Shown here: in pieces, positions 1 to 64,000 of the stretch | How the letters are laid out: every line of letters starts with the position of its first letter | Position numbering within the stretch: the stretch's first letter is position 1 | Assembly (NCBI GenBank): GCA_963768855.1 | Contig: CAVYJM010000006.1 | Span: 640,001 to 704,000 of the forward strand | Origin: an uncultured Thermoplasmata archaeon | Lineage (GTDB): Archaea > Thermoplasmatota > Thermoplasmata > RBG-16-68-12 | DNA: 64,000 nucleotides | Direction: 5' to 3' | Notes under the pieces: model-generated | The model's input: only the letters and a program-made list of their open reading frames with translations | Told to the model about the DNA's origin: nothing | Databases searched by the model: none | Translations under genes and position numbers: made by a program

Positions 1-150
1 GGAGGCCGCATCCACCACGACAATCTCCACTCCTTGCGTGTAGCCGAGCTGAGACAAGACGGATTGGAGGGCAGTTGACAAGTCTGAAGACTGGTTCTTG
101 TGCACGATGATGCAGAGTACTGCGGCCTTCGTAGCTTCCGCCTCGGCCAC
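1..150 (-). CDS. GT2-family glycosyltransferase, N-terminus only (runs off the window edge)
   Basis: Hand translation from GTG at 150: VAEAEATKAAVLCIIVHKNQSSDLSTALQSVLSQLGYTQGVEIVVVDAAS, matching the GT-A/GT2 N-terminal pattern (..N....L...L.S...Q....EIVVVD.S). Abuts the stop of the upstream GT4. Confidence 0.7.
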   Translation of the reverse strand, partial: MAEAEATKAAVLCIIVHKNQSSDLSTALQSVLSQLGYTQGVEIVVVDAAS

Positions 151-1443
151 TTAACTCCCCCCGGTCCGAGAATCGGTTCGGGGATTACGGTGACTCGCAA
201 GCCACTCGACTATGGGTGGAAATACCGCTGCCGGAAGGTTCGCAGTCGCCAGATCGGGGTTCTCCCTTAGGGCTGCGACGAATTGTCCCAGGCTCTCTTG
301 GTCGAAGGCTAGGAAGGCGTTGGCGTAGCTTCTTCTCTCGTGCTTCGCCTGGATGCCAATTTGCGTTTCACTGACGATACTTGTTGCAGGTAGCTCCGAG
401 GCTAGAATCGGTCGCCCCAAGGCAAGTGCCTCCACCAGTTTGAGTGGGGAACTCGCAACGTACTGCTCGATATCGGCAGGAATTGCCACGACTGCAACTG
501 TTGCCATGCTGAGGATTCTTTGGAGTGCTTCCTGCGTCTGCCACGGGTAGAATAGAACTCGAACTCGTCCTTCACGTCGGACTAGTGCTTCCAGCGGTGC
601 CTTGTCGTCTCCTTCTCCAACAAGAACTAGCTCTCGCGGGGTGTTTGGATCCTGGTGGCAAGCGTCAATGAAACCCGACACCAGCTCCTCCAGTCTTCGA
701 GCCTTGCTGATTGAACCCCAGTAGACAAACCGAATCAGCCCTCTCGGTCCAAGCGCCACAGCCGGCGGTCGCTGGAACGTTGGAGACACTGTGCTCTGCA
801 CCACCCATGGAGCGCCTCCGTAGCTTTCCGAGAGTATTCGCGAGCAACTGGGCGAAAGTGCAATGACCAGGGAGGACAGCTTGTAGGCGAACCTCTCGGC
901 GCGCAGCAAGAGCCACTGTCTCAAGTTGTGCACGTCGGCAGCGCGATGAAAGACTGGAGGATTTCGGTAATCTAGGACAACGGGAAAGCCGCGAATGCGC
1001 GACAACAGCAGGGGGAGCACAAACGGGATAGCCTTCCCGTCGTCGAAGAAGTACGAGATGTGCCACTCGGACCCTAGGACGTGCCATGCTGCACGCAGGT
1101 TGAACCATAGCACTGCAGAGCTCACGTCGCTCAATGGCACGATAACTCGCAATATCCGCGGGTCATCATGCCTAGGGTTCGGCTCTCTCTCCCCCGAGAT
1201 GCCGGGACATACAATCGTTACACTTTCGATTTCCTTCGAGGTCGCGAGGAACTTGCAGAACTGGTATTTGTGTGGATCATTGAAGGCAATTGGTCTGTAG
1301 AATCCGGATGGGTCTGAGGGCAGCACGTTCGCCGACCACACGTAGACCTCCACGTCCACGCTCGTCTCGGGCCTCATTGATGGCGGAATCGTGGCATTCG
1401 CGCCTTTACGCGGCTCGTCTGGAGAGCTAGGCGTGGCTTCCAT
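151..1443 (-). CDS. GT4-family (GT-B) glycosyltransferase
   Basis: 430-aa ORF with C-terminal GT-B motifs FVYWGSI..ARRLEEL and SSPLKLVEALALGRPILASEL. The true start may be a few codons downstream. Confidence 0.85.
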   Translation of the reverse strand: MEATPSSPDEPRKGANATIPPSMRPETSVDVEVYVWSANVLPSDPSGFYRPIAFNDPHKYQFCKFLATSKEIESVTIVCPGISGEREPNPRHDDPRILRVIVPLSDVSSAVLWFNLRAAWHVLGSEWHISYFFDDGKAIPFVLPLLLSRIRGFPVVLDYRNPPVFHRAADVHNLRQWLLLRAERFAYKLSSLVIALSPSCSRILSESYGGAPWVVQSTVSPTFQRPPAVALGPRGLIRFVYWGSISKARRLEELVSGFIDACHQDPNTPRELVLVGEGDDKAPLEALVRREGRVRVLFYPWQTQEALQRILSMATVAVVAIPADIEQYVASSPLKLVEALALGRPILASELPATSIVSETQIGIQAKHERRSYANAFLAFDQESLGQFVAALRENPDLATANLPAAVFPPIVEWLASHRNPRTDSRTGGS

Positions 1444-1581
1444 TCAATACCCGCTCCGGCCGAGTGAAGGGATGGTTACTGAGCAAGCGACGAAGTCGGG
1501 AGGCGCTGCGTCAGGTCCTGCGCACTGCTGACGTCGCCTACAATGCTGTTCCCGACAACATTCCCGCTGCATCGTTGGCTC

Positions 1582-3255
1582 CTACAACGAGAAGGTACGC
1601 TGCAATTCGTCCGCATAGATGACGTAGTTGGTTGAGTTGAGGCTCGAGAAGAAAGGAGTCTGCGCTCCCGGGCAGCGCTCGATTGCGTACCGGGACTGAT
1701 AGTACTGCATGATTTGGGCCGCGACCGGGGAATCCGGCGAATTCTGCAGGAGCACGAACGTGTGCTTGCTCCAGTAGTAGTCCGAGTACCCTCCGATTGC
1801 AGGAAGCCATTCTCGGGCGGCGATGAGTCGCTGGTCATTCACGAGAGATTCAATGGGATTGGGGTCCGCGGTGAGCTGCACATTGGTCTTATGCCTCAAC
1901 CACGGGTATTCGAGGGTCCCAATTGACTCGAGGGGCTCAACGCTCGGAACACCTGATATCGCCTCAATTCTGCTTGCCTCGATTCCGTTGTCCCAGACGA
2001 ACGTGAAGTTGCCCTCCCCGACGTACTTGATATACATGCCCGCATTGTAGGTCTGGTCGTCGAGTGCGTACGATTGATGGCAAGTGAGTGTCGCCGATCG
2101 TGGGATAGTGACCATCGCCGGTATCGCAATGGTTAGGATCGCAACTGTCAAACCGATACCCACGATAACGGCAGGAGGACGGCTCGTTCTCTCTTGCTTC
2201 CGAGTCTTACTGAGAGTCAAAGAAAATGTCGAGACGAGCAGTAGTAACGGCAACGCGAGGGCAATGCCGTATATGGGGTCCAGAGAAACCGGGAGGAACA
2301 CGACAGATAGGCCCACGAGGGCGTACCTTTGACGGCTCTCAGGTCTCTTCAACACCCCGTAGAGCCCTAACGGGAGCAGCGCGACGCCCAGTCCGACGAC
2401 CGTGGCGTACTGGAGACCGAGGTTGGTGACTACGTTACTGGGAATGCCACCGCCAAGGATCTGCGGGAGTCCGCTTGCTGTCCTTAGCTGCCCTGGGCCG
2501 AATTCCATGAAGGCGGACAGGACGATGCACACGACGGCAGCGGAGACGAGTACCGCCCTTGAGCTCGAGGAGAAACCATACCGGCGTCTGAGAAGTGAAT
2601 CCTCGGCGCGCGCAAGTCTGAAAATGAGCCACGCAGCGGTGAGCGAGGGCACCAGAAGCATCCACAGTGCATGGATGAATGTCATCACACCGAGGACCAG
2701 CCCGAGTGCTAGCCAGATCGGCCTAGGTCGGCCACTTGCCATAGTCGCTTTGATGAACAGCGCTATGGCCAGAGGGGTAAACACGTAGAATGTTCCCCTT
2801 GTCGACAAAGTCCAGTCCGTGAAACCGACCATGCCTTGAGCAGACGTAATCAAGAAGGCAAAGAAGATTGAGAGTTCCTCTCGTCGGCAAGCCGCCTTGC
2901 CCAGCAGGAACGAGACCCATGGCGTGAGTATCGCCAGGAATGAGGAGTAAAACAAGACCGCAGGCTCCATGTCAAGACCGCCCAGCTGAGCAAAAGAGGC
3001 CATTGAAACCGGGACAGCTGGTGAATATGAGAATGGTGCGAGTCCAATGTAGGAGGGCGGGGAAATCAGCCAGTTCATGGAACCCGTGCTGGAAATGGCT
3101 GCTGCCAAACCGTGCACGAAGTAGGAATCGACGCCGATTTCATGTCCCTCTGGGTATCTCAGCAGAACAGCGAGCATCGAGAGCGCGGCTAGCAGAGTAA
3201 GGGTTGACTTCCTGCCTTTGTTTCGCATGCTTCGAACCCGAGGGGAATCGTTCAA
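1582..3255 (-). CDS. Polytopic membrane protein with C-terminal soluble domain, GT-C/STT3-like candidate
   Basis: About 10-12 hydrophobic segments, first loop GHEIGVDSYFVH, soluble domain containing YNAGMYIK...FVWDNG. TTG start overlaps the upstream TGA (alternative ATG at 3228). Confidence 0.7.
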   Translation of the reverse strand: MNDSPRVRSMRNKGRKSTLTLLAALSMLAVLLRYPEGHEIGVDSYFVHGLAAAISSTGSMNWLISPPSYIGLAPFSYSPAVPVSMASFAQLGGLDMEPAVLFYSSFLAILTPWVSFLLGKAACRREELSIFFAFLITSAQGMVGFTDWTLSTRGTFYVFTPLAIALFIKATMASGRPRPIWLALGLVLGVMTFIHALWMLLVPSLTAAWLIFRLARAEDSLLRRRYGFSSSSRAVLVSAAVVCIVLSAFMEFGPGQLRTASGLPQILGGGIPSNVVTNLGLQYATVVGLGVALLPLGLYGVLKRPESRQRYALVGLSVVFLPVSLDPIYGIALALPLLLLVSTFSLTLSKTRKQERTSRPPAVIVGIGLTVAILTIAIPAMVTIPRSATLTCHQSYALDDQTYNAGMYIKYVGEGNFTFVWDNGIEASRIEAISGVPSVEPLESIGTLEYPWLRHKTNVQLTADPNPIESLVNDQRLIAAREWLPAIGGYSDYYWSKHTFVLLQNSPDSPVAAQIMQYYQSRYAIERCPGAQTPFFSSLNSTNYVIYADELQRTFSL

Positions 3256-4352
3256 GGTCGCTTTAGCTCCTGCTCTGCAGCTGTGTAGATATCGAGGACC
3301 CGTTCTGCAATCGGCCCCCAGCCATATCCTTGTGACGACCGCCTGCAGTCAAGTCGAAGGGCCGAGAGGGAGCTCATTCGTTTAATGAGAACTCGATTGA
3401 GGTCAGCCGGTGTTCCATCAAAGAAGAACCCGGTGCGGCCCTCGCTGATGACAGACTCAAGGTCACCGACGCGCGTGGAAATGATTGGCGTTCCGCATGC
3501 AAGCGCCTCCAGAACAACCGTGGGCATGCCCTCGTATGCTGAAGGGAGGACGAGTGCATCTGCCGCCGAATAGAGTTTCGGCATTTCCAAATGGTCGCGG
3601 GTTCCAAGGAACCGTACAGGTAGCCCGAGCGCTCGCTTTCGCAGCTCGTTACCTAGGCGGCCATCCCCTGCAACCAAGAGTAATGGGGGGTTTGGAATAT
3701 CGCGCATCGCCTCGAGGATTACTTGCACCCTCTTCTCCGTTTCAAGGCGGCCAACGAAGAGAATCATCGGACCCGGCGGGAGGTCGAGAGAGCTCCTGGC
3801 GCTCTCGCGGTCGATAGGGAGAAATGCTGTCAAGTCTATGCCGATTGGTATGACACATGACTTGGACCGTAGCCACGGAAACCGCTTGAGGTAGGCATCC
3901 AGCCCGGTCGTACTCACTGAGATGATGCGTGTCGCACCCTTCAGGGCCAGTTTCTCTGCATGGTGGTAAAGCAGTCTTCCTACTCTGCGCCGCTGCGCGA
4001 CGCCTCTTGCGGGGTCTCCATGAAGGGTGCAGACGAAGCTGGTCCGAGACGACTTCCGAACAAAGGGCCACAGTTCATCCGGTCGTTGACAGTGGACAAT
4101 TGAGTCTGGGACTAGCGGGCGCTTGCGGAGCCATGTCCAAAGGGCATGAATATAGCTGTACTCAGACAAGGGGAACTTCCGTGCGACACTTATGAACTCA
4201 CAGAAGTCAATCTGCGCTTCTGGCCCAGCCCCGACCAAGTAGACCTGATGGCCTCTTCGGGTCAGATTCTTTGCGAGCCCGAGCGTGTAGGATCTCGCAC
4301 CTCCCGCGGTGGTGATGGTTGGGTGGATTCCCGAGACCAGGTAGATTCTCAT
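3252..4352 (-). CDS. GT4-family glycosyltransferase
   Basis: MRIYLVSG start (ATG 4352, GAGGGG upstream), ILFVGRLETEKRV and EGMPTVVLEALACGTPIIS motifs. Confidence 0.9.
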   Translation of the reverse strand: MRIYLVSGIHPTITTAGGARSYTLGLAKNLTRRGHQVYLVGAGPEAQIDFCEFISVARKFPLSEYSYIHALWTWLRKRPLVPDSIVHCQRPDELWPFVRKSSRTSFVCTLHGDPARGVAQRRRVGRLLYHHAEKLALKGATRIISVSTTGLDAYLKRFPWLRSKSCVIPIGIDLTAFLPIDRESARSSLDLPPGPMILFVGRLETEKRVQVILEAMRDIPNPPLLLVAGDGRLGNELRKRALGLPVRFLGTRDHLEMPKLYSAADALVLPSAYEGMPTVVLEALACGTPIISTRVGDLESVISEGRTGFFFDGTPADLNRVLIKRMSSLSALRLDCRRSSQGYGWGPIAERVLDIYTAAEQELKRP

Positions 4353-4499
4353 GTCAACGTCCCCTCTCTGTGTCTGATGGGCCATTCGACGCCGACGCAG
4401 GGAAACACAGATTGCGATTCGAGCGTCCCTGGATTTTGTGTGCGATTATGATTCGCGTTTTGTCGCACCCCATCGTCAAGGTCCTTCGGATCACTGTCT

Positions 4500-5681
4500 T
4501 CACGGTCTCCGCTCGTTAGGAAGCGCGTACGCACTGGCCAGGCGTTCAACCATTACATTCCAGTCGCATGCCGCAAGGATGCCCGCGGCTCGCTGCGTCA
4601 AATCATGCTTCAGCATCGTGTCCTCGAGGATTCTCGTCAATTGCCTCGCGAGATCGTCAGGATCCGCCGGACGATAGTACAGCGCGGCATCTCCGAAAAT
4701 CCGACGAACCGCTTGGAGGTTTGCGATAACCAACGGCTTCCCTGCCGCAACATACTCCAGCGCTTTGGTCGGCATGGAAAGCTCCGTCAACGGGTTGCTT
4801 TGGTACGTGATGGCCCCCAGCTCGCTGAGGGAGATGTACGAGAATGCCTCATCATGAGGGACTTGACCTCCCACGAAGCTGTCTGCGAGTCCCTCGTGCA
4901 GGGCGAGTTCTCGAATTCGGTCTCTATATCGCTGGTCCCCATGCCCTATGATCACCAGCTTCAGCCGGTTGGAAGATTTCAATCGAGCCACTGCACGCAC
5001 TAAGGTTTCCAAGTCTCGTTCGGGGTTTACACCTCCGACATAGACGATTGCTCTCGCATCGGAAAGACCGAGACTCTGACGGCGTGCATGTAAGTCGGTC
5101 ACGACGAGGGACCCAGGAGGCGGCGAATTCATCACCGTACTGACCTTGCCTTCTGCGAGACCGCGCCGGGTGATGCGCTCGCGCAGCGTTTCGTTTACGA
5201 CGAGAACATGGTCGGCAAACAGGCAGCAGGTCAGCTCAGCGGCCTGGACGATTCGGACACTCCAAGCTGTCATGAGCAGGTGGAATCGGGCAGCAAACAG
5301 TTCTGGCATTGCTTCGTGCATGTCCAGAACCACTCGGACCCCCATCGCTTTTTCAGGAATGGCACAGAAGACCTGGAAATCCGGCAGCGAGTGAACATGG
5401 ACAATATCAAGTCTGGTGCGGATGTGAAGTCTGAGTAGCATCGCCGAGGAGCCGAGCAGGAAGATCAGGTACTGGAACAGGTATCTGGCCCTTCCACCCC
5501 GCACGACGGGGAGTGGGAATCGGTGAACGTGCACGCCTGACACGTCTTCCTCGAGAGGTTGTTCTACGTCCCGCATGGCAATGACATGTAACTCGTGCCC
5601 CAGTCGAGCGAACGTTTCAGCGGCGCGGCGGGGACGTGGATTCTGAGGATAGTACTGATAGACGACATGGCAGATTCTCAT
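4500..5681 (-). CDS. GT4-family glycosyltransferase
   Basis: MRICHVVYQYYP start (ATG 5681, ATGA overlap with the upstream stop), IVYVGGVNPERDL and PTKALEYVAAGKPLV motifs. Confidence 0.9.
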   Translation of the reverse strand: MRICHVVYQYYPQNPRPRRAAETFARLGHELHVIAMRDVEQPLEEDVSGVHVHRFPLPVVRGGRARYLFQYLIFLLGSSAMLLRLHIRTRLDIVHVHSLPDFQVFCAIPEKAMGVRVVLDMHEAMPELFAARFHLLMTAWSVRIVQAAELTCCLFADHVLVVNETLRERITRRGLAEGKVSTVMNSPPPGSLVVTDLHARRQSLGLSDARAIVYVGGVNPERDLETLVRAVARLKSSNRLKLVIIGHGDQRYRDRIRELALHEGLADSFVGGQVPHDEAFSYISLSELGAITYQSNPLTELSMPTKALEYVAAGKPLVIANLQAVRRIFGDAALYYRPADPDDLARQLTRILEDTMLKHDLTQRAAGILAACDWNVMVERLASAYALPNERRP

Positions 5682-6598
5682 AAGCTCATCGCGACTCCCA
5701 CCACCACCGCGGCGCATATGAGTGCCTCGACACCCCACAGAATCTCGACGATCTGCCATTCTCTAAGTTTCCGCCCGCGCATGATCACATGAGTAAGGGA
5801 CTGAATCGGCCCTTCGTAGTGCAGGTATCCGTGGGGGTCGACTCCTCCGTAGTTCTCGGCCTGAAACCTTCCGCGGGCTTTCAAGAGGAATTCAGCAATC
5901 ATCGGAGCAAACAGAATCGCCGCGAGCGTCTTCATGGAGGGAGAGGACACGATAGCCGCTGCAGCCACTGTTGCCCCTGCGAAAAGTGTCATCGAGTCTC
6001 CAGGGAATACTCGAGCCGGGAAGCGGTTGTACCAAAGAAACGCCACGAGGCTCCCAAGGAGGGGAAAAAGAAGGAAGACCCCCTCGCTCGAGCCGATGAG
6101 GTATGCGAGTGTGATGAGCGTGGTGGTTATGATGATCATCAGGCCGCATCCCAGCCCATTCAGTCCTTCGAGCATGTTCGCCGCGTTGGCCGCACTAGTG
6201 ATGCCGAGGGCCACCACGACCACGACCAGTATACCGAGATTCAGCCCCAGCAGGAACGTGTCACCAGTCTGAAACAGGGCCGCGCCGAGGGGGAGGGCGA
6301 GGAAGAAAGGGAGCAGGGCTTTCGTCCTCTTCCGGAGCCCGAACATGTCATCGAGGAGACCCACGACGCCCGCCCCGAGCGATGCTAGCAAGGCAGCGTA
6401 GAAGTAAGGGCGCGCGGGGGCATCAACAGGGTCCGAGAACACCACGAGGAGTGTCACCCCGATGTAGAACCCCAGCATGACACCCAACCCTCCCATTTCA
6501 GGCACTAGGGGCTTGCCCAGCTTGTTGAGATCCTTTCCAACAGCCTTCGTCCCATGAAGGCTCTTAATCAGCCAGGGGAGGAAGATGTAAGTAGCCAC
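5678..6598 (-). CDS. MraY/WecA/AglH-like polyprenyl-phosphate N-acetylhexosamine-1-phosphate transferase
   Basis: VGKDLNK, VPEMGGL, VGLLDD, ANMLEGLNGL and RVFPGDS motifs in a polytopic protein. The open frame continues upstream through a probable first TM helix without an in-frame ATG, so the start is uncertain. Confidence 0.85.
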   Translation of the reverse strand: MATYIFLPWLIKSLHGTKAVGKDLNKLGKPLVPEMGGLGVMLGFYIGVTLLVVFSDPVDAPARPYFYAALLASLGAGVVGLLDDMFGLRKRTKALLPFFLALPLGAALFQTGDTFLLGLNLGILVVVVVALGITSAANAANMLEGLNGLGCGLMIIITTTLITLAYLIGSSEGVFLLFPLLGSLVAFLWYNRFPARVFPGDSMTLFAGATVAAAAIVSSPSMKTLAAILFAPMIAEFLLKARGRFQAENYGGVDPHGYLHYEGPIQSLTHVIMRGRKLREWQIVEILWGVEALICAAVVVGVAMSL

Positions 6599-6644
6599 GA
6601 AGGCGACGAGCGCCGAGGCTGTGAGGTATCTCAGGAGCGTTGGA

Positions 6645-6670
6645 GCACCGTTGCATCGATGCTTCGGTGC
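6645..6670. repeat. 26-bp imperfect palindrome
   Basis: GCACCG-TT-GCATCGATGC-TT-CGGTGC read directly from the sequence, at the 5' end of the MraY-like gene. Confidence 0.7.
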
Positions 6671-6787
6671 CCCTATTTCTCCCTATAGCCGACATTCTAG
6701 CAACTGATAACGCTCATCAACTCGATGTATCATGCGCGATAGCGACTCGATAAGCTTCTTAAGCCTCATGGCGAACAACGAACATTG

Positions 6788-6919
6788 ATGCAAGCCGAGA
6801 AGATTCGAACCGCGTACATGCCCTCGTTTCGTCTCGAGCCCCGCGAGGTCATGATTTTGATGAGCTTCGTCGGCGTCGCCGCGTACCTTCTCGGTTTTAT
6901 CATCGGTATGCTGAACTGA
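6788..6919 (+). CDS. Putative 43-aa small membrane protein
   Basis: MQAEKIRTAYMPSFRLEPREVMILMSFVGVAAYLLGFIIGMLN*, with one C-terminal hydrophobic helix. Fills an otherwise empty intergenic gap and is below the ORF-track cutoff. Confidence 0.45.
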   Translation: MQAEKIRTAYMPSFRLEPREVMILMSFVGVAAYLLGFIIGMLN

Positions 6920-6972
6920 TCTTCTCTGTACTCGGAAAGTTACTTGTGCATCCAGCGCGCATCCCGAAGTTG

Positions 6973-7542
6973 ATGGGCGCCAAGATTCATCCAACCGCTG
7001 AAGTCTCGGCGGAAGCTGATGTCGGCGACGGCACCTCGATCTGGCACTGGGCCCAGGTCCGCGAGCGAGCGCGGATCGGCGCACGCTGCAACATCGGCAA
7101 GGACGTCTACATCGACACGGACGTGGTCGTGGGCGACGACTGCAAGATCCAGAACTTCGCAACCCTCTACCACGGCCTGACCGTCGGGAACCGCGTGTTC
7201 ATCGGCCCCCACGCCTGCTTCACGAACGACCCGTACCCGAGGGCCGTGAGCCCAGACTGGAAGGTCGTCCCTACGAAGGTCGAGGACGGCGCGTCGATCG
7301 GCGCGAACGCGACGATCCTCTGCGGGATCACGATCGGCCGGAACGCGATGGTCGCGGCGGGCGCCGTCGTCACGAAGGACGTCCCCGCGCACGCCCTCGT
7401 CGCCGGCGTGCCCGCGAAGGTCGTCGGCTGGGTCTGCGAATGCGGCCGCCCCCTGGACGCCCGGATGCGCTGCGCCCACGACGGCAAGTCCTTCCCCGAC
7501 CTGAAGCCGAAGAGGGCGAAGCCTTCCCGCCGCCGGAAGTGA
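6973..7542 (+). CDS. Hexapeptide-repeat sugar N-acetyltransferase (WlbB/WbpD-like)
   Basis: IHPTAEV..ADVGDGTSIWH, FTNDPYPRA, GASIGANATI, VAGVPAK and WVCECG motifs. Alternative GTG start at 6946. Confidence 0.9.
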   Translation: MGAKIHPTAEVSAEADVGDGTSIWHWAQVRERARIGARCNIGKDVYIDTDVVVGDDCKIQNFATLYHGLTVGNRVFIGPHACFTNDPYPRAVSPDWKVVPTKVEDGASIGANATILCGITIGRNAMVAAGAVVTKDVPAHALVAGVPAKVVGWVCECGRPLDARMRCAHDGKSFPDLKPKRAKPSRRRK

Positions 7543-7584
7543 GGAGCGAACCTTCATACCATCCGCGTCCGTTGCGCGCGCCCG

Positions 7585-8685
7585 ATGATCCCGATCGCGA
7601 AGCCCCTCCTCGGCGAGGCCGAGCTCGCCGCGATCAAGGAGGTCCTCGAGTCCGGGCGGCTCGTCCAGGGCCCGAAGGTCGAGGCGTTCGAGAAGGCCTT
7701 CGCCTCCTACCTGGGCCGCAAGCACGCGATCGCCGTCGCCACGGGCACGGCCGCGCTCCAGGTCGCCCTCCTCGCCCACCGGATCGGGAAGGGCCGCGAG
7801 GTCGTCATCCCCCCGCTCACGTTCTTCGCCTCCGCCTCGACCGTCCTCCAGGCGGGCGCCAGGCCCGTCTTCTCCGACGTCGACCGCGCGTCGTACAACC
7901 TCGACCCGGCGAAGCTCCCCGCCGCGATCACGCGTAAGACGCAGGCCGTCATGCCCGTCCACCTGTACGGCCAGACGACGGACATGGACCCCGTCCTCGA
8001 GGCGGCGAAGGACCACGACCTCGTCGTGATCGAGGACGCCTGCCAGGCCCACGGGGCCGAGTACCACGGCAAGAAGGCGGGTCACCTCGGCGATTCCGCG
8101 TGCTTCTCGTTCTACGCGACGAAGAACATGACGACGGGCGAGGGCGGCATGGTCGTCACGGACGACGCGGACGTGGCGGAGCGCGCGCGCCTGCTGCGGG
8201 ACCACGGCCAGGCGCACAAGTACGAGCACGTGATGCTCGGCTACAACCTGCGCATGACGGAGATCGCGGCGGCCATCGGCCTCGTGCAGCTCTCCAAGCT
8301 CGAGGGCTGGGTCCAGCGGCGCCGCGAGAACGCGAAGGCGCTGACGAAGGGCCTCGCGGGAATCGACGGCCTCATCCCGCCTGCGGAGGGCAACTGGATG
8401 GTCCACGCGTACTACCAGTACATCGTCCGCGCGGAGCCGCCCTTCCGCCTGTCCCGGGACGAGGTCATCCAGGCCCTGACCGACGACGGCGTGGGCTCGC
8501 GCGCCTCGTACCCCCTGCCGCTGTACAAGCAGGCGGCCCTCAAGGATCTCCGGCTCCGCGGGCGCTGCCCCGTGGCCGAGGAGGTCGTCGGTCGGCTCTT
8601 CGAGCTGCCCGTCCACCCCGCCGTCACGTCCGCGGACCTCGAGACGATCGTCGAGGCGGTCAACCGCGTCGCCACGCCGGCGTGA
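7585..8685 (+). CDS. DegT/DnrJ/EryC1/StrS PLP-dependent sugar aminotransferase (WlbC/WbpE-like)
   Basis: VIEDACQAHGA, FSFYATKNMTTGEGG (PLP lysine) and GYNLRMTEIAAAIG motifs. Confidence 0.95.
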   Translation: MIPIAKPLLGEAELAAIKEVLESGRLVQGPKVEAFEKAFASYLGRKHAIAVATGTAALQVALLAHRIGKGREVVIPPLTFFASASTVLQAGARPVFSDVDRASYNLDPAKLPAAITRKTQAVMPVHLYGQTTDMDPVLEAAKDHDLVVIEDACQAHGAEYHGKKAGHLGDSACFSFYATKNMTTGEGGMVVTDDADVAERARLLRDHGQAHKYEHVMLGYNLRMTEIAAAIGLVQLSKLEGWVQRRRENAKALTKGLAGIDGLIPPAEGNWMVHAYYQYIVRAEPPFRLSRDEVIQALTDDGVGSRASYPLPLYKQAALKDLRLRGRCPVAEEVVGRLFELPVHPAVTSADLETIVEAVNRVATPA

Positions 8686-8728
8686 GCCGTAACCGAACGA
8701 AGGAAAGATTCAAGCCCTCGCGCGCCGA

Positions 8729-9937
8729 GTGGCGCGGCGGAGGTGGGGGTCCACGAACTGCCCCGCGTGCGCCACGTGGAACAAGGACGAGGCGCTCTTC
8801 TGCAAGTACTGCGGCTTCGACCTGTCGAAGGTCCCGAAGCCCGTCGTCCCGCCGCCGCCCGCGGCGCCTCCCGCCCCGGCGTACGCGCCGCCCGCGGCCG
8901 TTGTCCCGCGGCCCGTGCGCGTCCGCACGTGGTGGCACGGGATCGGCGTGTTCGTCATCCTGGCGGTCGCCCTCCTCGTGATCGATGTGGCGGCGAACGC
9001 GCGGTTCACGTGGTCCTTCGTCGGCGTCCTCTCGGCCGCCTTCATCGTCGGGGGCGTGATGATCCTCCAGTTCCTCGCCACGACGGATCGCCGGGACCGG
9101 CGGCCGTTCGTCGCGGGCGCCGCCCTCCTCATCGGCGCGGTCCTCCTCCTGCCCGTGGCCGTGGCCCTGCAGAGCACCCCGACCTTCACGGACACGTACA
9201 CGGTCGCCAACCGCTCCGGCATCGGCACGGTCGCCCTGGACGTCCGGGACTACGTCGGGCACGTGACCGTCGCCTTCGCCTCGTCTCCGGGCTACTTGCT
9301 GCGCGCGGAGGTCACCCACCTGGGCGGCCTGTTCTCGAGCCACTACCCCGGCGACGCCGTCGCCTCGAACGCGACGTCCGGGAACACCCTCAACTTCACC
9401 CTCGTCGCGAAGGGGGTGCAGGGACTCTTCTTCCTGGGCGGGCACGACATCGTCGTGACCGTCTCGACCGCCGTGGCGGTGACCATGCAGCTCCAGTCGA
9501 CGACGGGGGACGTCGACGTCACGGTGCCCGCGGGCGTGGTCCTGGCGAGCCCCGGGATCTCCGCCACGGTGACGACGGGCAGCGTGCGTATCACCGCGAC
9601 GGACGCGGTCTACCGGGCCGGCGCGGGGCTGCGGGGCGCGTCGACGACGGGCAACGTGGCGATCACGGTCACGCAGACCGTCCCCCAGGGGGCGGTCGCC
9701 ACGGTCTCCGGGTCGTCCACGACCGGATCCGTCGCCTTCACGTTCAACCACGGGAGCGGGGTCGCGGCCCGCGTGGCCTCGTCCGTGACCACGGGCTCCG
9801 TGAACCCGGACCTGTCCAAGTATTCGGGGGCGACCAACGCCCTCCTCTTCGCCCCGGACGTGGCGATCTACGACGCCGCCGCGATGCAATTCCAGGTGAC
9901 GCTCGAGTCGACGACCGGGAGCATCGATCTGAGGTGA
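8729..9937 (+). CDS. Zn-ribbon / Pro-rich / multi-TM protein with C-terminal DUF4097-like beta-repeat domain
   Basis: CPAC..CKYC N-terminus, Pro/Ala linker, three hydrophobic helices, then repeated (S/T)TTG(D/S/N)V motifs typical of the DUF4097 'toast-rack' beta-helix. Confidence 0.75.
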   Translation: MARRRWGSTNCPACATWNKDEALFCKYCGFDLSKVPKPVVPPPPAAPPAPAYAPPAAVVPRPVRVRTWWHGIGVFVILAVALLVIDVAANARFTWSFVGVLSAAFIVGGVMILQFLATTDRRDRRPFVAGAALLIGAVLLLPVAVALQSTPTFTDTYTVANRSGIGTVALDVRDYVGHVTVAFASSPGYLLRAEVTHLGGLFSSHYPGDAVASNATSGNTLNFTLVAKGVQGLFFLGGHDIVVTVSTAVAVTMQLQSTTGDVDVTVPAGVVLASPGISATVTTGSVRITATDAVYRAGAGLRGASTTGNVAITVTQTVPQGAVATVSGSSTTGSVAFTFNHGSGVAARVASSVTTGSVNPDLSKYSGATNALLFAPDVAIYDAAAMQFQVTLESTTGSIDLR

Positions 9938-9943
9938 ACGTGG

Positions 9944-10306
9944 ATGTTCTGCAGCCGCTGCGGGGGCCGGAATGACGAGGACGCGAAGTTCTGCGAGAAG
10001 TGCGGGGCCGACCTGGGCGCGATGCCGAGGCCCAGCGTCGTGGGCGCCGCACCCGCGGCCGCGCCGAGCCCGCCGCCCGGGATGGCGCCCCCCGTGGCGC
10101 CTCCGTACGCCTACCCGCCCGCGCACCGTCACACCTGGTGGTACCCGATCGGCGTGTGGGTCATCCTCTCCGGGTTCTTCGCCTTCATCGACGTGACCGC
10201 GACGCGCACGATCACCTGGAGCGTCTGGCCCATCGGGATCCTCGGGATCTTCATGGTCGGCATCCCGCTCCTGAACCTCCTCGAGGAGAAGTCGACCCGT
10301 CGGTGA
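9944..10306 (+). CDS. Zn-ribbon / Pro-rich / 2-TM protein
   Basis: MFCSRCG..FCEKCG zinc ribbon, Pro-rich linker, HTWWYPIGVW followed by two TM helices; paralogous to the upstream gene's N-terminal half. Confidence 0.85.
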   Translation: MFCSRCGGRNDEDAKFCEKCGADLGAMPRPSVVGAAPAAAPSPPPGMAPPVAPPYAYPPAHRHTWWYPIGVWVILSGFFAFIDVTATRTITWSVWPIGILGIFMVGIPLLNLLEEKSTRR

Positions 10307-10396
10307 TCCCCGGGACCTGATCCCGAGCACCGGATACCACGCGCTCCGGGACGCAAAGAGGGAAATGGGGCCGCAGGTTCTCCCGCGGGGAGCGAG

Positions 10397-11084
10397 GTGG
10401 GCCGGATCGACCCGATGGAGTACGCGTCGCGCCTCCGCGAAGGCGAAGCGCACGAGCGGCGCCTCGAGTGGGAGACCGCGGCGGGCCTCTACGACCGCCT
10501 CCTTGGCGACCTCGGCTCCGTCGCGGCGGACGACCGCACGGGACGTCGGCTGCGGGCCCTGGTCCGCCTGCGCCGCGCGAACGCCCTGATGGAGTTGGAG
10601 CGATGGGACGAGGCCCGCGGCGCGCTGGACGGAGCGCTCGATGACGCGAAGGCGTCCGCGGATGGCGAGGTCCTCGCCCAGGCCCTCCTCGCCGCGGGAG
10701 TCTACGCCACGAACCGCGGGGACACCGCGCGGGCGGAGGCGTTCCTCATGGACGCGCTTGGACCGCTACCACCGCACGGACGACCGCGCGGCCCTCCAGG
10801 GCCGCGGCTGGGCCTTCCTGAACCTCGCCGCCCTGTACGGCAAGACGGCCCGGCTCGACCTCGCGTTCGTGACGTTCACGAAGGCGCAGGACGTGCTCGG
10901 GGCCGCGGAGGACTGGGCTGGGGTCGCGGCGGCCTGGGAGGCCCAGGCCCAGCTGCGCCGCGCGATCCAGGACGAGGACCGCTGGCGGGACGACCTCGCG
11001 GAGGCCGTCGTGTTCTACGACCGTGCGGCGATGAAGGAGAAGGCGGACCGCCTGCGCGGCCTGCTCGGCCGCCGGCTCGTCTGA
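10397..11084 (+). CDS. TPR-like helical-repeat protein, one apparent frameshift at about 10758
   Basis: The frame from 10397 reads ...AEAFLMDAL, then the +1 frame continues DRYHRTDDRAALQGRGWAFLNLAALY...GRRLV*. Removing one T from CTTGGAC restores a single ORF. Confidence 0.75.
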
Positions 11085-11125
11085 TCGGAAAGCCCGCGGG
11101 GGACCGTGGCCCGTCGGAGCGAAGC

Positions 11126-11143
11126 CAACCTTGTTTAAGGTTG
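11126..11143. promoter_or_regulatory. Perfect 7-4-7 palindrome overlapping a TATA-like box
   Basis: CAACCTT-GTTT-AAGGTTG, containing TTTAAG, upstream of the Cys-rich gene. Confidence 0.6.
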
Positions 11144-11230
11144 ACTTGCGCCGCATTCCCGGGATCGCGCCGGTGGTACGTATTGCAGGCACGGAGCCTT
11201 GAAGCCGCCGAGGTCGGCTCGTCCACCGGA

Positions 11231-11647
11231 ATGGAAGACTCGGTCTACTACGCGAACATCCTCCGGTCACGGGAGTGCTCTGTGTGCGGCGCGGATCGCA
11301 GGGCTGCCGTGGTCCTCGTGGTCCAGGCGTGCGCGGTCTGCCGCACGGCCCTCGACGACGGCCACGCGCTCCTCGCGATCGCGAAAGGCGCGGCAAAGGC
11401 CGTGTGCTCCTACCCCTGCCTCGAGGTCGTCCTGAACGAGGGTCTGGCGGGCGGGACCGTGTGTCCGGCGTGCGCGAGCGAGTGGTCCGCGGCGGCGCCC
11501 CATCCCCGTTCCTGCCGCACCTGCGCGAAGGAGCTGTCCTTCGACGTGGGCTACGTCGGGCTATGGCAGGGCGGCCGGGTGCTCACCCTCTGCGGGATGC
11601 CGTGCCTCGAGATGCACGACGCCCGTGTGAACCCGTTCTGCGGCTGA
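11231..11647 (+). CDS. Cys-rich multi-zinc-finger protein with two TRASH-like motifs
   Basis: 138 aa from MEDSVYY with 13 Cys: CSVC, CAVC-x21-CSYPC, CPAC, CRTC-x22-CGMPC, terminal FCG. Possible TTG start at 11183. Confidence 0.7.
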   Translation: MEDSVYYANILRSRECSVCGADRRAAVVLVVQACAVCRTALDDGHALLAIAKGAAKAVCSYPCLEVVLNEGLAGGTVCPACASEWSAAAPHPRSCRTCAKELSFDVGYVGLWQGGRVLTLCGMPCLEMHDARVNPFCG

Positions 11648-11707
11648 CGTCCGGGAACGCCACCCCACCCTTCAAGTGGTGCGGCGTCTTGGGAGGCGCC
11701 GAGCCCC

Positions 11708-12532
11708 ATGTCTCAGACGTATGTGACCCGCTACCATGGCGAAGAGCCGGTCCTCAACATCCAGAACCTCTGGAAGGCCTACGACGGCTCGCCGGCGCTG
11801 CAGGGGCTCTACCTCGCCTCGTACCCGGGCGAGATCTTCGGGCTCATCGGCCCGAACGGCGCGGGGAAGACGACGACGATCAAGATCCTCGTCGGCCTCT
11901 TGCGGCCCGACGCGGGCGAGGTGCACCTCCTGAACGAGGACATCCTCCGCGACCCAATCTCCTACAAGTCCAAGATCGGCTACATGCCCGAGGCGCCCAC
12001 CCTGCCCGAGTACCTCACGCCGACCGAGTTCCTCGGCTATGTCGCGCGCGTGCGGGACCTGCCGCGGGACCAGATCGCCCCGCGCACGGAGGAGCTCCTG
12101 CGGATGTACGACCTCTCCTCGAAGGCGGACGAGACGGTCGCCTCCCTGTCCAAGGGGATGAAGGCGAAGCTCGCGTTCGCCGCGGCGACGATCCACCGCC
12201 CCGTGTTCCTGATCCTCGACGAGCCCCTCATCGGGATCGACCCCGCGGGCCAGCACCTCGTGAAGGAGCACCTCGTCGACATCGCGAAGTCCGGTGGCAC
12301 GGTCCTCGTGTCGACGCACCAGCTCGACACGGCGGAGCGCCTGTGCAGCCGCGTCGCGATCGTCCACCGCGGCCGGAACGTGGCGACGGGCGACCTCGCG
12401 GCCCTCCGGTCCCAGGCCCACGCGGGCGAGCAGGGTTCGCTCGAGGAGATCTTCCTCAAGCTCACGGAGGAGGCCGGGCTGCCCGAGCCGGAGCGCCCGC
12501 GCCGCCGCGGCCTGCTCTCGCGACGGAGGTAG
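11708..12532 (+). CDS. ABC-2-type exporter ATP-binding subunit
   Basis: Walker A GPNGAGKTT, signature LSKGMK, Walker B LILDEP, H-loop STH. Confidence 0.95.
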   Translation: MSQTYVTRYHGEEPVLNIQNLWKAYDGSPALQGLYLASYPGEIFGLIGPNGAGKTTTIKILVGLLRPDAGEVHLLNEDILRDPISYKSKIGYMPEAPTLPEYLTPTEFLGYVARVRDLPRDQIAPRTEELLRMYDLSSKADETVASLSKGMKAKLAFAAATIHRPVFLILDEPLIGIDPAGQHLVKEHLVDIAKSGGTVLVSTHQLDTAERLCSRVAIVHRGRNVATGDLAALRSQAHAGEQGSLEEIFLKLTEEAGLPEPERPRRRGLLSRRR

Positions 12533-12533
12533 G

Positions 12534-14087
12534 ATGTCCCGCGTCCTGACGCTCCTCTCCTACAAGATCCGATTCTTCTTCGGCCCCGCCCTCCGTGGAC
12601 GGCTCGGCCCGCTCGTCTACCTCGGACTGATCCTGCTCTTCGTCCCCTCGGGCTTCGGGATCGGGGTCGCGATCGCCTCGGGCATCAAGGACGCCAGCCC
12701 GGCCCAGGGCGTGGCCACGCTCAGCGGACCGCTCGGCCTGATCCTCGCGGTCGGGTTCCTCTACTCGGTCTTCTCCGGGGTCACCGCCCACGTCTCCGAG
12801 TTCGACTTCTTCATGACCTCGGACATCCGCCCCCGGGAATACCTGCTCGCGGACCTCCTCTTCCAGTTCTTCACCCTGTTCGGCGCGGGCGGGCTCGCCG
12901 CGATCGTCGCGGCGTTCGGGATGGTGTCGTTCGTCGGGCGTCCGATCGGTGCCGTCCTCCCCCTCGTCCTCTGCCTCTTCTCATTCGCCCTCGTCGTCCT
13001 CATGATCATCCAGATCGTCACGATCCTGGGCGTCCGGTATCCGAAGCGACCCGTCCGGTCGGCGGCGCTCGTCCTCTTCCTGCTCTCCCTGCTCCCCGCC
13101 GCGTCGCTCGCCTTCCCCGCGCTGCCCCTCCATCTCCAGGGGATCCCGCTCCCCACGACCGCCTTCGGCACCCTGGGCTACGATGCGCTCATGGGCCTTC
13201 CCCTCGACCCGACGAGCCTGCTCGTCGCCCTGGCGACCGTCCTCCTGGTCGCAGGCCTGTGGGTCGCCGTCTCCGACACGTACATCTTCCACGGGATCCA
13301 CCCGAGCCTCTCCGCGGGGTTCGGCCAGGTCGACATGGCGGCGCGGATGGCGCAGCAGCGGCGCATGACGGCGGGCTTCGGGAAGTTCACGACCGGCCTC
13401 ACCGTGCGGACGGACCGCGGGAACGACACGAGCTACATGTCGCGCTACCACCTCCTCCGGATCGTCCGCGACGGCAGCATCGTCTTCATCGCGCTCTTCG
13501 GGCTCATCTCCCTCATGCCCGTGTCCTTCACGGGCACGTCGACCGCCGCGGCCGGGGAGGCGCCCGTGGCCTACTTGGCGACCCAGATGCTGACCTTCCT
13601 CGTCGCCGTCCTCGCGCTGAACTGGTCCTACTACGAGCGGGAGAACCTCTGGATCGTGGTCGTCGCGGCCCGCTCCCCGGCGGCTTACTTCCGCGGTCTG
13701 CTCGTGAGCTTCATGGTGCTGGGCCTGCTCGTCGCCGCGGTCTTCAGCGTCTTCGTCGTGGCGACGAGCCCGTCCCTCGTCCCGCTCTCCCAGCTCGCGG
13801 TCCCGATCGCCGCGGCGGTCGCGGCCGCGCTCGTCTCGACCGCGCTCCTGACGAGGCTGAAGGTCCAGCCCTCGGCCTTCTCCGCTTCGATGCTCGCCAT
13901 CCTGGTCGCCGCGGTCCTCGCCGGTTACATGGGAGGGCTCCTCGCCCAGGGTCTCCTGATCGTCAGCGAGATCTCGCTCGGCCTGAACACGCTCGCCCAG
14001 GCGTTCGTCCTCCTCGCGTACTGCAGCGCCCTCGCCGCCTTCGGGATGTGGTGGGTCAGCCGGCTTGCCGCGGGCTTCCGTCTCTAG
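12534..14087 (+). CDS. ABC exporter permease (about 12 TM)
   Basis: Starts MSRVLTLL one base after the ATPase stop; strongly hydrophobic throughout. Confidence 0.85.
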   Translation: MSRVLTLLSYKIRFFFGPALRGRLGPLVYLGLILLFVPSGFGIGVAIASGIKDASPAQGVATLSGPLGLILAVGFLYSVFSGVTAHVSEFDFFMTSDIRPREYLLADLLFQFFTLFGAGGLAAIVAAFGMVSFVGRPIGAVLPLVLCLFSFALVVLMIIQIVTILGVRYPKRPVRSAALVLFLLSLLPAASLAFPALPLHLQGIPLPTTAFGTLGYDALMGLPLDPTSLLVALATVLLVAGLWVAVSDTYIFHGIHPSLSAGFGQVDMAARMAQQRRMTAGFGKFTTGLTVRTDRGNDTSYMSRYHLLRIVRDGSIVFIALFGLISLMPVSFTGTSTAAAGEAPVAYLATQMLTFLVAVLALNWSYYERENLWIVVVAARSPAAYFRGLLVSFMVLGLLVAAVFSVFVVATSPSLVPLSQLAVPIAAAVAAALVSTALLTRLKVQPSAFSASMLAILVAAVLAGYMGGLLAQGLLIVSEISLGLNTLAQAFVLLAYCSALAAFGMWWVSRLAAGFRL

Positions 14088-14429
14088 TCAGAGCGCGCCC
14101 TTCCGGAAGTCGTCGACCACGTCGCCGTACGCCTGGACGAAGTAGCGTGCCGCGTCCCGGAGGCCCTGGCGGCCCTCCCGGGTCAGGCGGTAGACCTTCT
14201 TCCCCGATCGGCCCTGGGGCTTGATGAGCCCCTCTTCCTGGAGGGCCTTCAGCGCGGGGTAGATCGTCCCGGGCGTGGGGCGGTCGAAGCGGCGCTTCGT
14301 GAGCTCGGTCGCGATCTCCGACCCGTACATGGGCCGCTTGCCGAGCAGGTAGAGGATCGAGAAGCTGAGGAAGCCGCGCATGTCGCAGCAGGCGGGCGGG
14401 GGACAGCACTCCGCCATGGGGAGTTCCAT
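14088..14429 (-). CDS. PadR-family transcriptional regulator with N-terminal CC-x4-CC
   Basis: MRGFLSFSILYLL...MYGSEI...PGTIYPALKALQEEGLI...KVYRLTREG is the PadR wHTH pattern; N-terminus ECCPPPACCD. Confidence 0.9.
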   Translation of the reverse strand: MELPMAECCPPPACCDMRGFLSFSILYLLGKRPMYGSEIATELTKRRFDRPTPGTIYPALKALQEEGLIKPQGRSGKKVYRLTREGRQGLRDAARYFVQAYGDVVDDFRKGAL

Positions 14430-14461
14430 GGAGGTCGGAAGCTCCCGGCGACGGATAAATG

Positions 14462-14536
14462 TATTGGGCGTACGATTATTGGATGTACGATATCCTTATG
14501 TACCGCATCGGGAATCGGGTATTGGGCGTCCAATAC
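14462..14536. promoter_or_regulatory. Operator array between padR and the arsM unit
   Basis: Tandem 15-mers TATTGGGCGTACGAT (14462-14476) and TATTGGATGTACGAT (14477-14491), plus palindrome GTATTGG-GCGT-CCAATAC (14519-14536), flanked by TATA-like boxes for both directions. Confidence 0.75.
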
Positions 14537-14551
14537 GCCTTGGAGACCGAG

Positions 14552-14677
14552 ATGTTCGGGAACTACGACGAACTGGCGAAGGTGCTGATGAAGGAGCGGG
14601 CGCGGACCGCATGCTGCCGCGGCCCGTTGCGAGAGTGGTGCAACCTCGAGTGCAGGACGGTCGTGCGGCATGGATGA
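14552..14677 (+). CDS. Putative 41-aa Cys-rich peptide
   Basis: GGAG 7 nt upstream; MFGNYDELAKVLMKERARTACCRGPLREWCNLECRTVVRHG*; its stop overlaps the arsM start region. Confidence 0.55.
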   Translation: MFGNYDELAKVLMKERARTACCRGPLREWCNLECRTVVRHG

Positions 14678-15389
14678 ACTGACGATCCGCAGGACGGTCC
14701 GCGAGGTGTACGCGGGCCGGATGAAGGACTGCTGCGGGCCCGAGTCCGCATCGGACTGCGGATGCTCCTCCAACGTTCCCGCCTCGGATGCATCGAGTCC
14801 GCTCCTTTCCATCGGCAAGATGGGAGTCGGGAGCCCCGTGTCCACCCTCGACCCCCGTCCCGGCGAGATCGTCGTCGACCTGGGCAGCGGGCCTGGGCAC
14901 GATGTGCTCGAGGCCGCGGAACGCGTCGGGCCGAACGGACGCGCAATCGGCGTGGACGCGACCGCCGAGATGGTCTACCGCGCCCGGGAGGCCGCCCAGG
15001 CGCTCGGCCGGTCCAACGCGGAGTTCCGGCTCGGCGAGATCGAACACCTGCCCATCGAGTCGGGGACCGTCGACGCGGTCACCTCGGATTGCGTGATCAA
15101 CCTCTCCCCGGACAAGGCGGCCGTCTTCCGCGAAGCCTTCCGGATCCTGAAGCCCGGCGGACGGATCGTCGTCTCCGACGTCGTGGCGGACCGGGAGCTG
15201 CCCGCCGAGGTGCGGCGGGACGCCCAGCTCTGGGCCGCCTGCATCGCCGGGGCCGAGACGGAGGCGACGTACCTTGCGCTCCTCCGGGTCGCCGGTTTCG
15301 AGGACCTCCATTCCGAGAAGAAGGGCGTGTACGCGGCCGGTCTCTCGAAGGCGGTCGTCACCGCGAGGAAACCCCGGACCGCCGCCTGA
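14670..15389 (+). CDS. arsM: Arsenite methyltransferase-like class I SAM methyltransferase
   Basis: N-terminal CC/CxC, VVDLGSGPG, EFRLGEIEHLP, SDCVINLSPDK and WAACIAGA motifs. The usual GCGNP reads GVGSP. Confidence 0.75.
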   Translation: MDELTIRRTVREVYAGRMKDCCGPESASDCGCSSNVPASDASSPLLSIGKMGVGSPVSTLDPRPGEIVVDLGSGPGHDVLEAAERVGPNGRAIGVDATAEMVYRAREAAQALGRSNAEFRLGEIEHLPIESGTVDAVTSDCVINLSPDKAAVFREAFRILKPGGRIVVSDVVADRELPAEVRRDAQLWAACIAGAETEATYLALLRVAGFEDLHSEKKGVYAAGLSKAVVTARKPRTAA

Positions 15390-15464
15390 ACGTCGGGAAA
15401 CCCGACAACAGGCTCATATAGCCCCGCCCCGTCGGGACGCCTCTGCTAGCTGAGAGGATGTCCC

Positions 15465-16214
15465 ATGGCCGTCGAGTCGTCGCCGAACAACGGATCCAAC
15501 GGAACCGCGCCCCCGAAGGACGACCGGATCGTCGTCGCGCGCAAGCTCGTGAAGACGTACGATACGGGCGAGATCGAGGTCCGCGCCCTGCGGGGCGTGA
15601 ACATCGACGTGCGGAAGGGCGAGATGGTCGCGGTCATGGGCCCGTCGGGTTGCGGCAAGACGACCCTCCTGAACTGCCTCTCCGGCATCGACGAGTTCAG
15701 CGGCGGGGAGGTCTGGATCGCAGGCCAGCGTCTCTCCCAGATGAACGACAACCAGAAGACGGATTTCCGGGCGATGAAGATGGGCTTCATCTTCCAGAAC
15801 TACAACCTGCTCCCGGTCCTGAGGTCCGTCGAGAACGTGGAGCTCCCGCTCCTCGTCCGCGGCGACGAGCCGAAGGAGTCCCGCCAGCGCGCGCTCGCGG
15901 CGCTCGAGGCCGTCGGCCTCCATGAGGAGGCGAACAAAAAGCCCGCCGAGCTGAGCGGCGGACAGCAGCAGCGCGTCTCGATCGCCCGCGCCCTCGTTAA
16001 CGAGCCGGACATCGTCTTCGGCGACGAGCCCACGGGCAACCTGGACTCGGAGACCACGCACGAGGTGCTCGACGTGATGAAGGCGTTGCATCGGGAGAAG
16101 CGGCTCACCTTCATCATCGTGACCCACGACTCGACCGTCGGGAACTCGACGGAGCGGGTCATCCTGATGCGGAACGGCCAGATCCTGAAGTCCTTCCGGC
16201 CCGCAGGCCTGTGA
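15465..16214 (+). CDS. MacB/LolD-type ABC ATP-binding protein
   Basis: GPSGCGKTT, GFIFQNYNL, LSGGQQQRV, DEPTGNLD and VTHD motifs. Confidence 0.95.
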   Translation: MAVESSPNNGSNGTAPPKDDRIVVARKLVKTYDTGEIEVRALRGVNIDVRKGEMVAVMGPSGCGKTTLLNCLSGIDEFSGGEVWIAGQRLSQMNDNQKTDFRAMKMGFIFQNYNLLPVLRSVENVELPLLVRGDEPKESRQRALAALEAVGLHEEANKKPAELSGGQQQRVSIARALVNEPDIVFGDEPTGNLDSETTHEVLDVMKALHREKRLTFIIVTHDSTVGNSTERVILMRNGQILKSFRPAGL

Positions 16215-19156
16215 GGCCCATGGCGCTGGATCAGGGCGTCGTGCTGCTGGCCATCGTCGGCCTGGTCGTCCTCGTCCTCCTGGTCTGGACGGGGCGCAAG
16301 CGCTTCCCGCTCCGGATCGGCATGGGGAACTTCTTCCGCCGCAAGACCCAGGTGGCCATCGTCGTCGCGGGCCTCCTGATCGGCACCGCGATCATCAGCT
16401 CCTCCTACGTCATTCAGTCCACCTTCGACTATACGATCCGGAGCACGGTGTTCCACCAGCTCGACTACATCGACGAGACGATCACCGCCTCCAACGCCAC
16501 GGCCAACCGCATCCCCTTCGACCTTTCCGTGTTCCAGGGCCTCCAGGACAATCTGACGCGAGGGGAAATGCCCGCGGTGGCGAAGCTAGCCCCGCGGTAC
16601 GTGGTAGGCGCAGCCAGCAACGACACGAGGACGCTGCTCTTCGAGCCCACGGGGACGCTCATCGGCTTCAACGCGACGTACGACCTAGGCGAGTTCGTGC
16701 GGGCCGACGGCACGACGTGGAACGGCACGGGACTCGCGCAAAGCGAAGTCATCGTGAACCAGGCGTACGCGAACGACACGGAGGCGAAGGTCGGAGACCA
16801 GCTCTTCGTGTTCCCGGCGGGAATGGTTCACCCCCTCCGGCTCACCGTGGCCGCCGTCGTCTTGGACCAAGGTCGCGGAGGCTACAGTGGGAACGCGAAC
16901 CTATTTGCGCCGCTCGAGACGGTCCAGTCCGCCTTCGTTCTACCGTTCCAGCCCGTGAAGCCTCTCATCAACACGATCGTCGTCGCCAACGTCGGGGGGC
17001 CGACGCAGGGGTACCTCCACACGAGTGACGTCGACGCCCAGCTCACCGCGCACCTGCCTACGGGCCTCGGCCTGAGCATCTCGAACGTGAAGGAGGACGC
17101 AGTCACGCAGGCAACCCAGAATGTGGACATGCTGAGCCAGATCTTCCTCCTGCTCGGCTCTTTCACCATCATCGCGGGTGTCTTGCTCATCATCAACATC
17201 TTCGTCATGCTCGCGGAGGAGAGAAAGGGCGAGATGGGCGTGGAGCGAGCGCTCGGGATGCGCCGCAGCCACCTCGTCCAGAGCTTCGTCGCGGAGGGGC
17301 TGGCCTACGCGCTCTTGTCCGCGGCCGTGGGCACCTTCGCAGGCCTCCTCATCGCGGGCGTCATCCTGTGGGCCTTCACCTTGATCTTCCCCGCGCAGCT
17401 CTTCGGCGGCGTCCAGTTCGTCCTTACGTGGACGGCCCTCGACCTCATCCGGGGGTTTGCGATTGGCTTCCTGATCACGATGGGCACGATCCTCCTCGCT
17501 TCGTGGAGGGTCTCCAGGCTGAACATCGTGCGCGCGATCCGGGACATACCGGAGCCCGTGGAGCACCGCTCAACGAAGTGGCAGCTCGCCCTCGGCGGCT
17601 CTCTCGCGGGCCTCGGGGCCCTCCTCTCTCGTCGCCGCGATCGTCCGCGGAGACGTCCTTTTCCAGGACCTGGGACCGTCGAGCCTCGCCGTCGGGCTCG
17701 CAATTCTGCTTCGCAACGTCGTGACCCCTCGGGCGGCCTTCACCGCGGCGGGCGCGTTCATGGTCGTCTGGCTCCTGCTCCCCGAGCAAGCCCATCACGA
17801 GCTCGGACGTGAACATCGACGTGTTCGTCGCCGCGGGCCTCCTCATGGTCTTCGGGGCTCTCCTCCTGGTCATGTTCAACAGCGAGGTCCTCATCTGGGT
17901 GGCCACCCGGATCGGGCGGAAGCGCACCTGGCGCCCCGTTGTACGCACGGCGGTTGCCTACCCGATGAACAAGAAGTTCCGCACAGGTACGACCCTCGCC
18001 ACGATCTCCTGATCATGTTCACAATCGCCACGATGTCCGGGATCCAAGGGATCATCGGCTCGAGCATCACGACGACGGTCGTGCGGCAGAGCGGCGGCTA
18101 TGACCTCATCGGGAACTCCATCAGGCCCATCTCGGAGTCGAGCATCACCGAGAACCTTACGACACACCCCGCGTTGGGGCAGAACATCAGCGAGCTATGG
18201 GGCTTGTCCGCCATGAGGGCTGCGACCTCCTTCAACGCGAGCATGTCAGGGGACCTGCACAATACGACCCTGCTCGGCGTGCCGCAGGCCTGGGTGAACG
18301 CATCCATCCCGCTTGAGTTCCAGTCCTTGGATGCGAACTACTCCTCGCCACAGGCCGCCTGGGAGGCCATCGAGACGGATCCGCACCTCGCGATCGCGGA
18401 CGGGAGCGTCGTGCCTGGCGGGATGGGGGCGGGGGCCGGGTTCGGCGGGCGGAGGGTTCTTCACCTTCAGCGCGAAGGTGGGCGACACCCTATACTACGG
18501 CAGCAGGACCACCCAGCTCGGGTACGTGAAGCTCATCGGTATCCTATACGAGCAATTCGTGCCGGGGCTCTTCGTCGGCCGGAACGTGGTCACGGCGCTC
18601 TTCCCACATCGACGCGTCAAGCATCTTCTACGTGAAGGTGAGGGCGGGGGTCGACGCAACCGCCGTGGCGCACAACCTAGAGCGGGCCTTCCTCGAGGAG
18701 GGCATGGTGGCCATCGACCTCAACAACCTCGTCAGCCAGATCACGGACGTCATCACGGGCGTCTTCAACCTCCTCGAGGCGTACCTCGCCCTCGGCCTCA
18801 TCGTCGGGATCGCGGGGTTGGGCGTCATCACGATGCGGAATGTCGTCGAGCGGCGCACGGAGACGGGAGCGTTGCGTGCCCTGGGCTTCCGGAAGTCCAT
18901 GATTCTCGCCTCCTTCCTCCTCGAGCTCATGTTCATCGCGGTCACGGGGATCGCGATCGGCGACGCCCTCGGGATTGCTCTGTCGTATGACCTGTTCTTG
19001 AAGTTCTTCGCGGACACTGGGTACTTCTCGATCCCGTGGGACCGACTCGTCTTGCTGAGTTCCATCGCGTTCGTGGGCGCCGTCGTGGCCACGGCGAGTC
19101 CGGCGATCCGCGCGGCCCGCATGCCTCCGGCGGAGGCCCTGCGGAGCTACGAGTGA
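16211..19156 (+). CDS. Large duplicated FtsX/MacB-type ABC permease with five apparent single-base frameshifts
   Basis: Two FtsX-type halves (MLAEERKGEMGVERALG and NVVERRTETGALRALG). Coding sense moves between frames at about 17627, 17784, 18008, 18449 and 18604, each repaired by one base. Confidence 0.8.
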
Positions 19157-19166
19157 GATTCGCTCA

Positions 19167-19186
19167 TTCTGCTCAATTGGGCAGAA
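19167..19186. terminator. Hairpin between convergent genes
   Basis: TTCTGC-T-CAATTG-G-GCAGAA, a near-perfect palindrome between the permease stop and the YHS gene stop. Confidence 0.4.
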
Positions 19187-19198
19187 ACGCGGCGGAGA

Positions 19199-19378
19199 TC
19201 AGTAGACGGCTTCCTTCTGGCGGCGTTCGAGGACGAGCTCGCGGAAGTGCTCGGGCTTGCGGTCGAACGCGAGCTGGCACTCCTCGGAGCAGAAGTAGTA
19301 GGGCGTCCCCTTGTACCAGATCATCCAGTACGCGTTGTGCGGGTTGACCGGCTTCTCGCAGACGGGATCGACCGCCAT
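19199..19378 (-). CDS. YHS/TRASH-domain small protein (59 aa)
   Basis: Hand translation MAVDPVCEKPVNPHNAYWMIWYKGTPYYFCSEECQLAFDRKPEHFRELVLERRQKEAVY* shows DPVC...Y.G..YYFCS..C...F...P. Missing from the ORF track. Confidence 0.9.
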   Translation of the reverse strand: MAVDPVCEKPVNPHNAYWMIWYKGTPYYFCSEECQLAFDRKPEHFRELVLERRQKEAVY

Positions 19379-19482
19379 GATGCCTCGGTCCTCGGTCCGC
19401 CGAAGACGCGGCTCGATATGAAGGCTTCGCCCGCACCCCGTCCGCGCCGTGCGTTTATATCCCCGCGCCCGATACGCGACGC

Positions 19483-20502
19483 GTGCCCCAGCGGGTCGCG
19501 GTCATCGGCGTGGGCAACATGGGCCAGAACCACGCCCGCGTGTACTCCGAGATCGCGGACCTCGTGGGGATCGCCGACCCGGACGTCAAGGCGGGAGGCG
19601 CTCTGCTCAACCGCCTCCCGGTGAAGAGCTACTTCCCCGACTACCGGGCCCTCCTGAAGGAGGACATCGATGCGGTGAGCATCTGCGTGCCGACGAGCCT
19701 GCACGCGAAGGTCGCGCTGGACGCCATCCGCGCCGGCGTCGACCTCCTCGTCGAGAAGCCCCTCGCGCCGACCGTGGCGGCCGCGAAGAAGATCGTGGAG
19801 GCCGCAGAACGCGCGAAGGTCACCCTGGCCGTCGGGCACGTGGAGCGACACAACCCGGCCATCGCTCTGGTCAAGCGCCAGCTCGACGCGGGAGACTTCG
19901 GCAACCTGATCACCCTCTCGGCGCGGCGCGTGAGCTCGTTCCCCACCCGCGTGCGTGACATCGGCGTGATCCTCGACCTCGGGGTGCACGACATCGACGT
20001 GATGCGGTACCTGGTCGGCTCCCGCGTCGAGAGCGTCTACGCGCTCTCCGGCCGGCGCCTCCACGAGCGCTTCGAGGACCATGCGAACGTGCTGCTGCGC
20101 TTCGCGGACGGGGTCCACGGGTTCATCGAAGTGAACTGGCTCACGCCGACCAAGGTCCGCCACCTCGCGCTCACGGCCCAGAAGAGCTTCGTCGAGGTCG
20201 ACTACACGGACCAGAGCGTCACGGTGAGCTCGAGCACCCTGGGCCGGCTCGACTCCTTCAACCTGTACCAGATCCCGCTCGAGCACCACGTCCGGCGGAT
20301 CCACGTGCGGAAGGAGGAACCGCTGCGGCGCGAGCTCGTCGATTTCCTCGAGGCCTCGAAGAGCCACCGCCCGCCCCTCGTGACCGGAAGGGACGCGATC
20401 GAGACGCTCCGCGTCGTCGAGGCGGCGATGCTCTCCCACCACCTCCAGCAGGCGATCAACCTCGCCCGGAGCGCGGGCAGGCCCCGTTCGAGGCGGTCCT
20501 AG
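19483..20502 (+). CDS. Gfo/Idh/MocA oxidoreductase (WlbA/WbpB-like UDP-GlcNAcA 3-dehydrogenase)
   Basis: VAVIGVGNMG, LVEKP, VGHVERHNPA and DLGVHDID motifs. Confidence 0.9.
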   Translation: MPQRVAVIGVGNMGQNHARVYSEIADLVGIADPDVKAGGALLNRLPVKSYFPDYRALLKEDIDAVSICVPTSLHAKVALDAIRAGVDLLVEKPLAPTVAAAKKIVEAAERAKVTLAVGHVERHNPAIALVKRQLDAGDFGNLITLSARRVSSFPTRVRDIGVILDLGVHDIDVMRYLVGSRVESVYALSGRRLHERFEDHANVLLRFADGVHGFIEVNWLTPTKVRHLALTAQKSFVEVDYTDQSVTVSSSTLGRLDSFNLYQIPLEHHVRRIHVRKEEPLRRELVDFLEASKSHRPPLVTGRDAIETLRVVEAAMLSHHLQQAINLARSAGRPRSRRS

Positions 20503-21797
20503 AACTGCCCCTTGCCGATCCCGCGGTACACGAATCCCGCCCGGACCACCTCGGGCCCGTGGAACACGTTGCGTCCGTCCACGAGGACCTTCCGCCTCAG
20601 GAGCCGGCCGATCCGCTTCAGGTCGAGGCGGCGATACGCCGAGTGCGCCGTCACGAGGACGAGGGCGTCCGCGCCCCGTGCGGCCGCCTCGAGGTCCCGC
20701 ACGATCGTGAACCCATGCTCCGTCCGCGCGTACGGGTCGTGGATGACCGTGTCCGCGCCGCGGCGGCGCAGCTCGCGGATGATCGGGATCGCGGGCGTGT
20801 TCCTCGAGTCCTCCGTGTCCTCGCGGTAGGCGAATCCGAGCACCGCGACCCGAGCTCCCTTGAGCCGCCGGCCCGAGGCGACGAGCGCCTCGTCGACGAG
20901 CTGGGCCATGCGACGCGGCATGTAGTCGTTCACGGACCGCGCCACGGGGATCAGCTCGGGCTTCGTGTGGATCGCGGGGTGGACGAGGAGCCACGGATCC
21001 TTGGGGATGCAGTGCCCGCCCACGCCGGCACCGGGGAAGAGCATCGCGCGGTAGGGGCACGTGTTCACGAGCTCGCGCACGCGGAACGCATCGACGCCGA
21101 GCTCCTCGGAGATGAGCGCGACCTCGTTCGCGAACGCGATCTGGACGTCCCAATACGCGTTCTCCGCGGTCTTCGCGACCTCCGCGGTCGTCCAATCCGT
21201 TTCGTGGAGGTCGCCCTTCACGAACCGCTTGTAGAAAGCCACCGCCTTCCGGGCCCCCGTGGGCTCGGCGGCCCCGAGCACGCGGTGCAGGGTCGTCAGG
21301 TTGTAGAGGAGCTTCCCGGCCGTCAGGCGCTCGGGGCAGTGGACGAGGTGCACGTCCCGGCCGACCTTCTTCCCCGAGGCGCGCTCGAGGGTGGGGCGGA
21401 CGACCTTCTCCATCGTTCCGGGCGAGAGCGTCGACTCGATCGAGACGAGCGCACCACGCTTTAGGTGCGGGCCGATCCCGGCGAGGGCGGACTTGAGCGC
21501 GCGGTACGCGGGGTCGTGCGTGACGGCATCAATGGGCGTCTCGACCGCGACCACGACCACGTCCGCGGATCCAATGGCCGCGTAGTCGGTGGTCGCCGTG
21601 AACCGCTTGGCCGCCACCTGGGCCTTGATGAGTTCCGACAGCCCGGGCTCGCGTCCCCGGAGCGGGTTGTGTCCCCGGTTGATGACGTCGACCTTCTTCG
21701 CGTCGATGTCCACGCCGACGACCCGGACGCCCGTCGCGGCCACGGAGACGGCCACGGGCACGCCGACGTAGCCCAGCCCGACCACCGCGGCTCTCAC
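20499..21797 (-). CDS. Nucleotide-sugar 6-dehydrogenase (WecC/WbpA-like)
   Basis: GTG start at 21797, VVGLGYVG, IESTLSPGT, CPERL, KTAENAY and catalytic GVGGHCIPKDP motifs. Confidence 0.92.
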   Translation of the reverse strand: MRAAVVGLGYVGVPVAVSVAATGVRVVGVDIDAKKVDVINRGHNPLRGREPGLSELIKAQVAAKRFTATTDYAAIGSADVVVVAVETPIDAVTHDPAYRALKSALAGIGPHLKRGALVSIESTLSPGTMEKVVRPTLERASGKKVGRDVHLVHCPERLTAGKLLYNLTTLHRVLGAAEPTGARKAVAFYKRFVKGDLHETDWTTAEVAKTAENAYWDVQIAFANEVALISEELGVDAFRVRELVNTCPYRAMLFPGAGVGGHCIPKDPWLLVHPAIHTKPELIPVARSVNDYMPRRMAQLVDEALVASGRRLKGARVAVLGFAYREDTEDSRNTPAIPIIRELRRRGADTVIHDPYARTEHGFTIVRDLEAAARGADALVLVTAHSAYRRLDLKRIGRLLRRKVLVDGRNVFHGPEVVRAGFVYRGIGKGQF

Positions 21798-21865
21798 GGG
21801 CGCGCGGATACAGGCCTCTCCTGATAAAGGTTTCAGCCTCGGGTCGCGGTCCGGGAGGCGGAGGC

Positions 21866-22828
21866 TCAGTCGAGCGCGGACTCCGTGATCGTGAGGGCCG
21901 GCCTGTCCGCGTCCAAGGTCGCGCGGACGCCGACGGGCACAGGATGGTTCCATTTCCCGTGGCCAACGCACAGGCCCGTGAACGAGGGCGCGCGCACCCG
22001 CGCCAGATGGTCCGCGAGGACCTCCTCGAGGCTCGGCTGGGCCTCCTCGCGCTTCGCGAACTTGGAGAACTGGCCGACCGCGATCCCTGCGGCTGCGCGG
22101 AGCTTGCCCGCGAGTTCGAACGCCGTCAGCTCGTACTCGACGTAGTACTCGGAGATGTGCACGTCCTCGAAGAACAGGATGCGCCCCTTCGTGTCGACCT
22201 CGAAGGGCGAGCCGAGGGTGTGCGTCATCATGGAGAGGTTCCCCCCGATCGTGAGGCCCTCGGCCTTCCCGCCGCGGACCGTCCGCAGGAGCATGCCCTC
22301 GGGCGGGTTGCGGATCTCCCCCCAGGGCTCCGTGGACGACAGGAGCCTCAGCGCCTTCTCCAGCTTCGAGGGGTCCGGCTTCCCTTTCTCCGAGTCGGGT
22401 TCGTCCGCGCCGACGGACTCGACGCCAGGGCCGTGGAAGGTCACGAGTCCGGCCTTCTGGGCGAAGTTGACGTGCAGGGTCGTGATGTCGGAGTATCCCA
22501 TGAAGATCTTCGGGTGGTCCCGCACGACGTCGTAGTCGAGCAGGGGGAGGACCCGCATCGTGCCGTACCCGCCGCGGGAGCAGATGACCGCGTCGACCGC
22601 GTCGTCGCGGAACGCGTCGAGGAGTTCCTTCGCCCGCATCTCGTCCGTCGCGGAGACCATCCCCTGCCGCGTCAGCCTTCGAGTGCACTCGCCGAGGACG
22701 ACCTTGTAGCCCTTCTTCCGGAGGAAGGCGATGCCCTGGCCCAGGCCGAAGGGTTCCGCGAAGCTCGCCGGACTGACGACCGCGATCGTGGCGCCGCGCT
22801 TCAGGTGGGCCGGCTTCTGTCGCTGCAT
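21866..22828 (-). CDS. S66-family LD-carboxypeptidase / MccF-like serine peptidase
   Basis: RGGYG, GYSDIT (Ser), GGNLS, FFEDV (Glu) and VGHG (His) motifs. Confidence 0.92.
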   Translation of the reverse strand: MQRQKPAHLKRGATIAVVSPASFAEPFGLGQGIAFLRKKGYKVVLGECTRRLTRQGMVSATDEMRAKELLDAFRDDAVDAVICSRGGYGTMRVLPLLDYDVVRDHPKIFMGYSDITTLHVNFAQKAGLVTFHGPGVESVGADEPDSEKGKPDPSKLEKALRLLSSTEPWGEIRNPPEGMLLRTVRGGKAEGLTIGGNLSMMTHTLGSPFEVDTKGRILFFEDVHISEYYVEYELTAFELAGKLRAAAGIAVGQFSKFAKREEAQPSLEEVLADHLARVRAPSFTGLCVGHGKWNHPVPVGVRATLDADRPALTITESALD

Positions 22829-22967
22829 CGGCGGCGGGAACGCGGACCGCTGGATAACGTCATCGCCGCGGCCCGGACCCGCGCCGATGCGCCAGGCCTT
22901 GCGCACCGGCGCGCGCCCCGCGTGCTTGACAGAATCTTCTTATCCCCCGCGGCCGGTTCGACCCGCA

Positions 22968-24029
22968 GTGAAGGTCGCCAGCGTCGTCGGGGCCCGCCCC
23001 CAGTTCATCAAGGCCGCCCCCGTGAGCCGCGAGATCCGGGAGCACAACGAGGAGGTCCTCGTCCACACGGGGCAGCACTACGACCCGAACATGAGCGAGG
23101 TCTTCTTCCAGGTCCTCGACCTCCCGAAACCCGACTACAACCTCGAGGTCGGCTCCGGGAGCCACGCTTGGCAGACCGCGGAGATGATGAAGCGCCTTGA
23201 CGAGGTGTTCGAGAAGGAGAAGCCCGACTTCGTCCTCGTGTACGGCGACACGAACTCCACGGTCGCTGGCGCGCTCACGGCGGCCAAGGCGGGTCTTCCG
23301 CTCGGCCACGTGGAGGGCGGCCTCCGTTCGTACAACCGCACGATGCCCGAGGAGATCAACCGGGTCGTCACGGACCACCTCTCCACCCTGATCTTCTGCC
23401 CGACCCAGACGGCCGTGGACAACCTCGCCCGCGAGGGAATCACCCGGGGCGTCCACCTCGTCGGGGACGTCATGTACGACGTCGCGCTGCACATGGCCCA
23501 GCCCGCCCGGGCTCGCGGCGTCGTCAAGCGCCTGGAGCTCGTGGCGGGCGACTACATCCTGGCGACGATCCACCGCCCCTCGAACGCGGACAGCAAGGAG
23601 ACGCTCTCGGGGATCGTCGAGGCCCTCGTCGACTGCGGCCGGACGGTCGTGTTCCCCGTCCACCCGCGCACGAAGAAGAACCTGCAGGCCTTCGGCCTCT
23701 GGGACGAGCTCGAGTCGAAGGTCAGGGTCCTCCCCCCGGTCGACTACCTCGACTTCCTCGGCCTCCTCATCGACGCGGCCAAGGTCGTCACGGACAGCGG
23801 CGGGGTCCAGAAGGAGGCGTACTTCTTCGGCATCCCGTGCATCACCCTCCGCGACGAGACGGAGTGGATCGAGACGGTCGAGGACGGCTGGAACGCGCTC
23901 GTCGGGACGGAGACAGAGGACGTCCTCCACGCGATCCAGCACTTCAACCCCTCCGGCACGAAGTCCAAGAGCTTCGGGGACGGCCACGCGGCGGAGCAGA
24001 TCGCGCGGATCGTTGACAAGTCCCTGTGA
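22968..24029 (+). CDS. wecB: Non-hydrolysing UDP-N-acetylglucosamine 2-epimerase
   Basis: VGARPQFIK, HTGQHYD, YGDTNST, HVEGGLRS, MPEEINR and TDSGGVQKEA motifs. Confidence 0.93.
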   Translation: MKVASVVGARPQFIKAAPVSREIREHNEEVLVHTGQHYDPNMSEVFFQVLDLPKPDYNLEVGSGSHAWQTAEMMKRLDEVFEKEKPDFVLVYGDTNSTVAGALTAAKAGLPLGHVEGGLRSYNRTMPEEINRVVTDHLSTLIFCPTQTAVDNLAREGITRGVHLVGDVMYDVALHMAQPARARGVVKRLELVAGDYILATIHRPSNADSKETLSGIVEALVDCGRTVVFPVHPRTKKNLQAFGLWDELESKVRVLPPVDYLDFLGLLIDAAKVVTDSGGVQKEAYFFGIPCITLRDETEWIETVEDGWNALVGTETEDVLHAIQHFNPSGTKSKSFGDGHAAEQIARIVDKSL

Positions 24030-24073
24030 CGCGAGCCGCGCAGGCTTAATATCGCCCGGCGAATGCGCGCCCC

Positions 24074-24997
24074 GTGGCTCTCGCCGGCTTCTCCGACCCG
24101 GTCTCCTTCGTGGCGGTCGCGGTCATCGTCGGCGCCCTCGCGTACTCGTACTGGCGGAAGGCCCTGCTCACCTTCACGATCACCGTCGCCTGCGGCCTCG
24201 TCTTCGCCCTCGAGATCGTGTCGACAGGCGGGTTCGTGATCTGGCCCTTCGGCATCCTGGGGGACCTCAGCCTCGTCGAGATCGGCGGGTACGTGTCGCC
24301 TCCCTGGACCTTCGTCACCTTCCAGTACCTCCACGCGAGCCTCAGCCACCTGCTGTTCAACGTCCTCGCCCTCGTCCTCATCGCGCCCGTGTTCGAGGAC
24401 CGGATCGGGTCGTTGCGGTTCGGCGTCCTGTACTTCGTCGGTGGCATCTTGGGCGCGGCGGGGTTCCTCCTCTTGAACCTCGGACACTCCGTCGTCCTGG
24501 TCGGGGCGTCCGCGGGAATCTCGTCCGTCTTCGGTGCGTACGGCCGCCTCTATCCGCGGGACCGGGTACAGCTCTTCCTGCCTCTCCCAGGGATGCCGGC
24601 GTTCCGGGTCATCGACCTCGTGATCGCGTTCCTCGTCCTCGAGACCGCGCTGAGTTACGTCGGAGGCCTCTTTGGCCCGCTCGCAGGCATCGCCTGGCAG
24701 GCCCACGTGGTCGCGATGATCTTCGGCTTCGCCTGCGCGCCGCTCGTGATGCGGATCCCCTCGAAGCGGCAGCGCCCCCTGAAGAAGATGTCCTTCCAGG
24801 CGTGGCGCGCGTTGGCCATGACGCCGGAACTGCGGTCCATCCTCGACGAGGCGGAGCGCGCGGACCTGCCCGAGATCCGCGACGCGTGGCTCGAGAAGTT
24901 CATCCGCGCCATGCGATGCCCCCAGTGCGGGGGTCCGGTGAAGCGGAGCTTCGGACAGCTCCGGAGCCGGTGCGGGTGGAAGGCTCGGCTCGGCTGA
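24074..24997 (+). CDS. Rhomboid intramembrane serine protease with C-terminal Zn-ribbon-like tail
   Basis: YLHASLSHLLFN, VGASAG (catalytic Ser), AWQAH (catalytic His); tail CPQC...RCG. Confidence 0.9.
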   Translation: MALAGFSDPVSFVAVAVIVGALAYSYWRKALLTFTITVACGLVFALEIVSTGGFVIWPFGILGDLSLVEIGGYVSPPWTFVTFQYLHASLSHLLFNVLALVLIAPVFEDRIGSLRFGVLYFVGGILGAAGFLLLNLGHSVVLVGASAGISSVFGAYGRLYPRDRVQLFLPLPGMPAFRVIDLVIAFLVLETALSYVGGLFGPLAGIAWQAHVVAMIFGFACAPLVMRIPSKRQRPLKKMSFQAWRALAMTPELRSILDEAERADLPEIRDAWLEKFIRAMRCPQCGGPVKRSFGQLRSRCGWKARLG

Positions 24998-25049
24998 CGC
25001 CGGCCTGAGGTCGCAATCCTTTTGGCCCACCGGTCCGTACCTGCTCCCG

Positions 25050-25652
25050 ATGTCGGCGCCGAGCGCCCTCGTTCTCCACTGCGATACCTGCGGCGACGTG
25101 CCCCACAGGGTCCTCCGCGGCAAGGTGACCGGGAAGGACGAGGTGATCTTCGAGGGCATCGTGAAGTGCTCCAAGTGCGACCAGGTCCGCTCCGTCGTCA
25201 CGCGCGAGCCGAAGCCGATCGCGGTGCCGCTGATCATCAGCTTCCTCGAGAAATCGGAGCGGACCTCCCTCGAGTTCTCCCCGGACGAGCAGATCGAGCT
25301 CGGCCAGGAGATCGAGCTCGGGGACACGCAGCTCAAGGTGACCGCGATCGAGGTCCAGGGGCGCCGGATGGACGGCGCGGTCGCGAAGGAGGTCTCCACG
25401 CTCTGGGCGAAGCGGACGGACCGGGTGCGGGTCAAGTTCAGCGTGAACATGGGGAACCGGACCGTCCCCCACGACGTCCTGGCGAGCCGGGACGAGGAGT
25501 TCGAGGTTGGGGACATCATCGACCTGGGCCGCGTCCGGGCGGTCGTCCATCACATCCGCACGCCGCACCGGACGATCCACGAGGGCCGCGCGCGCGCCGA
25601 TGAGATCGTGCGCATGTACGGCCGTCGCGTGCGGGAGCGGACGCGCCGCTGA
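25050..25652 (+). CDS. Archaeal zinc-finger protein (HVO_0476-like)
   Basis: CDTC..H.VL.G...CSKC N-terminus followed by two beta-rich repeats (E(I/F)E(L/V)G); family name recalled, not searched. Confidence 0.75.
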   Translation: MSAPSALVLHCDTCGDVPHRVLRGKVTGKDEVIFEGIVKCSKCDQVRSVVTREPKPIAVPLIISFLEKSERTSLEFSPDEQIELGQEIELGDTQLKVTAIEVQGRRMDGAVAKEVSTLWAKRTDRVRVKFSVNMGNRTVPHDVLASRDEEFEVGDIIDLGRVRAVVHHIRTPHRTIHEGRARADEIVRMYGRRVRERTRR

Positions 25653-25840
25653 CCCCGTGGACGGGCTCTCGCAAGATGCGGTTCATGTTCCTCCACACCG
25701 TCCCATAGATGAACGAGGGCGAGGGGGAGAAAGCGAAGCACGACCTCTCGAGGGTCCTCGCCGGGCGCATCGAGTCCGAGCGCGTCGGACCCGACCCTCG
25801 ACAAAGCGTTATGCCGGTCGGGGCTGTTGAGGCCCCCGGC

Positions 25841-26530
25841 ATGATCACGCTCCTCGGCGTCGGGCACGTCTTCGACCTGGAGGCCTCCATCCGGAGCGCG
25901 ATCCAGCGGCGCGCCCCCAAGGTCGTCGCCCTGGAGCTCGACCCCGCCCGGTTCGCCTACCTGATGAACCGCCCGCCCCACGCCCGGAGGGCGTCCGTGT
26001 TCGGCTTGATCGCGGAGTTCCAGGCGCGAATCGCGCAGCAGTACGGCGTGCAGGTAGGCGACGAGATGGTCGCCGCCGCGAAGGTTGCGCGGGAGGTCGG
26101 CTCCGAGATCGCCCTGATCGACCAGGACTCGCGGGTCACCCTGAGCCGGGCGTGGCAGTCCATGTCCTTTCCGGAGCGGGTCCGCCTCGTCGTGTTCGCC
26201 GTGAGCGGGCTCTTCGTCCGCCGGAAGCGGGTCGAGGCGGAGCTCGACCGGTTCTACCAGGACGAGAGCGGCTACATCGAGCAGTTCGCGAAGGAGCTCC
26301 CCACCGTGAAGCGCGTCCTGATCGACGAGCGCGATGCGCACATGGCGGACGCGCTGCGGCAGCTGCACGCCGCGAAGGGCGAGGTCGTCGCGGTCGTCGG
26401 CGACGGCCACGTGGACGGGCTCGGTCGCCTCCTTCACGACGTGCCCCTCGAGGTCGTGCGCCTGCGCGAGCTCCAGCAGGGAGCGCCACCCGGTAGCTCC
26501 GCCTCCGCGACCGTCTCCTATCGTCTCTGA
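25841..26530 (+). CDS. TraB/PrgY/GumN-family protein
   Basis: ITLLGVGHV, VVALELD, LIDERDAHMA and VVGDGH motifs; ATG 25841 follows a TATA-like element. Confidence 0.85.
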   Translation: MITLLGVGHVFDLEASIRSAIQRRAPKVVALELDPARFAYLMNRPPHARRASVFGLIAEFQARIAQQYGVQVGDEMVAAAKVAREVGSEIALIDQDSRVTLSRAWQSMSFPERVRLVVFAVSGLFVRRKRVEAELDRFYQDESGYIEQFAKELPTVKRVLIDERDAHMADALRQLHAAKGEVVAVVGDGHVDGLGRLLHDVPLEVVRLRELQQGAPPGSSASATVSYRL

Positions 26531-27009
26531 TGCGGCCGCCGCGGGATCCACCGGGGCACGAGGTCGCGGTACGCCCGGTAGGCCTCTCCATACCTTTCTT
26601 CGAGGGACCGTTCCTCGTGGCGCACGATGAACTGGACCGGGAGGCCGAGCAGGAGTACGAGCAGGGCGGCCGCCGGAGACGCCACCGCGAAGGCGAGGCC
26701 GAGCGCGGCGAGGGCATGGGAGAGGATGATCGGATTGCGGGTCCATGCGAACGGCCCCAGAGTCACCAGGGTCTGCGGCGGCACGAGCGGATTGGGCGTC
26801 CCCTTCCCGACGCGGACGAAGAGCGTGAAGCACCAGGCGATCCCGGCCGCACCGGCCGCGAGCGGTAGGAGGCCGATCCACCGCACCGCTTCCGGGAACG
26901 GGGCCCAGCCGAGCAGGCCGTCGAGGGCGAGCCCCGCCGCCGGCAGCCCGGCATAGAGGGCGACGAAGAGGGCCACGCTCTCGAGCCAGGCGGCCGCGCG
27001 GCTTGCCAC
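26518..27009 (-). CDS. ICMT/PEMT-family membrane methyltransferase
   Basis: LVTLGPFAWTRNP and EERSLEERYGEAYRAYRDLVPRWIP motifs; start uncertain (GTG 27009 chosen). Confidence 0.8.
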   Translation of the reverse strand: MASRAAAWLESVALFVALYAGLPAAGLALDGLLGWAPFPEAVRWIGLLPLAAGAAGIAWCFTLFVRVGKGTPNPLVPPQTLVTLGPFAWTRNPIILSHALAALGLAFAVASPAAALLVLLLGLPVQFIVRHEERSLEERYGEAYRAYRDLVPRWIPRRPHQRR

Positions 27010-27127
27010 GTCCGCGGCGAGCGCCTCCGGCCTATTTCCGTGTTCGTCCGGCTGGCCTGGCCCGGGCGTGCGGTCCGCGGACCTCCCGGCAACCCTTAAG
27101 CCCGCGGCCCGCGTTCGCACGGCCACC

Positions 27128-28414
27128 ATGGTCGTGACGCAGGCCGATCCCGCCAAGGAGGCCACGGCCGAGTGGCTCCGGACGCAGTACCGGCGCTACT
27201 ATGCCACGACGAAGCGCATCCTACCCGACCGGTTCGGCCGGCGGGAATTCGGCTTCATGTTCTTCAACAGCACGATGGTCATCCGCCACCTCGGCTTCGC
27301 CCGCGAGCAGGAGCTGACCGACTTCCTCGTCGGCAAGACGCCGGCCCACGCCTACTACTCCTCGGCGTACTACGAGAAGCCGGGCGCGCCGACGATGGAA
27401 GAGAAGGGCTGGCTCGGCGCCGATCTGATCTTCGACCTCGACGCGGACCACCTGCCCAACGCGAAGTCGATGAGCTACCCCGAGATGCTCGAGGCGATCC
27501 GCCAGCGGATCATGAAGCTCTACGACGACTTCCTGCGGTCCGACTTCGGGTTTGACGAGGCCCGGATGCGCCTCGTGTTCTCCGGGGGCCGGGGGTACCA
27601 CATCCACGTCTTCGACGAGCGCGTGTGGACCCTCGGCAGCCACGAGCGCCGCGAGATCGTGGACTGGGTCACGGGGAAGGGGCTCGACGTCGATTCCCTG
27701 TTCCGCGAGTCCGCGTTCGACAAGCGCGAGTTCCAGGGCCGTGCGCGCGTGAAGAAGAAGGTCATTGGGCCGGCGCAGAACGAGCCGGGCTGGCGGGGCA
27801 AGATCGCACGGGGCATGGACCAGCTCGTGACGACGCTCGAGGCGATGGACCATGACAAGGCGGTCGCGTTCCTGGTCTCCTTCGAGGGCGTCAAGGAGTC
27901 CGCGGCCGAGGACCTCTGCGAGAACCTTTTCAAGCCGCGGGCCACGAAGCCGAAGGTCATCCGGGGCGTCGACCGACTGCGGGAGGGGCAGATCGAGGCC
28001 CTGTCCGACCGAAGCCGGGACCTCCTTATCCGGATCGTCAAGGAGGTGCAGGAGATCCACCTCGACCAGCAGGCCGGGGTCGCGCTGGATGGGATCGTCC
28101 AGCGAGGCGACACGGACGAACCCGTCACCTCGGACATCAAGCGCCTCATCCGGCTGCCGTCAAGCTTGCACGGGAAGACCGGGCTCCGCGTCATCCCGCT
28201 CACCCGCGACGAGGTCGACGGCTTCCGCCCGCTCCGCGACGCGGTCCCGGATACGTGGACGGACGAGCCCGTCTCCATGCGGCTGGCCAATAGAATCAAT
28301 CTGGAGATTAAGGGAGAAGCCTTTAATTTGGCACCTGGGGTAAACGACATCCCGCAGTTCCTGGCCATCTTCCTCGCGGCCAGAGGACTCGCCACGGTCA
28401 ACCCAGAGGCCTAA
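27128..28414 (+). CDS. priS: DNA primase catalytic (small) subunit
   Basis: RREFGF, YYSSAYY, LIFDLDAD (catalytic DxD), FSGGRGYH and RLIRLPSSLHGKTG motifs. Confidence 0.95.
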   Translation: MVVTQADPAKEATAEWLRTQYRRYYATTKRILPDRFGRREFGFMFFNSTMVIRHLGFAREQELTDFLVGKTPAHAYYSSAYYEKPGAPTMEEKGWLGADLIFDLDADHLPNAKSMSYPEMLEAIRQRIMKLYDDFLRSDFGFDEARMRLVFSGGRGYHIHVFDERVWTLGSHERREIVDWVTGKGLDVDSLFRESAFDKREFQGRARVKKKVIGPAQNEPGWRGKIARGMDQLVTTLEAMDHDKAVAFLVSFEGVKESAAEDLCENLFKPRATKPKVIRGVDRLREGQIEALSDRSRDLLIRIVKEVQEIHLDQQAGVALDGIVQRGDTDEPVTSDIKRLIRLPSSLHGKTGLRVIPLTRDEVDGFRPLRDAVPDTWTDEPVSMRLANRINLEIKGEAFNLAPGVNDIPQFLAIFLAARGLATVNPEA

Positions 28415-28421
28415 AGCACCC

Positions 28422-30560
28422 ATGTCGGGGTACCAGCAACGCATCCAGGGCATGGACCGGCTCCTCCGAATCCGGCGCATGCGCAAGGCCGTCTACGCAG
28501 CCCTGCTCTTCGTCACGGTCGTCCTCATGTACGCGCGAATGCAGAGCGAGGGCGGCAGCCTCAAGCCCTTCTTCGTCCCCCTGGACGGCGTCGTCGAGAT
28601 CGGCCTGATGATGGGCCTGGTCGGCACGATCCTCGGGTTGTACCTCAAGAACCTAGAGATCCAGCGCGCCCAGACGGACAGCCAGCGGTACCTGCTGTCC
28701 AAGTACAGCATGAGCCGCGCGATGACCACAGCGATCCTCGCGCTCGCGCTCGGGGTCATCCTCCTCATCCCCTTGACCGGCGCAGGCCTGGCGTCCGTCG
28801 TGACGGAGCCCGCCCGGTACGTGAGCATCTCACCTGGGTCGTCCGAGACGGTCCTCTTCGCGAGCCCGGATGCCTTCGGCGTCAGCTACGTGAAGACGGT
28901 CCATGTGCAGGCCGCCTCTGGGTCCATCGGCGTCCTGATCGTCAAGAACAACGGGACGGTGGCGAGCGGCTCCGTGAGCGGCTCGAACTCCCTCGACCTG
29001 TCCATCCAGCCGAACGGATGGTCCACGAACGCGAATTGGTCCCTTGTGTTCCACAACATCGGGGGCTCGACGACCGCCTCGCTGACCTACAGTCTGACTC
29101 GGCCGCACTCATGCCGTCTCTCTTCTCGACGGTCCCCTTCCTTCTCTTCCTCTACGTGGCCGCGAACCTCGGCTGGTGGTTCGGCCTCCGGCCTATCCGG
29201 GACCGGACGAAGGCCGAGGCCCTCTATGCAGGGACCAACAACTCGACCGTGATGGACATGGGCGAGCGCGCGTACGTGGAGTACGCGATGCAGCCCCAGG
29301 CCGAATCCGCGCGCGGCTCTCCCCGCGGCGTTCGAACCGCCGCCCCCGCCCCCCTCGACGCCTCCGCCTCCTCCCGCTCCGGCAGTCTCGGTCCCGATGC
29401 CCGTCGTCAAGCCGGCGGCGGAACCGCGATCGGTTCCGCAGGCCGAGACCGCGGACACCCTCGCCGCGAAGGGGGACACGCTGTTCACCCTGCAGCAATA
29501 CCCCTCCGCGATCGCGGCCTACGATGAATCGCTGCGGATCAACCCGAACTCGGTTCGGGTCCTCCTGTCCAAGGCGACCGCCCTGAGCGCCATGACCGAC
29601 ACGGGCACGGCCCTCGACGTCTACCGTCGGGTCCTCGCCCTCGAGCCGGGGAACGAGCTCGCCCTCCGCGAATCCTCCAAGCTCCTCGCCGTGCAGCGGC
29701 GCTGGCGGGAGTGCCTCGAGAACACCGAGGCGCTGCTGCAGCGACGGCCCAACGATGTCGGAGCGCTCCAGCTGAAAGGCGACGTCCTCACGAACCTCGG
29801 CCGACGCGCCGAGGCGCTCGCGGCCTTCGAGGCCGCGCAGGCCCTGGACCCGCAGGACGCGAATCTGAGGCAGAAGATCGAGGAGGTCCGCGTCGACGTC
29901 CCCGGCCTCCTGAGCCGCGCGCTGATTGCCTCGGCGAGCGGCAATTATCCCCAGGCCCTGAACCTCTTCGACGACATCCTCGAGGTCGAGCCGAGCAACG
30001 TCAATGCGCTCATCGGGAAGGCGGTCGCCTACCGCCGCAGCGGCAAGCCGAACGAGGCGGTGAACTGCCTCGACATGGTCCTGAACTACCAACCGACGAA
30101 CGCCTCCGCGCTGCTGCACCGGGGGCGCCTGCTCGCCGAGAAGGGTGACCTCGACGCGGCCCTCGAGGCCTTCGACAAGCTCGTCACGATCAGTCCGCAG
30201 GACGAGGAGGCCTGGGCAGCCCAGGGCGACGTCTTCGTCAAGATGGGCCGGGACGACGATGCGCTGCGCGCGTTCTCGGAGGCCCTGAAGCTCAACCCGG
30301 GTGACGAGGAGATCCAGCACAAGATCCACGAGCTGGAGACCTCGCGGTCCGTCCACGCGGACATCCTCCAGGACCTGTATCGGATCAAAGGGGTCGGACC
30401 CGCGCGCGCGAAGGCGCTGATCGAGGCGGGGTTCCGGACCGCAGAGGACTACGAGAAGGCGACCGTGGAGCAGCTCCTTGCAGTCAAGGGGATCACGCGG
30501 CGGATCGCGGAGGACCTCGTGAAACACTTCAAGGTGCCCGTCCCCGTCGCGGCGCACTGA
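28422..30560 (+). CDS. Membrane-anchored TPR protein with C-terminal helix-hairpin-helix pair; two compensating frameshifts
   Basis: Adding G at 29096 (YSL|DSAALM) and removing C at 29312 (ESA|AALPAAFEPPPP) joins three ORFs into about 712 aa: 3 TM, beta domain, TM, Pro linker, TPRs, and IKGVGPARA..VKGITRRIA HhH motifs. Confidence 0.75.
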
Positions 30561-30563
30561 CGC

Positions 30564-31571
30564 TCAGGCGAGCCCGCGGTACTGCACTTCGTAGTAGGCG
30601 CGGAACTCCCCCGACTTGACCGGCTTCCACCACGCCTCGTTCGTGCGGTACCATTCGACCGTCTCCCGCAGCCCCTGTTCGAAGGTCCGGGAGGGTTTCC
30701 ACCCGAGGCGCGCGCGGATCTTCGTCCAGTCCACCGCATGCCGAGCCACGTTCCCGGGTCGGTCGGCGACGGAGCGCAGGAGGGACTGCGGCTTGCCGAG
30801 CGCTTCCAGGATGGCCGTCGCCACGGTCCGGACGTCCCGCTCCTGGTCCGCCCCGATGTTGAAGACCTCGCCCTCGACGTCTCGCGCCGTGAGGAGGAGG
30901 TCCAGGGCCGCGCAATGGTCGTCCACGTGGATCCAGTCCCGCGAGCTCGTGCCCTCCCCGTACATGGGGAGCGGCTGCTCCTCCAGGGCATTCGTCACGA
31001 AGAGGGGGATGAGCTTCTCCGGGTGCTGGTACGGCCCGTAGTTGTTCGTGCAGCGGGAGATGACGGCCGGGAGCCCGTACGTCGTGAAGTAGGACCACAC
31101 GAGGCGGTCCGCGCCGGCCTTGCTCGCCGCGTAGGGCGACTTCGGCGAGAGCGTCGCGGCCTCCGTGCAGGGCGCGTCGCCCGCCTCGCCGTAGACCTCG
31201 TCCGTCGAGATGTGCACGAGCCGCGAGACGTCGGCCTTGCGGCATGCCTCGAGGACCGCGTACGTTCCGACCACGTCGGTCAGGATGAAGGAGCCGGCAT
31301 CCAGGATGGAGCGGTCCACGTGGGTCTCCGCGGCGAAGTGGACGACGGCATCCGCCCCGCGGACGACGCGATCCATGAGTCCCCGGTCACACACGTCCCC
31401 GCGGACGAACGTGAGCCTCTTGTCGTCCTTGAAGTCCTTCAGGTTGTTCGGGTTGCCCGCGTAGGTGAGCTTGTCTACGACGAGGATCTCGTCCGTACCG
31501 GAGGCAAGCCGCCGCCGGACGAAGTTGCTCCCGATGAACCCCATGCCGCCCGTGACGACGAGGCGCGCCAT
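30564..31571 (-). CDS. rfbB: dTDP-glucose 4,6-dehydratase
   Basis: TGGMGFIG, DKLTYAGN, HFAAETHVDRS, STDEVYG, YAASK and NNYGPYQHPEK motifs. Confidence 0.96.
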   Translation of the reverse strand: MARLVVTGGMGFIGSNFVRRRLASGTDEILVVDKLTYAGNPNNLKDFKDDKRLTFVRGDVCDRGLMDRVVRGADAVVHFAAETHVDRSILDAGSFILTDVVGTYAVLEACRKADVSRLVHISTDEVYGEAGDAPCTEAATLSPKSPYAASKAGADRLVWSYFTTYGLPAVISRCTNNYGPYQHPEKLIPLFVTNALEEQPLPMYGEGTSSRDWIHVDDHCAALDLLLTARDVEGEVFNIGADQERDVRTVATAILEALGKPQSLLRSVADRPGNVARHAVDWTKIRARLGWKPSRTFEQGLRETVEWYRTNEAWWKPVKSGEFRAYYEVQYRGLA

Positions 31572-31577
31572 GCCGCC

Positions 31578-32039
31578 TCACTTGAGCTGGACGTCCCAGT
31601 CGTACGGGATGTCCTTCGAGTTGGACGGCACGCGGAACTCGTCCGGCTTCGCGTAGTCGTAGAGCTCCGTCGGGAAGTTCACCACGTACACGGGCTCGCC
31701 GCCGATCGCCTTGAACCCATGGAGCACGTAGGGCGGGATCTTGATGAGCATCGGGTTCCGCTCGCCCGGAAAGAACTCGTTCACCTTGCCCTTCGTCGGC
31801 GAGCCTTCGCGGGAGTCGTAGCACACGACCTTCGCGGTGCCGTTCACGACGACGAAGTGGTCCGTCTGCTTCTTGTGATAGTGCCAGCCCTTCACGATCC
31901 CCGGGTACGCGATCGTGATGTAGGACTGGGCGAAGCGGTCGAACTCAGGCCAGTCGGTCCGGAGCATCTCCATGAGGTACCCGCGTTCGTCGTGGATCTG
32001 CCGGAGGGCCCGGACCTGGACGCCCTGGATGAGGTCCAT
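31578..32039 (-). CDS. rfbC: dTDP-4-dehydrorhamnose 3,5-epimerase (cupin)
   Basis: DERGYLME, GIVKGWHYH and IPPYVLHGF motifs; alternative TTG start at 32057. Confidence 0.9.
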   Translation of the reverse strand: MDLIQGVQVRALRQIHDERGYLMEMLRTDWPEFDRFAQSYITIAYPGIVKGWHYHKKQTDHFVVVNGTAKVVCYDSREGSPTKGKVNEFFPGERNPMLIKIPPYVLHGFKAIGGEPVYVVNFPTELYDYAKPDEFRVPSNSKDIPYDWDVQLK

Positions 32040-32124
32040 CGGAATCAGGTCGGTCAAGGAGGCGTCGGTACATAGGCCTTCTCCCCTCGAAGGGTTTTTG
32101 GCGGCCCGACCCCTCCGGGGGTCC

Positions 32125-33009
32125 GTGTCCCGGGTCCTCGTCGTGGGCGGAGCGGGCCTGCTGGGCCAGCACGTGATCGCGGAGGCGGTGCAGCGAGGCC
32201 ATGAGGTCGTCGCGACGCACCGGGGCACCGCGCCGACACGACCCGCCGTCACCTGGAAGGAGCTCGACATCCGGGACCGCGAGGCGAGCCGCACGCTCGT
32301 CCGGGAGGTCGCACCGGCCGTCGTGGTCAACGCGGCCGCGATGACCGACGTCGATGGATGCGAGGATCGCCCGGAGGAGGCCCAGGCGGTGAACGCCCTC
32401 GCGCCGGCCGCGCTCGCCTCCGCGACGAAGGCCGCAGGGGCGAGGTTCGTCCACGTGTCCACGGACTATGTGTTCGACGGCCAGGGTCCGGCCACGGAGG
32501 CCACGGAGCCCCACCCCCTCGGAGCCTACGGGCGCACGAAGCTCGACGGCGAGCGCCGGGCGGTCCAGGCCGACCCGAACGCGGTCGTCGTGCGTCTGTC
32601 CGCGGTCTTCGGATGGAACCGGGTCTCCTCGAAGACGAACGCCGTGACGTGGATCCTGCAGAAGGTGGAGGGCGGCGAGGAGGTCCGCCTCTTCCAGGAC
32701 CAGCGCGTCACCCCGACGTACGCGAAGACGGCCGCCGCGGCGCTCCTGGATCTGGGCGAGCTCGACGCGCGCGGGACCTTCCACGTCGCCTCCAAAGACT
32801 GCGTGTCCCGCCTGGAGATGGGACAGGCGATCGTGGAGGCGTTCGGCATCCCGGGCGCGAGGCTCGTGCCCGTGGCGATGGGGAGTGTCACCCTGAAGGC
32901 TCCCCGCCCCCCGGCGCCGTGTCTCGTGGTCAAGAAGGCCGAGGAAACCTTGAAGAGGCCCATGCCCGGATTCCGCGCCTGCCTGGAAGACATGAGGGAG
33001 ACCCGATGA
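32125..33009 (+). CDS. rfbD: dTDP-4-dehydrorhamnose reductase
   Basis: VVGGAGLLG, NAAAMTDVDGCE, HVSTDYVFDG, YGRTK and DQRVTPT motifs. Confidence 0.93.
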   Translation: MSRVLVVGGAGLLGQHVIAEAVQRGHEVVATHRGTAPTRPAVTWKELDIRDREASRTLVREVAPAVVVNAAAMTDVDGCEDRPEEAQAVNALAPAALASATKAAGARFVHVSTDYVFDGQGPATEATEPHPLGAYGRTKLDGERRAVQADPNAVVVRLSAVFGWNRVSSKTNAVTWILQKVEGGEEVRLFQDQRVTPTYAKTAAAALLDLGELDARGTFHVASKDCVSRLEMGQAIVEAFGIPGARLVPVAMGSVTLKAPRPPAPCLVVKKAEETLKRPMPGFRACLEDMRETR

Positions 33010-34079
33010 AAGGCCTGATTCTTGCCGGCGGGGCGGGCACGCGGCTCCGTCCCCTGACCCACACAGGGCCCAAGCAGCTCATCCCGATCGCGAACAAACC
33101 CAACATCCTGTACTGCCTCGAGGACCTCCGCGACGCCGGCGTCACGGAGATCGGCATCATCCTCGGCGACAACCAGCCCGAGAAAGTCCGCGAGCTCTTG
33201 AAGGATGGCGGCGAGTTCGGCGTCCACCTCACGTACGTGGTCCAGGGCGCGCCCCGCGGCATCGCCCACGCGATCGGTTGTGCGGAGGACTTCCTGAAGG
33301 GAGGACCGTTCTGCGTGTACCTTGGGGACAACCTCCTCAAAGGTGGAATCCGCGACATGGTGGCGGAGTTCGCTTCGGGCGACGCCGACGCGGAGATTGC
33401 CCTGTGCCATGTCTCGGAGCCGCAGCGGTTTGGCGTCGCCGAACTCGACGCGGAGGGACGCGTCGTCCGGCTGGTCGAGAAACCCAAGGACCCGAAGAGC
33501 GATCTCGCCCTCGTCGGGATTTACTTCCTGCGAGACCGCATCTTCCCGATCATCCGCTCCCTCAAACCTTCGTGGCGCAACGAGCTGGAGATCACGGACG
33601 CGCTCGAGACGTTGCGGGCGCAGGGCGGGTTGGTCCACGCGCACATCGTGACGGGCTGGTGGAAGGACACAGGCAAGCCGGAGGACATCCTCGATGCCAA
33701 CCGCCTGATTCTGGACGAGCTGCAACCCCGTATCGAGGGGATCGTCGAGGACGGCGCGGAGATCAAGGGGCGCGTTGCGATCGGGCCCGGTTCCGTCGTC
33801 CGCCGGGGCGCGGTGATCCACGGCCCCGCGATTATCGGACGCGACTGCCAAATCGGCCCGGGCACGTACATCGGTCCGTACACGACCGTCGGCGACCGAA
33901 CGGTGATCGAATTCGCAGACATCGAAAACTCAATCCTGCTCCCCGACGTCCACCTGGCGACCCGCCACAAGATCGTCGGGAGCCTCATCGGGAGCCACAG
34001 CCACATCACGGAGGACGAGCAGGCGCGGCCCCGCGGCATGCGGGTCGTGTTGGGAGAGCACAGCCACGTGCGGCTGTGA
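33006..34079 (+). CDS. rfbA: Glucose-1-phosphate thymidylyltransferase, long form
   Basis: LAGGAGTRLRPLT..PKQL, YLGDN, LVEKP, ELEITD and WWKDTG motifs, plus a C-terminal left-handed beta-helix. Confidence 0.95.
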   Translation: MKGLILAGGAGTRLRPLTHTGPKQLIPIANKPNILYCLEDLRDAGVTEIGIILGDNQPEKVRELLKDGGEFGVHLTYVVQGAPRGIAHAIGCAEDFLKGGPFCVYLGDNLLKGGIRDMVAEFASGDADAEIALCHVSEPQRFGVAELDAEGRVVRLVEKPKDPKSDLALVGIYFLRDRIFPIIRSLKPSWRNELEITDALETLRAQGGLVHAHIVTGWWKDTGKPEDILDANRLILDELQPRIEGIVEDGAEIKGRVAIGPGSVVRRGAVIHGPAIIGRDCQIGPGTYIGPYTTVGDRTVIEFADIENSILLPDVHLATRHKIVGSLIGSHSHITEDEQARPRGMRVVLGEHSHVRL

Positions 34080-34130
34080 CCTCGGCGAGGCAAGTTCTTA
34101 AGTAGCGGCTACCCTTGCCATCTGGTTTCC

Positions 34131-34361
34131 ATGAAAGCGTTTCGCATCAGCGGCCGCTTCCGCATGGGCCATGACTGGCAGGCGTACTCCAAGGAGGTCG
34201 CCGCCGCCGACGAGGCCGCGGCGCGGGAACGGCTCCTGTCGATCCTGGGGAGCCAGCACGGCGTGGCGCGGAAGTACATCGAGATCCGCGAGGTCGCCGA
34301 GGTCCCCGTCGCCGAGCTCCGCGACCACGCGGTGAAGTACACCGTGGAGGTCAGCAAATGA
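34131..34361 (+). CDS. rpl18a: 50S ribosomal protein L18Ae (LX)
   Basis: MKAFRISGRF..G...YSKEV...ARERLLSILGSQHGVARKYIEI, in the conserved rpl18a-pfdA-ftsY order. Confidence 0.93.
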   Translation: MKAFRISGRFRMGHDWQAYSKEVAAADEAAARERLLSILGSQHGVARKYIEIREVAEVPVAELRDHAVKYTVEVSK

Positions 34362-34804
34362 GCGGGTCGGAAGCGGATCTCCGTCGCGGGCTCGCCGTCC
34401 TGGACCAATACCGGGAGCAGCTCGAGTCCCTCGCTCAGCAGCAGGAGATCGTCCGCGTCTCCCTCGAGGAACACCTGCGGGCCAAGGAGACGCTCCTCCG
34501 CTATCAGCAGGCCGGGAAGGGCGCGGAGGTCCTCGTCCCCGTCGGCGCGAACGCGTTCCTCGTGGCCGAGGTGAAGGACGCCGCGAAGGCGTTCGTCGGC
34601 GTGGGGTCGGACCTCGTCCTCTTCGATGACATCCCGAAGCAGATCGAGCGTCTCGACGTGCGCGTCAAGTCGATCAGCGAGGCGATGGCCGCCATCGGGC
34701 AGCGTCTCGCGGAACTCCAGGAGCGCGCAGAAAACCAGAGCGCTTCCGTTCAGAGCCTGTACGACCGCCTCCAGGGGACCGCGGACGCGGGCGGGCGACC
34801 GTAG
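34358..34804 (+). CDS. pfdA: Prefoldin subunit alpha
   Basis: Coiled coil-EVLVPVGANAFL..VGVGSD-coiled coil; ATGA overlap with rpl18a. Confidence 0.93.
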   Translation: MSGSEADLRRGLAVLDQYREQLESLAQQQEIVRVSLEEHLRAKETLLRYQQAGKGAEVLVPVGANAFLVAEVKDAAKAFVGVGSDLVLFDDIPKQIERLDVRVKSISEAMAAIGQRLAELQERAENQSASVQSLYDRLQGTADAGGRP

Positions 34805-35851
34805 ATGTTCAAGTCCCTCCGCGAGAAACTGGCCGCGTGGCGGGAGAAGGCCGAGGCCGAGGTCGAGGAGGAGACGAAGGAGGAGCCGGCCGCGACACCC
34901 CGGGCCGTTCCGGCGTCGAAGCCGGGTCTCGCCGCCAGACCCCAGGCCCCCGGGCGGTCCGTGCCTTCTTCCAAAGTGATCGGCGACTCCGGTCGGAAGC
35001 TGAAGGAGGACAAGCTCGAGGAGATCCTCTACGACCTGGAGATCGCCCTCCTCGAGTCCGATGTCGCCTTCCCCGTCGCGAAGGAGGTCGTCGACACGCT
35101 CGCGGGGGAGCTGCGCGGCAAGCGTGTGGCCCGCGAGGTCTCCGTCGAGAAGGGCGTTGAGGCCGCCCTGCGCGACGCGATCACGAAGGCCATGACGGTG
35201 CCGACGATCGACCTCTTCGAGATTATCAAGTCGCACCCGAAGCCCCTCGTCATCATGTTCGTCGGCGTCAACGGCACCGGGAAGACGACGACGATCGCGA
35301 AGCTCGCCTACCACATCCAGAAGAAGGGATACACGGCCGTCGTCGCGGCCGCGGACACGTTCCGGGCCGGTGCGATCGAGCAGCTCGAGAAGCACGCGGA
35401 GGCCGTCGGGTTCAAGCTCATCAAGCACGAGGCGGGATCGGACCCCGCCGCGGTCGCATACGACGCGGTCGAGCACGCCCGAGCGCGCAAGCGCGATGTG
35501 GTGCTCATCGACACCGCGGGCCGGATGCAGACGAACACGAACCTGATGGACCAGATGAAGAAGATCAAGCGCGTGGCGGACCCGGACCTCGTGTTCTACA
35601 TCGGGGACGCCCTCGCCGGGAACGACGCGATCGAGCAGGCGAAGGATTTCCACGAGTCCGTCGGGCTCGACGGCATCGTCCTCACGAAGATCGATGCGGA
35701 CGCGAAGGGCGGCGCGGCCCTCTCGATCGCCCACACGATCGGCAAGCCCGTCGTCTTCGTGAGCACGGGTCAGGGTTACGACGACATCCGGCGGTTCAAC
35801 GTGAAGTGGATGGTCGACCGCCTCCTGTCCCCCGAGGAGAAGGAGGCATAG
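34805..35851 (+). CDS. ftsY: Signal recognition particle receptor FtsY
   Basis: GVNGTGKTT, DTFRAGAIEQL, DTAGR, TKIDADAKGG and GQGYDD motifs. Confidence 0.97.
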   Translation: MFKSLREKLAAWREKAEAEVEEETKEEPAATPRAVPASKPGLAARPQAPGRSVPSSKVIGDSGRKLKEDKLEEILYDLEIALLESDVAFPVAKEVVDTLAGELRGKRVAREVSVEKGVEAALRDAITKAMTVPTIDLFEIIKSHPKPLVIMFVGVNGTGKTTTIAKLAYHIQKKGYTAVVAAADTFRAGAIEQLEKHAEAVGFKLIKHEAGSDPAAVAYDAVEHARARKRDVVLIDTAGRMQTNTNLMDQMKKIKRVADPDLVFYIGDALAGNDAIEQAKDFHESVGLDGIVLTKIDADAKGGAALSIAHTIGKPVVFVSTGQGYDDIRRFNVKWMVDRLLSPEEKEA

Positions 35852-35852
35852 G

Positions 35853-36944
35853 TTGGCAGCCCTCGGCCTGATCGAGAAGAACCAGGTCGTGGAGTTCCCG
35901 GTCGCGCAGCTTGCCCTTGCGGTCCTCAAGGCTAGTGTGGAGTCCGTGACCCTGCGCTCTCTTGGGTTCGTCGGCGCGGACGAGGACGTGCCGCTCGTCG
36001 AGATCCACGGATCTCCCTCAGACTTCCGACTCCGCGTGCTGACGGACAAGGCGGACTACTTGGACTGGTTGAACGGCGCCCTGCTCCGCGCCGGGATGGT
36101 CGAGCCGGTCGGCCTCACGTCGGTCGCCCGCCGGCTCGCGGAGTACGAGGACATTGTCCTCGGCGTCGACACGAACCTCCTGTACTCGTGCATCTTCGGT
36201 GAGCATCTCCTGGAGGAGTTCCACCGCATCCACGCGCGGCCCTACAAGGAGACGGTCAACTGGATCCTCCTGGTCATCCCAGGCGTCGTGATGAAGGAGC
36301 TGGAGAATGCGGCGAACCAGAAGAAGGGCGGGCACCTGACCCACGCCGGCCGCATGGGCTATCGCGCGCTCCAGGAGATCACGAGCCTCAAGCGGACGGA
36401 GGCCTTCCAGGGGATGAGCGTGCTCGTCGTCGGGGAGACGAACCCTCCGCAGCTCCGCCTCTCCGCGGACGGGCTCACGATCCTGAATGCGGACTCGATG
36501 ATTCGCGACCAGTTCAAGGCCTTCCTGCGAGGGATCGAGTTCCGCAAGGGCATCTTCTTCCTGACCATGGACAAGACGAACGCCTCGATGGCGGCAGCCG
36601 AGGGCCTGAGCGCGTTGCGCATCCAGCACCCCCGCCGGTTGCGGAAGGGCGACGAGGTCTCCCTCCCGCGGGAGGAGACGGTCCTCCTGGCCCGCGTGCT
36701 CTACGAGCTCGCGGTGGAGTTCGGGAAGATCCGGATCGCGTGGAACGACGGAGGTGCGCATCACCTGGACCTGGAGGGATCCTGGACCTGGAAGTCCATG
36801 GAGCACTGGGAGGCGTTCCAGCTCCTGTGCTCGGATCAGGACCGCGGCTTCGACAAAGCGATGTCCCGCTACATCGGCGGCCGCTTCGACCTCCGTCGCA
36901 TCCTCGAGCAGTGGCAGGAGATTCACGAGGCCCTCGCGGAGTGA
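35853..36944 (+). CDS. PIN-domain protein with N- and C-terminal extensions
   Basis: GVDTNLL, IPGVVMKELE, NADSMI and FLTMDK give the four PIN acidic positions; TTG start 1 nt after the ftsY stop with AGGAGG upstream. Confidence 0.75.
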   Translation: MAALGLIEKNQVVEFPVAQLALAVLKASVESVTLRSLGFVGADEDVPLVEIHGSPSDFRLRVLTDKADYLDWLNGALLRAGMVEPVGLTSVARRLAEYEDIVLGVDTNLLYSCIFGEHLLEEFHRIHARPYKETVNWILLVIPGVVMKELENAANQKKGGHLTHAGRMGYRALQEITSLKRTEAFQGMSVLVVGETNPPQLRLSADGLTILNADSMIRDQFKAFLRGIEFRKGIFFLTMDKTNASMAAAEGLSALRIQHPRRLRKGDEVSLPREETVLLARVLYELAVEFGKIRIAWNDGGAHHLDLEGSWTWKSMEHWEAFQLLCSDQDRGFDKAMSRYIGGRFDLRRILEQWQEIHEALAE

Positions 36945-37634
36945 TCACGCCGGTTCGCGGACCCAGCCGAACCGCTTCCGGAAGAGCCAGAGGAAGTTCG
37001 CGAATGCATCGTTGAAGCTCCGGATCTTCTTCTCGCCCACCCGGCGTCGGTAGTCGACGGGGACCTCCACGTAGCGGTATCCGTGGAGGAGGACCTCTGC
37101 TTTGAGCTCCTCTGAAAAGGCCATGCCGTCGTGGAGGATGTGGAGATGGGGCAGGAGATCGCGCCGGAACGCCCACATCCCCGACTGGGAATCCTGCATG
37201 GGGAAGCGGTAGAGGAATCGGAACGCGACGTTGAGCATCGTGTTGCCGAGGTGGTGCATCCCCGTCATCGCCTCCTTGGAGAGCCGGGTGATCCGGTCAC
37301 CCGCCACGAAGTCCGCTTGGCCTGACTCCAGGGGTCGGAGGAGGTCCGGGAACCGGTCGGCCGGATACGTGAGGTCCGCGTCGAGGGTGCACACGTACGT
37401 CCCTCGGACCGCCGCGAAGCCGGTCTTGTACGCCCGGCCGTAGCCGCGGCGGGGCTCCGACACCACGCGCGCCCCCTTCGAGGATGCGATCTCCCGCGTG
37501 CGGTCCCGCGAGTTCGTGTCGACGATCAGGATCTCGAGGTCACGGCCTGCGAGCGCCGCCCGGATCTCGTCGATCACTGCACCGATCGAGCCCTCCTCGT
37601 TCATCGTAGGGATGATGACGGAGACCTCGACCAC
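36945..37634 (-). CDS. GT2 glycosyltransferase (polyprenol-phosphate glycosyltransferase-like)
   Basis: IIPTMNEE, VDTNSRDRT, GYGRA, DADLTY and QDSQSG motifs. Confidence 0.92.
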   Translation of the reverse strand: MVEVSVIIPTMNEEGSIGAVIDEIRAALAGRDLEILIVDTNSRDRTREIASSKGARVVSEPRRGYGRAYKTGFAAVRGTYVCTLDADLTYPADRFPDLLRPLESGQADFVAGDRITRLSKEAMTGMHHLGNTMLNVAFRFLYRFPMQDSQSGMWAFRRDLLPHLHILHDGMAFSEELKAEVLLHGYRYVEVPVDYRRRVGEKKIRSFNDAFANFLWLFRKRFGWVREPA

Positions 37635-37676
37635 GCCGCGCGATTCAGACCCCTTCCTATAATGCTTTCCACCTTG

Positions 37677-38459
37677 CTACTCGGCCCTCTTCTTCCCGAA
37701 GAGTTTGTACCCGCCGTAGCCCAGGAACGCGGTGACCAGGCGCAGGAGGCTCCAGAACGTCGTCTTGTGCCGGACCATCTCGAAGGGACGGTAGGCCCCC
37801 CACAAGCTGCCGTGCTTCAGCGTGAGCTGCTTCCGGCCCACGCCGTTCCAGAACGCCTGGCGCACGAAGTCGAAGTACGAGTCCCGCGTGCGGTGGTAGA
37901 TGATGGCCCCCGCCCGGAACGAGATGGGATGCCCGGCGAGGACGGCGCGCAGGTTCAGGTCGATGTCCTCCGCGGTCACCATCCACTCGTCGAACCCGCC
38001 GATCTCCTGGAGGACCTTCTTCCGGTACGCCAGGTTCGAGGACGGATACGTGACGTCCACATCCCGGACGATCAGCTCAACCCGCTCGAGGTCCTCGAAG
38101 GGTCGGTACCCGATCTGGATGGAACGCCCTGCGACGACATCGGCGGTCTTCAGCCCGTCCCGCAACTCCTTGATCCAGAACGGGTTCGCGATCGCATCGC
38201 CGTCGATGAACGCGACGGCCTCGCCGCGGGCCTTCGCGATGCCGAAGTTCCGCCCGGCGCCGCGCGTCCCGCCGTGGATGTACAGGTGGACGGAGTCGTA
38301 GCGCTTCTCGTACCGCTGGACGACGTCGCGGGTCGCGTCCTCGCTTCCCGCATCGATGACGAGGATTTCGATCGGCGGTTCCTGGATCACGAGGCTGTCG
38401 AGGAGCGCGGCGATGTTCCGCGCCTCGTTCCGGACCGTGGTCACGACGCTGATGAGCAA
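37677..38459 (-). CDS. GT2-family glycosyltransferase
   Basis: VVTTVRNE, IDAGSEDAT, FIDGD, GGFDE and AEDIDL motifs. Confidence 0.92.
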   Translation of the reverse strand: MLISVVTTVRNEARNIAALLDSLVIQEPPIEILVIDAGSEDATRDVVQRYEKRYDSVHLYIHGGTRGAGRNFGIAKARGEAVAFIDGDAIANPFWIKELRDGLKTADVVAGRSIQIGYRPFEDLERVELIVRDVDVTYPSSNLAYRKKVLQEIGGFDEWMVTAEDIDLNLRAVLAGHPISFRAGAIIYHRTRDSYFDFVRQAFWNGVGRKQLTLKHGSLWGAYRPFEMVRHKTTFWSLLRLVTAFLGYGGYKLFGKKRAE

Positions 38460-38550
38460 CGCCGCGGCGAAGGGGCGGGGCCGTTATCAGAGTTTCGGGC
38501 GCGGGTCGGCGGATTAATATCGCCCTCGGCACATGCGCGCGGACGGTTCC

Positions 38551-39639
38551 ATGGCGCGCGTCGTGACGATCATCGGCACCCGGCCGGAGATCATCAAGAT
38601 GGCGCCTGTGATCAAGGCCCTGGATCGACTGGAGGGCATCGAGCACGTTCTCGTCCATTCGGGGCAGCACTACGACCTGCTCATGGACCGCATCTTCTTC
38701 CAGGACATGGAGCTTCGCGAACCCGACCGCCAGTTCGAGCTCAAGGACCAGCCGCCGCATCTCCAGGTGGCCACGACGATGCGGCAGATCGCGGAGGTCA
38801 CGAAGGACGCCGACCTGGTCATCGTGCACGGCGACACGAACACGACCGTCGCGGGCGCGCTCCTCGCGAGCAAGCAGTCGCGCCGTCTCGCCCACGTCGA
38901 GGCAGGCATCCGGTCGTTCGACCGCACGATGCCGGAGGAGATGAACCGCATCGTGGCGGACCAGCTTTCCCAGGTCCTCTTCGCTCCGACGCCGGTCTCC
39001 CGCGAGAACCTGCGGAAGGAAAATGTCACGGAGGGGGTCCACGTCGTGGGGAACAGCGTGGTCGACGCGCTGATGCAGAACCTCCCGATTGCGGAGACAA
39101 GGTCCACGATCCTGCGGACGCTCGGGCTCGCGCCGCGAGGGTATCTCCTGCTGACCTTCCATCGCGCCGAGAACGTCGATTCGAAGGAACGCCTGGCGCG
39201 AGCGCTGAACGCCTTCGAGGCGGCCGCGCAGGAGACCGCGCTCCCGGTCATCTTCCCGATCCATCCCCGCACGACGAAGCGTCTCAGGGAGTTCGGCCTC
39301 GAGAAGCGCGCCGCGGCCCTCACGGGCCTCCGCCGAATCGAGCCCACGGGCTACCTCGACATGCTCGTGCTCGAGAAGAGTGCCGCCGTCGTCCTCACGG
39401 ATTCGGGCGGGCTCCAGGAAGAGAGCTGCTTCTTCCGGGTGCCTTGCGTGACCCTTCGCGAGAACACGGAGAGACCGGAGAGCCTGGAGGTCGGGGCGAA
39501 CGTGCTCGCGGGCACGGATCCGGATCGGGTGCGCGCCGCGGTGCGTCATCAGCTGGACGCCACGCGGAACTGGCCGAACCCCTACGGCGACGGAACGACT
39601 TCACGGAGGATCGCCGCCGTCGTCGAGAGCCTGGGATGA
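38551..39639 (+). CDS. wecB: Second non-hydrolysing UDP-N-acetylglucosamine 2-epimerase
   Basis: GTRPEIIK, HSGQHYD, HGDTNT, HVEAGIRS, MPEEMNR, TDSGGLQEE and NPYGDG motifs. Confidence 0.92.
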   Translation: MARVVTIIGTRPEIIKMAPVIKALDRLEGIEHVLVHSGQHYDLLMDRIFFQDMELREPDRQFELKDQPPHLQVATTMRQIAEVTKDADLVIVHGDTNTTVAGALLASKQSRRLAHVEAGIRSFDRTMPEEMNRIVADQLSQVLFAPTPVSRENLRKENVTEGVHVVGNSVVDALMQNLPIAETRSTILRTLGLAPRGYLLLTFHRAENVDSKERLARALNAFEAAAQETALPVIFPIHPRTTKRLREFGLEKRAAALTGLRRIEPTGYLDMLVLEKSAAVVLTDSGGLQEESCFFRVPCVTLRENTERPESLEVGANVLAGTDPDRVRAAVRHQLDATRNWPNPYGDGTTSRRIAAVVESLG

Positions 39640-39643
39640 CCCG

Positions 39644-40744
39644 ATGACTTCCCGCGTCGTCTTCCTGCGTTCGAAGAGCCCGGCAGGCATCGAGCCGCGG
39701 CTGGAGAAGGAGGCGGCCACGTTGGTCCGAGCGGGCTACGAGGTGCATGCGATCCTCTGGGATCGCACGCGATCGTATCCGGTGGAGGAGACCCGTGACG
39801 GAATCCACGTCCACCGCTACCGGCTCCCCGCGCCGGAAGGAGAGCGCGGACTGGCGCTGAAGCTCCCCCGATGGTGGATCCACGCCGCGATGGCGACCGC
39901 CTCCTTGCGCCCGAGCGTGGTCCACGCCGTGGACTTCGATACCGCCTGGGCCGCGTGGATGGCGGCGCGGGTCTGCGGTGCGCGACTCGTTTACGACATC
40001 TTCGACTTCTATTCGGAGATGATCACGGCCGAGCTCCCTCCGGCCCTGCGACGATTCCTCACCCGCGCGGAGCGGCGCATGGTCGCGTCGGCCGACCTCG
40101 TGATTCTGCCGGACCAGCGCCGCGAGGTCCAGTTTGGCGGGGCCGTGCCCCGCAAGGTCATCGAGATCATGAACGTCCCCGAGGACCGCCGCCTCACCGT
40201 TGAGCCGGCCCCGCACTTCACCCTTTTCTACGGGGGGATGATCGCGAAGGATCGGGGCCTCATGGACCTCCTCGCCGCCTGCGAGGCCACGGGGGCGAGA
40301 CTGATCGTCGCGGGCCACGGGCCCGACGAGACGGAGCTCCTCCCCCACCTCGAGACCTCTCCAGCCTGTCTGTATCTGGGAACGATTCCGTACGACGAGG
40401 TCCTTCGCCAGACGGCGGCGTGCCATGCGATCGCGGCGCTCTACGATCCCCGAGTGCCCAACAACCGCTACGCGGCGCCGAACAAGGTGTTCGAGGCGAT
40501 GATGCTCGCGAAGCCGGTCCTCGTGTCGGATGGCATCGCCATCGCGGACCTCGTGCGCCGCGTGGGCTGCGGCCTCGTCGTCCCGTACGGAGACCGGGAG
40601 GCCCTCCGAACCGCCTTGGAGCGGCTCATGCTCTCGCCGGCCGAGTGCGAGACCCTGGGCGGCCGGGGCCGGATCGCCTTCGAATCCCGGTACAACTGGA
40701 AGGCGATGGAGGCTCGGCTCCTCCGTGCCTATGCGGAGCTGTGA
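39644..40744 (+). CDS. GT4-family glycosyltransferase
   Basis: YDIFDFY, FYGGMIAKDRG and PNKVFEAMMLAKPVL motifs. Confidence 0.9.
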   Translation: MTSRVVFLRSKSPAGIEPRLEKEAATLVRAGYEVHAILWDRTRSYPVEETRDGIHVHRYRLPAPEGERGLALKLPRWWIHAAMATASLRPSVVHAVDFDTAWAAWMAARVCGARLVYDIFDFYSEMITAELPPALRRFLTRAERRMVASADLVILPDQRREVQFGGAVPRKVIEIMNVPEDRRLTVEPAPHFTLFYGGMIAKDRGLMDLLAACEATGARLIVAGHGPDETELLPHLETSPACLYLGTIPYDEVLRQTAACHAIAALYDPRVPNNRYAAPNKVFEAMMLAKPVLVSDGIAIADLVRRVGCGLVVPYGDREALRTALERLMLSPAECETLGGRGRIAFESRYNWKAMEARLLRAYAEL

Positions 40745-41901
40745 CCTTGCGGATCCATCATGTGACTCCCCACTTCCTCCCGGACCGGGGCGGGGTCGAG
40801 TCCCATGTGCTCCGCCTGTCCGAGTTCCTGGTCGGGCGAGGCCATGAGGTGGTCGTGCACACTTCGGCTCGATCGCAGACCGGGGCGAGCCTCCCCGAGA
40901 CGGACCGGTTCGACGGCATCACGGTTCGGCGATACGATCCGGTCTTGCGGCTCGGGTACTATCTGACCACGTTCCACCCGGACTTCTCCGGCGCGGAGGT
41001 CGTGCACTTGCACGGGTACGGCTTGCTCGCGAACGACTGGTCGGCCCGCCGCGCGAATCGTCTGGGCGTGCCGGTCGTCTACACGCTGCACCATGGAGTC
41101 GCCCGCGCCGAGCCGACAGCCCTCGCCCGGGCAGAGCGGACGATCTATGATCGGCTCGTCGGTCGGAAGACGCTGTCCCTCGCGTCCGGGATCATCACGG
41201 CGAACGACGCGGACCGCCGGTGGCTCGAGACGCGCGGGATCCCGGGTGTCCGCATCCGCGTCATCCCCACGGGCCTCGAGGCGGACGCGTTCGAGGCCGG
41301 GGTCCCCGCGCGCACCCGGGATGCGTTGGGACTTGGGCGATACGTGCTCTACGTCGGGCGGCTCCAGAAGGAGAAGTCCGTGGACACGCTCCTGCGGGCC
41401 TTTGCGACCCTTCCGCCCGGGGGCGAGTCCCTCGTCCTCGCGGGCCCGGACGGGGGGGAGGGCGCCCGCCTGCGTGCCCTTGCAGCGTCCCTCGGGATCC
41501 AGGCTCGCGTCCGCTTCCTCGGGGAGGTCGACGAGGCCACGAAGCGGGACCTGCTCGCGGGCTGCGAAGTCCTCGTGCTGCCGAGTTTCTACGAGGCTCA
41601 AGGCATCGCGATCCTTGAGGCGTGGGCGCAGGGTCGACCCGTGATCGCGTCCCGGGTCGGCGGCGTTCGGGAACTCGTGGAGGATGGCCGCGACGGGTTG
41701 CTGGTACCATGGGGAGACGTTCAAGCGTTGGCCAAGCGCCTCCGGCAGATCCTTGGAGACCCGAATCTGGGGACCGCTCTTGGCGATGCGGGCTTGACGA
41801 AAGCGCGCGGGCGGTATGCTTGGAGTCGGCTGGCACCCGAGGTCGAGGCGGTCTACGAGTCCCTACTCCGCCCCGCTCCCGCCCAAGCGGGGAACGCTTA
41901 A
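40741..41901 (+). CDS. GT4-family glycosyltransferase
   Basis: GTG start overlapping the upstream TGA; GGVESH, LYVGRLQKEKS and EAQGIAILEAWAQGRPVI motifs. Confidence 0.9.
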   Translation: MTLRIHHVTPHFLPDRGGVESHVLRLSEFLVGRGHEVVVHTSARSQTGASLPETDRFDGITVRRYDPVLRLGYYLTTFHPDFSGAEVVHLHGYGLLANDWSARRANRLGVPVVYTLHHGVARAEPTALARAERTIYDRLVGRKTLSLASGIITANDADRRWLETRGIPGVRIRVIPTGLEADAFEAGVPARTRDALGLGRYVLYVGRLQKEKSVDTLLRAFATLPPGGESLVLAGPDGGEGARLRALAASLGIQARVRFLGEVDEATKRDLLAGCEVLVLPSFYEAQGIAILEAWAQGRPVIASRVGGVRELVEDGRDGLLVPWGDVQALAKRLRQILGDPNLGTALGDAGLTKARGRYAWSRLAPEVEAVYESLLRPAPAQAGNA

Positions 41902-41925
41902 TAGGCGTGCGGCTGGTCCCGGGCC

Positions 41926-43113
41926 GTGCGCGTCTGCATCGTGCTGCACACGGATCTCTTTACCCCGTGGCCCGTCGTGCGCCCGATGCGGGAAGCGCTC
42001 CTTCTGCGCGAACTGGGCCGCGAGGTGACCGTGCTCTGTTGGATCAAGGACCCCGCTTCCCCGCTCCCGGATCGAGAGGTCCGAGACGGTCTCAACGTCC
42101 AGAGGGTGAAGCTTGCCCCCCCACGAGGTGCGCTCGCGCGAGCGCTGGGGTATCCAGCGATCTCCCGCCGCTTCGCGAAGCAGATCGTCGCGTTGCGTCC
42201 GGATGCGATCGTGTGCCATGACCTCGAGCTGTTGTGGGCCGCGGTGCGCGCAGGTCGCAGGTTGCACGTGCCCGTCCTCTACCATTCCCACGAGGACTGG
42301 CCCGGGATGGTCTCCGAGCGGAGCCGAATCGAGGGCTGGGCGTTCGCCCACCTCGAGCGCTACCTTGTGCGCCGCGTCGAGCACGTGTACACGGTCGGAG
42401 ACCATCTCGCCGCCGCCTATCGTGCGCTCGGCCCCCCCGTTACGATCCAGTACGGCTCGAAGGCTGTGGCGGACCTGCCCCACCTCAGCGAGGCGGAGAG
42501 AACGCGGATCCGAGATGCGTTCGGCTTTCCGTCGGACGCGTTCCTCGTCGGTATCGTGGGGTCCCTCGGAGGCGGGATCGCATTCGACTCGATTCTCGAA
42601 GCGCTCGCCTCCCTCCCGCCCCACGTCAGGCTGCTGGTCGTGGGCGGGAGTCCGGAGCGGATCCGGGACCTTCGCCTCCTTTGCGAACAGCGTGGGCTCG
42701 CTCCTCGTGCCGCGTTCACAGGGCCCCTTCCCACTCCTGATTACCTGCGACATGTCGCCGTCCTCGATGTCGGGCTCGCCCTGTTCCTTCCGACGAATGC
42801 GAACGTCCGGCGGGTGGTGCCACTCAAGCTCTTCGACTACATGGGACTCGGGATTCCGGTGGTGGTGAGCGATTTCCCGTCCCTTCGCCAGATTGTGGTG
42901 GAGGACTGCGGGTTCGGATCCGCCGTCGACCCCGAGAGGCCGGAGGCGATTGCCGCCGCGATCCGGGCTTTTGAAGCGGATCCAGAACGTCGACGCGCGC
43001 TCGGCGAGGCGGCTCGCGCATGCTTCGTCGCCCGATACTCCTGGGATCGGATGCGGGAGCGGCTCATGGCTTCTCATCGGGTCTTCGCGCCTGCACCCGG
43101 GACGGGATCATGA
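41926..43113 (+). CDS. GT4-family glycosyltransferase
   Basis: CHDLE, YHSHE and PLKLFDYMGLGIPVVVSDFP motifs. Confidence 0.9.
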   Translation: MRVCIVLHTDLFTPWPVVRPMREALLLRELGREVTVLCWIKDPASPLPDREVRDGLNVQRVKLAPPRGALARALGYPAISRRFAKQIVALRPDAIVCHDLELLWAAVRAGRRLHVPVLYHSHEDWPGMVSERSRIEGWAFAHLERYLVRRVEHVYTVGDHLAAAYRALGPPVTIQYGSKAVADLPHLSEAERTRIRDAFGFPSDAFLVGIVGSLGGGIAFDSILEALASLPPHVRLLVVGGSPERIRDLRLLCEQRGLAPRAAFTGPLPTPDYLRHVAVLDVGLALFLPTNANVRRVVPLKLFDYMGLGIPVVVSDFPSLRQIVVEDCGFGSAVDPERPEAIAAAIRAFEADPERRRALGEAARACFVARYSWDRMRERLMASHRVFAPAPGTGS

Positions 43114-43844
43114 AGCCTCCACAAGGATGGGCGGATTTCCTCCCGCCTGCGCGCTACGCGTACCGGTACCGCAGCCGCGTCCTCGGATTCCTCCTAGACG
43201 GGCACGTCTATCTGCGCGAGATGCTCCGGCAGGCTTGGCCTGGAGCGATTCGCCGCGAACTCGCGGTCAACGAACGGATCATCGAGGTCCCGTTTGCATT
43301 GAAGGCCCTCGACCTCCAGGCCGGGAGTCGGATCCTGGACGTCGGCTCCCGGTGGTCCCTCCTTCCGCTCTACCTCTCCACGCTGGGCCATCGCGTCGTC
43401 GCATCGGATCTCGTCCCCGCAGAAGTTGTCGGCGCGGGGCCGGATGCCGTCGTGGCAGACTTGCGACGAGCGCCCTTCCGAGACGGTTCCTTCGACGCCG
43501 CGACGATGATTAGCACCCTCGAGCACGTCGGGATTGGGTTCTACGACGGACGCGTCTCGGGGGATGACGACCTGGCGGTGATGCGAGAGCTCCGGCGCAT
43601 CCTTCGGGCGGGGGCGCCTCTCGTCCTCACGGTGCCCTTCGGAAAGGGCGGGGTGGGCACTCTCCAGCGTGCCTATGACCCTGATCGTCTCCGGAGCGTC
43701 TCGGAGGGATGGGTCCGGGGAGAGGCCCGTTTCTTCCTCCGGGCGGGCTCCCGCTGGAGCGAGGTCTCGGAAGAGAGCGCCTCCCACGCTGACTCCGTCG
43801 ACGACACCCATGCGGTCGCTCTCCTTGTGCTCCGGCACCCCTGA
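43110..43844 (+). CDS. Class I SAM-dependent methyltransferase, probably glycan-modifying
   Basis: ERIIEVPF, ILDVGS, ISTLEHVG.G.Y and RILRAGAPLVLTVP motifs; ATGA-coupled to the upstream GT4. Confidence 0.85.
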   Translation: MKPPQGWADFLPPARYAYRYRSRVLGFLLDGHVYLREMLRQAWPGAIRRELAVNERIIEVPFALKALDLQAGSRILDVGSRWSLLPLYLSTLGHRVVASDLVPAEVVGAGPDAVVADLRRAPFRDGSFDAATMISTLEHVGIGFYDGRVSGDDDLAVMRELRRILRAGAPLVLTVPFGKGGVGTLQRAYDPDRLRSVSEGWVRGEARFFLRAGSRWSEVSEESASHADSVDDTHAVALLVLRHP

Positions 43845-43975
43845 CGCCGTTCATTGAAGGGCGACGGGAGAATCCGCTCACGAGAACCCGGAGATACGGG
43901 TCGCGGAATGCAGCGGGGCTGCGGTAGATCCGGTCATCCGTCCCCATGACCGATCCGGTGCGCCTGCGAATGAGG

Positions 43976-44991
43976 TCATCGTGTCTGCGCCTCGGCACGA
44001 CTCGGGGTGGTCCCCGCATGCCCCGGGCGGAGAGCCGCTTCGTACGGTCACGAGCGTCTGCTCGGCCATCCGACGGAAGCTGAAACTGCGTGCATGGGCG
44101 GCCCGATCCTCCGCGGTCCCCTTCGGACCTTGCCGGAGGCATGTCAGGATCGCCTGAGGCAGGTCCCCCGGCGCGGTGTAGTAGCAACCGAAAGGTCCCA
44201 AGACCTCGCGCACCGCAGGCGCGCGCGCGAGGACGTGGGCCCCGCAGGCAAGGGCCTCCAACGGGACGAATCCAAATCCCTCCTCGGGACACGGATGGAT
44301 GATCAGGGAGGTGCGGTTGTAGATCGACGGGAGGCTGGCCTCGCCGGACCACACGAACTTCACGCGTCCAGCGAGTTTCGGGATCGACGCCGCATGGTCT
44401 TCGAGCGGCTTGTTCAAGGCGATCCTCTTCCCGACGAAGTGGAGCTCATGAGGAATGCGGTCCGCGATCTCCTCGAAGGCCTTCAGGGTCGACCACGGGT
44501 CCTTGATGGACCGGTGGATTCCGACTTGGACCAGGAACGGGGGATCCGACCGTTCCTCCCTGGAGAATCTGGAAGCGCTCTTCAAGCCCGAGGGGCACGA
44601 GGTCCAGCGGAGCCTTCGGCCGGAACGTCGATTGCACAACCTCCCTCGTGCGGCGGCTGTCCACGAGAACCCGGCGCGACCGGTGCACGATCCACCGCAG
44701 CTTCTGGATGTGGAGGAAACGCACCCACCAATCGAAGTACTCGGGATACGTGACCGTGGCCAGATCGTGGATCGTGACCACGAGCGGCCTGCGGGGCCGG
44801 AGAGGCGCGTTCCAGGGAGGGCTGGGGTCGTGAAGCAGGTCCACGTCCGCGGGGTTCTCGCCCTTGTGGAGCGGGACCACGTCGACCCCGAGCGCCCGCA
44901 GTTCTCGGGTGAGGTAGTGGATGTACTTGGAGGTGCCCGTGCCGATCTCGTCGCCACCGTAGAGATGGTCGGAATACAGCCCAACCCGCAC
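43976..44991 (-). CDS. GT4-family glycosyltransferase with two apparent frameshifts
   Basis: N-half MRVGLY...VTIHDL..., C-half ...EGFGFVPLEALACG.... Removing one base at about 44562 and one at about 44046 gives a continuous GT-B protein ending ...LVTYEAAL...TR* at 43976. Confidence 0.8.
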
Positions 44992-45330
44992 GCGGTCACC
45001 TGCGGGGCGTCGTCCCGGCCGCCGCCCTCCAGGCGCCCCGGAGGGGGCCCATAGGGGTTGGTCTATTTAGAGATGGAGCGGGCCGCTCCCGCTCGCCGTC
45101 TCAGCGACGGGCGAGCTGCCGCGACAACGTGGTCGCCGACGGTCGCGACACGTTTATAGTCGTCCCGGTGTTCCCATCGGTTGTCCGACTCACGTCGGAC
45201 AACCGAGCGAAGGTGGATTCATTCCGCCGGGAGCGGACGGACCGTGCACGCCCTGTCGCGGACAGGGACGAGAGACCCTGGCTGAGCGAAGGCTCCGCTC
45301 CCCGCAGCCATCCCTCTGGAGCGGACTCCC

Positions 45331-46317
45331 TTGAAGAGGGTCCGCGTCGCTTTCGTTGCGAGCGTCGACCCGCCCTTCGTCCAGCGGGACCGTGAGATCC
45401 TCTCGCAGACGTTCGCCCTGGGAGACGTGCGTTGGCGAGGCAAGCGGAGCATTCCGACTCTCGCGGCAGCCGTTCTCCGTGCCGACGTGACCTTCAGTTG
45501 GTTTGCCCTCGATCATGCGTACGGCGCCTGTCGCCTTGCGCGCTTGTTCCACAAGAAGAGTATCGTGTTCGTGGGCGGGGTTGATGCGGCGAAACGGGCC
45601 GACCTCGAGTATGGCGTCTATCTGGATCCGGCGAAGGCGGCGCTGAGCCGGTATGCCGTCACCCACTCGGACCGCGTGCTCGTTGTGGACGACCGATTGC
45701 GGGAGGACCTGCGCGTGAACGCGGGCCTGGATCGTCCTGACATCGAAACGGTGCCGCTGGGATTCGACACGGCCTGGTTCAGCCCGGGAGACGGCCCCCG
45801 GTCGACGGTCCTCACGGTCGGGATTATCACGGACGTCAATCTGCGCCGGAAGGGCCTCCTCACCTTCGTTGAGGCGGCCCGCTTGCTGCCCGGCCTATCC
45901 TTCGTCATCGTAGGGGCGCGGGACAACTCCGCGACCACACGGCTCCGCGCGGTCGCACCTTCGAACGTACGGATCCTAGGTCAGATCCCAGACGAGGAGC
46001 TGCGGGAGGAATACCGTCACGCTCGGGTCTACGCTCAGCTTTCGGAGTACGAAGCCTTCGGCAGCTCGCTGGCGGAGGCCATGGCATGCGGCTGCGCGCC
46101 CGTTGGCACGCGCGTAGGTGGAATCCCGACGTTGATCGGCACCACGGGCCCCTACGTCTCCCCCGGTGATGCAAAAGCGGCGGCCCGGGCCATCGAGGCG
46201 GCGTTCGAGTCGGGAGACGGAAGCTCCGCACGGCAACGAATCGTGGACAGCTTTCCGTTGGCCCGACGACGGGACTCCTTGCGACGGATCGTCCAAGAGC
46301 TCGCCGACGCACGGTGA
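45331..46317 (+). CDS. GT4-family glycosyltransferase
   Basis: TTG start; RRKGLLTF and EAFGSSLAEAMACGCAPV motifs. Confidence 0.88.
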   Translation: MKRVRVAFVASVDPPFVQRDREILSQTFALGDVRWRGKRSIPTLAAAVLRADVTFSWFALDHAYGACRLARLFHKKSIVFVGGVDAAKRADLEYGVYLDPAKAALSRYAVTHSDRVLVVDDRLREDLRVNAGLDRPDIETVPLGFDTAWFSPGDGPRSTVLTVGIITDVNLRRKGLLTFVEAARLLPGLSFVIVGARDNSATTRLRAVAPSNVRILGQIPDEELREEYRHARVYAQLSEYEAFGSSLAEAMACGCAPVGTRVGGIPTLIGTTGPYVSPGDAKAAARAIEAAFESGDGSSARQRIVDSFPLARRRDSLRRIVQELADAR

Positions 46318-46549
46318 ACGACCCGAGCGATCGCAAGTCCCGGGACGCCCCACATTTGCAGGTCATGTCGCGGCGTGTTCCGGAGGAACGGGACGCGGCC
46401 CGTCTTTGTCAACGCGGTCCTTCGCCCCGCTATACTTTTATAGCCATCGAGGCTTTCCGCCCCTTTGTCCGACTTGCGTCGGACGTCAGAAGGATAAGGA
46501 TGGGATGGGTCGTCGTGGTGCCCTTCAGCGCTAACCTTCCCCCGCGCAG

Positions 46550-49500
46550 GTGAGGACCTTGTTTCTGAAAGAAGTCCAGATGGAGAATTTCAAGTCCTTC
46601 GGCCGCAAGATCGCCGTCCCGGTCCTCCAGGGCTACACCACCATCACGGGACCCAATGGGTCCGGGAAGAGCAACATCTCGGACGCCATCCTGTTCGTCC
46701 TCGGCCCGAAGAGCTCGAAGGCGATCCGCGCCGGCAAGCTGACGGACCTGATCTGGAACGGCGGCAAGACGAAGAACCCCGCCGGGTACACCCAGGTCAG
46801 CCTGATCTTTGACAACACGGACCGCGGCATCCCGCTCGAGGAGGATCTGGTCAAGCTCACCCGCTACGTCGGTCTGAGCCCGAGCGTGGACGGCGGCTAC
46901 AACTCCTACTTCTACATCAACGACCGCAAGTCGTCCCTCGCGGAGTTCGACCAGCTCCTCGCCCACGCGCGGATCTCTGCGGAAGGGTACAACATGGTCC
47001 AGCAGGGGGACATCCAGAAGATCGTCTCGATGACCTCCGTGGACCGCCGACGCATCTTGGACAACATCGCCGGCATCACGAAGTTCGATGACGACATCGG
47101 CCAGGCCGAGACGAAGCGCCGGGAGACGGAGGAGAACCTTGAGCGCATCCGGATCATCCTCGAGGAGATCGACAAGCAGCTGCAGCAGCTCGCGGCGGAC
47201 CGCGAGGGCGCGCTGAAGTACAAGGAGCTCAACGAGCGCCTCACGGAAGCCAAGGCCCAGCTCGCGTACAAGAACCGCGAGCTCATCGAGCGCCAGATCC
47301 TCGGCACGAAGGAGCAGATTGCGAAGCATGAGGGCGACCGGGAGAAGCTCCTCGCGGCGAAGGAGGAGCTCCGCAAGAAGCTCGGGGAGGCGCAGGCGCG
47401 CCTGGACGAGCTCGAGCAGAAGATGGCGGAGCGCGGCGGCGACGAGGCGAAGCAGCTCAAGGAGAAGCTCGACGGCCTTCGCGTGGACCGCGCGCGGGCC
47501 TCGGACGGCATCGAGACTTCCAAGGAGACCCTCAAGCAGCTCAAGTTCGATTCTGCGGACTCCGCGAAGGAGCGAGCAAAGGTCCTCAAGGAAATCGACG
47601 CGCTCGAACGCGAGCGAGGGAACGTGGAGAAGCGGCTCGGCGAACTCGAGGGATCCGTGAAGGCCGTCGATGCGGACCTCCACGAGGTCGACGAGAAGGC
47701 GTCCAAGACGGACGCGAAGGTCCTGACGATCCAGAAGGAGATCCTCGCCCTGAACAAGCAGGTCGACGAGATCGAGGAGAAGATCAAGGGCATCGTCCTC
47801 GAGGGCGACCGGACCAAGGAGTCCATGGAGCGGCTCTCCTCAGAGATCGCCCAGCTCGAGGAGACCCGGAAGCAGTACCAGGTCGAGTTCGACGACGCGG
47901 ACTGGCAGATCAAGGAGCTCAAGTCTCATTCCAAGGAGTCGGGCAAAGGACTCCTGAAGCTCCAGCAGGACTTCCACGAGAAGCGCAACGAGGAGGCCCG
48001 CCTGTCCCGCGAGCAGACGGAGCTGCAGCAGGCGATCCTGACCCTCACGCGGCAGTACGCGCAGCTCAAGGCCGAGGCGGATGTGGCCGAGAACATGCGG
48101 CGCGGGTACACCGCGGCCGTGTCCGCGATCCTCGAGGCCCGCGACACCGGCACCCTGAAGGGCGTGCACGGGACGGTCGCCCAGCTCGCCCACGTCGACC
48201 CGAAGTATGAGACCGCGATCGTGACCGCCGCAGGCGCGCGCATGCAGGCGATCATCGTCGATAGCGACAGCGTCGCGGCCGCGTGCATCGACTACCTGAA
48301 GAAGAACAAGATCGGCCGCGCGACGTTCCTCCCGCTCAACAAGATGCTCGTCGGCAAGCCCCGCGGCAAAGCGATCCTCGTGGCGAAGGAGTGCCTCGGG
48401 TTCGCGATCGATCTCTGCCAGTTCGAAGAGAAGTACCGCGACGCGTTCTTCTACGTCTTCGGCGACACCCTCGTCGTCCAGACGCTCGACGAGGCCCGCA
48501 AGTGGATGGGCGGGGTCCGCCTGGTCACGCTCGGCGGCGAGCTGATCGAGGCCAGTGGGGCGATGGTCGGCGGCGAGGCGGAGAAGTCCTCCCTGAAGTT
48601 CGGCCCGCGTTCCGCGGACGAGCTCGAGAAGGTCTCCGAGAAGCTCCGCGACGCCCAGTCCCAGGCGGAGCAGGTCGGCTCTCGCCTCGAGGAACTGCGG
48701 CGCGATATCCTCGACCTCGAGGGCCAGCTCAAGGACTACGGCGGCAAATCGGGCGTCGCCGAGGTCAAGCAGAGCGCGATCGAGGCGAAGCGGAAGGAAT
48801 ACGGCACGAAGCTCGCGGCGAACGAGAAGGACCTGACCGACCGGAAGGCGCGGTTCGCCGAGTCCGAGAAGACCGCGAAGCGGATCGCGGAGGACCTCCA
48901 GAAGTTCACGCACGGTCTGGATTCGCTCAAGGGAAAGCGGGATGAGCGCAAGAAGGCGGTCATCGACGCGACCCCGCAGCAGATCTCCTCCCGGATGAAG
49001 GAGCTCATGGCGAAGCGGACCTCCCTCTCGGAGGAGCTCAGCCAGAACCGGTCCAAGCTCGACGCGATGGCGACGCAGCTCCAGGTCCTCGGAGACCGCA
49101 AGACCGAGATCGAGACCCGCGCCTCGAACCTCGAGGCTCAGCGGAAGGACCACGAGGGCCGGATCAAGACCTTCGAGGAATCGCTCGGCCGGCTCGAGAA
49201 CGAGGTCCGCGCGCTGGAGAAGATGGAGGCCCAGCTCGGGAAGAAGATGAAGGACCTCCAGGACGCGCGGGATGCCGCCTACCGGGAGAAGACGGACCTC
49301 GAGGGTGAGCTCGACAGGGTCACGCACAAGGTCGAGACGAAGGACGATTTCATCCTCAAGATGCAGATGGAGCTCAAGGTCGAGGAAGACCAGCTCTCCG
49401 AGGCGGACCGCGTGATGAAGGAGATGGCGGTCGAGATCAAGGAGGAGAAGCTGCCGTCCCTCGAGACCCTGAAGCAGACGATCTCAGAGTGCGAGACGGG

Positions 49501-50146
49501 GATCGGCGCCCTGGGGAACATCAACCTCCGCGCCCTCGAGGACTACGACGCCCAGCAGGCGCGGCACAAGGAGCTGGACGAGGACCACAAGCGCCTCGAG
49601 AGCCAGCGCCAGGAGCTGATGAACCTCGTGGCCGAGCTGACGGAGAAGAAGAAGGAGGGCCTGGGCAAGGTCTTCGTCGCGATCAACGAGAACTTCAAGA
49701 AGGTCTACAGCGAGATCAGTGAGGGCGGCGAGGCGGAGCTCCTGCTCGAGAACGAGGCGGAGCCCTTCCTCGGCGGCCTCGTCGTCAAGGCGCGTCCGCC
49801 GAACAAGAAGGTGCTGCGGCTCGAGGCGCTCTCGGGCGGCGAGAAGTCCCTCGTCTCCCTCGCGTTCATCTTCGCGATCCAGGAGTTCGACCCGTCGCCC
49901 TTCTACCTGTTCGACGAGGTGGACCAGAACCTGGACGCAGTCAACGCGGAGAAGGTCGCCCGGATGATTCGCAACAACAGCTCCACGGCGCAGTTCCTGC
50001 AGATCTCCCTGCGCAAGGTCACCCTGAAGGAGGCGGACCACATCATCGGCGTGACGATGGCGCCCGGATCCACCTCGGAGATCATCATGCGGGTGAACCT
50101 GGCGGAGATCGAGGACGAGAAGCCCGCCGCGGAGGTGCCCGCATGA
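46550..50146 (+). CDS. smc: Chromosome segregation protein SMC
   Basis: ENFKSF, Walker A GPNGSGKS, coiled coils, hinge GVHG/GRATFLPL, LSGGE and Walker B FDEVD. Confidence 0.98.
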   Translation: MRTLFLKEVQMENFKSFGRKIAVPVLQGYTTITGPNGSGKSNISDAILFVLGPKSSKAIRAGKLTDLIWNGGKTKNPAGYTQVSLIFDNTDRGIPLEEDLVKLTRYVGLSPSVDGGYNSYFYINDRKSSLAEFDQLLAHARISAEGYNMVQQGDIQKIVSMTSVDRRRILDNIAGITKFDDDIGQAETKRRETEENLERIRIILEEIDKQLQQLAADREGALKYKELNERLTEAKAQLAYKNRELIERQILGTKEQIAKHEGDREKLLAAKEELRKKLGEAQARLDELEQKMAERGGDEAKQLKEKLDGLRVDRARASDGIETSKETLKQLKFDSADSAKERAKVLKEIDALERERGNVEKRLGELEGSVKAVDADLHEVDEKASKTDAKVLTIQKEILALNKQVDEIEEKIKGIVLEGDRTKESMERLSSEIAQLEETRKQYQVEFDDADWQIKELKSHSKESGKGLLKLQQDFHEKRNEEARLSREQTELQQAILTLTRQYAQLKAEADVAENMRRGYTAAVSAILEARDTGTLKGVHGTVAQLAHVDPKYETAIVTAAGARMQAIIVDSDSVAAACIDYLKKNKIGRATFLPLNKMLVGKPRGKAILVAKECLGFAIDLCQFEEKYRDAFFYVFGDTLVVQTLDEARKWMGGVRLVTLGGELIEASGAMVGGEAEKSSLKFGPRSADELEKVSEKLRDAQSQAEQVGSRLEELRRDILDLEGQLKDYGGKSGVAEVKQSAIEAKRKEYGTKLAANEKDLTDRKARFAESEKTAKRIAEDLQKFTHGLDSLKGKRDERKKAVIDATPQQISSRMKELMAKRTSLSEELSQNRSKLDAMATQLQVLGDRKTEIETRASNLEAQRKDHEGRIKTFEESLGRLENEVRALEKMEAQLGKKMKDLQDARDAAYREKTDLEGELDRVTHKVETKDDFILKMQMELKVEEDQLSEADRVMKEMAVEIKEEKLPSLETLKQTISECETGIGALGNINLRALEDYDAQQARHKELDEDHKRLESQRQELMNLVAELTEKKKEGLGKVFVAINENFKKVYSEISEGGEAELLLENEAEPFLGGLVVKARPPNKKVLRLEALSGGEKSLVSLAFIFAIQEFDPSPFYLFDEVDQNLDAVNAEKVARMIRNNSSTAQFLQISLRKVTLKEADHIIGVTMAPGSTSEIIMRVNLAEIEDEKPAAEVPA

Positions 50147-51078
50147 GCGAGACATCCCAGGCGATCCTCAACCACCTCCTCTTCCACAAGTCCCTGATCA
50201 GCGAGCAGGAGGGCGGCGAGCGGATCAACCGCTACATGTCCATGCTCGGCGAGATCGACCAGGGGCTGCACGTGGCCGTCCGCGACCCGTTCGAGAAGTC
50301 CGTCGTCGCGGCCTTCGAACTCGTCCTCGAGAAGCAGATGGACCCCTGGGAGATCGACCTGATGCAGTTCACGAAGCTGTTCCTGGACAAGGTCCGGAAG
50401 GACGGAGTCGTGAATTTCGTGACCGCGGGCAAGCTCGTCTTCCTCGCCTGGTCCATCCTGAAGCTGCAGAGCGACAAGGTCCTCCTCGCGGCCCAGCCGC
50501 CCGAGGCCGAGTCGCCCGCGGACGGTTGGGACCTCGACCTGTACCGCGACCCGGAGGATGTGGACTACAACCATCTCATCCTGGACGGCGCGAAGATGCC
50601 CCTGAACGAGGCGATCCGCCGCGAGGGCCGCCGGGCCGTGACCCTCATGGAGCTCATGGACGCCTTCGACGAGGCCCGCCGCGAGGCGGAGATCCAGATG
50701 CAACTCAACGCCCTCCGGGAGCAGGCGATCAAGCGCTTCGCCCCGAACTTCCACCAGAAGGTCCACGGCGAGGACCTCACGGAGGACATCGGCCTGACCT
50801 GGGGCCGCCTGACCCAGTTCAACGGCGACCCGGTCCCGCTCCGGTCGCTGATCGCGGGCAGCGTCTGGGACGAGGTCACCGTGTTCATGGCCCTCCTCTT
50901 CCTCGCCCAGCTCCAGAAGGTGAAGCTCTGGCAGAAGGAGTTCCCGCACGGGGAGATCTTCGTGAAGCGCCTGTCGACCGAAGAGACGATCGCCGCGGAC
51001 GAGCTCCTGGCGATCCCCGCCCTGGCCCACCCGAAGTCGGAGGCCGCCCGGGTGCCTTCGCCGGGGGTGGGCGCGTGA
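50143..51078 (+). CDS. scpA: Kleisin ScpA
   Basis: DPWEIDL N-terminal motif, VTLMEL, and FMALLFLA...LWQKEFPHGEI C-terminal wHTH; ATGA overlap with smc. Confidence 0.93.
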   Translation: MSETSQAILNHLLFHKSLISEQEGGERINRYMSMLGEIDQGLHVAVRDPFEKSVVAAFELVLEKQMDPWEIDLMQFTKLFLDKVRKDGVVNFVTAGKLVFLAWSILKLQSDKVLLAAQPPEAESPADGWDLDLYRDPEDVDYNHLILDGAKMPLNEAIRREGRRAVTLMELMDAFDEARREAEIQMQLNALREQAIKRFAPNFHQKVHGEDLTEDIGLTWGRLTQFNGDPVPLRSLIAGSVWDEVTVFMALLFLAQLQKVKLWQKEFPHGEIFVKRLSTEETIAADELLAIPALAHPKSEAARVPSPGVGA

Positions 51079-51701
51079 GCGACCGCGGGATGGTCGAGGC
51101 GGCCCTGTACTCCGCGGGGCGCGCCCTGACCGTCGACGATCTCATGCGGGTCACCGGGTTCGACGAGGCGACCGTGAAGGAGCATCTCCGTGCCCTCGCC
51201 CGCGAGTACAAGAAGCGGGAGAGCGCCCTCGAGGTTGCCCAGATTGGCACGCGCTGGACGATGCAGATCCGCCAGGAGTACACGGAGCGCGCCCGGACCT
51301 TCGCGCCCCCGGAGATCGACCGCGACCTGCTCAAGACGGCCGCCCTGATCGCCTACCACCAGCCGATCCTGCAGAGCGATCTGTTCGACATGATCGGCGA
51401 GAAGGTGTACGAGCACACGAAGGCGCTCGAGGACCTCAAGCTCATCACCCGCAAACCGAGCGGCCGGTCCCTCGAGCTCACGACCACTCGCTACTTCGCC
51501 GAGTTCTTCGGGCTCAAGACGACGAACCGGGAAGGGATCCGGAAGATCATGGCGGAGCGCGCGGGGATCGTGTACCGCGAGAAGCCCGCCGAACCGGAGG
51601 TCCCGGAGCCGGCCCCGGAGAACCCGGCCGGCCCGGCCCAGGGACCCGAGGCCACCTCGCCGCCGCCCCTCGCCGAATCACCTCCGATAACCACGGGCTA
51701 A
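51075..51701 (+). CDS. scpB: Kite subunit ScpB
   Basis: VEAALYSAG..L, LKTAALIAYHQPI and TTRYFAEFFG motifs; GTGA overlap with scpA. Confidence 0.93.
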   Translation: MSDRGMVEAALYSAGRALTVDDLMRVTGFDEATVKEHLRALAREYKKRESALEVAQIGTRWTMQIRQEYTERARTFAPPEIDRDLLKTAALIAYHQPILQSDLFDMIGEKVYEHTKALEDLKLITRKPSGRSLELTTTRYFAEFFGLKTTNREGIRKIMAERAGIVYREKPAEPEVPEPAPENPAGPAQGPEATSPPPLAESPPITTG

Positions 51702-51788
51702 TTCCTTTATAAGCCGCGGGGCCCTCGCGTCCCTCGGCAGCTCCCGGAGCGCGAGCCGGGGCGCTGACAGGGCAGAGCGGAGCGGACC

Positions 51789-54700
51789 GTGAGCGGGTAC
51801 CTGCGGGACAGCCAGCTGCGGAGGCAGCTGGAGGACAAGGTCAACGAGGCCAAGCGTACGCGCCAGTCCGCCGAGGACGGGCTGAAGCTCGCCCAGGAAG
51901 TCCTCGAGGCCGCGCGCAAGATCGACGCGAACGTCGTCGAGGCGGAGAAAGTCCTCGCCGAAGCGACCGCCGCGATGGGGGCGAAGGACTACAAGCTCGC
52001 CGCGGACAAGGCCGCCGAGGCGACCGAGCGCGGGAAGCGGATCCACCGCGAACATGCGTCCGCGATCATCGAGTCCGGCGCCGGGCTTGCGGCGCTCGCC
52101 AAGGGCGTCGGCGCGGACGTCTCCGAGGTGGAAGGCAGCCTCGCGAAGGCTCGCGACGCTCTCGAGGCCGACAGGCTCGAAGAGGCGGTCGACTTCGCGA
52201 AGAAGTCGTGGAAGCGGAGCGAGAAGGTCCTCTCCGAGCACCTGTCGTCCAGCTTCTCGAAGGTCCAGGCGCTCATCCTCTCGGCGAAGAACCTCGGCCG
52301 GGACATCACGCCCATGGAGGACCTCCTCTCCCGCGCGCGCACGGCCGTGGAGGGCAACAACTTCGCATCCGCGCTCGATTTCACGAAGGAAGGGCTTGAG
52401 ATGATCACGGAGGACCTGACCTCCGCGCTCAACAAGGAGACGCGCGAGGCGGAGGACCTCCTCAAGACGGCCCAGGAGCTCGGGGCCGACGTCACGAAGG
52501 CGACGACGTTCCTCGAGCGGGCGCGCTCCGACGTCGCGAACCTCGAGTTCGAGAAGGCGAACAACGCGGTCCGCCAGAGCCGCGCGGAATCGGAGAAGGC
52601 CCTCCAGCGCAGCCTCGAGGGAAAGCTGACCGACTTCACCAAGTTCATCCAGGAGGCCCGGGCGATCGGCGCGGATCCCGGCCCCGCGGAGGGACACTTC
52701 GCGAAGGCCCAGGAGTCCCTGAAGCAGGGCAACTACAAGGCGGGCGCGCAGTTCGCCAAGCAGGGCTTCCAGGCGCTCCAGGACGCGCAGTTCCAACGGG
52801 TCGTCGGGAGCATCGGCGCGTCGCGCGAGAAGTTCGTCGCGGCCGTCAACCTCGGCATCGACCTCAAGGATCCGCTCAACGACCTGGGCAACGCCCGGGC
52901 CGCGCTCCAGCGGGGTGCCTTCCGCGAGGCTCTCGAGTGGGCTCGCAAGGCCGACGAGGTCGTCGACGCGACGGTCGCCCAGTACCGCGCCGCCCAGGAG
53001 CGGCTCAAGACGCTCCACCGCGCATTCGCGGAGGCCGAGGCCCGCGGGGTCGATACAACGCCTGCCCGCCGGCTCGCGGAGAAGGCCCGCGACGCGTACC
53101 AGCAGCACGATCTGGCCGCTCTGGAGGCCGCGGTCGACGCGGCCCACGAGGAGCTGCGCAAGTCCGAACGCGAGCAGGTCATGCGCACGATCGAGCGGGC
53201 GGAGTTCATCCTCACGGTCGGCGAGCAGAGCGGCGCCGATCTCTCCGAGGCCTCGCGCCTCCTGGAGGACGCGATCGTCGCCACGAAGGCGAACGAGCAC
53301 AAGCGGGCGCTGGACCTGGTCGGACAGGTCGAAGTCAAGGCTGAGGCGACGCTCGAGAAGCACGTCGGCGACCGAACCGCCACCTTGCGAAATGCCCTGC
53401 CCCATCTCGGGGACGCGGGAGCCGAGCTGAAGACGATCATCTCCCGAACCGACGCCGCGATGGCCGCGCACGACTTCGAGGCCGCGTTCAAGGGCCTCGA
53501 GGAGGGCCGCCGCTTCGTCGAGGAGCACACGCGATCCCTGGCGGAGCAGATGATCGGATCGCTCGGCCTCGCCGTCCAGATGGGCGTCGATTTCGGGATC
53601 AGCGTCCAGTCCGAGGAGTCCCTGTACCGGGAGCTCAATGAGTCCCTCGGCGCAGGGAAGGTCGCGGAGATCATGGCGTCGCGGGAACGGGTGCAGACCG
53701 CCCTCGCGAGCGCGTCGGAGAATCTTCTGGCCCAGGTCAAGGCGCGCATCGCCCAGGCCGAGGGCCTCCGGATCGACACGGACGAGATGTCCGACTCCCT
53801 GAAGCGCGCCGAGCTGGGACTCCGCACCGGAAGTTACGCGGAGGGGCTCGAGCTCCTGAAACAGGCGGGCGACCGCGCGAACAAGGCGACGGCCCTGCAC
53901 CGCCAGGCCCATGACGCGCTCTCCGGCGCGGCGGCGTTCATCGCGGAGGCGCGCAAGCACAACGTCGACGTCACGAAGATCGTGGAGGTCCTCGTGGACG
54001 CGAAGAAGGCGTTCGAGCGCCTCGATTACGTCCAGACGATCGAGCTGTCCGCCCGCGCGAAGGCGGACACGGCGAGGCTCACGGTCCTCTATTCCTCGGC
54101 GCAGAAGATCCTCTCGAACAAGGAGAAGATGGAGGTGGGCAGCCGCCTCGGGATCGACGCGCCCCACCTGCGCGAGCTCGCCTCGGAAGCGAAAGAGGCG
54201 ATGAAGGCGAAGGAGTACGACCGGTCGCTCGAGCTCGCGAGCCGTGCGGACGACGAGTTCGCCTCCTTGATCCGGGAGAAGATCGCCGCCCTCCTCACGA
54301 CCTCCCAGTCCATCCTCGGATCCGTCGAGGGGGTGAACCTCGCGACGGTCAACGACGAGGTGATCCGGGCCCGCCAGTCGCTCGAGACGGGCGATCTGCC
54401 CCGGGCCGCGGACCTCGCCCTCCACCTCCGGGAGACGCTCGAACGGCTCAAGAAGCAGGGCGAGGAAGCCGACGTCGCGATCCAACGGGTCCGGGAGTCC
54501 GCCACGGACGCGGAGGCGATGAACCTCGAGGTCCCGAACACCCGCGCGCTCCTCGAGAAGGCGGATCGCGCCTACCGGATGGGGCAGTTCGAGGAGGCGA
54601 TGGACCACGCCGCCCAGGCCGAGGCGGCGGTCTCGCGGGAGCGGGACCAGGGAATCGCCGGCATGATGCAGAGGTTCGAGGAATCGATCGCCCGCGCCCG

Positions 54701-56276
54701 CAAGGAGGGAACGGACACCCGCTCCGCCGAGAAGCTGTTCGAGCGCTCGCGGGAGTTCTTCCGTGCGAAGAAGTACCGCCAGGCCCTCGCAACGGCCCTG
54801 CAGAGTGAGGCCGAGGCGGAGCGAGTAGCGCTCCAGCAGGGAATGGCTTCCCAGGCCGTTGCCACGATCGAGGGCAAGCTCCGCTCCCTGGGTCGGCCCG
54901 CGCCCTCCGTCGAGCGGGTCAGCGAGGAGTCTCGCCGCGCCCTCGCCGGCGGCGACTATGTGAAGGCGCTGGATCTCGCGATCCGCGCCTCGGACGCCAT
55001 GGCAGAGTTCCGCGCGGCCTTCGAGGAGGTCCAGGAGGTCCGGGTCCACGCGTCCGCCCTGCGCCAGACCGCGCGAGAGATCGGTGCCGAGGCGGACAAG
55101 CTGGACCGCTTCATCCAGGAAGGCGACGCGGCGCTCTCGGCCGGCGACATCGAGTCCGCCCGCGCATCGTTCTCGCAGAGCCTCGAATGGGGCATCGGGC
55201 TCGTTCGGGCCCATCTCAAGGAATCCCTCTCCAGGGCGGACGAGCTCGTGGCCGTCTGCCGCAAGCTCGAGATCGACCCGACGCCCGTCCTGAACAAGCT
55301 CTCGGAGGCGCGAACGCAGATCGAGTCGGAGAACTTCGCCGCTGCCCACGCGCGGATCGCCGAGGGCCAGGAGGTCGCGCAGCGCGCCCTCGGTGCCCGG
55401 CTCAACCGGACCCTGGCGGACGCCGCCGAGAATGTGGCCCACGCGAAGAAGCTCGGGTCCGACGCCCGCAACGCGGAGGACCTGCTCCGGCAGGCGAACG
55501 AGAAGGTCTCGCGGGGCGAGTACGAATCGGCCCTCGAGGCCGTGGGGCGTGCGGTCGAGCACGTCGAGAGCGCGAAGCTCGTCGAGAAGCGCTTCGTCGA
55601 TCTCACCTTCAAGGCCGAGACGACCATCCGGAACGGGAAGAAATACGGCATCGACATGCACGCGGCGGAGAGGCGCCTCGCCGAGTCGATGGACCTTCGC
55701 CGGCGGGACATCGCGGACGGCCTGAAGGCCGCCGAGGACGCGTACCGGCTGGCTTGGGACGCGGTCGAGGCGTTCGCCCCGAACCTGAAGGGATCCCTCG
55801 AGGTCGGCCCCGCGAAGCTCAACCAGCCGACGGATGCGACGCTCACCCTGGAGAACGTGGGTAAGGGACTCGCGAAGGACGTCCACGTGAGGATCCTCGG
55901 CGACGCGGAGGCGGAGGGCCTCCCGGAGCTCGCCGCCCTGCGCGCGCACGGCCGCGAGGTCCTGACGTTCAAGCTGAAGATGACCGCCCCGGGCTCCGTG
56001 CCGCTGGCGATCCAGCTCGTCTCCCACCGCGTGTTCGACGACAAGGAGTATGTCCAGGAGACGATCGCCCAGGTCGACGTGGCGGAGACCCTCCAGGAGC
56101 GGCCGAAGAAGCTCCTCGCGGACCTCGAGTCCCGTTGCCCGATCTGCAAGGGCGCCATCAAGAAGGGGTTCAAGGTCCTCCAGTGCGCGTGCGGCCGCGA
56201 CTTCCACGAGCTGTGCGCGTCCCGCGTCGGTCGCTGCCCGGTCTGCTTCCGGCCCCTCGGGAACCCCACGGAGTGA
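51789..56276 (+). CDS. 1495-aa helical-repeat protein with Ig-like domain and C-terminal C4HC3 zinc finger
   Basis: About 21 repeats of about 60 aa (A..xGxD...A...L..A...G(D/N)(Y/F)..A), then beta-rich TLTLENVGKGLAKDV..., then CPIC-x12-CAC-x4-H-x2-C-x6-CPVC. Codon usage matches the core genome. Confidence 0.9.
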   Translation: MSGYLRDSQLRRQLEDKVNEAKRTRQSAEDGLKLAQEVLEAARKIDANVVEAEKVLAEATAAMGAKDYKLAADKAAEATERGKRIHREHASAIIESGAGLAALAKGVGADVSEVEGSLAKARDALEADRLEEAVDFAKKSWKRSEKVLSEHLSSSFSKVQALILSAKNLGRDITPMEDLLSRARTAVEGNNFASALDFTKEGLEMITEDLTSALNKETREAEDLLKTAQELGADVTKATTFLERARSDVANLEFEKANNAVRQSRAESEKALQRSLEGKLTDFTKFIQEARAIGADPGPAEGHFAKAQESLKQGNYKAGAQFAKQGFQALQDAQFQRVVGSIGASREKFVAAVNLGIDLKDPLNDLGNARAALQRGAFREALEWARKADEVVDATVAQYRAAQERLKTLHRAFAEAEARGVDTTPARRLAEKARDAYQQHDLAALEAAVDAAHEELRKSEREQVMRTIERAEFILTVGEQSGADLSEASRLLEDAIVATKANEHKRALDLVGQVEVKAEATLEKHVGDRTATLRNALPHLGDAGAELKTIISRTDAAMAAHDFEAAFKGLEEGRRFVEEHTRSLAEQMIGSLGLAVQMGVDFGISVQSEESLYRELNESLGAGKVAEIMASRERVQTALASASENLLAQVKARIAQAEGLRIDTDEMSDSLKRAELGLRTGSYAEGLELLKQAGDRANKATALHRQAHDALSGAAAFIAEARKHNVDVTKIVEVLVDAKKAFERLDYVQTIELSARAKADTARLTVLYSSAQKILSNKEKMEVGSRLGIDAPHLRELASEAKEAMKAKEYDRSLELASRADDEFASLIREKIAALLTTSQSILGSVEGVNLATVNDEVIRARQSLETGDLPRAADLALHLRETLERLKKQGEEADVAIQRVRESATDAEAMNLEVPNTRALLEKADRAYRMGQFEEAMDHAAQAEAAVSRERDQGIAGMMQRFEESIARARKEGTDTRSAEKLFERSREFFRAKKYRQALATALQSEAEAERVALQQGMASQAVATIEGKLRSLGRPAPSVERVSEESRRALAGGDYVKALDLAIRASDAMAEFRAAFEEVQEVRVHASALRQTAREIGAEADKLDRFIQEGDAALSAGDIESARASFSQSLEWGIGLVRAHLKESLSRADELVAVCRKLEIDPTPVLNKLSEARTQIESENFAAAHARIAEGQEVAQRALGARLNRTLADAAENVAHAKKLGSDARNAEDLLRQANEKVSRGEYESALEAVGRAVEHVESAKLVEKRFVDLTFKAETTIRNGKKYGIDMHAAERRLAESMDLRRRDIADGLKAAEDAYRLAWDAVEAFAPNLKGSLEVGPAKLNQPTDATLTLENVGKGLAKDVHVRILGDAEAEGLPELAALRAHGREVLTFKLKMTAPGSVPLAIQLVSHRVFDDKEYVQETIAQVDVAETLQERPKKLLADLESRCPICKGAIKKGFKVLQCACGRDFHELCASRVGRCPVCFRPLGNPTE

Positions 56277-57800
56277 TCAGTCCAACCGTCCCGCGGCCTT
56301 CTCCGCCGCGGAGACGATCTCCCCGGTCCGCATCCAGTCCAGGATCTGCTCGACATCGGCGGACATCGTGCGGTCGTCCTCGAGGGGTGGGACCCGCGTC
56401 CGGATGAGGGCGTGGGCGGCCCGCGGTCCGCGTCCCGCCTTCAGGGGGCGCAGGAACTCCAGGCCCTGCGCGGCGGTCAGGTACTCCAGCGCGACGACCC
56501 GCTGGGCGTTCTCGAGGGCGGTCCGCGCCTTGAGCGCGGCGGCCATGCCCATCGGCACGTAGTCCTCTTGGTTCGCGGAGGTCGGGATGGAGTCCGCCGA
56601 GGCAGGGTGGGCGAGGACCTTGTTGTCGCTCGCGTACCCGGCCGCCACGTACTGCGCGACCATCATCCCCGTGTTCAGGCCCCCGCGCGTCGTCAGGAAC
56701 GCGGGGAGTTCGCTCAGCCGGCCGTCGACGAGACGGGCCGTGCGCCGCTCGGAGAAACCGGCGAGGACGGCCATCGCGAGCGCGAGATGGTCGAGCGCCA
56801 TCGCGACGGCTTGGCCGTGGAAGTTGCCCCCGCTCAGGCTCTCCACCTCCTCCGGGAAGAGAAGGGGGTTGTCCGTCGCGGAGTTCATCTCGATCCCCAC
56901 GGCCTCCTCCGCGAATCCGATTCCGGCGCGGCACGCGCCGAGGACCTGCGGGATGCACCGCAGCGAATACGGGTCCTGGACGCGGTGGGGACCGCGGTGG
57001 GATGAGATGATCTCGCTGTCCTTCAGGAGCCGGCGCATGTTCGCCGCGACCTCCCGAGCGCCCGGTTGGGGCTTGAGCCGGATGTAGCGGTCGTCGTAGG
57101 GCACGGGGGAGCCGCGCAGGGCCTCAAACGAAAGGGAGGCGGCGAGCTGGGCGTCCTGGAGCAGGCCGAACCCGTCGTGGACGGCGAGCGCCCCTACCGC
57201 GGTCATCACGGACGTGCCGTTGATCAGGGCGAGGCCTTCCTTCGGTTCCAGCTCGATCGGCTCGAGGCCGGCCCGGTCGAGCGCCTGCGCACCGTCGAGG
57301 ATCTTGCCCTCGAGCTCCGCGGCGCCCTCCCCGATGAGCACGAGGCCCAGATGGGCCAGAGGCGCGAGGTCCCCGCTCGCGCCGAGCGATCCGCGGGAGG
57401 GCATGACCGGGTGGACGCCGTGGTTCAGCATCTCGAGGAGCAGGCTGACGACGGCCCGCCGGACGCCCGAGTGCCCCTTCGACAGCGTGTTCGCACGGAG
57501 GAGGAGCGCACCCCGGACGATCTCCGGAGGCAGCGGATCTCCGAGGCCCACCGCGGTGCTCCTCAGGAGGTTGACCTGGAGCCGCTTCGCGTCCGCGTCG
57601 GAGATGACGACGTGTTCGAGGGCCCCGAACCCGGTCTTGATGCCGTACGCCACGGTCCCCGCGGCGAGGATCTTCTCGAGGGTGCGCCGCCCCTCGTCGA
57701 CGCGCCTCGCGGCACCCGGAGCCAGGCGGACCTTCTCCCGGTCCCGCGCGACCCGGACGAGGTCGTCGACCTCGAGGGAATGTCCGTCGATGGAGAGCAT
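56277..57800 (-). CDS. hutH: Histidine ammonia-lyase
   Basis: AYGIKTGFG, MIO-forming GASGDLAPL, QDPYSLRCIPQ, NFHGQ and SANQED motifs. Confidence 0.95.
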   Translation of the reverse strand: MLSIDGHSLEVDDLVRVARDREKVRLAPGAARRVDEGRRTLEKILAAGTVAYGIKTGFGALEHVVISDADAKRLQVNLLRSTAVGLGDPLPPEIVRGALLLRANTLSKGHSGVRRAVVSLLLEMLNHGVHPVMPSRGSLGASGDLAPLAHLGLVLIGEGAAELEGKILDGAQALDRAGLEPIELEPKEGLALINGTSVMTAVGALAVHDGFGLLQDAQLAASLSFEALRGSPVPYDDRYIRLKPQPGAREVAANMRRLLKDSEIISSHRGPHRVQDPYSLRCIPQVLGACRAGIGFAEEAVGIEMNSATDNPLLFPEEVESLSGGNFHGQAVAMALDHLALAMAVLAGFSERRTARLVDGRLSELPAFLTTRGGLNTGMMVAQYVAAGYASDNKVLAHPASADSIPTSANQEDYVPMGMAAALKARTALENAQRVVALEYLTAAQGLEFLRPLKAGRGPRAAHALIRTRVPPLEDDRTMSADVEQILDWMRTGEIVSAAEKAAGRLD

Positions 57801-57898
57801 GGGCCGCCTCGCGCGGGCAACTCCCCCGCGGCGTTAAAGCTTTGGCGCGCCTCCCCGCCAAAGGCGTTAAGCCCGCCGGGGCCATCGGGACCGAGTCC

Positions 57899-58807
57899 AT
57901 GCAAATCGTCTTCCTCGGGACCTCGGGCTCGTGGCCCACGCCGAAGCGCAACGTGAGCGCGATTGCGATCAAGCGCGGCCCCGAGGTCCTCCTGTTCGAC
58001 TGCGGCGAGGGCACCCAGCGGCAGTTCATGGTCTCGAAGCTGAGCTTCATGCAGGTGTCCCGCGTTTTCCTGACCCACTTCCACGGGGATCACTTCCTCG
58101 GGCTCCCGGGGCTGTTCCAGAGCATGAACTTCTTCGGACGCGAGGCGGCCCTCGAGGTCTATGGCCCCGCAGGATGCGAGAGCCTCGTCACGGAGCTGCT
58201 CTCCCTGGGACACTTCCGGGCGGGCTATCCGGTGAAGGCGCGGGACCTCGCCCCCGGGGAGCGCGTCGACGGCGGCGAGTACGAGGTGACCGCCTTCGAG
58301 GCGGTCCACACCGTGCCCGGCCTCAGCTACGTCCTCGAGGAGAAGGAGCGCCCCGGCCGCTTCGATCTCGAGGCGGCGAAAGCCCTCGGCGTCCCTGCGG
58401 GCCCGCTGTACAGCCGCCTCCAGGAGGGCCAGCCGGTCACGGTCGGCGGCAAGACGGTCCGGCCCGAGCAGGTCCTGGGCCCGCCTCGGCGCGGGCGCAA
58501 GATCGTCTACACGGGGGACTCGATGCCCCACGCGGGTCTCGTGACGATGGCCCAGGGGGCCGACGTCCTGATCCACGACGCCACATCGGACACCGCACTC
58601 GAGGAGAAGGCGAACCGCTACGGGCATTCGTCCTCGCGGCAGGCCGCGCAGGTCGCACGGCAGGCCGGGGTCGGACTCCTCGTCCTCACTCATCTGAGCC
58701 CGCGCTACGAGGACCCGTCCGTGATCCTCCAGGACGCCAGCGCGGTCTTCGAAAACGTGCGCCTCGCGGACGATTTCATGGAGATCGAGGTCCCGTACCC
58801 CGACTAG
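57899..58807 (+). CDS. rnz: Ribonuclease Z
   Basis: FLGTSGSWPT..RN, FDCGEGTQ, THFHGDH, flexible-arm GP motif, LIHDAT, HSS and THLSPRY motifs. Confidence 0.95.
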   Translation: MQIVFLGTSGSWPTPKRNVSAIAIKRGPEVLLFDCGEGTQRQFMVSKLSFMQVSRVFLTHFHGDHFLGLPGLFQSMNFFGREAALEVYGPAGCESLVTELLSLGHFRAGYPVKARDLAPGERVDGGEYEVTAFEAVHTVPGLSYVLEEKERPGRFDLEAAKALGVPAGPLYSRLQEGQPVTVGGKTVRPEQVLGPPRRGRKIVYTGDSMPHAGLVTMAQGADVLIHDATSDTALEEKANRYGHSSSRQAAQVARQAGVGLLVLTHLSPRYEDPSVILQDASAVFENVRLADDFMEIEVPYPD

Positions 58808-59046
58808 GCCGTCGCCATCTCCGCGTGCGTGTCCCGGACGAATCCCGCGAGCTCGGACTGGGCCCCCTCCACGTAGGCGGCCACCCGCCGTTCGATCTCT
58901 TGGCGGGCGCGGGGGTTCCTCGCCGGGCCGACGTATTCCTCCATCTGCTCCCGCCGGCCTCCCCGGGATTCGTAGTGCCAGAAGTACAGGTAGGGCCGCC
59001 CGTGGATCGTCTTCTCGCAGTACCCGCATCCGAGCATCATGGGCAC
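58804..59046 (-). CDS. Small basic protein resembling the SSV1 D-335 (integrase N-terminal)-like beta DNA-binding domain
   Basis: EKTIHGRPYLYFW.......QMEEYVGP follows the K.I.G..Y.Y...YxGP pattern; similarity recalled, not searched. Alternative starts at 59040 and 59037. Confidence 0.6.
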   Translation of the reverse strand: MPMMLGCGYCEKTIHGRPYLYFWHYESRGGRREQMEEYVGPARNPRARQEIERRVAAYVEGAQSELAGFVRDTHAEMATA

Positions 59047-59080
59047 ACCATCGGAGGGATAACGCGGCCCGGGGCTTCAA

Positions 59081-59102
59081 GTTATCGTTGAATAACGATA
59101 AC
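59081..59102. promoter_or_regulatory. Perfect 9-4-9 palindrome upstream of the small gene
   Basis: GTTATCGTT-GAAT-AACGATAAC, AT-rich, about 35-55 nt upstream of the small ORF's start. Confidence 0.7.
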
Positions 59103-59148
59103 AAGCCGGTCGCGATGCCGACGGTCGCCCGGCGGACCCCCGCCCGGC

Positions 59149-59709
59149 TCACAGGAGCTTCATCAGGTCCGACTTGGTCACGATGCCCGTGACCTCGCCC
59201 TTGCTCGTGACGAGCACGGCGTTGTAGTGCCGGAGCAGCCCGGCCGCGAGCTCGACGGGCGCCTTCGAGTCGATCTGGGGGAAGGCGGGCTCCATGACCT
59301 CCTCGACGCGGATCCGCGCGAGGTCCTTCGGGTCCTTCCCAGACAGGATCAGGTTGTTGATCACCTTGTCCGAGATCGATCCGACCGGGAGGCCGTTGTT
59401 CATCACGGGCATCTGGGAGAACTTCCAGTGGCGCATCTCGTCCACCGCGGTCTCCAGGGGCAGCTTCGCCTCGACGTACTGGACCTTGCGCGTCTGCACC
59501 TGGTCGACGAGGGCCTTCTTCTCCTGCTTCTTCAGCTCGGCCTGGAGCGCGTTGTACACGCGCCGGACGACGTCGTACGAGGGGTTCATCTGTTTCTTCT
59601 CGATCTTCACGATTGTCGACTGGCTCACGTTCGAAAGGCGGGCCAGCGCGGTCTGCGTGAGCCCGAGGGCCTTGCGCAGCCGCGGGATCTCCTCGAGGTC
59701 GGGCAGCAT
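59149..59709 (-). CDS. HTH (Cro/XRE) plus CBS-pair transcriptional regulator
   Basis: RKALGLTQTALARLSNVSQSTIVKIE HTH followed by two CBS repeats (FSQMPV...GSIS; AVLV...GIVTKSDL). Confidence 0.93.
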   Translation of the reverse strand: MLPDLEEIPRLRKALGLTQTALARLSNVSQSTIVKIEKKQMNPSYDVVRRVYNALQAELKKQEKKALVDQVQTRKVQYVEAKLPLETAVDEMRHWKFSQMPVMNNGLPVGSISDKVINNLILSGKDPKDLARIRVEEVMEPAFPQIDSKAPVELAAGLLRHYNAVLVTSKGEVTGIVTKSDLMKLL

Positions 59710-59737
59710 CGAGCCGCGCACGGCGGAAGCCCTACAT

Positions 59738-59834
59738 ATTCCTGTCGGAATGTCCGGAGCGACAGGATATTCATTCGAATCGGAGTGGGCCCTATTCCGA
59801 TTGAGGAATAATTATGCCTCCCCCGTTATTCCTC
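59738..59834. promoter_or_regulatory. Cluster of inverted repeats in the divergent HTH-CBS/mat intergenic region
   Basis: ATTCC-N4-GGAAT (59738-59751), TCCTGTCG/CGACAGGA (59740-59767), 25-nt near-palindrome 59778-59802, TATTCC-N6-GGAATA (59793-59810), GAGGAATAA/TTATTCCTC (59803-59834). Confidence 0.6.
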
Positions 59835-59912
59835 GACCTCGGTCGCGGCCGTGGCAACAAAAGCCATATATCCCGCCACTCTCTCCGCGGCCTCACTTCC
59901 GGGGGGCCACTC

Positions 59913-61109
59913 TTGCCGCGGAACATTTCCGTCGAGGAACTCGTCCACACGCCGATTGAGGAACAGGGTACCGAGATCATCGAGAGGAAGGGCGTCGGCC
60001 ACCCCGACAGCATGATGGACGGGATCGCCGAGGCGGTCTCCCGCTCCCTCTGCAAGATGTACCTCGAGCGCTACGGCCGCATCCTGCACCACAACACGGA
60101 CCAGGGAGAGATCGTCGGCGGGCAGAGTGCCCCCCGGTTCGGCGGGGGGATCGTCCTCGAACCCGCGAACGTGATCCTCGTCGGCCGCGCGACAACGATG
60201 GTCAACAACGAGCGCCTCCCGTACCGGACGACCGCCGTGGAGGCGGCCCGGGATTATATCCGCAAGACGTGCTCGAGCCTCAACGTCGACGCGGACGTCA
60301 TCATCGACTGCAAGATCGGCCAGGGCTCCGTCGACCTGCGGGGACTGTACGACACGCAGAAGCAGCTCGCGAACGACACGTCCTTCGGCGTTGGCTTCGC
60401 GCCGTTCTCGCAGACGGAGAACCTGGTGTTGAAGACGGAGGAGCTCATCAACGGGCCGCTGAAGAAGGACCTCAAGGAGGTCGGCCAGGACATCAAGGTC
60501 ATGGGGGTGCGGAAGGGCAACGCAACCCGGCTCACGATCGCGGCGGCCATGGTGGACCGCTACATCCCCGACCGGGACCACTACCGCAGCGTCGTCGACG
60601 AGCTCCGGGAGCGCGTGCTCGACACCGCGGTCAAGCACACGGACCGCGAGGTCACGGTCGACATCAACACGGGCGACAACTACGGGGCCGGCATCTACTA
60701 CCTCACCGTCACGGGCCTCTCCTGGGAGAACGGGGACGACGGCAGCGTCGGCCGCGGGAACCGCGTGAGCGGACTCATCACGCCGTATCGGCCGATGTCC
60801 ATGGAGGCGGCCGCCGGCAAGAACCCGGTCACCCACGTCGGGAAGCTCTACAACCTCCTCTCCTTCGACATCGCCGAGCGCATCGTCAAGGAGAACCCGG
60901 GCAAGGTGAAGGAGGTCTGGGTGCGGATCGTCTCCCAGATCGGCAAGCCGATCGACGAGCCCCAGGCCGCGACGGCGCAGATCATCCCCGAGAAGGGGAC
61001 GAAGCTCGCCTCGATCAAGAAGGACGCGGAGAGCATCATCGACCAGGAGCTCTCCAAGATCTACAAGCTCACGGACCGGATCGTCGCAGGCAAGGCGCGC
61101 GTGTTCTAG
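59913..61109 (+). CDS. mat: Archaeal-type S-adenosylmethionine synthetase
   Basis: [43 protein letters not shown] and [13 protein letters not shown] motifs; TTG start chosen from the family N-terminus. Confidence 0.95.
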
Positions 61110-61183
61110 GCGCGCGCCCGCGGTCCGCCGTCTTTGCCCAACATATTTATCCCGTGCGCCTCATCCTGCGCCGGGTTGGGGCC

Positions 61184-62461
61184 ATGAACGAAGACGTCGC
61201 CTTCATCTACGACCAGATCGACAAGCACAGCGCGTGGTTCGCGAAGTGCCTGCCCATGATCGCGTCGGAGAACGTGATCTCGCCGCTCGCGCGCGAGCTC
61301 CTCCTCTCCGACTTCGGAGACCGCTACGCCGAGGGGCTGCCGCACGAGCGCTACTACCAGGGCAACCTGTACACGGACGAGGTCGAAATCCGCGTCAACG
61401 AGCTCGCGAAGAAGCTCTTCCGCTGCCGCCACGCGGACCCGCGGCTCATCAGCGGCACGACCGCGAACATGGCCGTCTACTTCGCCCTCCTGCAGCCCGG
61501 CGACATCATGACCTCCGTCGCCCTGGCGAACGGGGCGCACATCAGCTCCGCGAAGTTCGGGGCCGCGGGGATGCGCGGCGTGAACACGATCAACTACCCC
61601 TTCGACGTCGAGCGGATGAACATCGACGTCGACGGGACCGCCAAGCTCATCAAGCTCGTCAAGCCGACCGTTGCCGCGTTCGGCCAGAGCGTCTTCCTCT
61701 TCCCCACGCCGCTCAAGGACCTCCAGGAAGCGTTCCAGGAGGCTGAGTGCCGCGTGTGGTACGATGGCGCGCACGTGATGGGCCTCATCGCCGGGGGCAA
61801 GTTCCAGGACCCGCTCCATGAGGGTGCGGACGTCCTGACGGGCTCGACGCACAAGACGCTCCCGGGGCCGCAGCACGGGATCATGCTCTCCGACTCGGAC
61901 GACGAGAAGTTCATCAGGAGGCTCCAGCGCGCCGTCTTCCCCGGCGTCCTCTCGAACCACCACCTCCACGCGCTCGCGGCCCTCGGGGTGACGCTCGCCG
62001 AGTCCCTCGAGTTCGGCCACGCCTACGCCGAACAGATCGTGCGGAACTCGAAGGCGCTCGCCCAGGCGCTCCACGAAGACGGGATCAAGGTCCTGGCGGA
62101 GAAGGCGGGGTTCACGGAGAGCCACGCGCTCGCCCTCGATGTGGCGACCCAGGGTGGCGGGGCGAAGGTCGCCCTCGACCTCGAGAAGGCCAACATCATC
62201 TCGAACAAGAACCTCCTCCCCTGGGACACGTCGCCGGTCAAGCCCTCCGGGATCCGCCTCGGGACCCAGGAGTTGACCCGTCTCGGCATGAAGGAGCCGC
62301 AGATGCGGGAGGTCGCCGCCCTCTTCGCGCGGGTCGCCGTGAAGAAGGAAGCTCCCGAGACGGTCGCCGCGGACGTCGCGGCCCTCCGCAAGGAGTTCAA
62401 CACGATCCACTTCTGCTTCACGCCGAACGCGGAGGCGCATCGGCGCTGGCGGATGGCCTGA
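61184..62461 (+). CDS. glyA: Serine hydroxymethyltransferase
   Basis: IASEN, YAEG...RYYQG, GAHIS, YDGAH, STHKTLPGPQHG (PLP lysine) and SGIRLGT motifs. Confidence 0.96.
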   Translation: MNEDVAFIYDQIDKHSAWFAKCLPMIASENVISPLARELLLSDFGDRYAEGLPHERYYQGNLYTDEVEIRVNELAKKLFRCRHADPRLISGTTANMAVYFALLQPGDIMTSVALANGAHISSAKFGAAGMRGVNTINYPFDVERMNIDVDGTAKLIKLVKPTVAAFGQSVFLFPTPLKDLQEAFQEAECRVWYDGAHVMGLIAGGKFQDPLHEGADVLTGSTHKTLPGPQHGIMLSDSDDEKFIRRLQRAVFPGVLSNHHLHALAALGVTLAESLEFGHAYAEQIVRNSKALAQALHEDGIKVLAEKAGFTESHALALDVATQGGGAKVALDLEKANIISNKNLLPWDTSPVKPSGIRLGTQELTRLGMKEPQMREVAALFARVAVKKEAPETVAADVAALRKEFNTIHFCFTPNAEAHRRWRMA

Positions 62462-62464
62462 GCC

Positions 62465-63007
62465 TCACGGACGACTCGCGAGGACGAGGTCGACGAGGCG
62501 GCGGAACGCATCCTCGACGCCGGCGCCCGTCTTCGCGCTCGTGAACGACCAGCTCGACCCGCGCTGCCTGCAGTACGCGTCGATCGTCTCGGCCTCGAGC
62601 TGCCGGCCCGCATCGAGGTCGGCCTTGTTTGCGACCACGTACGTGGGGACGCTCCCGGCGACCGTCCGGATCGAGTGGGACCAGGCGTCCAGCTCCCGGA
62701 GCGTCTCCCGACGAGTCACGTCGGCCACGCCCAGGATGCCTTGCGCGCCGTGATAGTACGCCTCCTTGAGCAGGTCCCGCAGGGTCGGGGCGCCCATGAT
62801 GTCCCACAGGATCAGGCTGACGTCCAGCGGCTCGCCCGTCCGCGGGTCCTTGGCCGCCACGTTCCGCTTCGTGATCTTCGTGCCGAGGGTCGCGGTGTAC
62901 CGGTCCTCGTACTCATCGAGGACATAGCGGCGGATGAGGGACGTCTTCCCGACCATCGCCTCGCCGGCCATGCAGATCTTGAGCTTCACGACCTCCGGCG
63001 CCGTCAT
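62465..63007 (-). CDS. Rab-like small GTPase (Ras superfamily)
   Basis: G1 GEAMVGKT, G2 Y.ATLG, G3 WDIMG, YYHGAQG, G4 NKAD, G5 SAK; 180 aa, no C-terminal Cys. Confidence 0.92.
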   Translation of the reverse strand: MTAPEVVKLKICMAGEAMVGKTSLIRRYVLDEYEDRYTATLGTKITKRNVAAKDPRTGEPLDVSLILWDIMGAPTLRDLLKEAYYHGAQGILGVADVTRRETLRELDAWSHSIRTVAGSVPTYVVANKADLDAGRQLEAETIDAYCRQRGSSWSFTSAKTGAGVEDAFRRLVDLVLASRP

Positions 63008-63315
63008 CCCTCGCTCACCTCGCCCTGCCGCCGCGCGGAGTCCGCCTGCCCGGTCTCGCCCCGCATCCGATGCAGCTTCTCCTTGAAGAACCACGCCCCC
63101 GGATAATCGGGGTCGAGCCGCAGGACTCGCTCGAGGATCACGAGCCCCTCGTCCGCGTGGCCGTCCTGGACGCGGAGGGCGGCGAGCACGAAGAGTGCGT
63201 CGACGTCCTGCGCGTTCTTCGCGAGCGCCTCGCGCACGAGGACGTCGGTCGGGGGCCGCGTCAGCGGAGGGGGTCCATCGTCCGGTCCATCCTTCGCCCC
63301 GCCCATCCCGATCAT
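63004..63315 (-). CDS. Small TPR protein
   Basis: DVDALFVLA...G...EG...LERVLRLDPDYPGAWFFK; GGAGGAG SD; ATGA overlap with the GTPase start. Confidence 0.8.
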   Translation of the reverse strand: MIGMGGAKDGPDDGPPPLTRPPTDVLVREALAKNAQDVDALFVLAALRVQDGHADEGLVILERVLRLDPDYPGAWFFKEKLHRMRGETGQADSARRQGEVSEG

Positions 63316-63412
63316 TCTCCTCCCCGGGTTCGGCCGCGGAGGATCCGGAGGCTAGTTAAAGGTTCGGGGACTCGGCTCGGAGCGGATCCCGGTCCGGGCC
63401 GCATCCATCCGG

Positions 63413-64000
63413 TCATGCGAGCTGCACCCTCCAGGGCGAGCGGAACTCGCCGCCGAGCAGACGGGTGAGCGCCTCGTCGACTCCGTCGAGGCGGCGCATG
63501 CTGCCGTCCCACGACAGGAGGGCGTCCCAGTGGCGCGCCTCGATGGCGCGGGTCGCCGCGAGCATCTCCGGGATCAGGTACTCCACGTCCCCGCGCGAGG
63601 CGACCGCCGCGAGGATCGTCAGCTCCCCCCGCACGACGGCGGCCCGTCGATGGCCGAACGCGACCGCGTCGAGGGACGCCTCGCGGCGGAACGAGTCTCG
63701 CACGAACTCTTGGATCGCGACGAACATCGAGGCCACGATGTCATCGTCCTTGTGGACCTCCGCGGTGCGGCCGACGTGGCGGATCAGGACGCCGCCCTTC
63801 GTCATCAGGAACACCTCATCGATGATGATCTTCCGCTGGCCCATGTAGAGCAGGATCACCAGGGTCGCGAGGATCGCCACGAGGCCGATCGCGGCGCCCG
63901 CGATCAGGTTCGGCGTCGAGAGGACGCTGGCCTGGACGACGTAGAGCGGCCCGGACAGCGCCTCGATGGGGCCGATCGCGTGGCCGTTGAAGTCCTCGTA
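63413..64000 (-). CDS. Single-pass membrane protein with cytoplasmic longin-like domain (N-terminus outside the window)
   Basis: Frame open to the window edge: YEDFNGHAIG...beta strand, TM LIAGAAIGLVAILATLVILLYM, then RK and IDEVFLMTKGGVLIRH..DDDIVASMFVAIQEFVRDSF..WDG. Confidence 0.85.
   Translation of the reverse strand, partial: YEDFNGHAIGPIEALSGPLYVVQASVLSTPNLIAGAAIGLVAILATLVILLYMGQRKIIIDEVFLMTKGGVLIRHVGRTAEVHKDDDIVASMFVAIQEFVRDSFRREASLDAVAFGHRRAAVVRGELTILAAVASRGDVEYLIPEMLAATRAIEARHWDALLSWDGSMRRLDGVDEALTRLLGGEFRSPWRVQLA

What the first reader, a model, noticed from the sequence alone, without database searches (positions are those of the whole stretch)
51789..56276. Giant cytoplasmic helical-repeat rod (about 21 x 60 aa) capped by an Ig-like domain and a RING-like finger, next to the condensin operon
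Turn motifs recur about every 60 aa (GVGADV, NLGRDI, ELGADV, AIGADP, NLGIDL, ARGVDT, QSGADL ... KLGSDA, KYGIDM), each followed by A...L..A....G(D/N)(Y/F)..A. This suggests a chain of helical bundles, spectrin-like or solenoid. There is no signal peptide or TM. A long helical scaffold ending in a RING is the layout of several eukaryotic tethering/coat subunits (e.g. Vps11/Vps18), which is notable with a Rab-like GTPase 6 kb away; that link is speculation. It follows scpB on the same strand but has its own TTTATAAG box (51708-51715). Candidate roles are cytoskeletal, tethering or chromosome-associated scaffold.
Basis: partly seen in the sequence, partly recalled or inferred. Interest (0 to 1): 0.75.

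Follow-up and report, generated by a model that had tools for sequence, protein, structure and literature searches.

The report
Fixed-length archaeal helical rod with RING finger
This gene encodes a 1495-residue cytoplasmic protein, a core single-copy gene of one order of uncultured Thermoplasmata archaea, predicted to be a roughly 60-nm string of 21 small three-helix bundles ending in an Ig-like domain and a RING-type zinc finger; its function is unknown, and its position after the chromosome-condensing SMC genes looks like inherited gene order, not a proven partnership.

Summary
Window 51789-56276 (+) is a real 1495-aa gene. It has about 21 units of 62 aa (92.7 bits against at most 8.0 in 300 shuffles). 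A CARDB-type Ig-like domain and a C4HC3 cross-brace zinc finger with eight invariant ligands follow. There is no TM segment.

AlphaFold models show consecutive three-helix bundles joined by shared long helices. The best solved analogue is the staphylococcal Ebh rod (Z 10.9).

The family is restricted to Thermoplasmatota and is unnamed. In the window's own order it occurs in 74 of 79 genomes, and in 24 of 24 high-quality ones. The rod shows almost no internal indels down to 44% identity. The extreme N-terminal helix and the finger are the most conserved parts.

smc-scpA-scpB-rod adjacency holds across the order, but as part of a wider conserved block. It is lost in 22 of the 23 more distant loci that appear to lie outside the order. 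The Rab-like GTPase link is not supported, and the helical part is not a Vps11/18-like solenoid. No E2 was found.

Best reading: a fixed-length scaffold or tether with binding modules at both ends.

This scan met the same family before on other DNA (e1-4651898) and reached a similar verdict. I found no paper describing it.

The parts
51706..51713 (+). TATA-like box TTTATAAG, 5 nt after the scpB stop and 75 nt before the GTG start
   Evidence: It is the only occurrence in the window. A box of this kind (TTTATAAG in most; variants such as TTTATACG, TTTATATA or TTTAAATA in a few) lies in about the same place in all 22 related loci inspected, while the flanks diverge.
51714..51788 (+). Conserved leader between the TATA box and the start codon. 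It ends in AGCGGAGC (SD-like), and many relatives have a CCUCGG...CCGAGG hairpin.
   Evidence: RNAalifold found no consensus structure, and single-sequence z-scores are not significant.
51789..56276 (+). Whole gene, 1495 aa, GTG start, stop included
   Evidence: More than 120 near-full-length homologues at 46-88% identity.
51789..51848 (+). Residues 1-20: the N-terminal helix that belongs to no bundle, with the motif M-x-G-x-YL[KR]xxQLx[KR]QLE. It is the most conserved stretch of the protein (0.78 mean column identity).
   Evidence: It is conserved even in members only 20-25% identical overall.
51849..53348 (+). Residues 21-520: N-arm, eight regular 62-aa three-helix-bundle units
53349..53885 (+). 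Residues 521-699: central irregular segment of about three degenerate units. It has the lowest conservation (0.46-0.48) and the lowest pLDDT, with a loop at 658-674. It may be a hinge.
53886..55772 (+). Residues 700-1328: C-arm, ten units
   Evidence: EbhA match Z 10.9 over model residues 956-1200.
55773..56096 (+). Residues 1329-1436: Ig-like beta-sandwich of CARDB type
   Evidence: Weak Pfam CARDB hit in orthologue P0083.
56136..56246 (+). Residues 1450-1486: C4HC3 cross-brace zinc finger (C-x2-C-x12-C-x-C-x4-H-x2-C-x6-C-x2-C); the segment is basic
   Evidence: Ligands invariant. Pfam Prok-RING_1 and zf-RING_2 below cut-off. A family profile matches solved RING-H2 domains at E 5e-8.
46550..51701 (+). 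Upstream neighbours smc (46550-50146), scpA (50143-51078) and scpB (about 51075-51701). These are context, not shown to be part of the same system.
   Evidence: Pfam hits; synteny.

Best explanation
The gene encodes a cytoplasmic, non-enzymatic structural scaffold: a rod of fixed length.

Shown or predicted:
- About 21 consecutive three-helix bundles with a 62-aa period. Each long helix is shared by two neighbouring bundles, as in spectrin and in the staphylococcal Ebh/Embp rods.
- A less regular, possibly hinge-like middle segment.

Inferred:
- A length of roughly 60 nm, taken from about 2.9 nm per bundle measured for Embp.
- The rod works through its two ends. One end is an extremely conserved N-terminal lone helix. 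The other is an Ig-like (CARDB-type) domain plus a basic C4HC3 RING-type finger. Each end docks a different partner, so the protein acts as a spacer or tether of defined length.
- The finger is most likely a docking module for a protein, or possibly a membrane or nucleic acid. It is unlikely to be a ubiquitin-type E3.

The partners, and therefore the cellular process, are not known.
For: - Repeat reality and register.
- Helix pattern with high confidence: pLDDT 83-89.
- Single units superpose on three-helix bundles: AF1782, Z 10.0, rmsd 2.6 A, 71 aa; PA2901 DUF4398, Z 9.7, rmsd 2.3 A, 87 aa; BibA, Z 8.8 over 173 aa.
- Four units superpose on EbhA 2DGJ: Z 10.9, 221 of 246 residues, rmsd 7.1 A.
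- Embp/Ebh repeats are rigid rods. Twelve bundles give a Dmax of 34.8 nm (PMC7587433).
- Length constraint: 37 of 38 orthologues at 44-87% identity have no internal indel over residues 1-1200. The only recurrent indels are 1-6 residues in the Ig-finger linker. Full-length relatives down to about 20% identity are mostly 1413-1540 aa, with some at 1580-1640, and align end to end.
- The ends are the most conserved parts: N-terminal 20 residues 0.78, finger 0.77, rod units 0.46-0.75. The N-terminal motif is conserved family-wide.
- It is a core single-copy gene of the order: 74 of 79 genomes, 24 of 24 high-quality genomes, 10 of 10 genera.
- The rod is acidic (net charge -28) and only the finger segment is basic (+6). 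There is no TM segment.
- No E2 was detected: UQ_con and Prok-E2_A, _B and _E gave no match in the 93.6%-complete genome.
- The finger lacks the long second loop, and no Trp or aromatic residue follows ligand 6 where RING-H2 E3s carry their E2-contacting Trp (sequence; the role of that residue is from my knowledge of the c-Cbl-UbcH7 complex).
- One subfamily of 1434-1445 aa keeps the rod, the N-terminal motif and the Ig domain but has no finger.
Against: - Nothing here is experimental.
- The overall shape is uncertain. pTM is 0.33 for residues 1-1200, and I had no coordinates, so straightness and length are inferences.
- No partner has been identified, so 'tether' describes form more than function.
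- Helical-bundle Z-scores of 9-11 are within the range that common helical arrangements can reach (notes).
- The E2 search covered four of the known E2 families in an incomplete MAG.
Confidence: 0.45

Rival explanations
1. It is an accessory factor of archaeal condensin. The rod docks on Smc-ScpAB or on the chromosome through its basic finger, for example as a spacer or anchor for the Smc complex, whose arms are of similar length.
For: - The order smc-scpA-scpB-rod on one strand holds in every locus of the order with enough flank: 22 of 22 of the closer relatives and 12 of 12 across the other families at 27-43% rod identity.
- One member outside the order (G067) still has the smc operon next to the rod gene, now convergent.
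- The finger segment is basic.
Against: - The conserved block also includes HAL, rnz, HTH-CBS and MAT, so this is general synteny.
- 22 of the 23 distant loci that appear to lie outside the order have no smc within about 8 kb. Each subclade has its own housekeeping neighbours instead, such as PCNA, eIF2-alpha/S27e, or CGI-121 with thiolase.
- The gene has its own conserved TATA box and leader.
- The rod is acidic.
- There are no kite or winged-helix domains like those of Nse1.
Confidence: 0.12
2. It is a self-assembling cytoskeletal element. The rods join end to end or side by side into filaments or a sub-membrane lattice, making it a spectrin analogue of Thermoplasmatota.
For: - Spectrin/Ebh-like connectivity.
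- A lone N-terminal helix that is not part of any bundle. This recalls the partial repeats through which spectrin chains join (the spectrin comparison is from my own knowledge).
- Strict length conservation.
- Many relatives carry a basic C-terminal tail with alternating hydrophobic residues after the finger. This could be a membrane-binding or strand-addition peptide.
Against: - There is no evidence of self-association.
- The window's own protein lacks the C-terminal tail.
- The C-terminal end of the rod is a complete bundle, so there is no obvious complement for the N-terminal helix.
Confidence: 0.15
3. It is an E3-type ligase scaffold. The RING recruits a charged carrier (a divergent E2, or an E1-like enzyme of the SAMP/UbaA type), and the rod presents substrates.
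For: A profile of the family's fingers matches solved RING-H2 E3 domains (Arkadia, RNF165, RNF126, RNF4) at E 5e-8 to 5e-5 over nearly the whole domain. It carries the CP[IV]C and CPxC signatures.
Against: - No E2 family was found.
- The 6-residue second loop and the missing E2-contact aromatic residue.
- One subfamily has lost the finger entirely.
- The same finger type sits on an archaeosortase-like membrane protein and on a MAM-DUF835 receptor-like protein in this genome. That pattern fits a generic docking module.
Confidence: 0.1
4. It is a coat or tether subunit of the Vps11/Vps18 type, working with the nearby Rab-like GTPase and longin module.
For: Only the order of parts (long helical region, then a RING at the C-terminus) and a Rab-like GTPase 6.2 kb away.
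Against: - No beta-propeller, and three-helix bundles in place of an alpha-solenoid.
- The GTPase is on the other strand beyond five unrelated genes.
- It is absent downstream in the 48%-identity clade (L033) and in all 24 distant loci. In one family of the order it lies in a different orientation (L084).
Confidence: 0.03

Closest known systems
Ebh (S. aureus) and Embp (S. epidermidis) FG-repeat rods; PDB 2DGJ and 6GV5
   Same: - A string of three-helix bundles of about 63 aa each, with a long helix shared by adjacent bundles, giving a rigid rod.
- It is the best structural match of the helical part: Z 10.9, 221 of 246 residues aligned.
- Rod behaviour is documented by SAXS (PMC7587433).
   Different: - No detectable sequence relationship (8% identity) and no FIVAR or GA Pfam hit.
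- Ebh and Embp are secreted, cell-wall-anchored bacterial adhesins of about 1 MDa with near-identical, variable-number repeats.
- This protein is cytoplasmic and archaeal. Its 21 old, individually diverged units (13-28% identical to each other) have a fixed number.
- It carries Ig and RING end modules.
Spectrin-repeat rods (spectrin, dystrophin, nesprin) and bacterial EzrA
   Same: Consecutive three-helix bundles linked by continuous helices; a cytoplasmic linker or spacer role; terminal binding modules.
   Different: The repeat is 62 aa, not about 106. There is no Pfam spectrin hit and no solved spectrin among the structural matches listed. There is no actin-binding or membrane anchor domain.
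Prokaryotic RING finger family 1 (Pfam PF14446) and eukaryotic RING-H2 / RING-CH / PHD fingers
   Same: Eight cross-brace ligands in C4HC3 order. The profile matches RING-H2 structures at E 5e-8. Relatives reach 28.1 bits on Prok-RING_1.
   Different: P0001 itself is below every Pfam cut-off (16.7 against 29.1 bits). The second loop is very short (6 residues), with 4 residues between ligands 4 and 5. No E2 partner was found.
TPR repeats (Pfam clan CL0020)
   Same: The hairpin of each unit carries a TPR-like signature (L-G-x-D ... A ... G-[DN]-[YF]-x-x-A). The unit profile hits designed consensus TPR proteins at E 1e-9, by summing many weak stretches.
   Different: The period is 62 aa, not 34. 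A third helix completes a bundle, so there is no stacked solenoid. Each individual stretch is non-significant. Only 2 of 18 units touch TPR_2, at E 0.05.
CARDB / COG1361-type Ig-like domains
   Same: The beta-sandwich fold (Z 10-12; Atlas neighbours are CARDB clusters). The NxGxxxA motif is present.
   Different: These domains are usually extracellular. Here the domain sits in a protein with no signal peptide, next to a zinc finger. The Pfam score is below cut-off (18.3 against 22.7 bits in P0083).

Membership tests
RING-type cross-brace zinc finger (Prok-RING_1, PF14446) | Eight Zn ligands in cross-brace order and spacing | tested here: met
   C-x2-C-x12-C-x-C-x4-H-x2-C-x6-C-x2-C. All eight ligands are invariant in 39 orthologues and nearly so in 20 distant fingers.
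RING-type cross-brace zinc finger (Prok-RING_1, PF14446) | Score above Pfam's gathering cut-off | tested here: not met
   P0001 scores 16.7 bits against 29.1. The best relative, P0167, scores 28.1 bits. A family profile does reach solved RING-H2 domains at E 5e-8, so homology to RING fingers is likely even though Pfam membership is not formally met.
RING E3 ubiquitin ligases | E2-binding surface (aromatic residue on the central helix, full-length second loop) and a cognate E2 in the genome | tested here: not met
   The loop between ligands 6 and 7 is 6 residues with no aromatic residue. UQ_con and Prok-E2_A, _B and _E gave no match. Prok-E2_C and _D were not searched, and the genome is 93.6% complete.
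RING E3 ubiquitin ligases | Ligase activity | not testable with these tools
   This needs a biochemical assay.
Spectrin repeat (PF00435) | A three-helix bundle repeat of about 106 aa recognised by the family profile | tested here: not met
   The period is 62 aa. There is no Pfam spectrin hit at E <= 1. The connectivity is similar.
Ebh/Embp FIVAR-GA (FG) repeats | Sequence membership (FIVAR and GA profiles) | tested here: not met
   No such Pfam hit; 8% identity in the structural alignment.
Ebh/Embp FIVAR-GA (FG) repeats | A string of three-helix bundles sharing a long helix | tested here: met
   Z 10.9, 221 of 246 residues, rmsd 7.1 A. This compares a predicted model with a crystal structure.
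TPR | 34-aa helix-turn-helix units stacked into a solenoid | tested here: not met
   62-aa period and three-helix bundles. The only similarity is motif-level.
CARDB Ig-like domain (PF07705) | Beta-sandwich fold and a profile score above cut-off | tested here: inconclusive
   The fold matches. The Pfam score is below cut-off in the orthologue P0083 (18.3 against 22.7 bits), and P0001 has no hit at all.
HOPS/CORVET Vps11/Vps18-type coat or tether subunits | N-terminal beta-propeller, then an alpha-solenoid, then a C-terminal RING | tested here: not met
   The N-terminal 1328 residues are all helical three-helix bundles, with no propeller.
Condensin / Smc5-6 kite subunits (ScpB, Nse1) | Tandem winged-helix domains that bind the kleisin | tested here: not met
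   No winged-helix segment in the models or in the Pfam results. Binding to ScpA or Smc cannot be tested here.

The most novel reading that the evidence does not exclude
Thermoplasmatota may possess a lineage-specific 'molecular ruler': a spectrin-like rod whose exact length is under selection. Three length classes are seen, about 700-900, about 1500 and about 3100 aa. Within this window's order, the only lineage tested for it, the length is held almost free of indels. The rod would set a fixed distance of roughly 60 nm in the cell between two structures bound by its conserved N-terminal helix and by its Ig-RING head. One such pair could be the membrane or envelope and the nucleoid or Smc complex. 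That would be a new class of archaeal cytoskeletal element.
Probability: 0.2. Interest if true: 0.8.

Novelty: new variant of a known kind. Interest (0 to 1): 0.55.

Why it matters
Archaeal cell architecture outside the tubulin, actin and ESCRT families is almost unknown. Long rod-shaped linker proteins of the spectrin type are usually regarded as eukaryotic or, in Ebh, as extracellular bacterial inventions.

This is a 163-kDa, single-copy, order-wide core protein. Its length is frozen to the residue, and it has a conserved binding module at each end, one of them a RING-type finger in an organism with no detectable E2.

If it is a ruler or tether, it gives a handle on how wall-less or S-layer-poor Thermoplasmatota organise their interior. 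It also bears on what RING fingers did before ubiquitin ligation.

If instead it is a condensin partner, it would be the first lineage-specific accessory of archaeal Smc-ScpAB.

Tried and rejected
- Complex prediction, C-terminal bundle plus Ig plus finger against the N-terminal 90 residues: 'no answer', score 0.00. This is neither for nor against binding.
- Sequencing runs: no RNA holder listed. Expression and co-transcription with scpB could not be examined.
- Foldseek of residues 1-1200 against PDB: nothing at E <= 1.
- Sequence search of P0001 against PDB: only marginal RING hits.
- NCBIfam: only a sub-threshold SAXB hit.
- Pfam YfdX reaches its cut-off in one distant relative, P0277, but with no significant single stretch. 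I took it as repeat-like helical similarity.
- An MIT-domain idea, that the units are MIT-like three-helix bundles linked to the Thermoplasmata ESCRT system: no MIT Pfam hit in any unit and no ESCRT gene in any neighbourhood inspected. Dropped.
- A recurrent neighbour across 25 loci was sought by all-against-all clustering. It gave only subclade-specific synteny blocks and no universal partner.
- RNAalifold on the 5' leader gave no consensus structure, and the hairpin z-scores are not significant.
- Burroughs, Iyer and Aravind 2011 (PMC5938088) on prokaryotic RING fingers is not held, so I could not check what it says about family 1.
- Literature searches for this architecture found nothing.
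- The long antisense ORF (51678-56207, minus strand, 1509 aa) is treated as a high-GC artefact, because all the homology and fold evidence is on the plus strand.

Full report
**What is there**

Window 51789-56276 (+) is an open frame of 1495 codons starting with GTG. The window has about 68% G+C, so long spurious ORFs are common, including a 1509-codon antisense ORF. The plus-strand frame is the real one. It has more than 120 near-full-length homologues at 46-88% identity. Its N-terminus is conserved from residue 2 onward. It also folds with high confidence.

Upstream on the same strand lie smc (46550-50146), scpA (50143-51078) and scpB (about 51075-51701). Downstream, a histidine/aromatic ammonia-lyase gene (56277-57800, minus strand) abuts it stop to stop.

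**The repeat**

G-x-D turns recur every 62 residues. An HMM built from units 2-8 alone detects the later units at E 1e-5 to 2e-10. The part of the protein not used for that HMM scores 92.7 bits, against at most 8.0 bits in 300 composition-preserving shuffles.

Eighteen units align in register with almost no gaps. They are only 13-28% identical to each other. They are therefore old, individually diverged units, not a recently expanded array. I count about 21 units:
- Eight regular units in residues 21-520.
- About three degenerate units in 521-699. This stretch has the lowest conservation and the lowest pLDDT, with a disordered loop at 658-674.
- Ten units in 700-1328.

**Fold**

I made two AlphaFold2 models from 39-sequence alignments. 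Residues 1-1200 give pLDDT 83.4, and residues 1130-1495 give pLDDT 88.6. Both show one strict pattern: a helix of about 39 residues, the 5-residue G-x-D loop, a 15-residue helix, a 3-residue turn, then the next 39-residue helix.

Each bundle is therefore made of the second half of one long helix, the short helix, and the first half of the next long helix. Each long helix is shared between two bundles. Structural comparison supports this:
- Single units superpose on small three-helix bundles: AF1782/DUF357 (Z 10.0, rmsd 2.6 A, 71 residues), PA2901/DUF4398 (Z 9.7), LanD (Z 9.3).
- Three units superpose on the BibA helical domain (Z 8.8, 173 residues).

These Z-values lie in the range that helical repeats can reach without common ancestry, and sequence identity is 8%. 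I treat Ebh as an analogue, not a relative. Foldseek alone found nothing for the rod.

The hairpin of each unit has a TPR-like sequence signature. This explains the summed hits to designed consensus TPRs. But the period, the third helix and the model all argue against a TPR solenoid.

For Embp, twelve such bundles span 34.8 nm in solution (PMC7587433). By analogy, 21 bundles would span about 60 nm. This is an inference. I had no coordinates, and pTM for the long model is 0.33.

**The two ends**

The first half of the first long helix (residues about 6-24) belongs to no bundle. It carries the motif M-x-G-x-Y-L-[KR]-x-x-Q-L-x-[KR]-Q-L-E. The motif is kept even in family members only 20-25% identical overall, and it is the most conserved stretch of the protein.

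After the last, complete bundle comes a beta-sandwich at residues about 1333-1432. It matches transglutaminase C-terminal barrels, macroglobulin MG domains and CARDB domains at Z 10-12. CARDB clusters are its nearest Atlas shapes.

A short, indel-tolerant linker leads to the finger. Its ligands are C1450, C1453, C1466, C1468, H1473, C1476, C1483 and C1486, all invariant. P0001 is below every Pfam cut-off. However, a profile of 20 diverse fingers of the family matches solved RING-H2 domains (Arkadia, RNF165, RNF126, RCHY1, RNF4) at E 5e-8 to 5e-5 across the domain. PHD fingers score lower. It is a RING-type cross-brace finger in C4HC3 order.

Several points make a canonical E3 role unlikely, though not excluded:
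- Only six residues lie between ligands 6 and 7.
- No aromatic residue sits where RING-H2 ligases contact the E2.
- No E2 family was found in the 93.6%-complete genome.
- The finger is lost in one subfamily.
- The same finger type sits on an archaeosortase-like membrane protein and on a MAM-TM-DUF835 protein in this genome.

The rod is acidic (net charge -28) and the finger segment is basic (+6). There is no TM segment, and seven of the protein's eight cysteines are finger ligands.

**Distribution and constraint**

All named relatives are Thermoplasmata/Thermoplasmatota MAGs labelled 'hypothetical protein'. One contig is filed under an Actinobacteria bin, probably a binning error.

In the window's own order the gene is found in 74 of 79 genomes, in 24 of 24 high-quality genomes and in 10 of 10 genera. 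It is single-copy and colinear from residue 2 to about 1490 down to 27% identity. Across a 401-genome sample of the phylum it is patchy: 40 genomes, with several large families lacking it entirely.

An exhaustive profile search found 491 cluster representatives. They fall into length classes of about 1430-1600 aa, about 3000-3200 aa in other classes of the phylum, and about 700-900 aa.

The most striking feature is the indel record. 37 of 38 orthologues at 44-87% identity have no internal indel in residues 1-1200. The only recurrent indels lie in the Ig-finger linker. Exact length and register are under strong selection, as expected for a rigid rod that acts as a spacer.

**Neighbourhood**

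The order smc-scpA-scpB-rod is universal in the order: 22 of 22 closer loci with enough flank and 12 of 12 loci from the other families. However, HAL, rnz, the HTH-CBS gene and MAT downstream are conserved as well, so this is block synteny. The rod gene evolves faster than its neighbours: 27-43% identity, against 46-60% for Smc and 62-70% for MAT.

Among 24 distant loci, one (L045) has the full arrangement, HAL included, and by that synteny probably belongs to the order. Of the other 23, only G067 has smc within about 8 kb, in convergent orientation, as a single-gene inversion would give. The rest sit among other housekeeping genes. No neighbour recurs across subclades.

The gene has its own TATA-like box at 51706-51713, the only TTTATAAG in the window. 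A box of this kind is conserved in 22 related loci, together with an SD-like AGCGGAGC before the start.

The Rab-like GTPase (62465-63094, minus strand) accompanies the block only inside the order. It is absent from L033 and from all distant loci.

**Interpretation**

The data best fit a non-enzymatic, fixed-length scaffold or tether that works through its two conserved ends (confidence 0.45). Self-assembly into a cytoskeletal lattice (0.15), a condensin accessory role (0.12) and an E3-type scaffold (0.10) remain open. The Vps11/18-Rab reading is essentially excluded (0.03).

An earlier follow-up of this scan on another genome (e1-4651898) reached the same picture: 21 units of 62 residues, an Ig domain, a RING, and synteny read as local gene order. 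The present work adds:
- The three-helix-bundle/Ebh-like connectivity.
- The near indel-free length constraint.
- The conserved N-terminal helix.
- Order-wide core status.
- The finger-less, tailed and double-length subfamilies.
- The absence of detectable E2s.
- The related finger and repeat proteins elsewhere in the genome.

I found no published description.

Noticed in passing
window 51714-51788: The roughly 75-nt stretch between the conserved TATA box and the GTG start is a conserved leader. It ends in AGCGGAGC about 10 nt before the start, and many relatives have a CCUCGG...CCGAGG hairpin. A leader this long would be unusual for an archaeal mRNA and might regulate translation.
   Followed up: partly
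window 56274-56279: The rod gene's stop codon (ending at 56276) directly abuts the stop codon of the convergent ammonia-lyase gene (ORF 56277-57800, minus strand). No intergenic base is left for terminators.
   Followed up: no
G000:C6:634536-636119 (about 4 kb before the window start; L058:4537-6120): A 527-aa multi-pass membrane protein with a borderline, just sub-cut-off Pfam hit to exosortase/archaeosortase (Exosortase_EpsH). It carries the same C4HC3 finger type at its C-terminus. A sorting enzyme fused to a RING-type finger is an odd combination.
   Followed up: partly
G000:C12:94467-96974 (L057:468-2975): An 835-aa protein with a signal/TM segment, a MAM-like domain, a second TM segment, a C4HC3 finger and DUF835. 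It looks like a receptor whose cytoplasmic part starts with the same finger type.
   Followed up: partly
G000:C18:136483-143802 (L056:484-7803): A 2439-aa paralogue: an N-terminal zinc ribbon, about 15 of the same 62-aa units, CARDB and HYDIN-like Ig domains, and a C-terminal DUF5915. Smaller proteins with 1-4 units also exist (C9:40686-41696, C18:19543-20880, C17:137318-138682, C21:7384-8268, C6:735562-737001). There is one weak hit inside the window at 29397-30560.
   Followed up: partly
relatives P0103-P0120, P0184, P0182, P0158, P0135 (C-termini): Many family members add a tail after the finger: a lysine/arginine cluster followed by alternating hydrophobic residues, ending for example in KKRKLAFHVG, RRLSLDI or KRIKLKI. 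It could be a membrane-binding or beta-strand-addition peptide. The window's protein lacks it. A subfamily of 1434-1445 aa (P0200, P0205, P0209 and others) ends at the Ig domain with no finger.
   Followed up: partly
other classes of the phylum: G016:C3, G004:C3, G036:C157, G050:C1 (L061, L062, L077, L078): Double-length versions of about 3100-3200 aa have the same Ig-plus-finger end. The family therefore comes in discrete length classes.
   Followed up: no
orthologues in G412, G477, G427, G410, G478: Several matches in the order contain one or two in-frame TAG codons; others contain a TGA or TAA. These could be assembly errors, or TAG could be read through in some lineages. Not examined.
   Followed up: no
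L031 (VAYX01000188.1): A contig carrying the rod gene and HAL in the usual arrangement is filed under an 'Actinobacteria bacterium' MAG. This is most likely a binning error.
   Followed up: no
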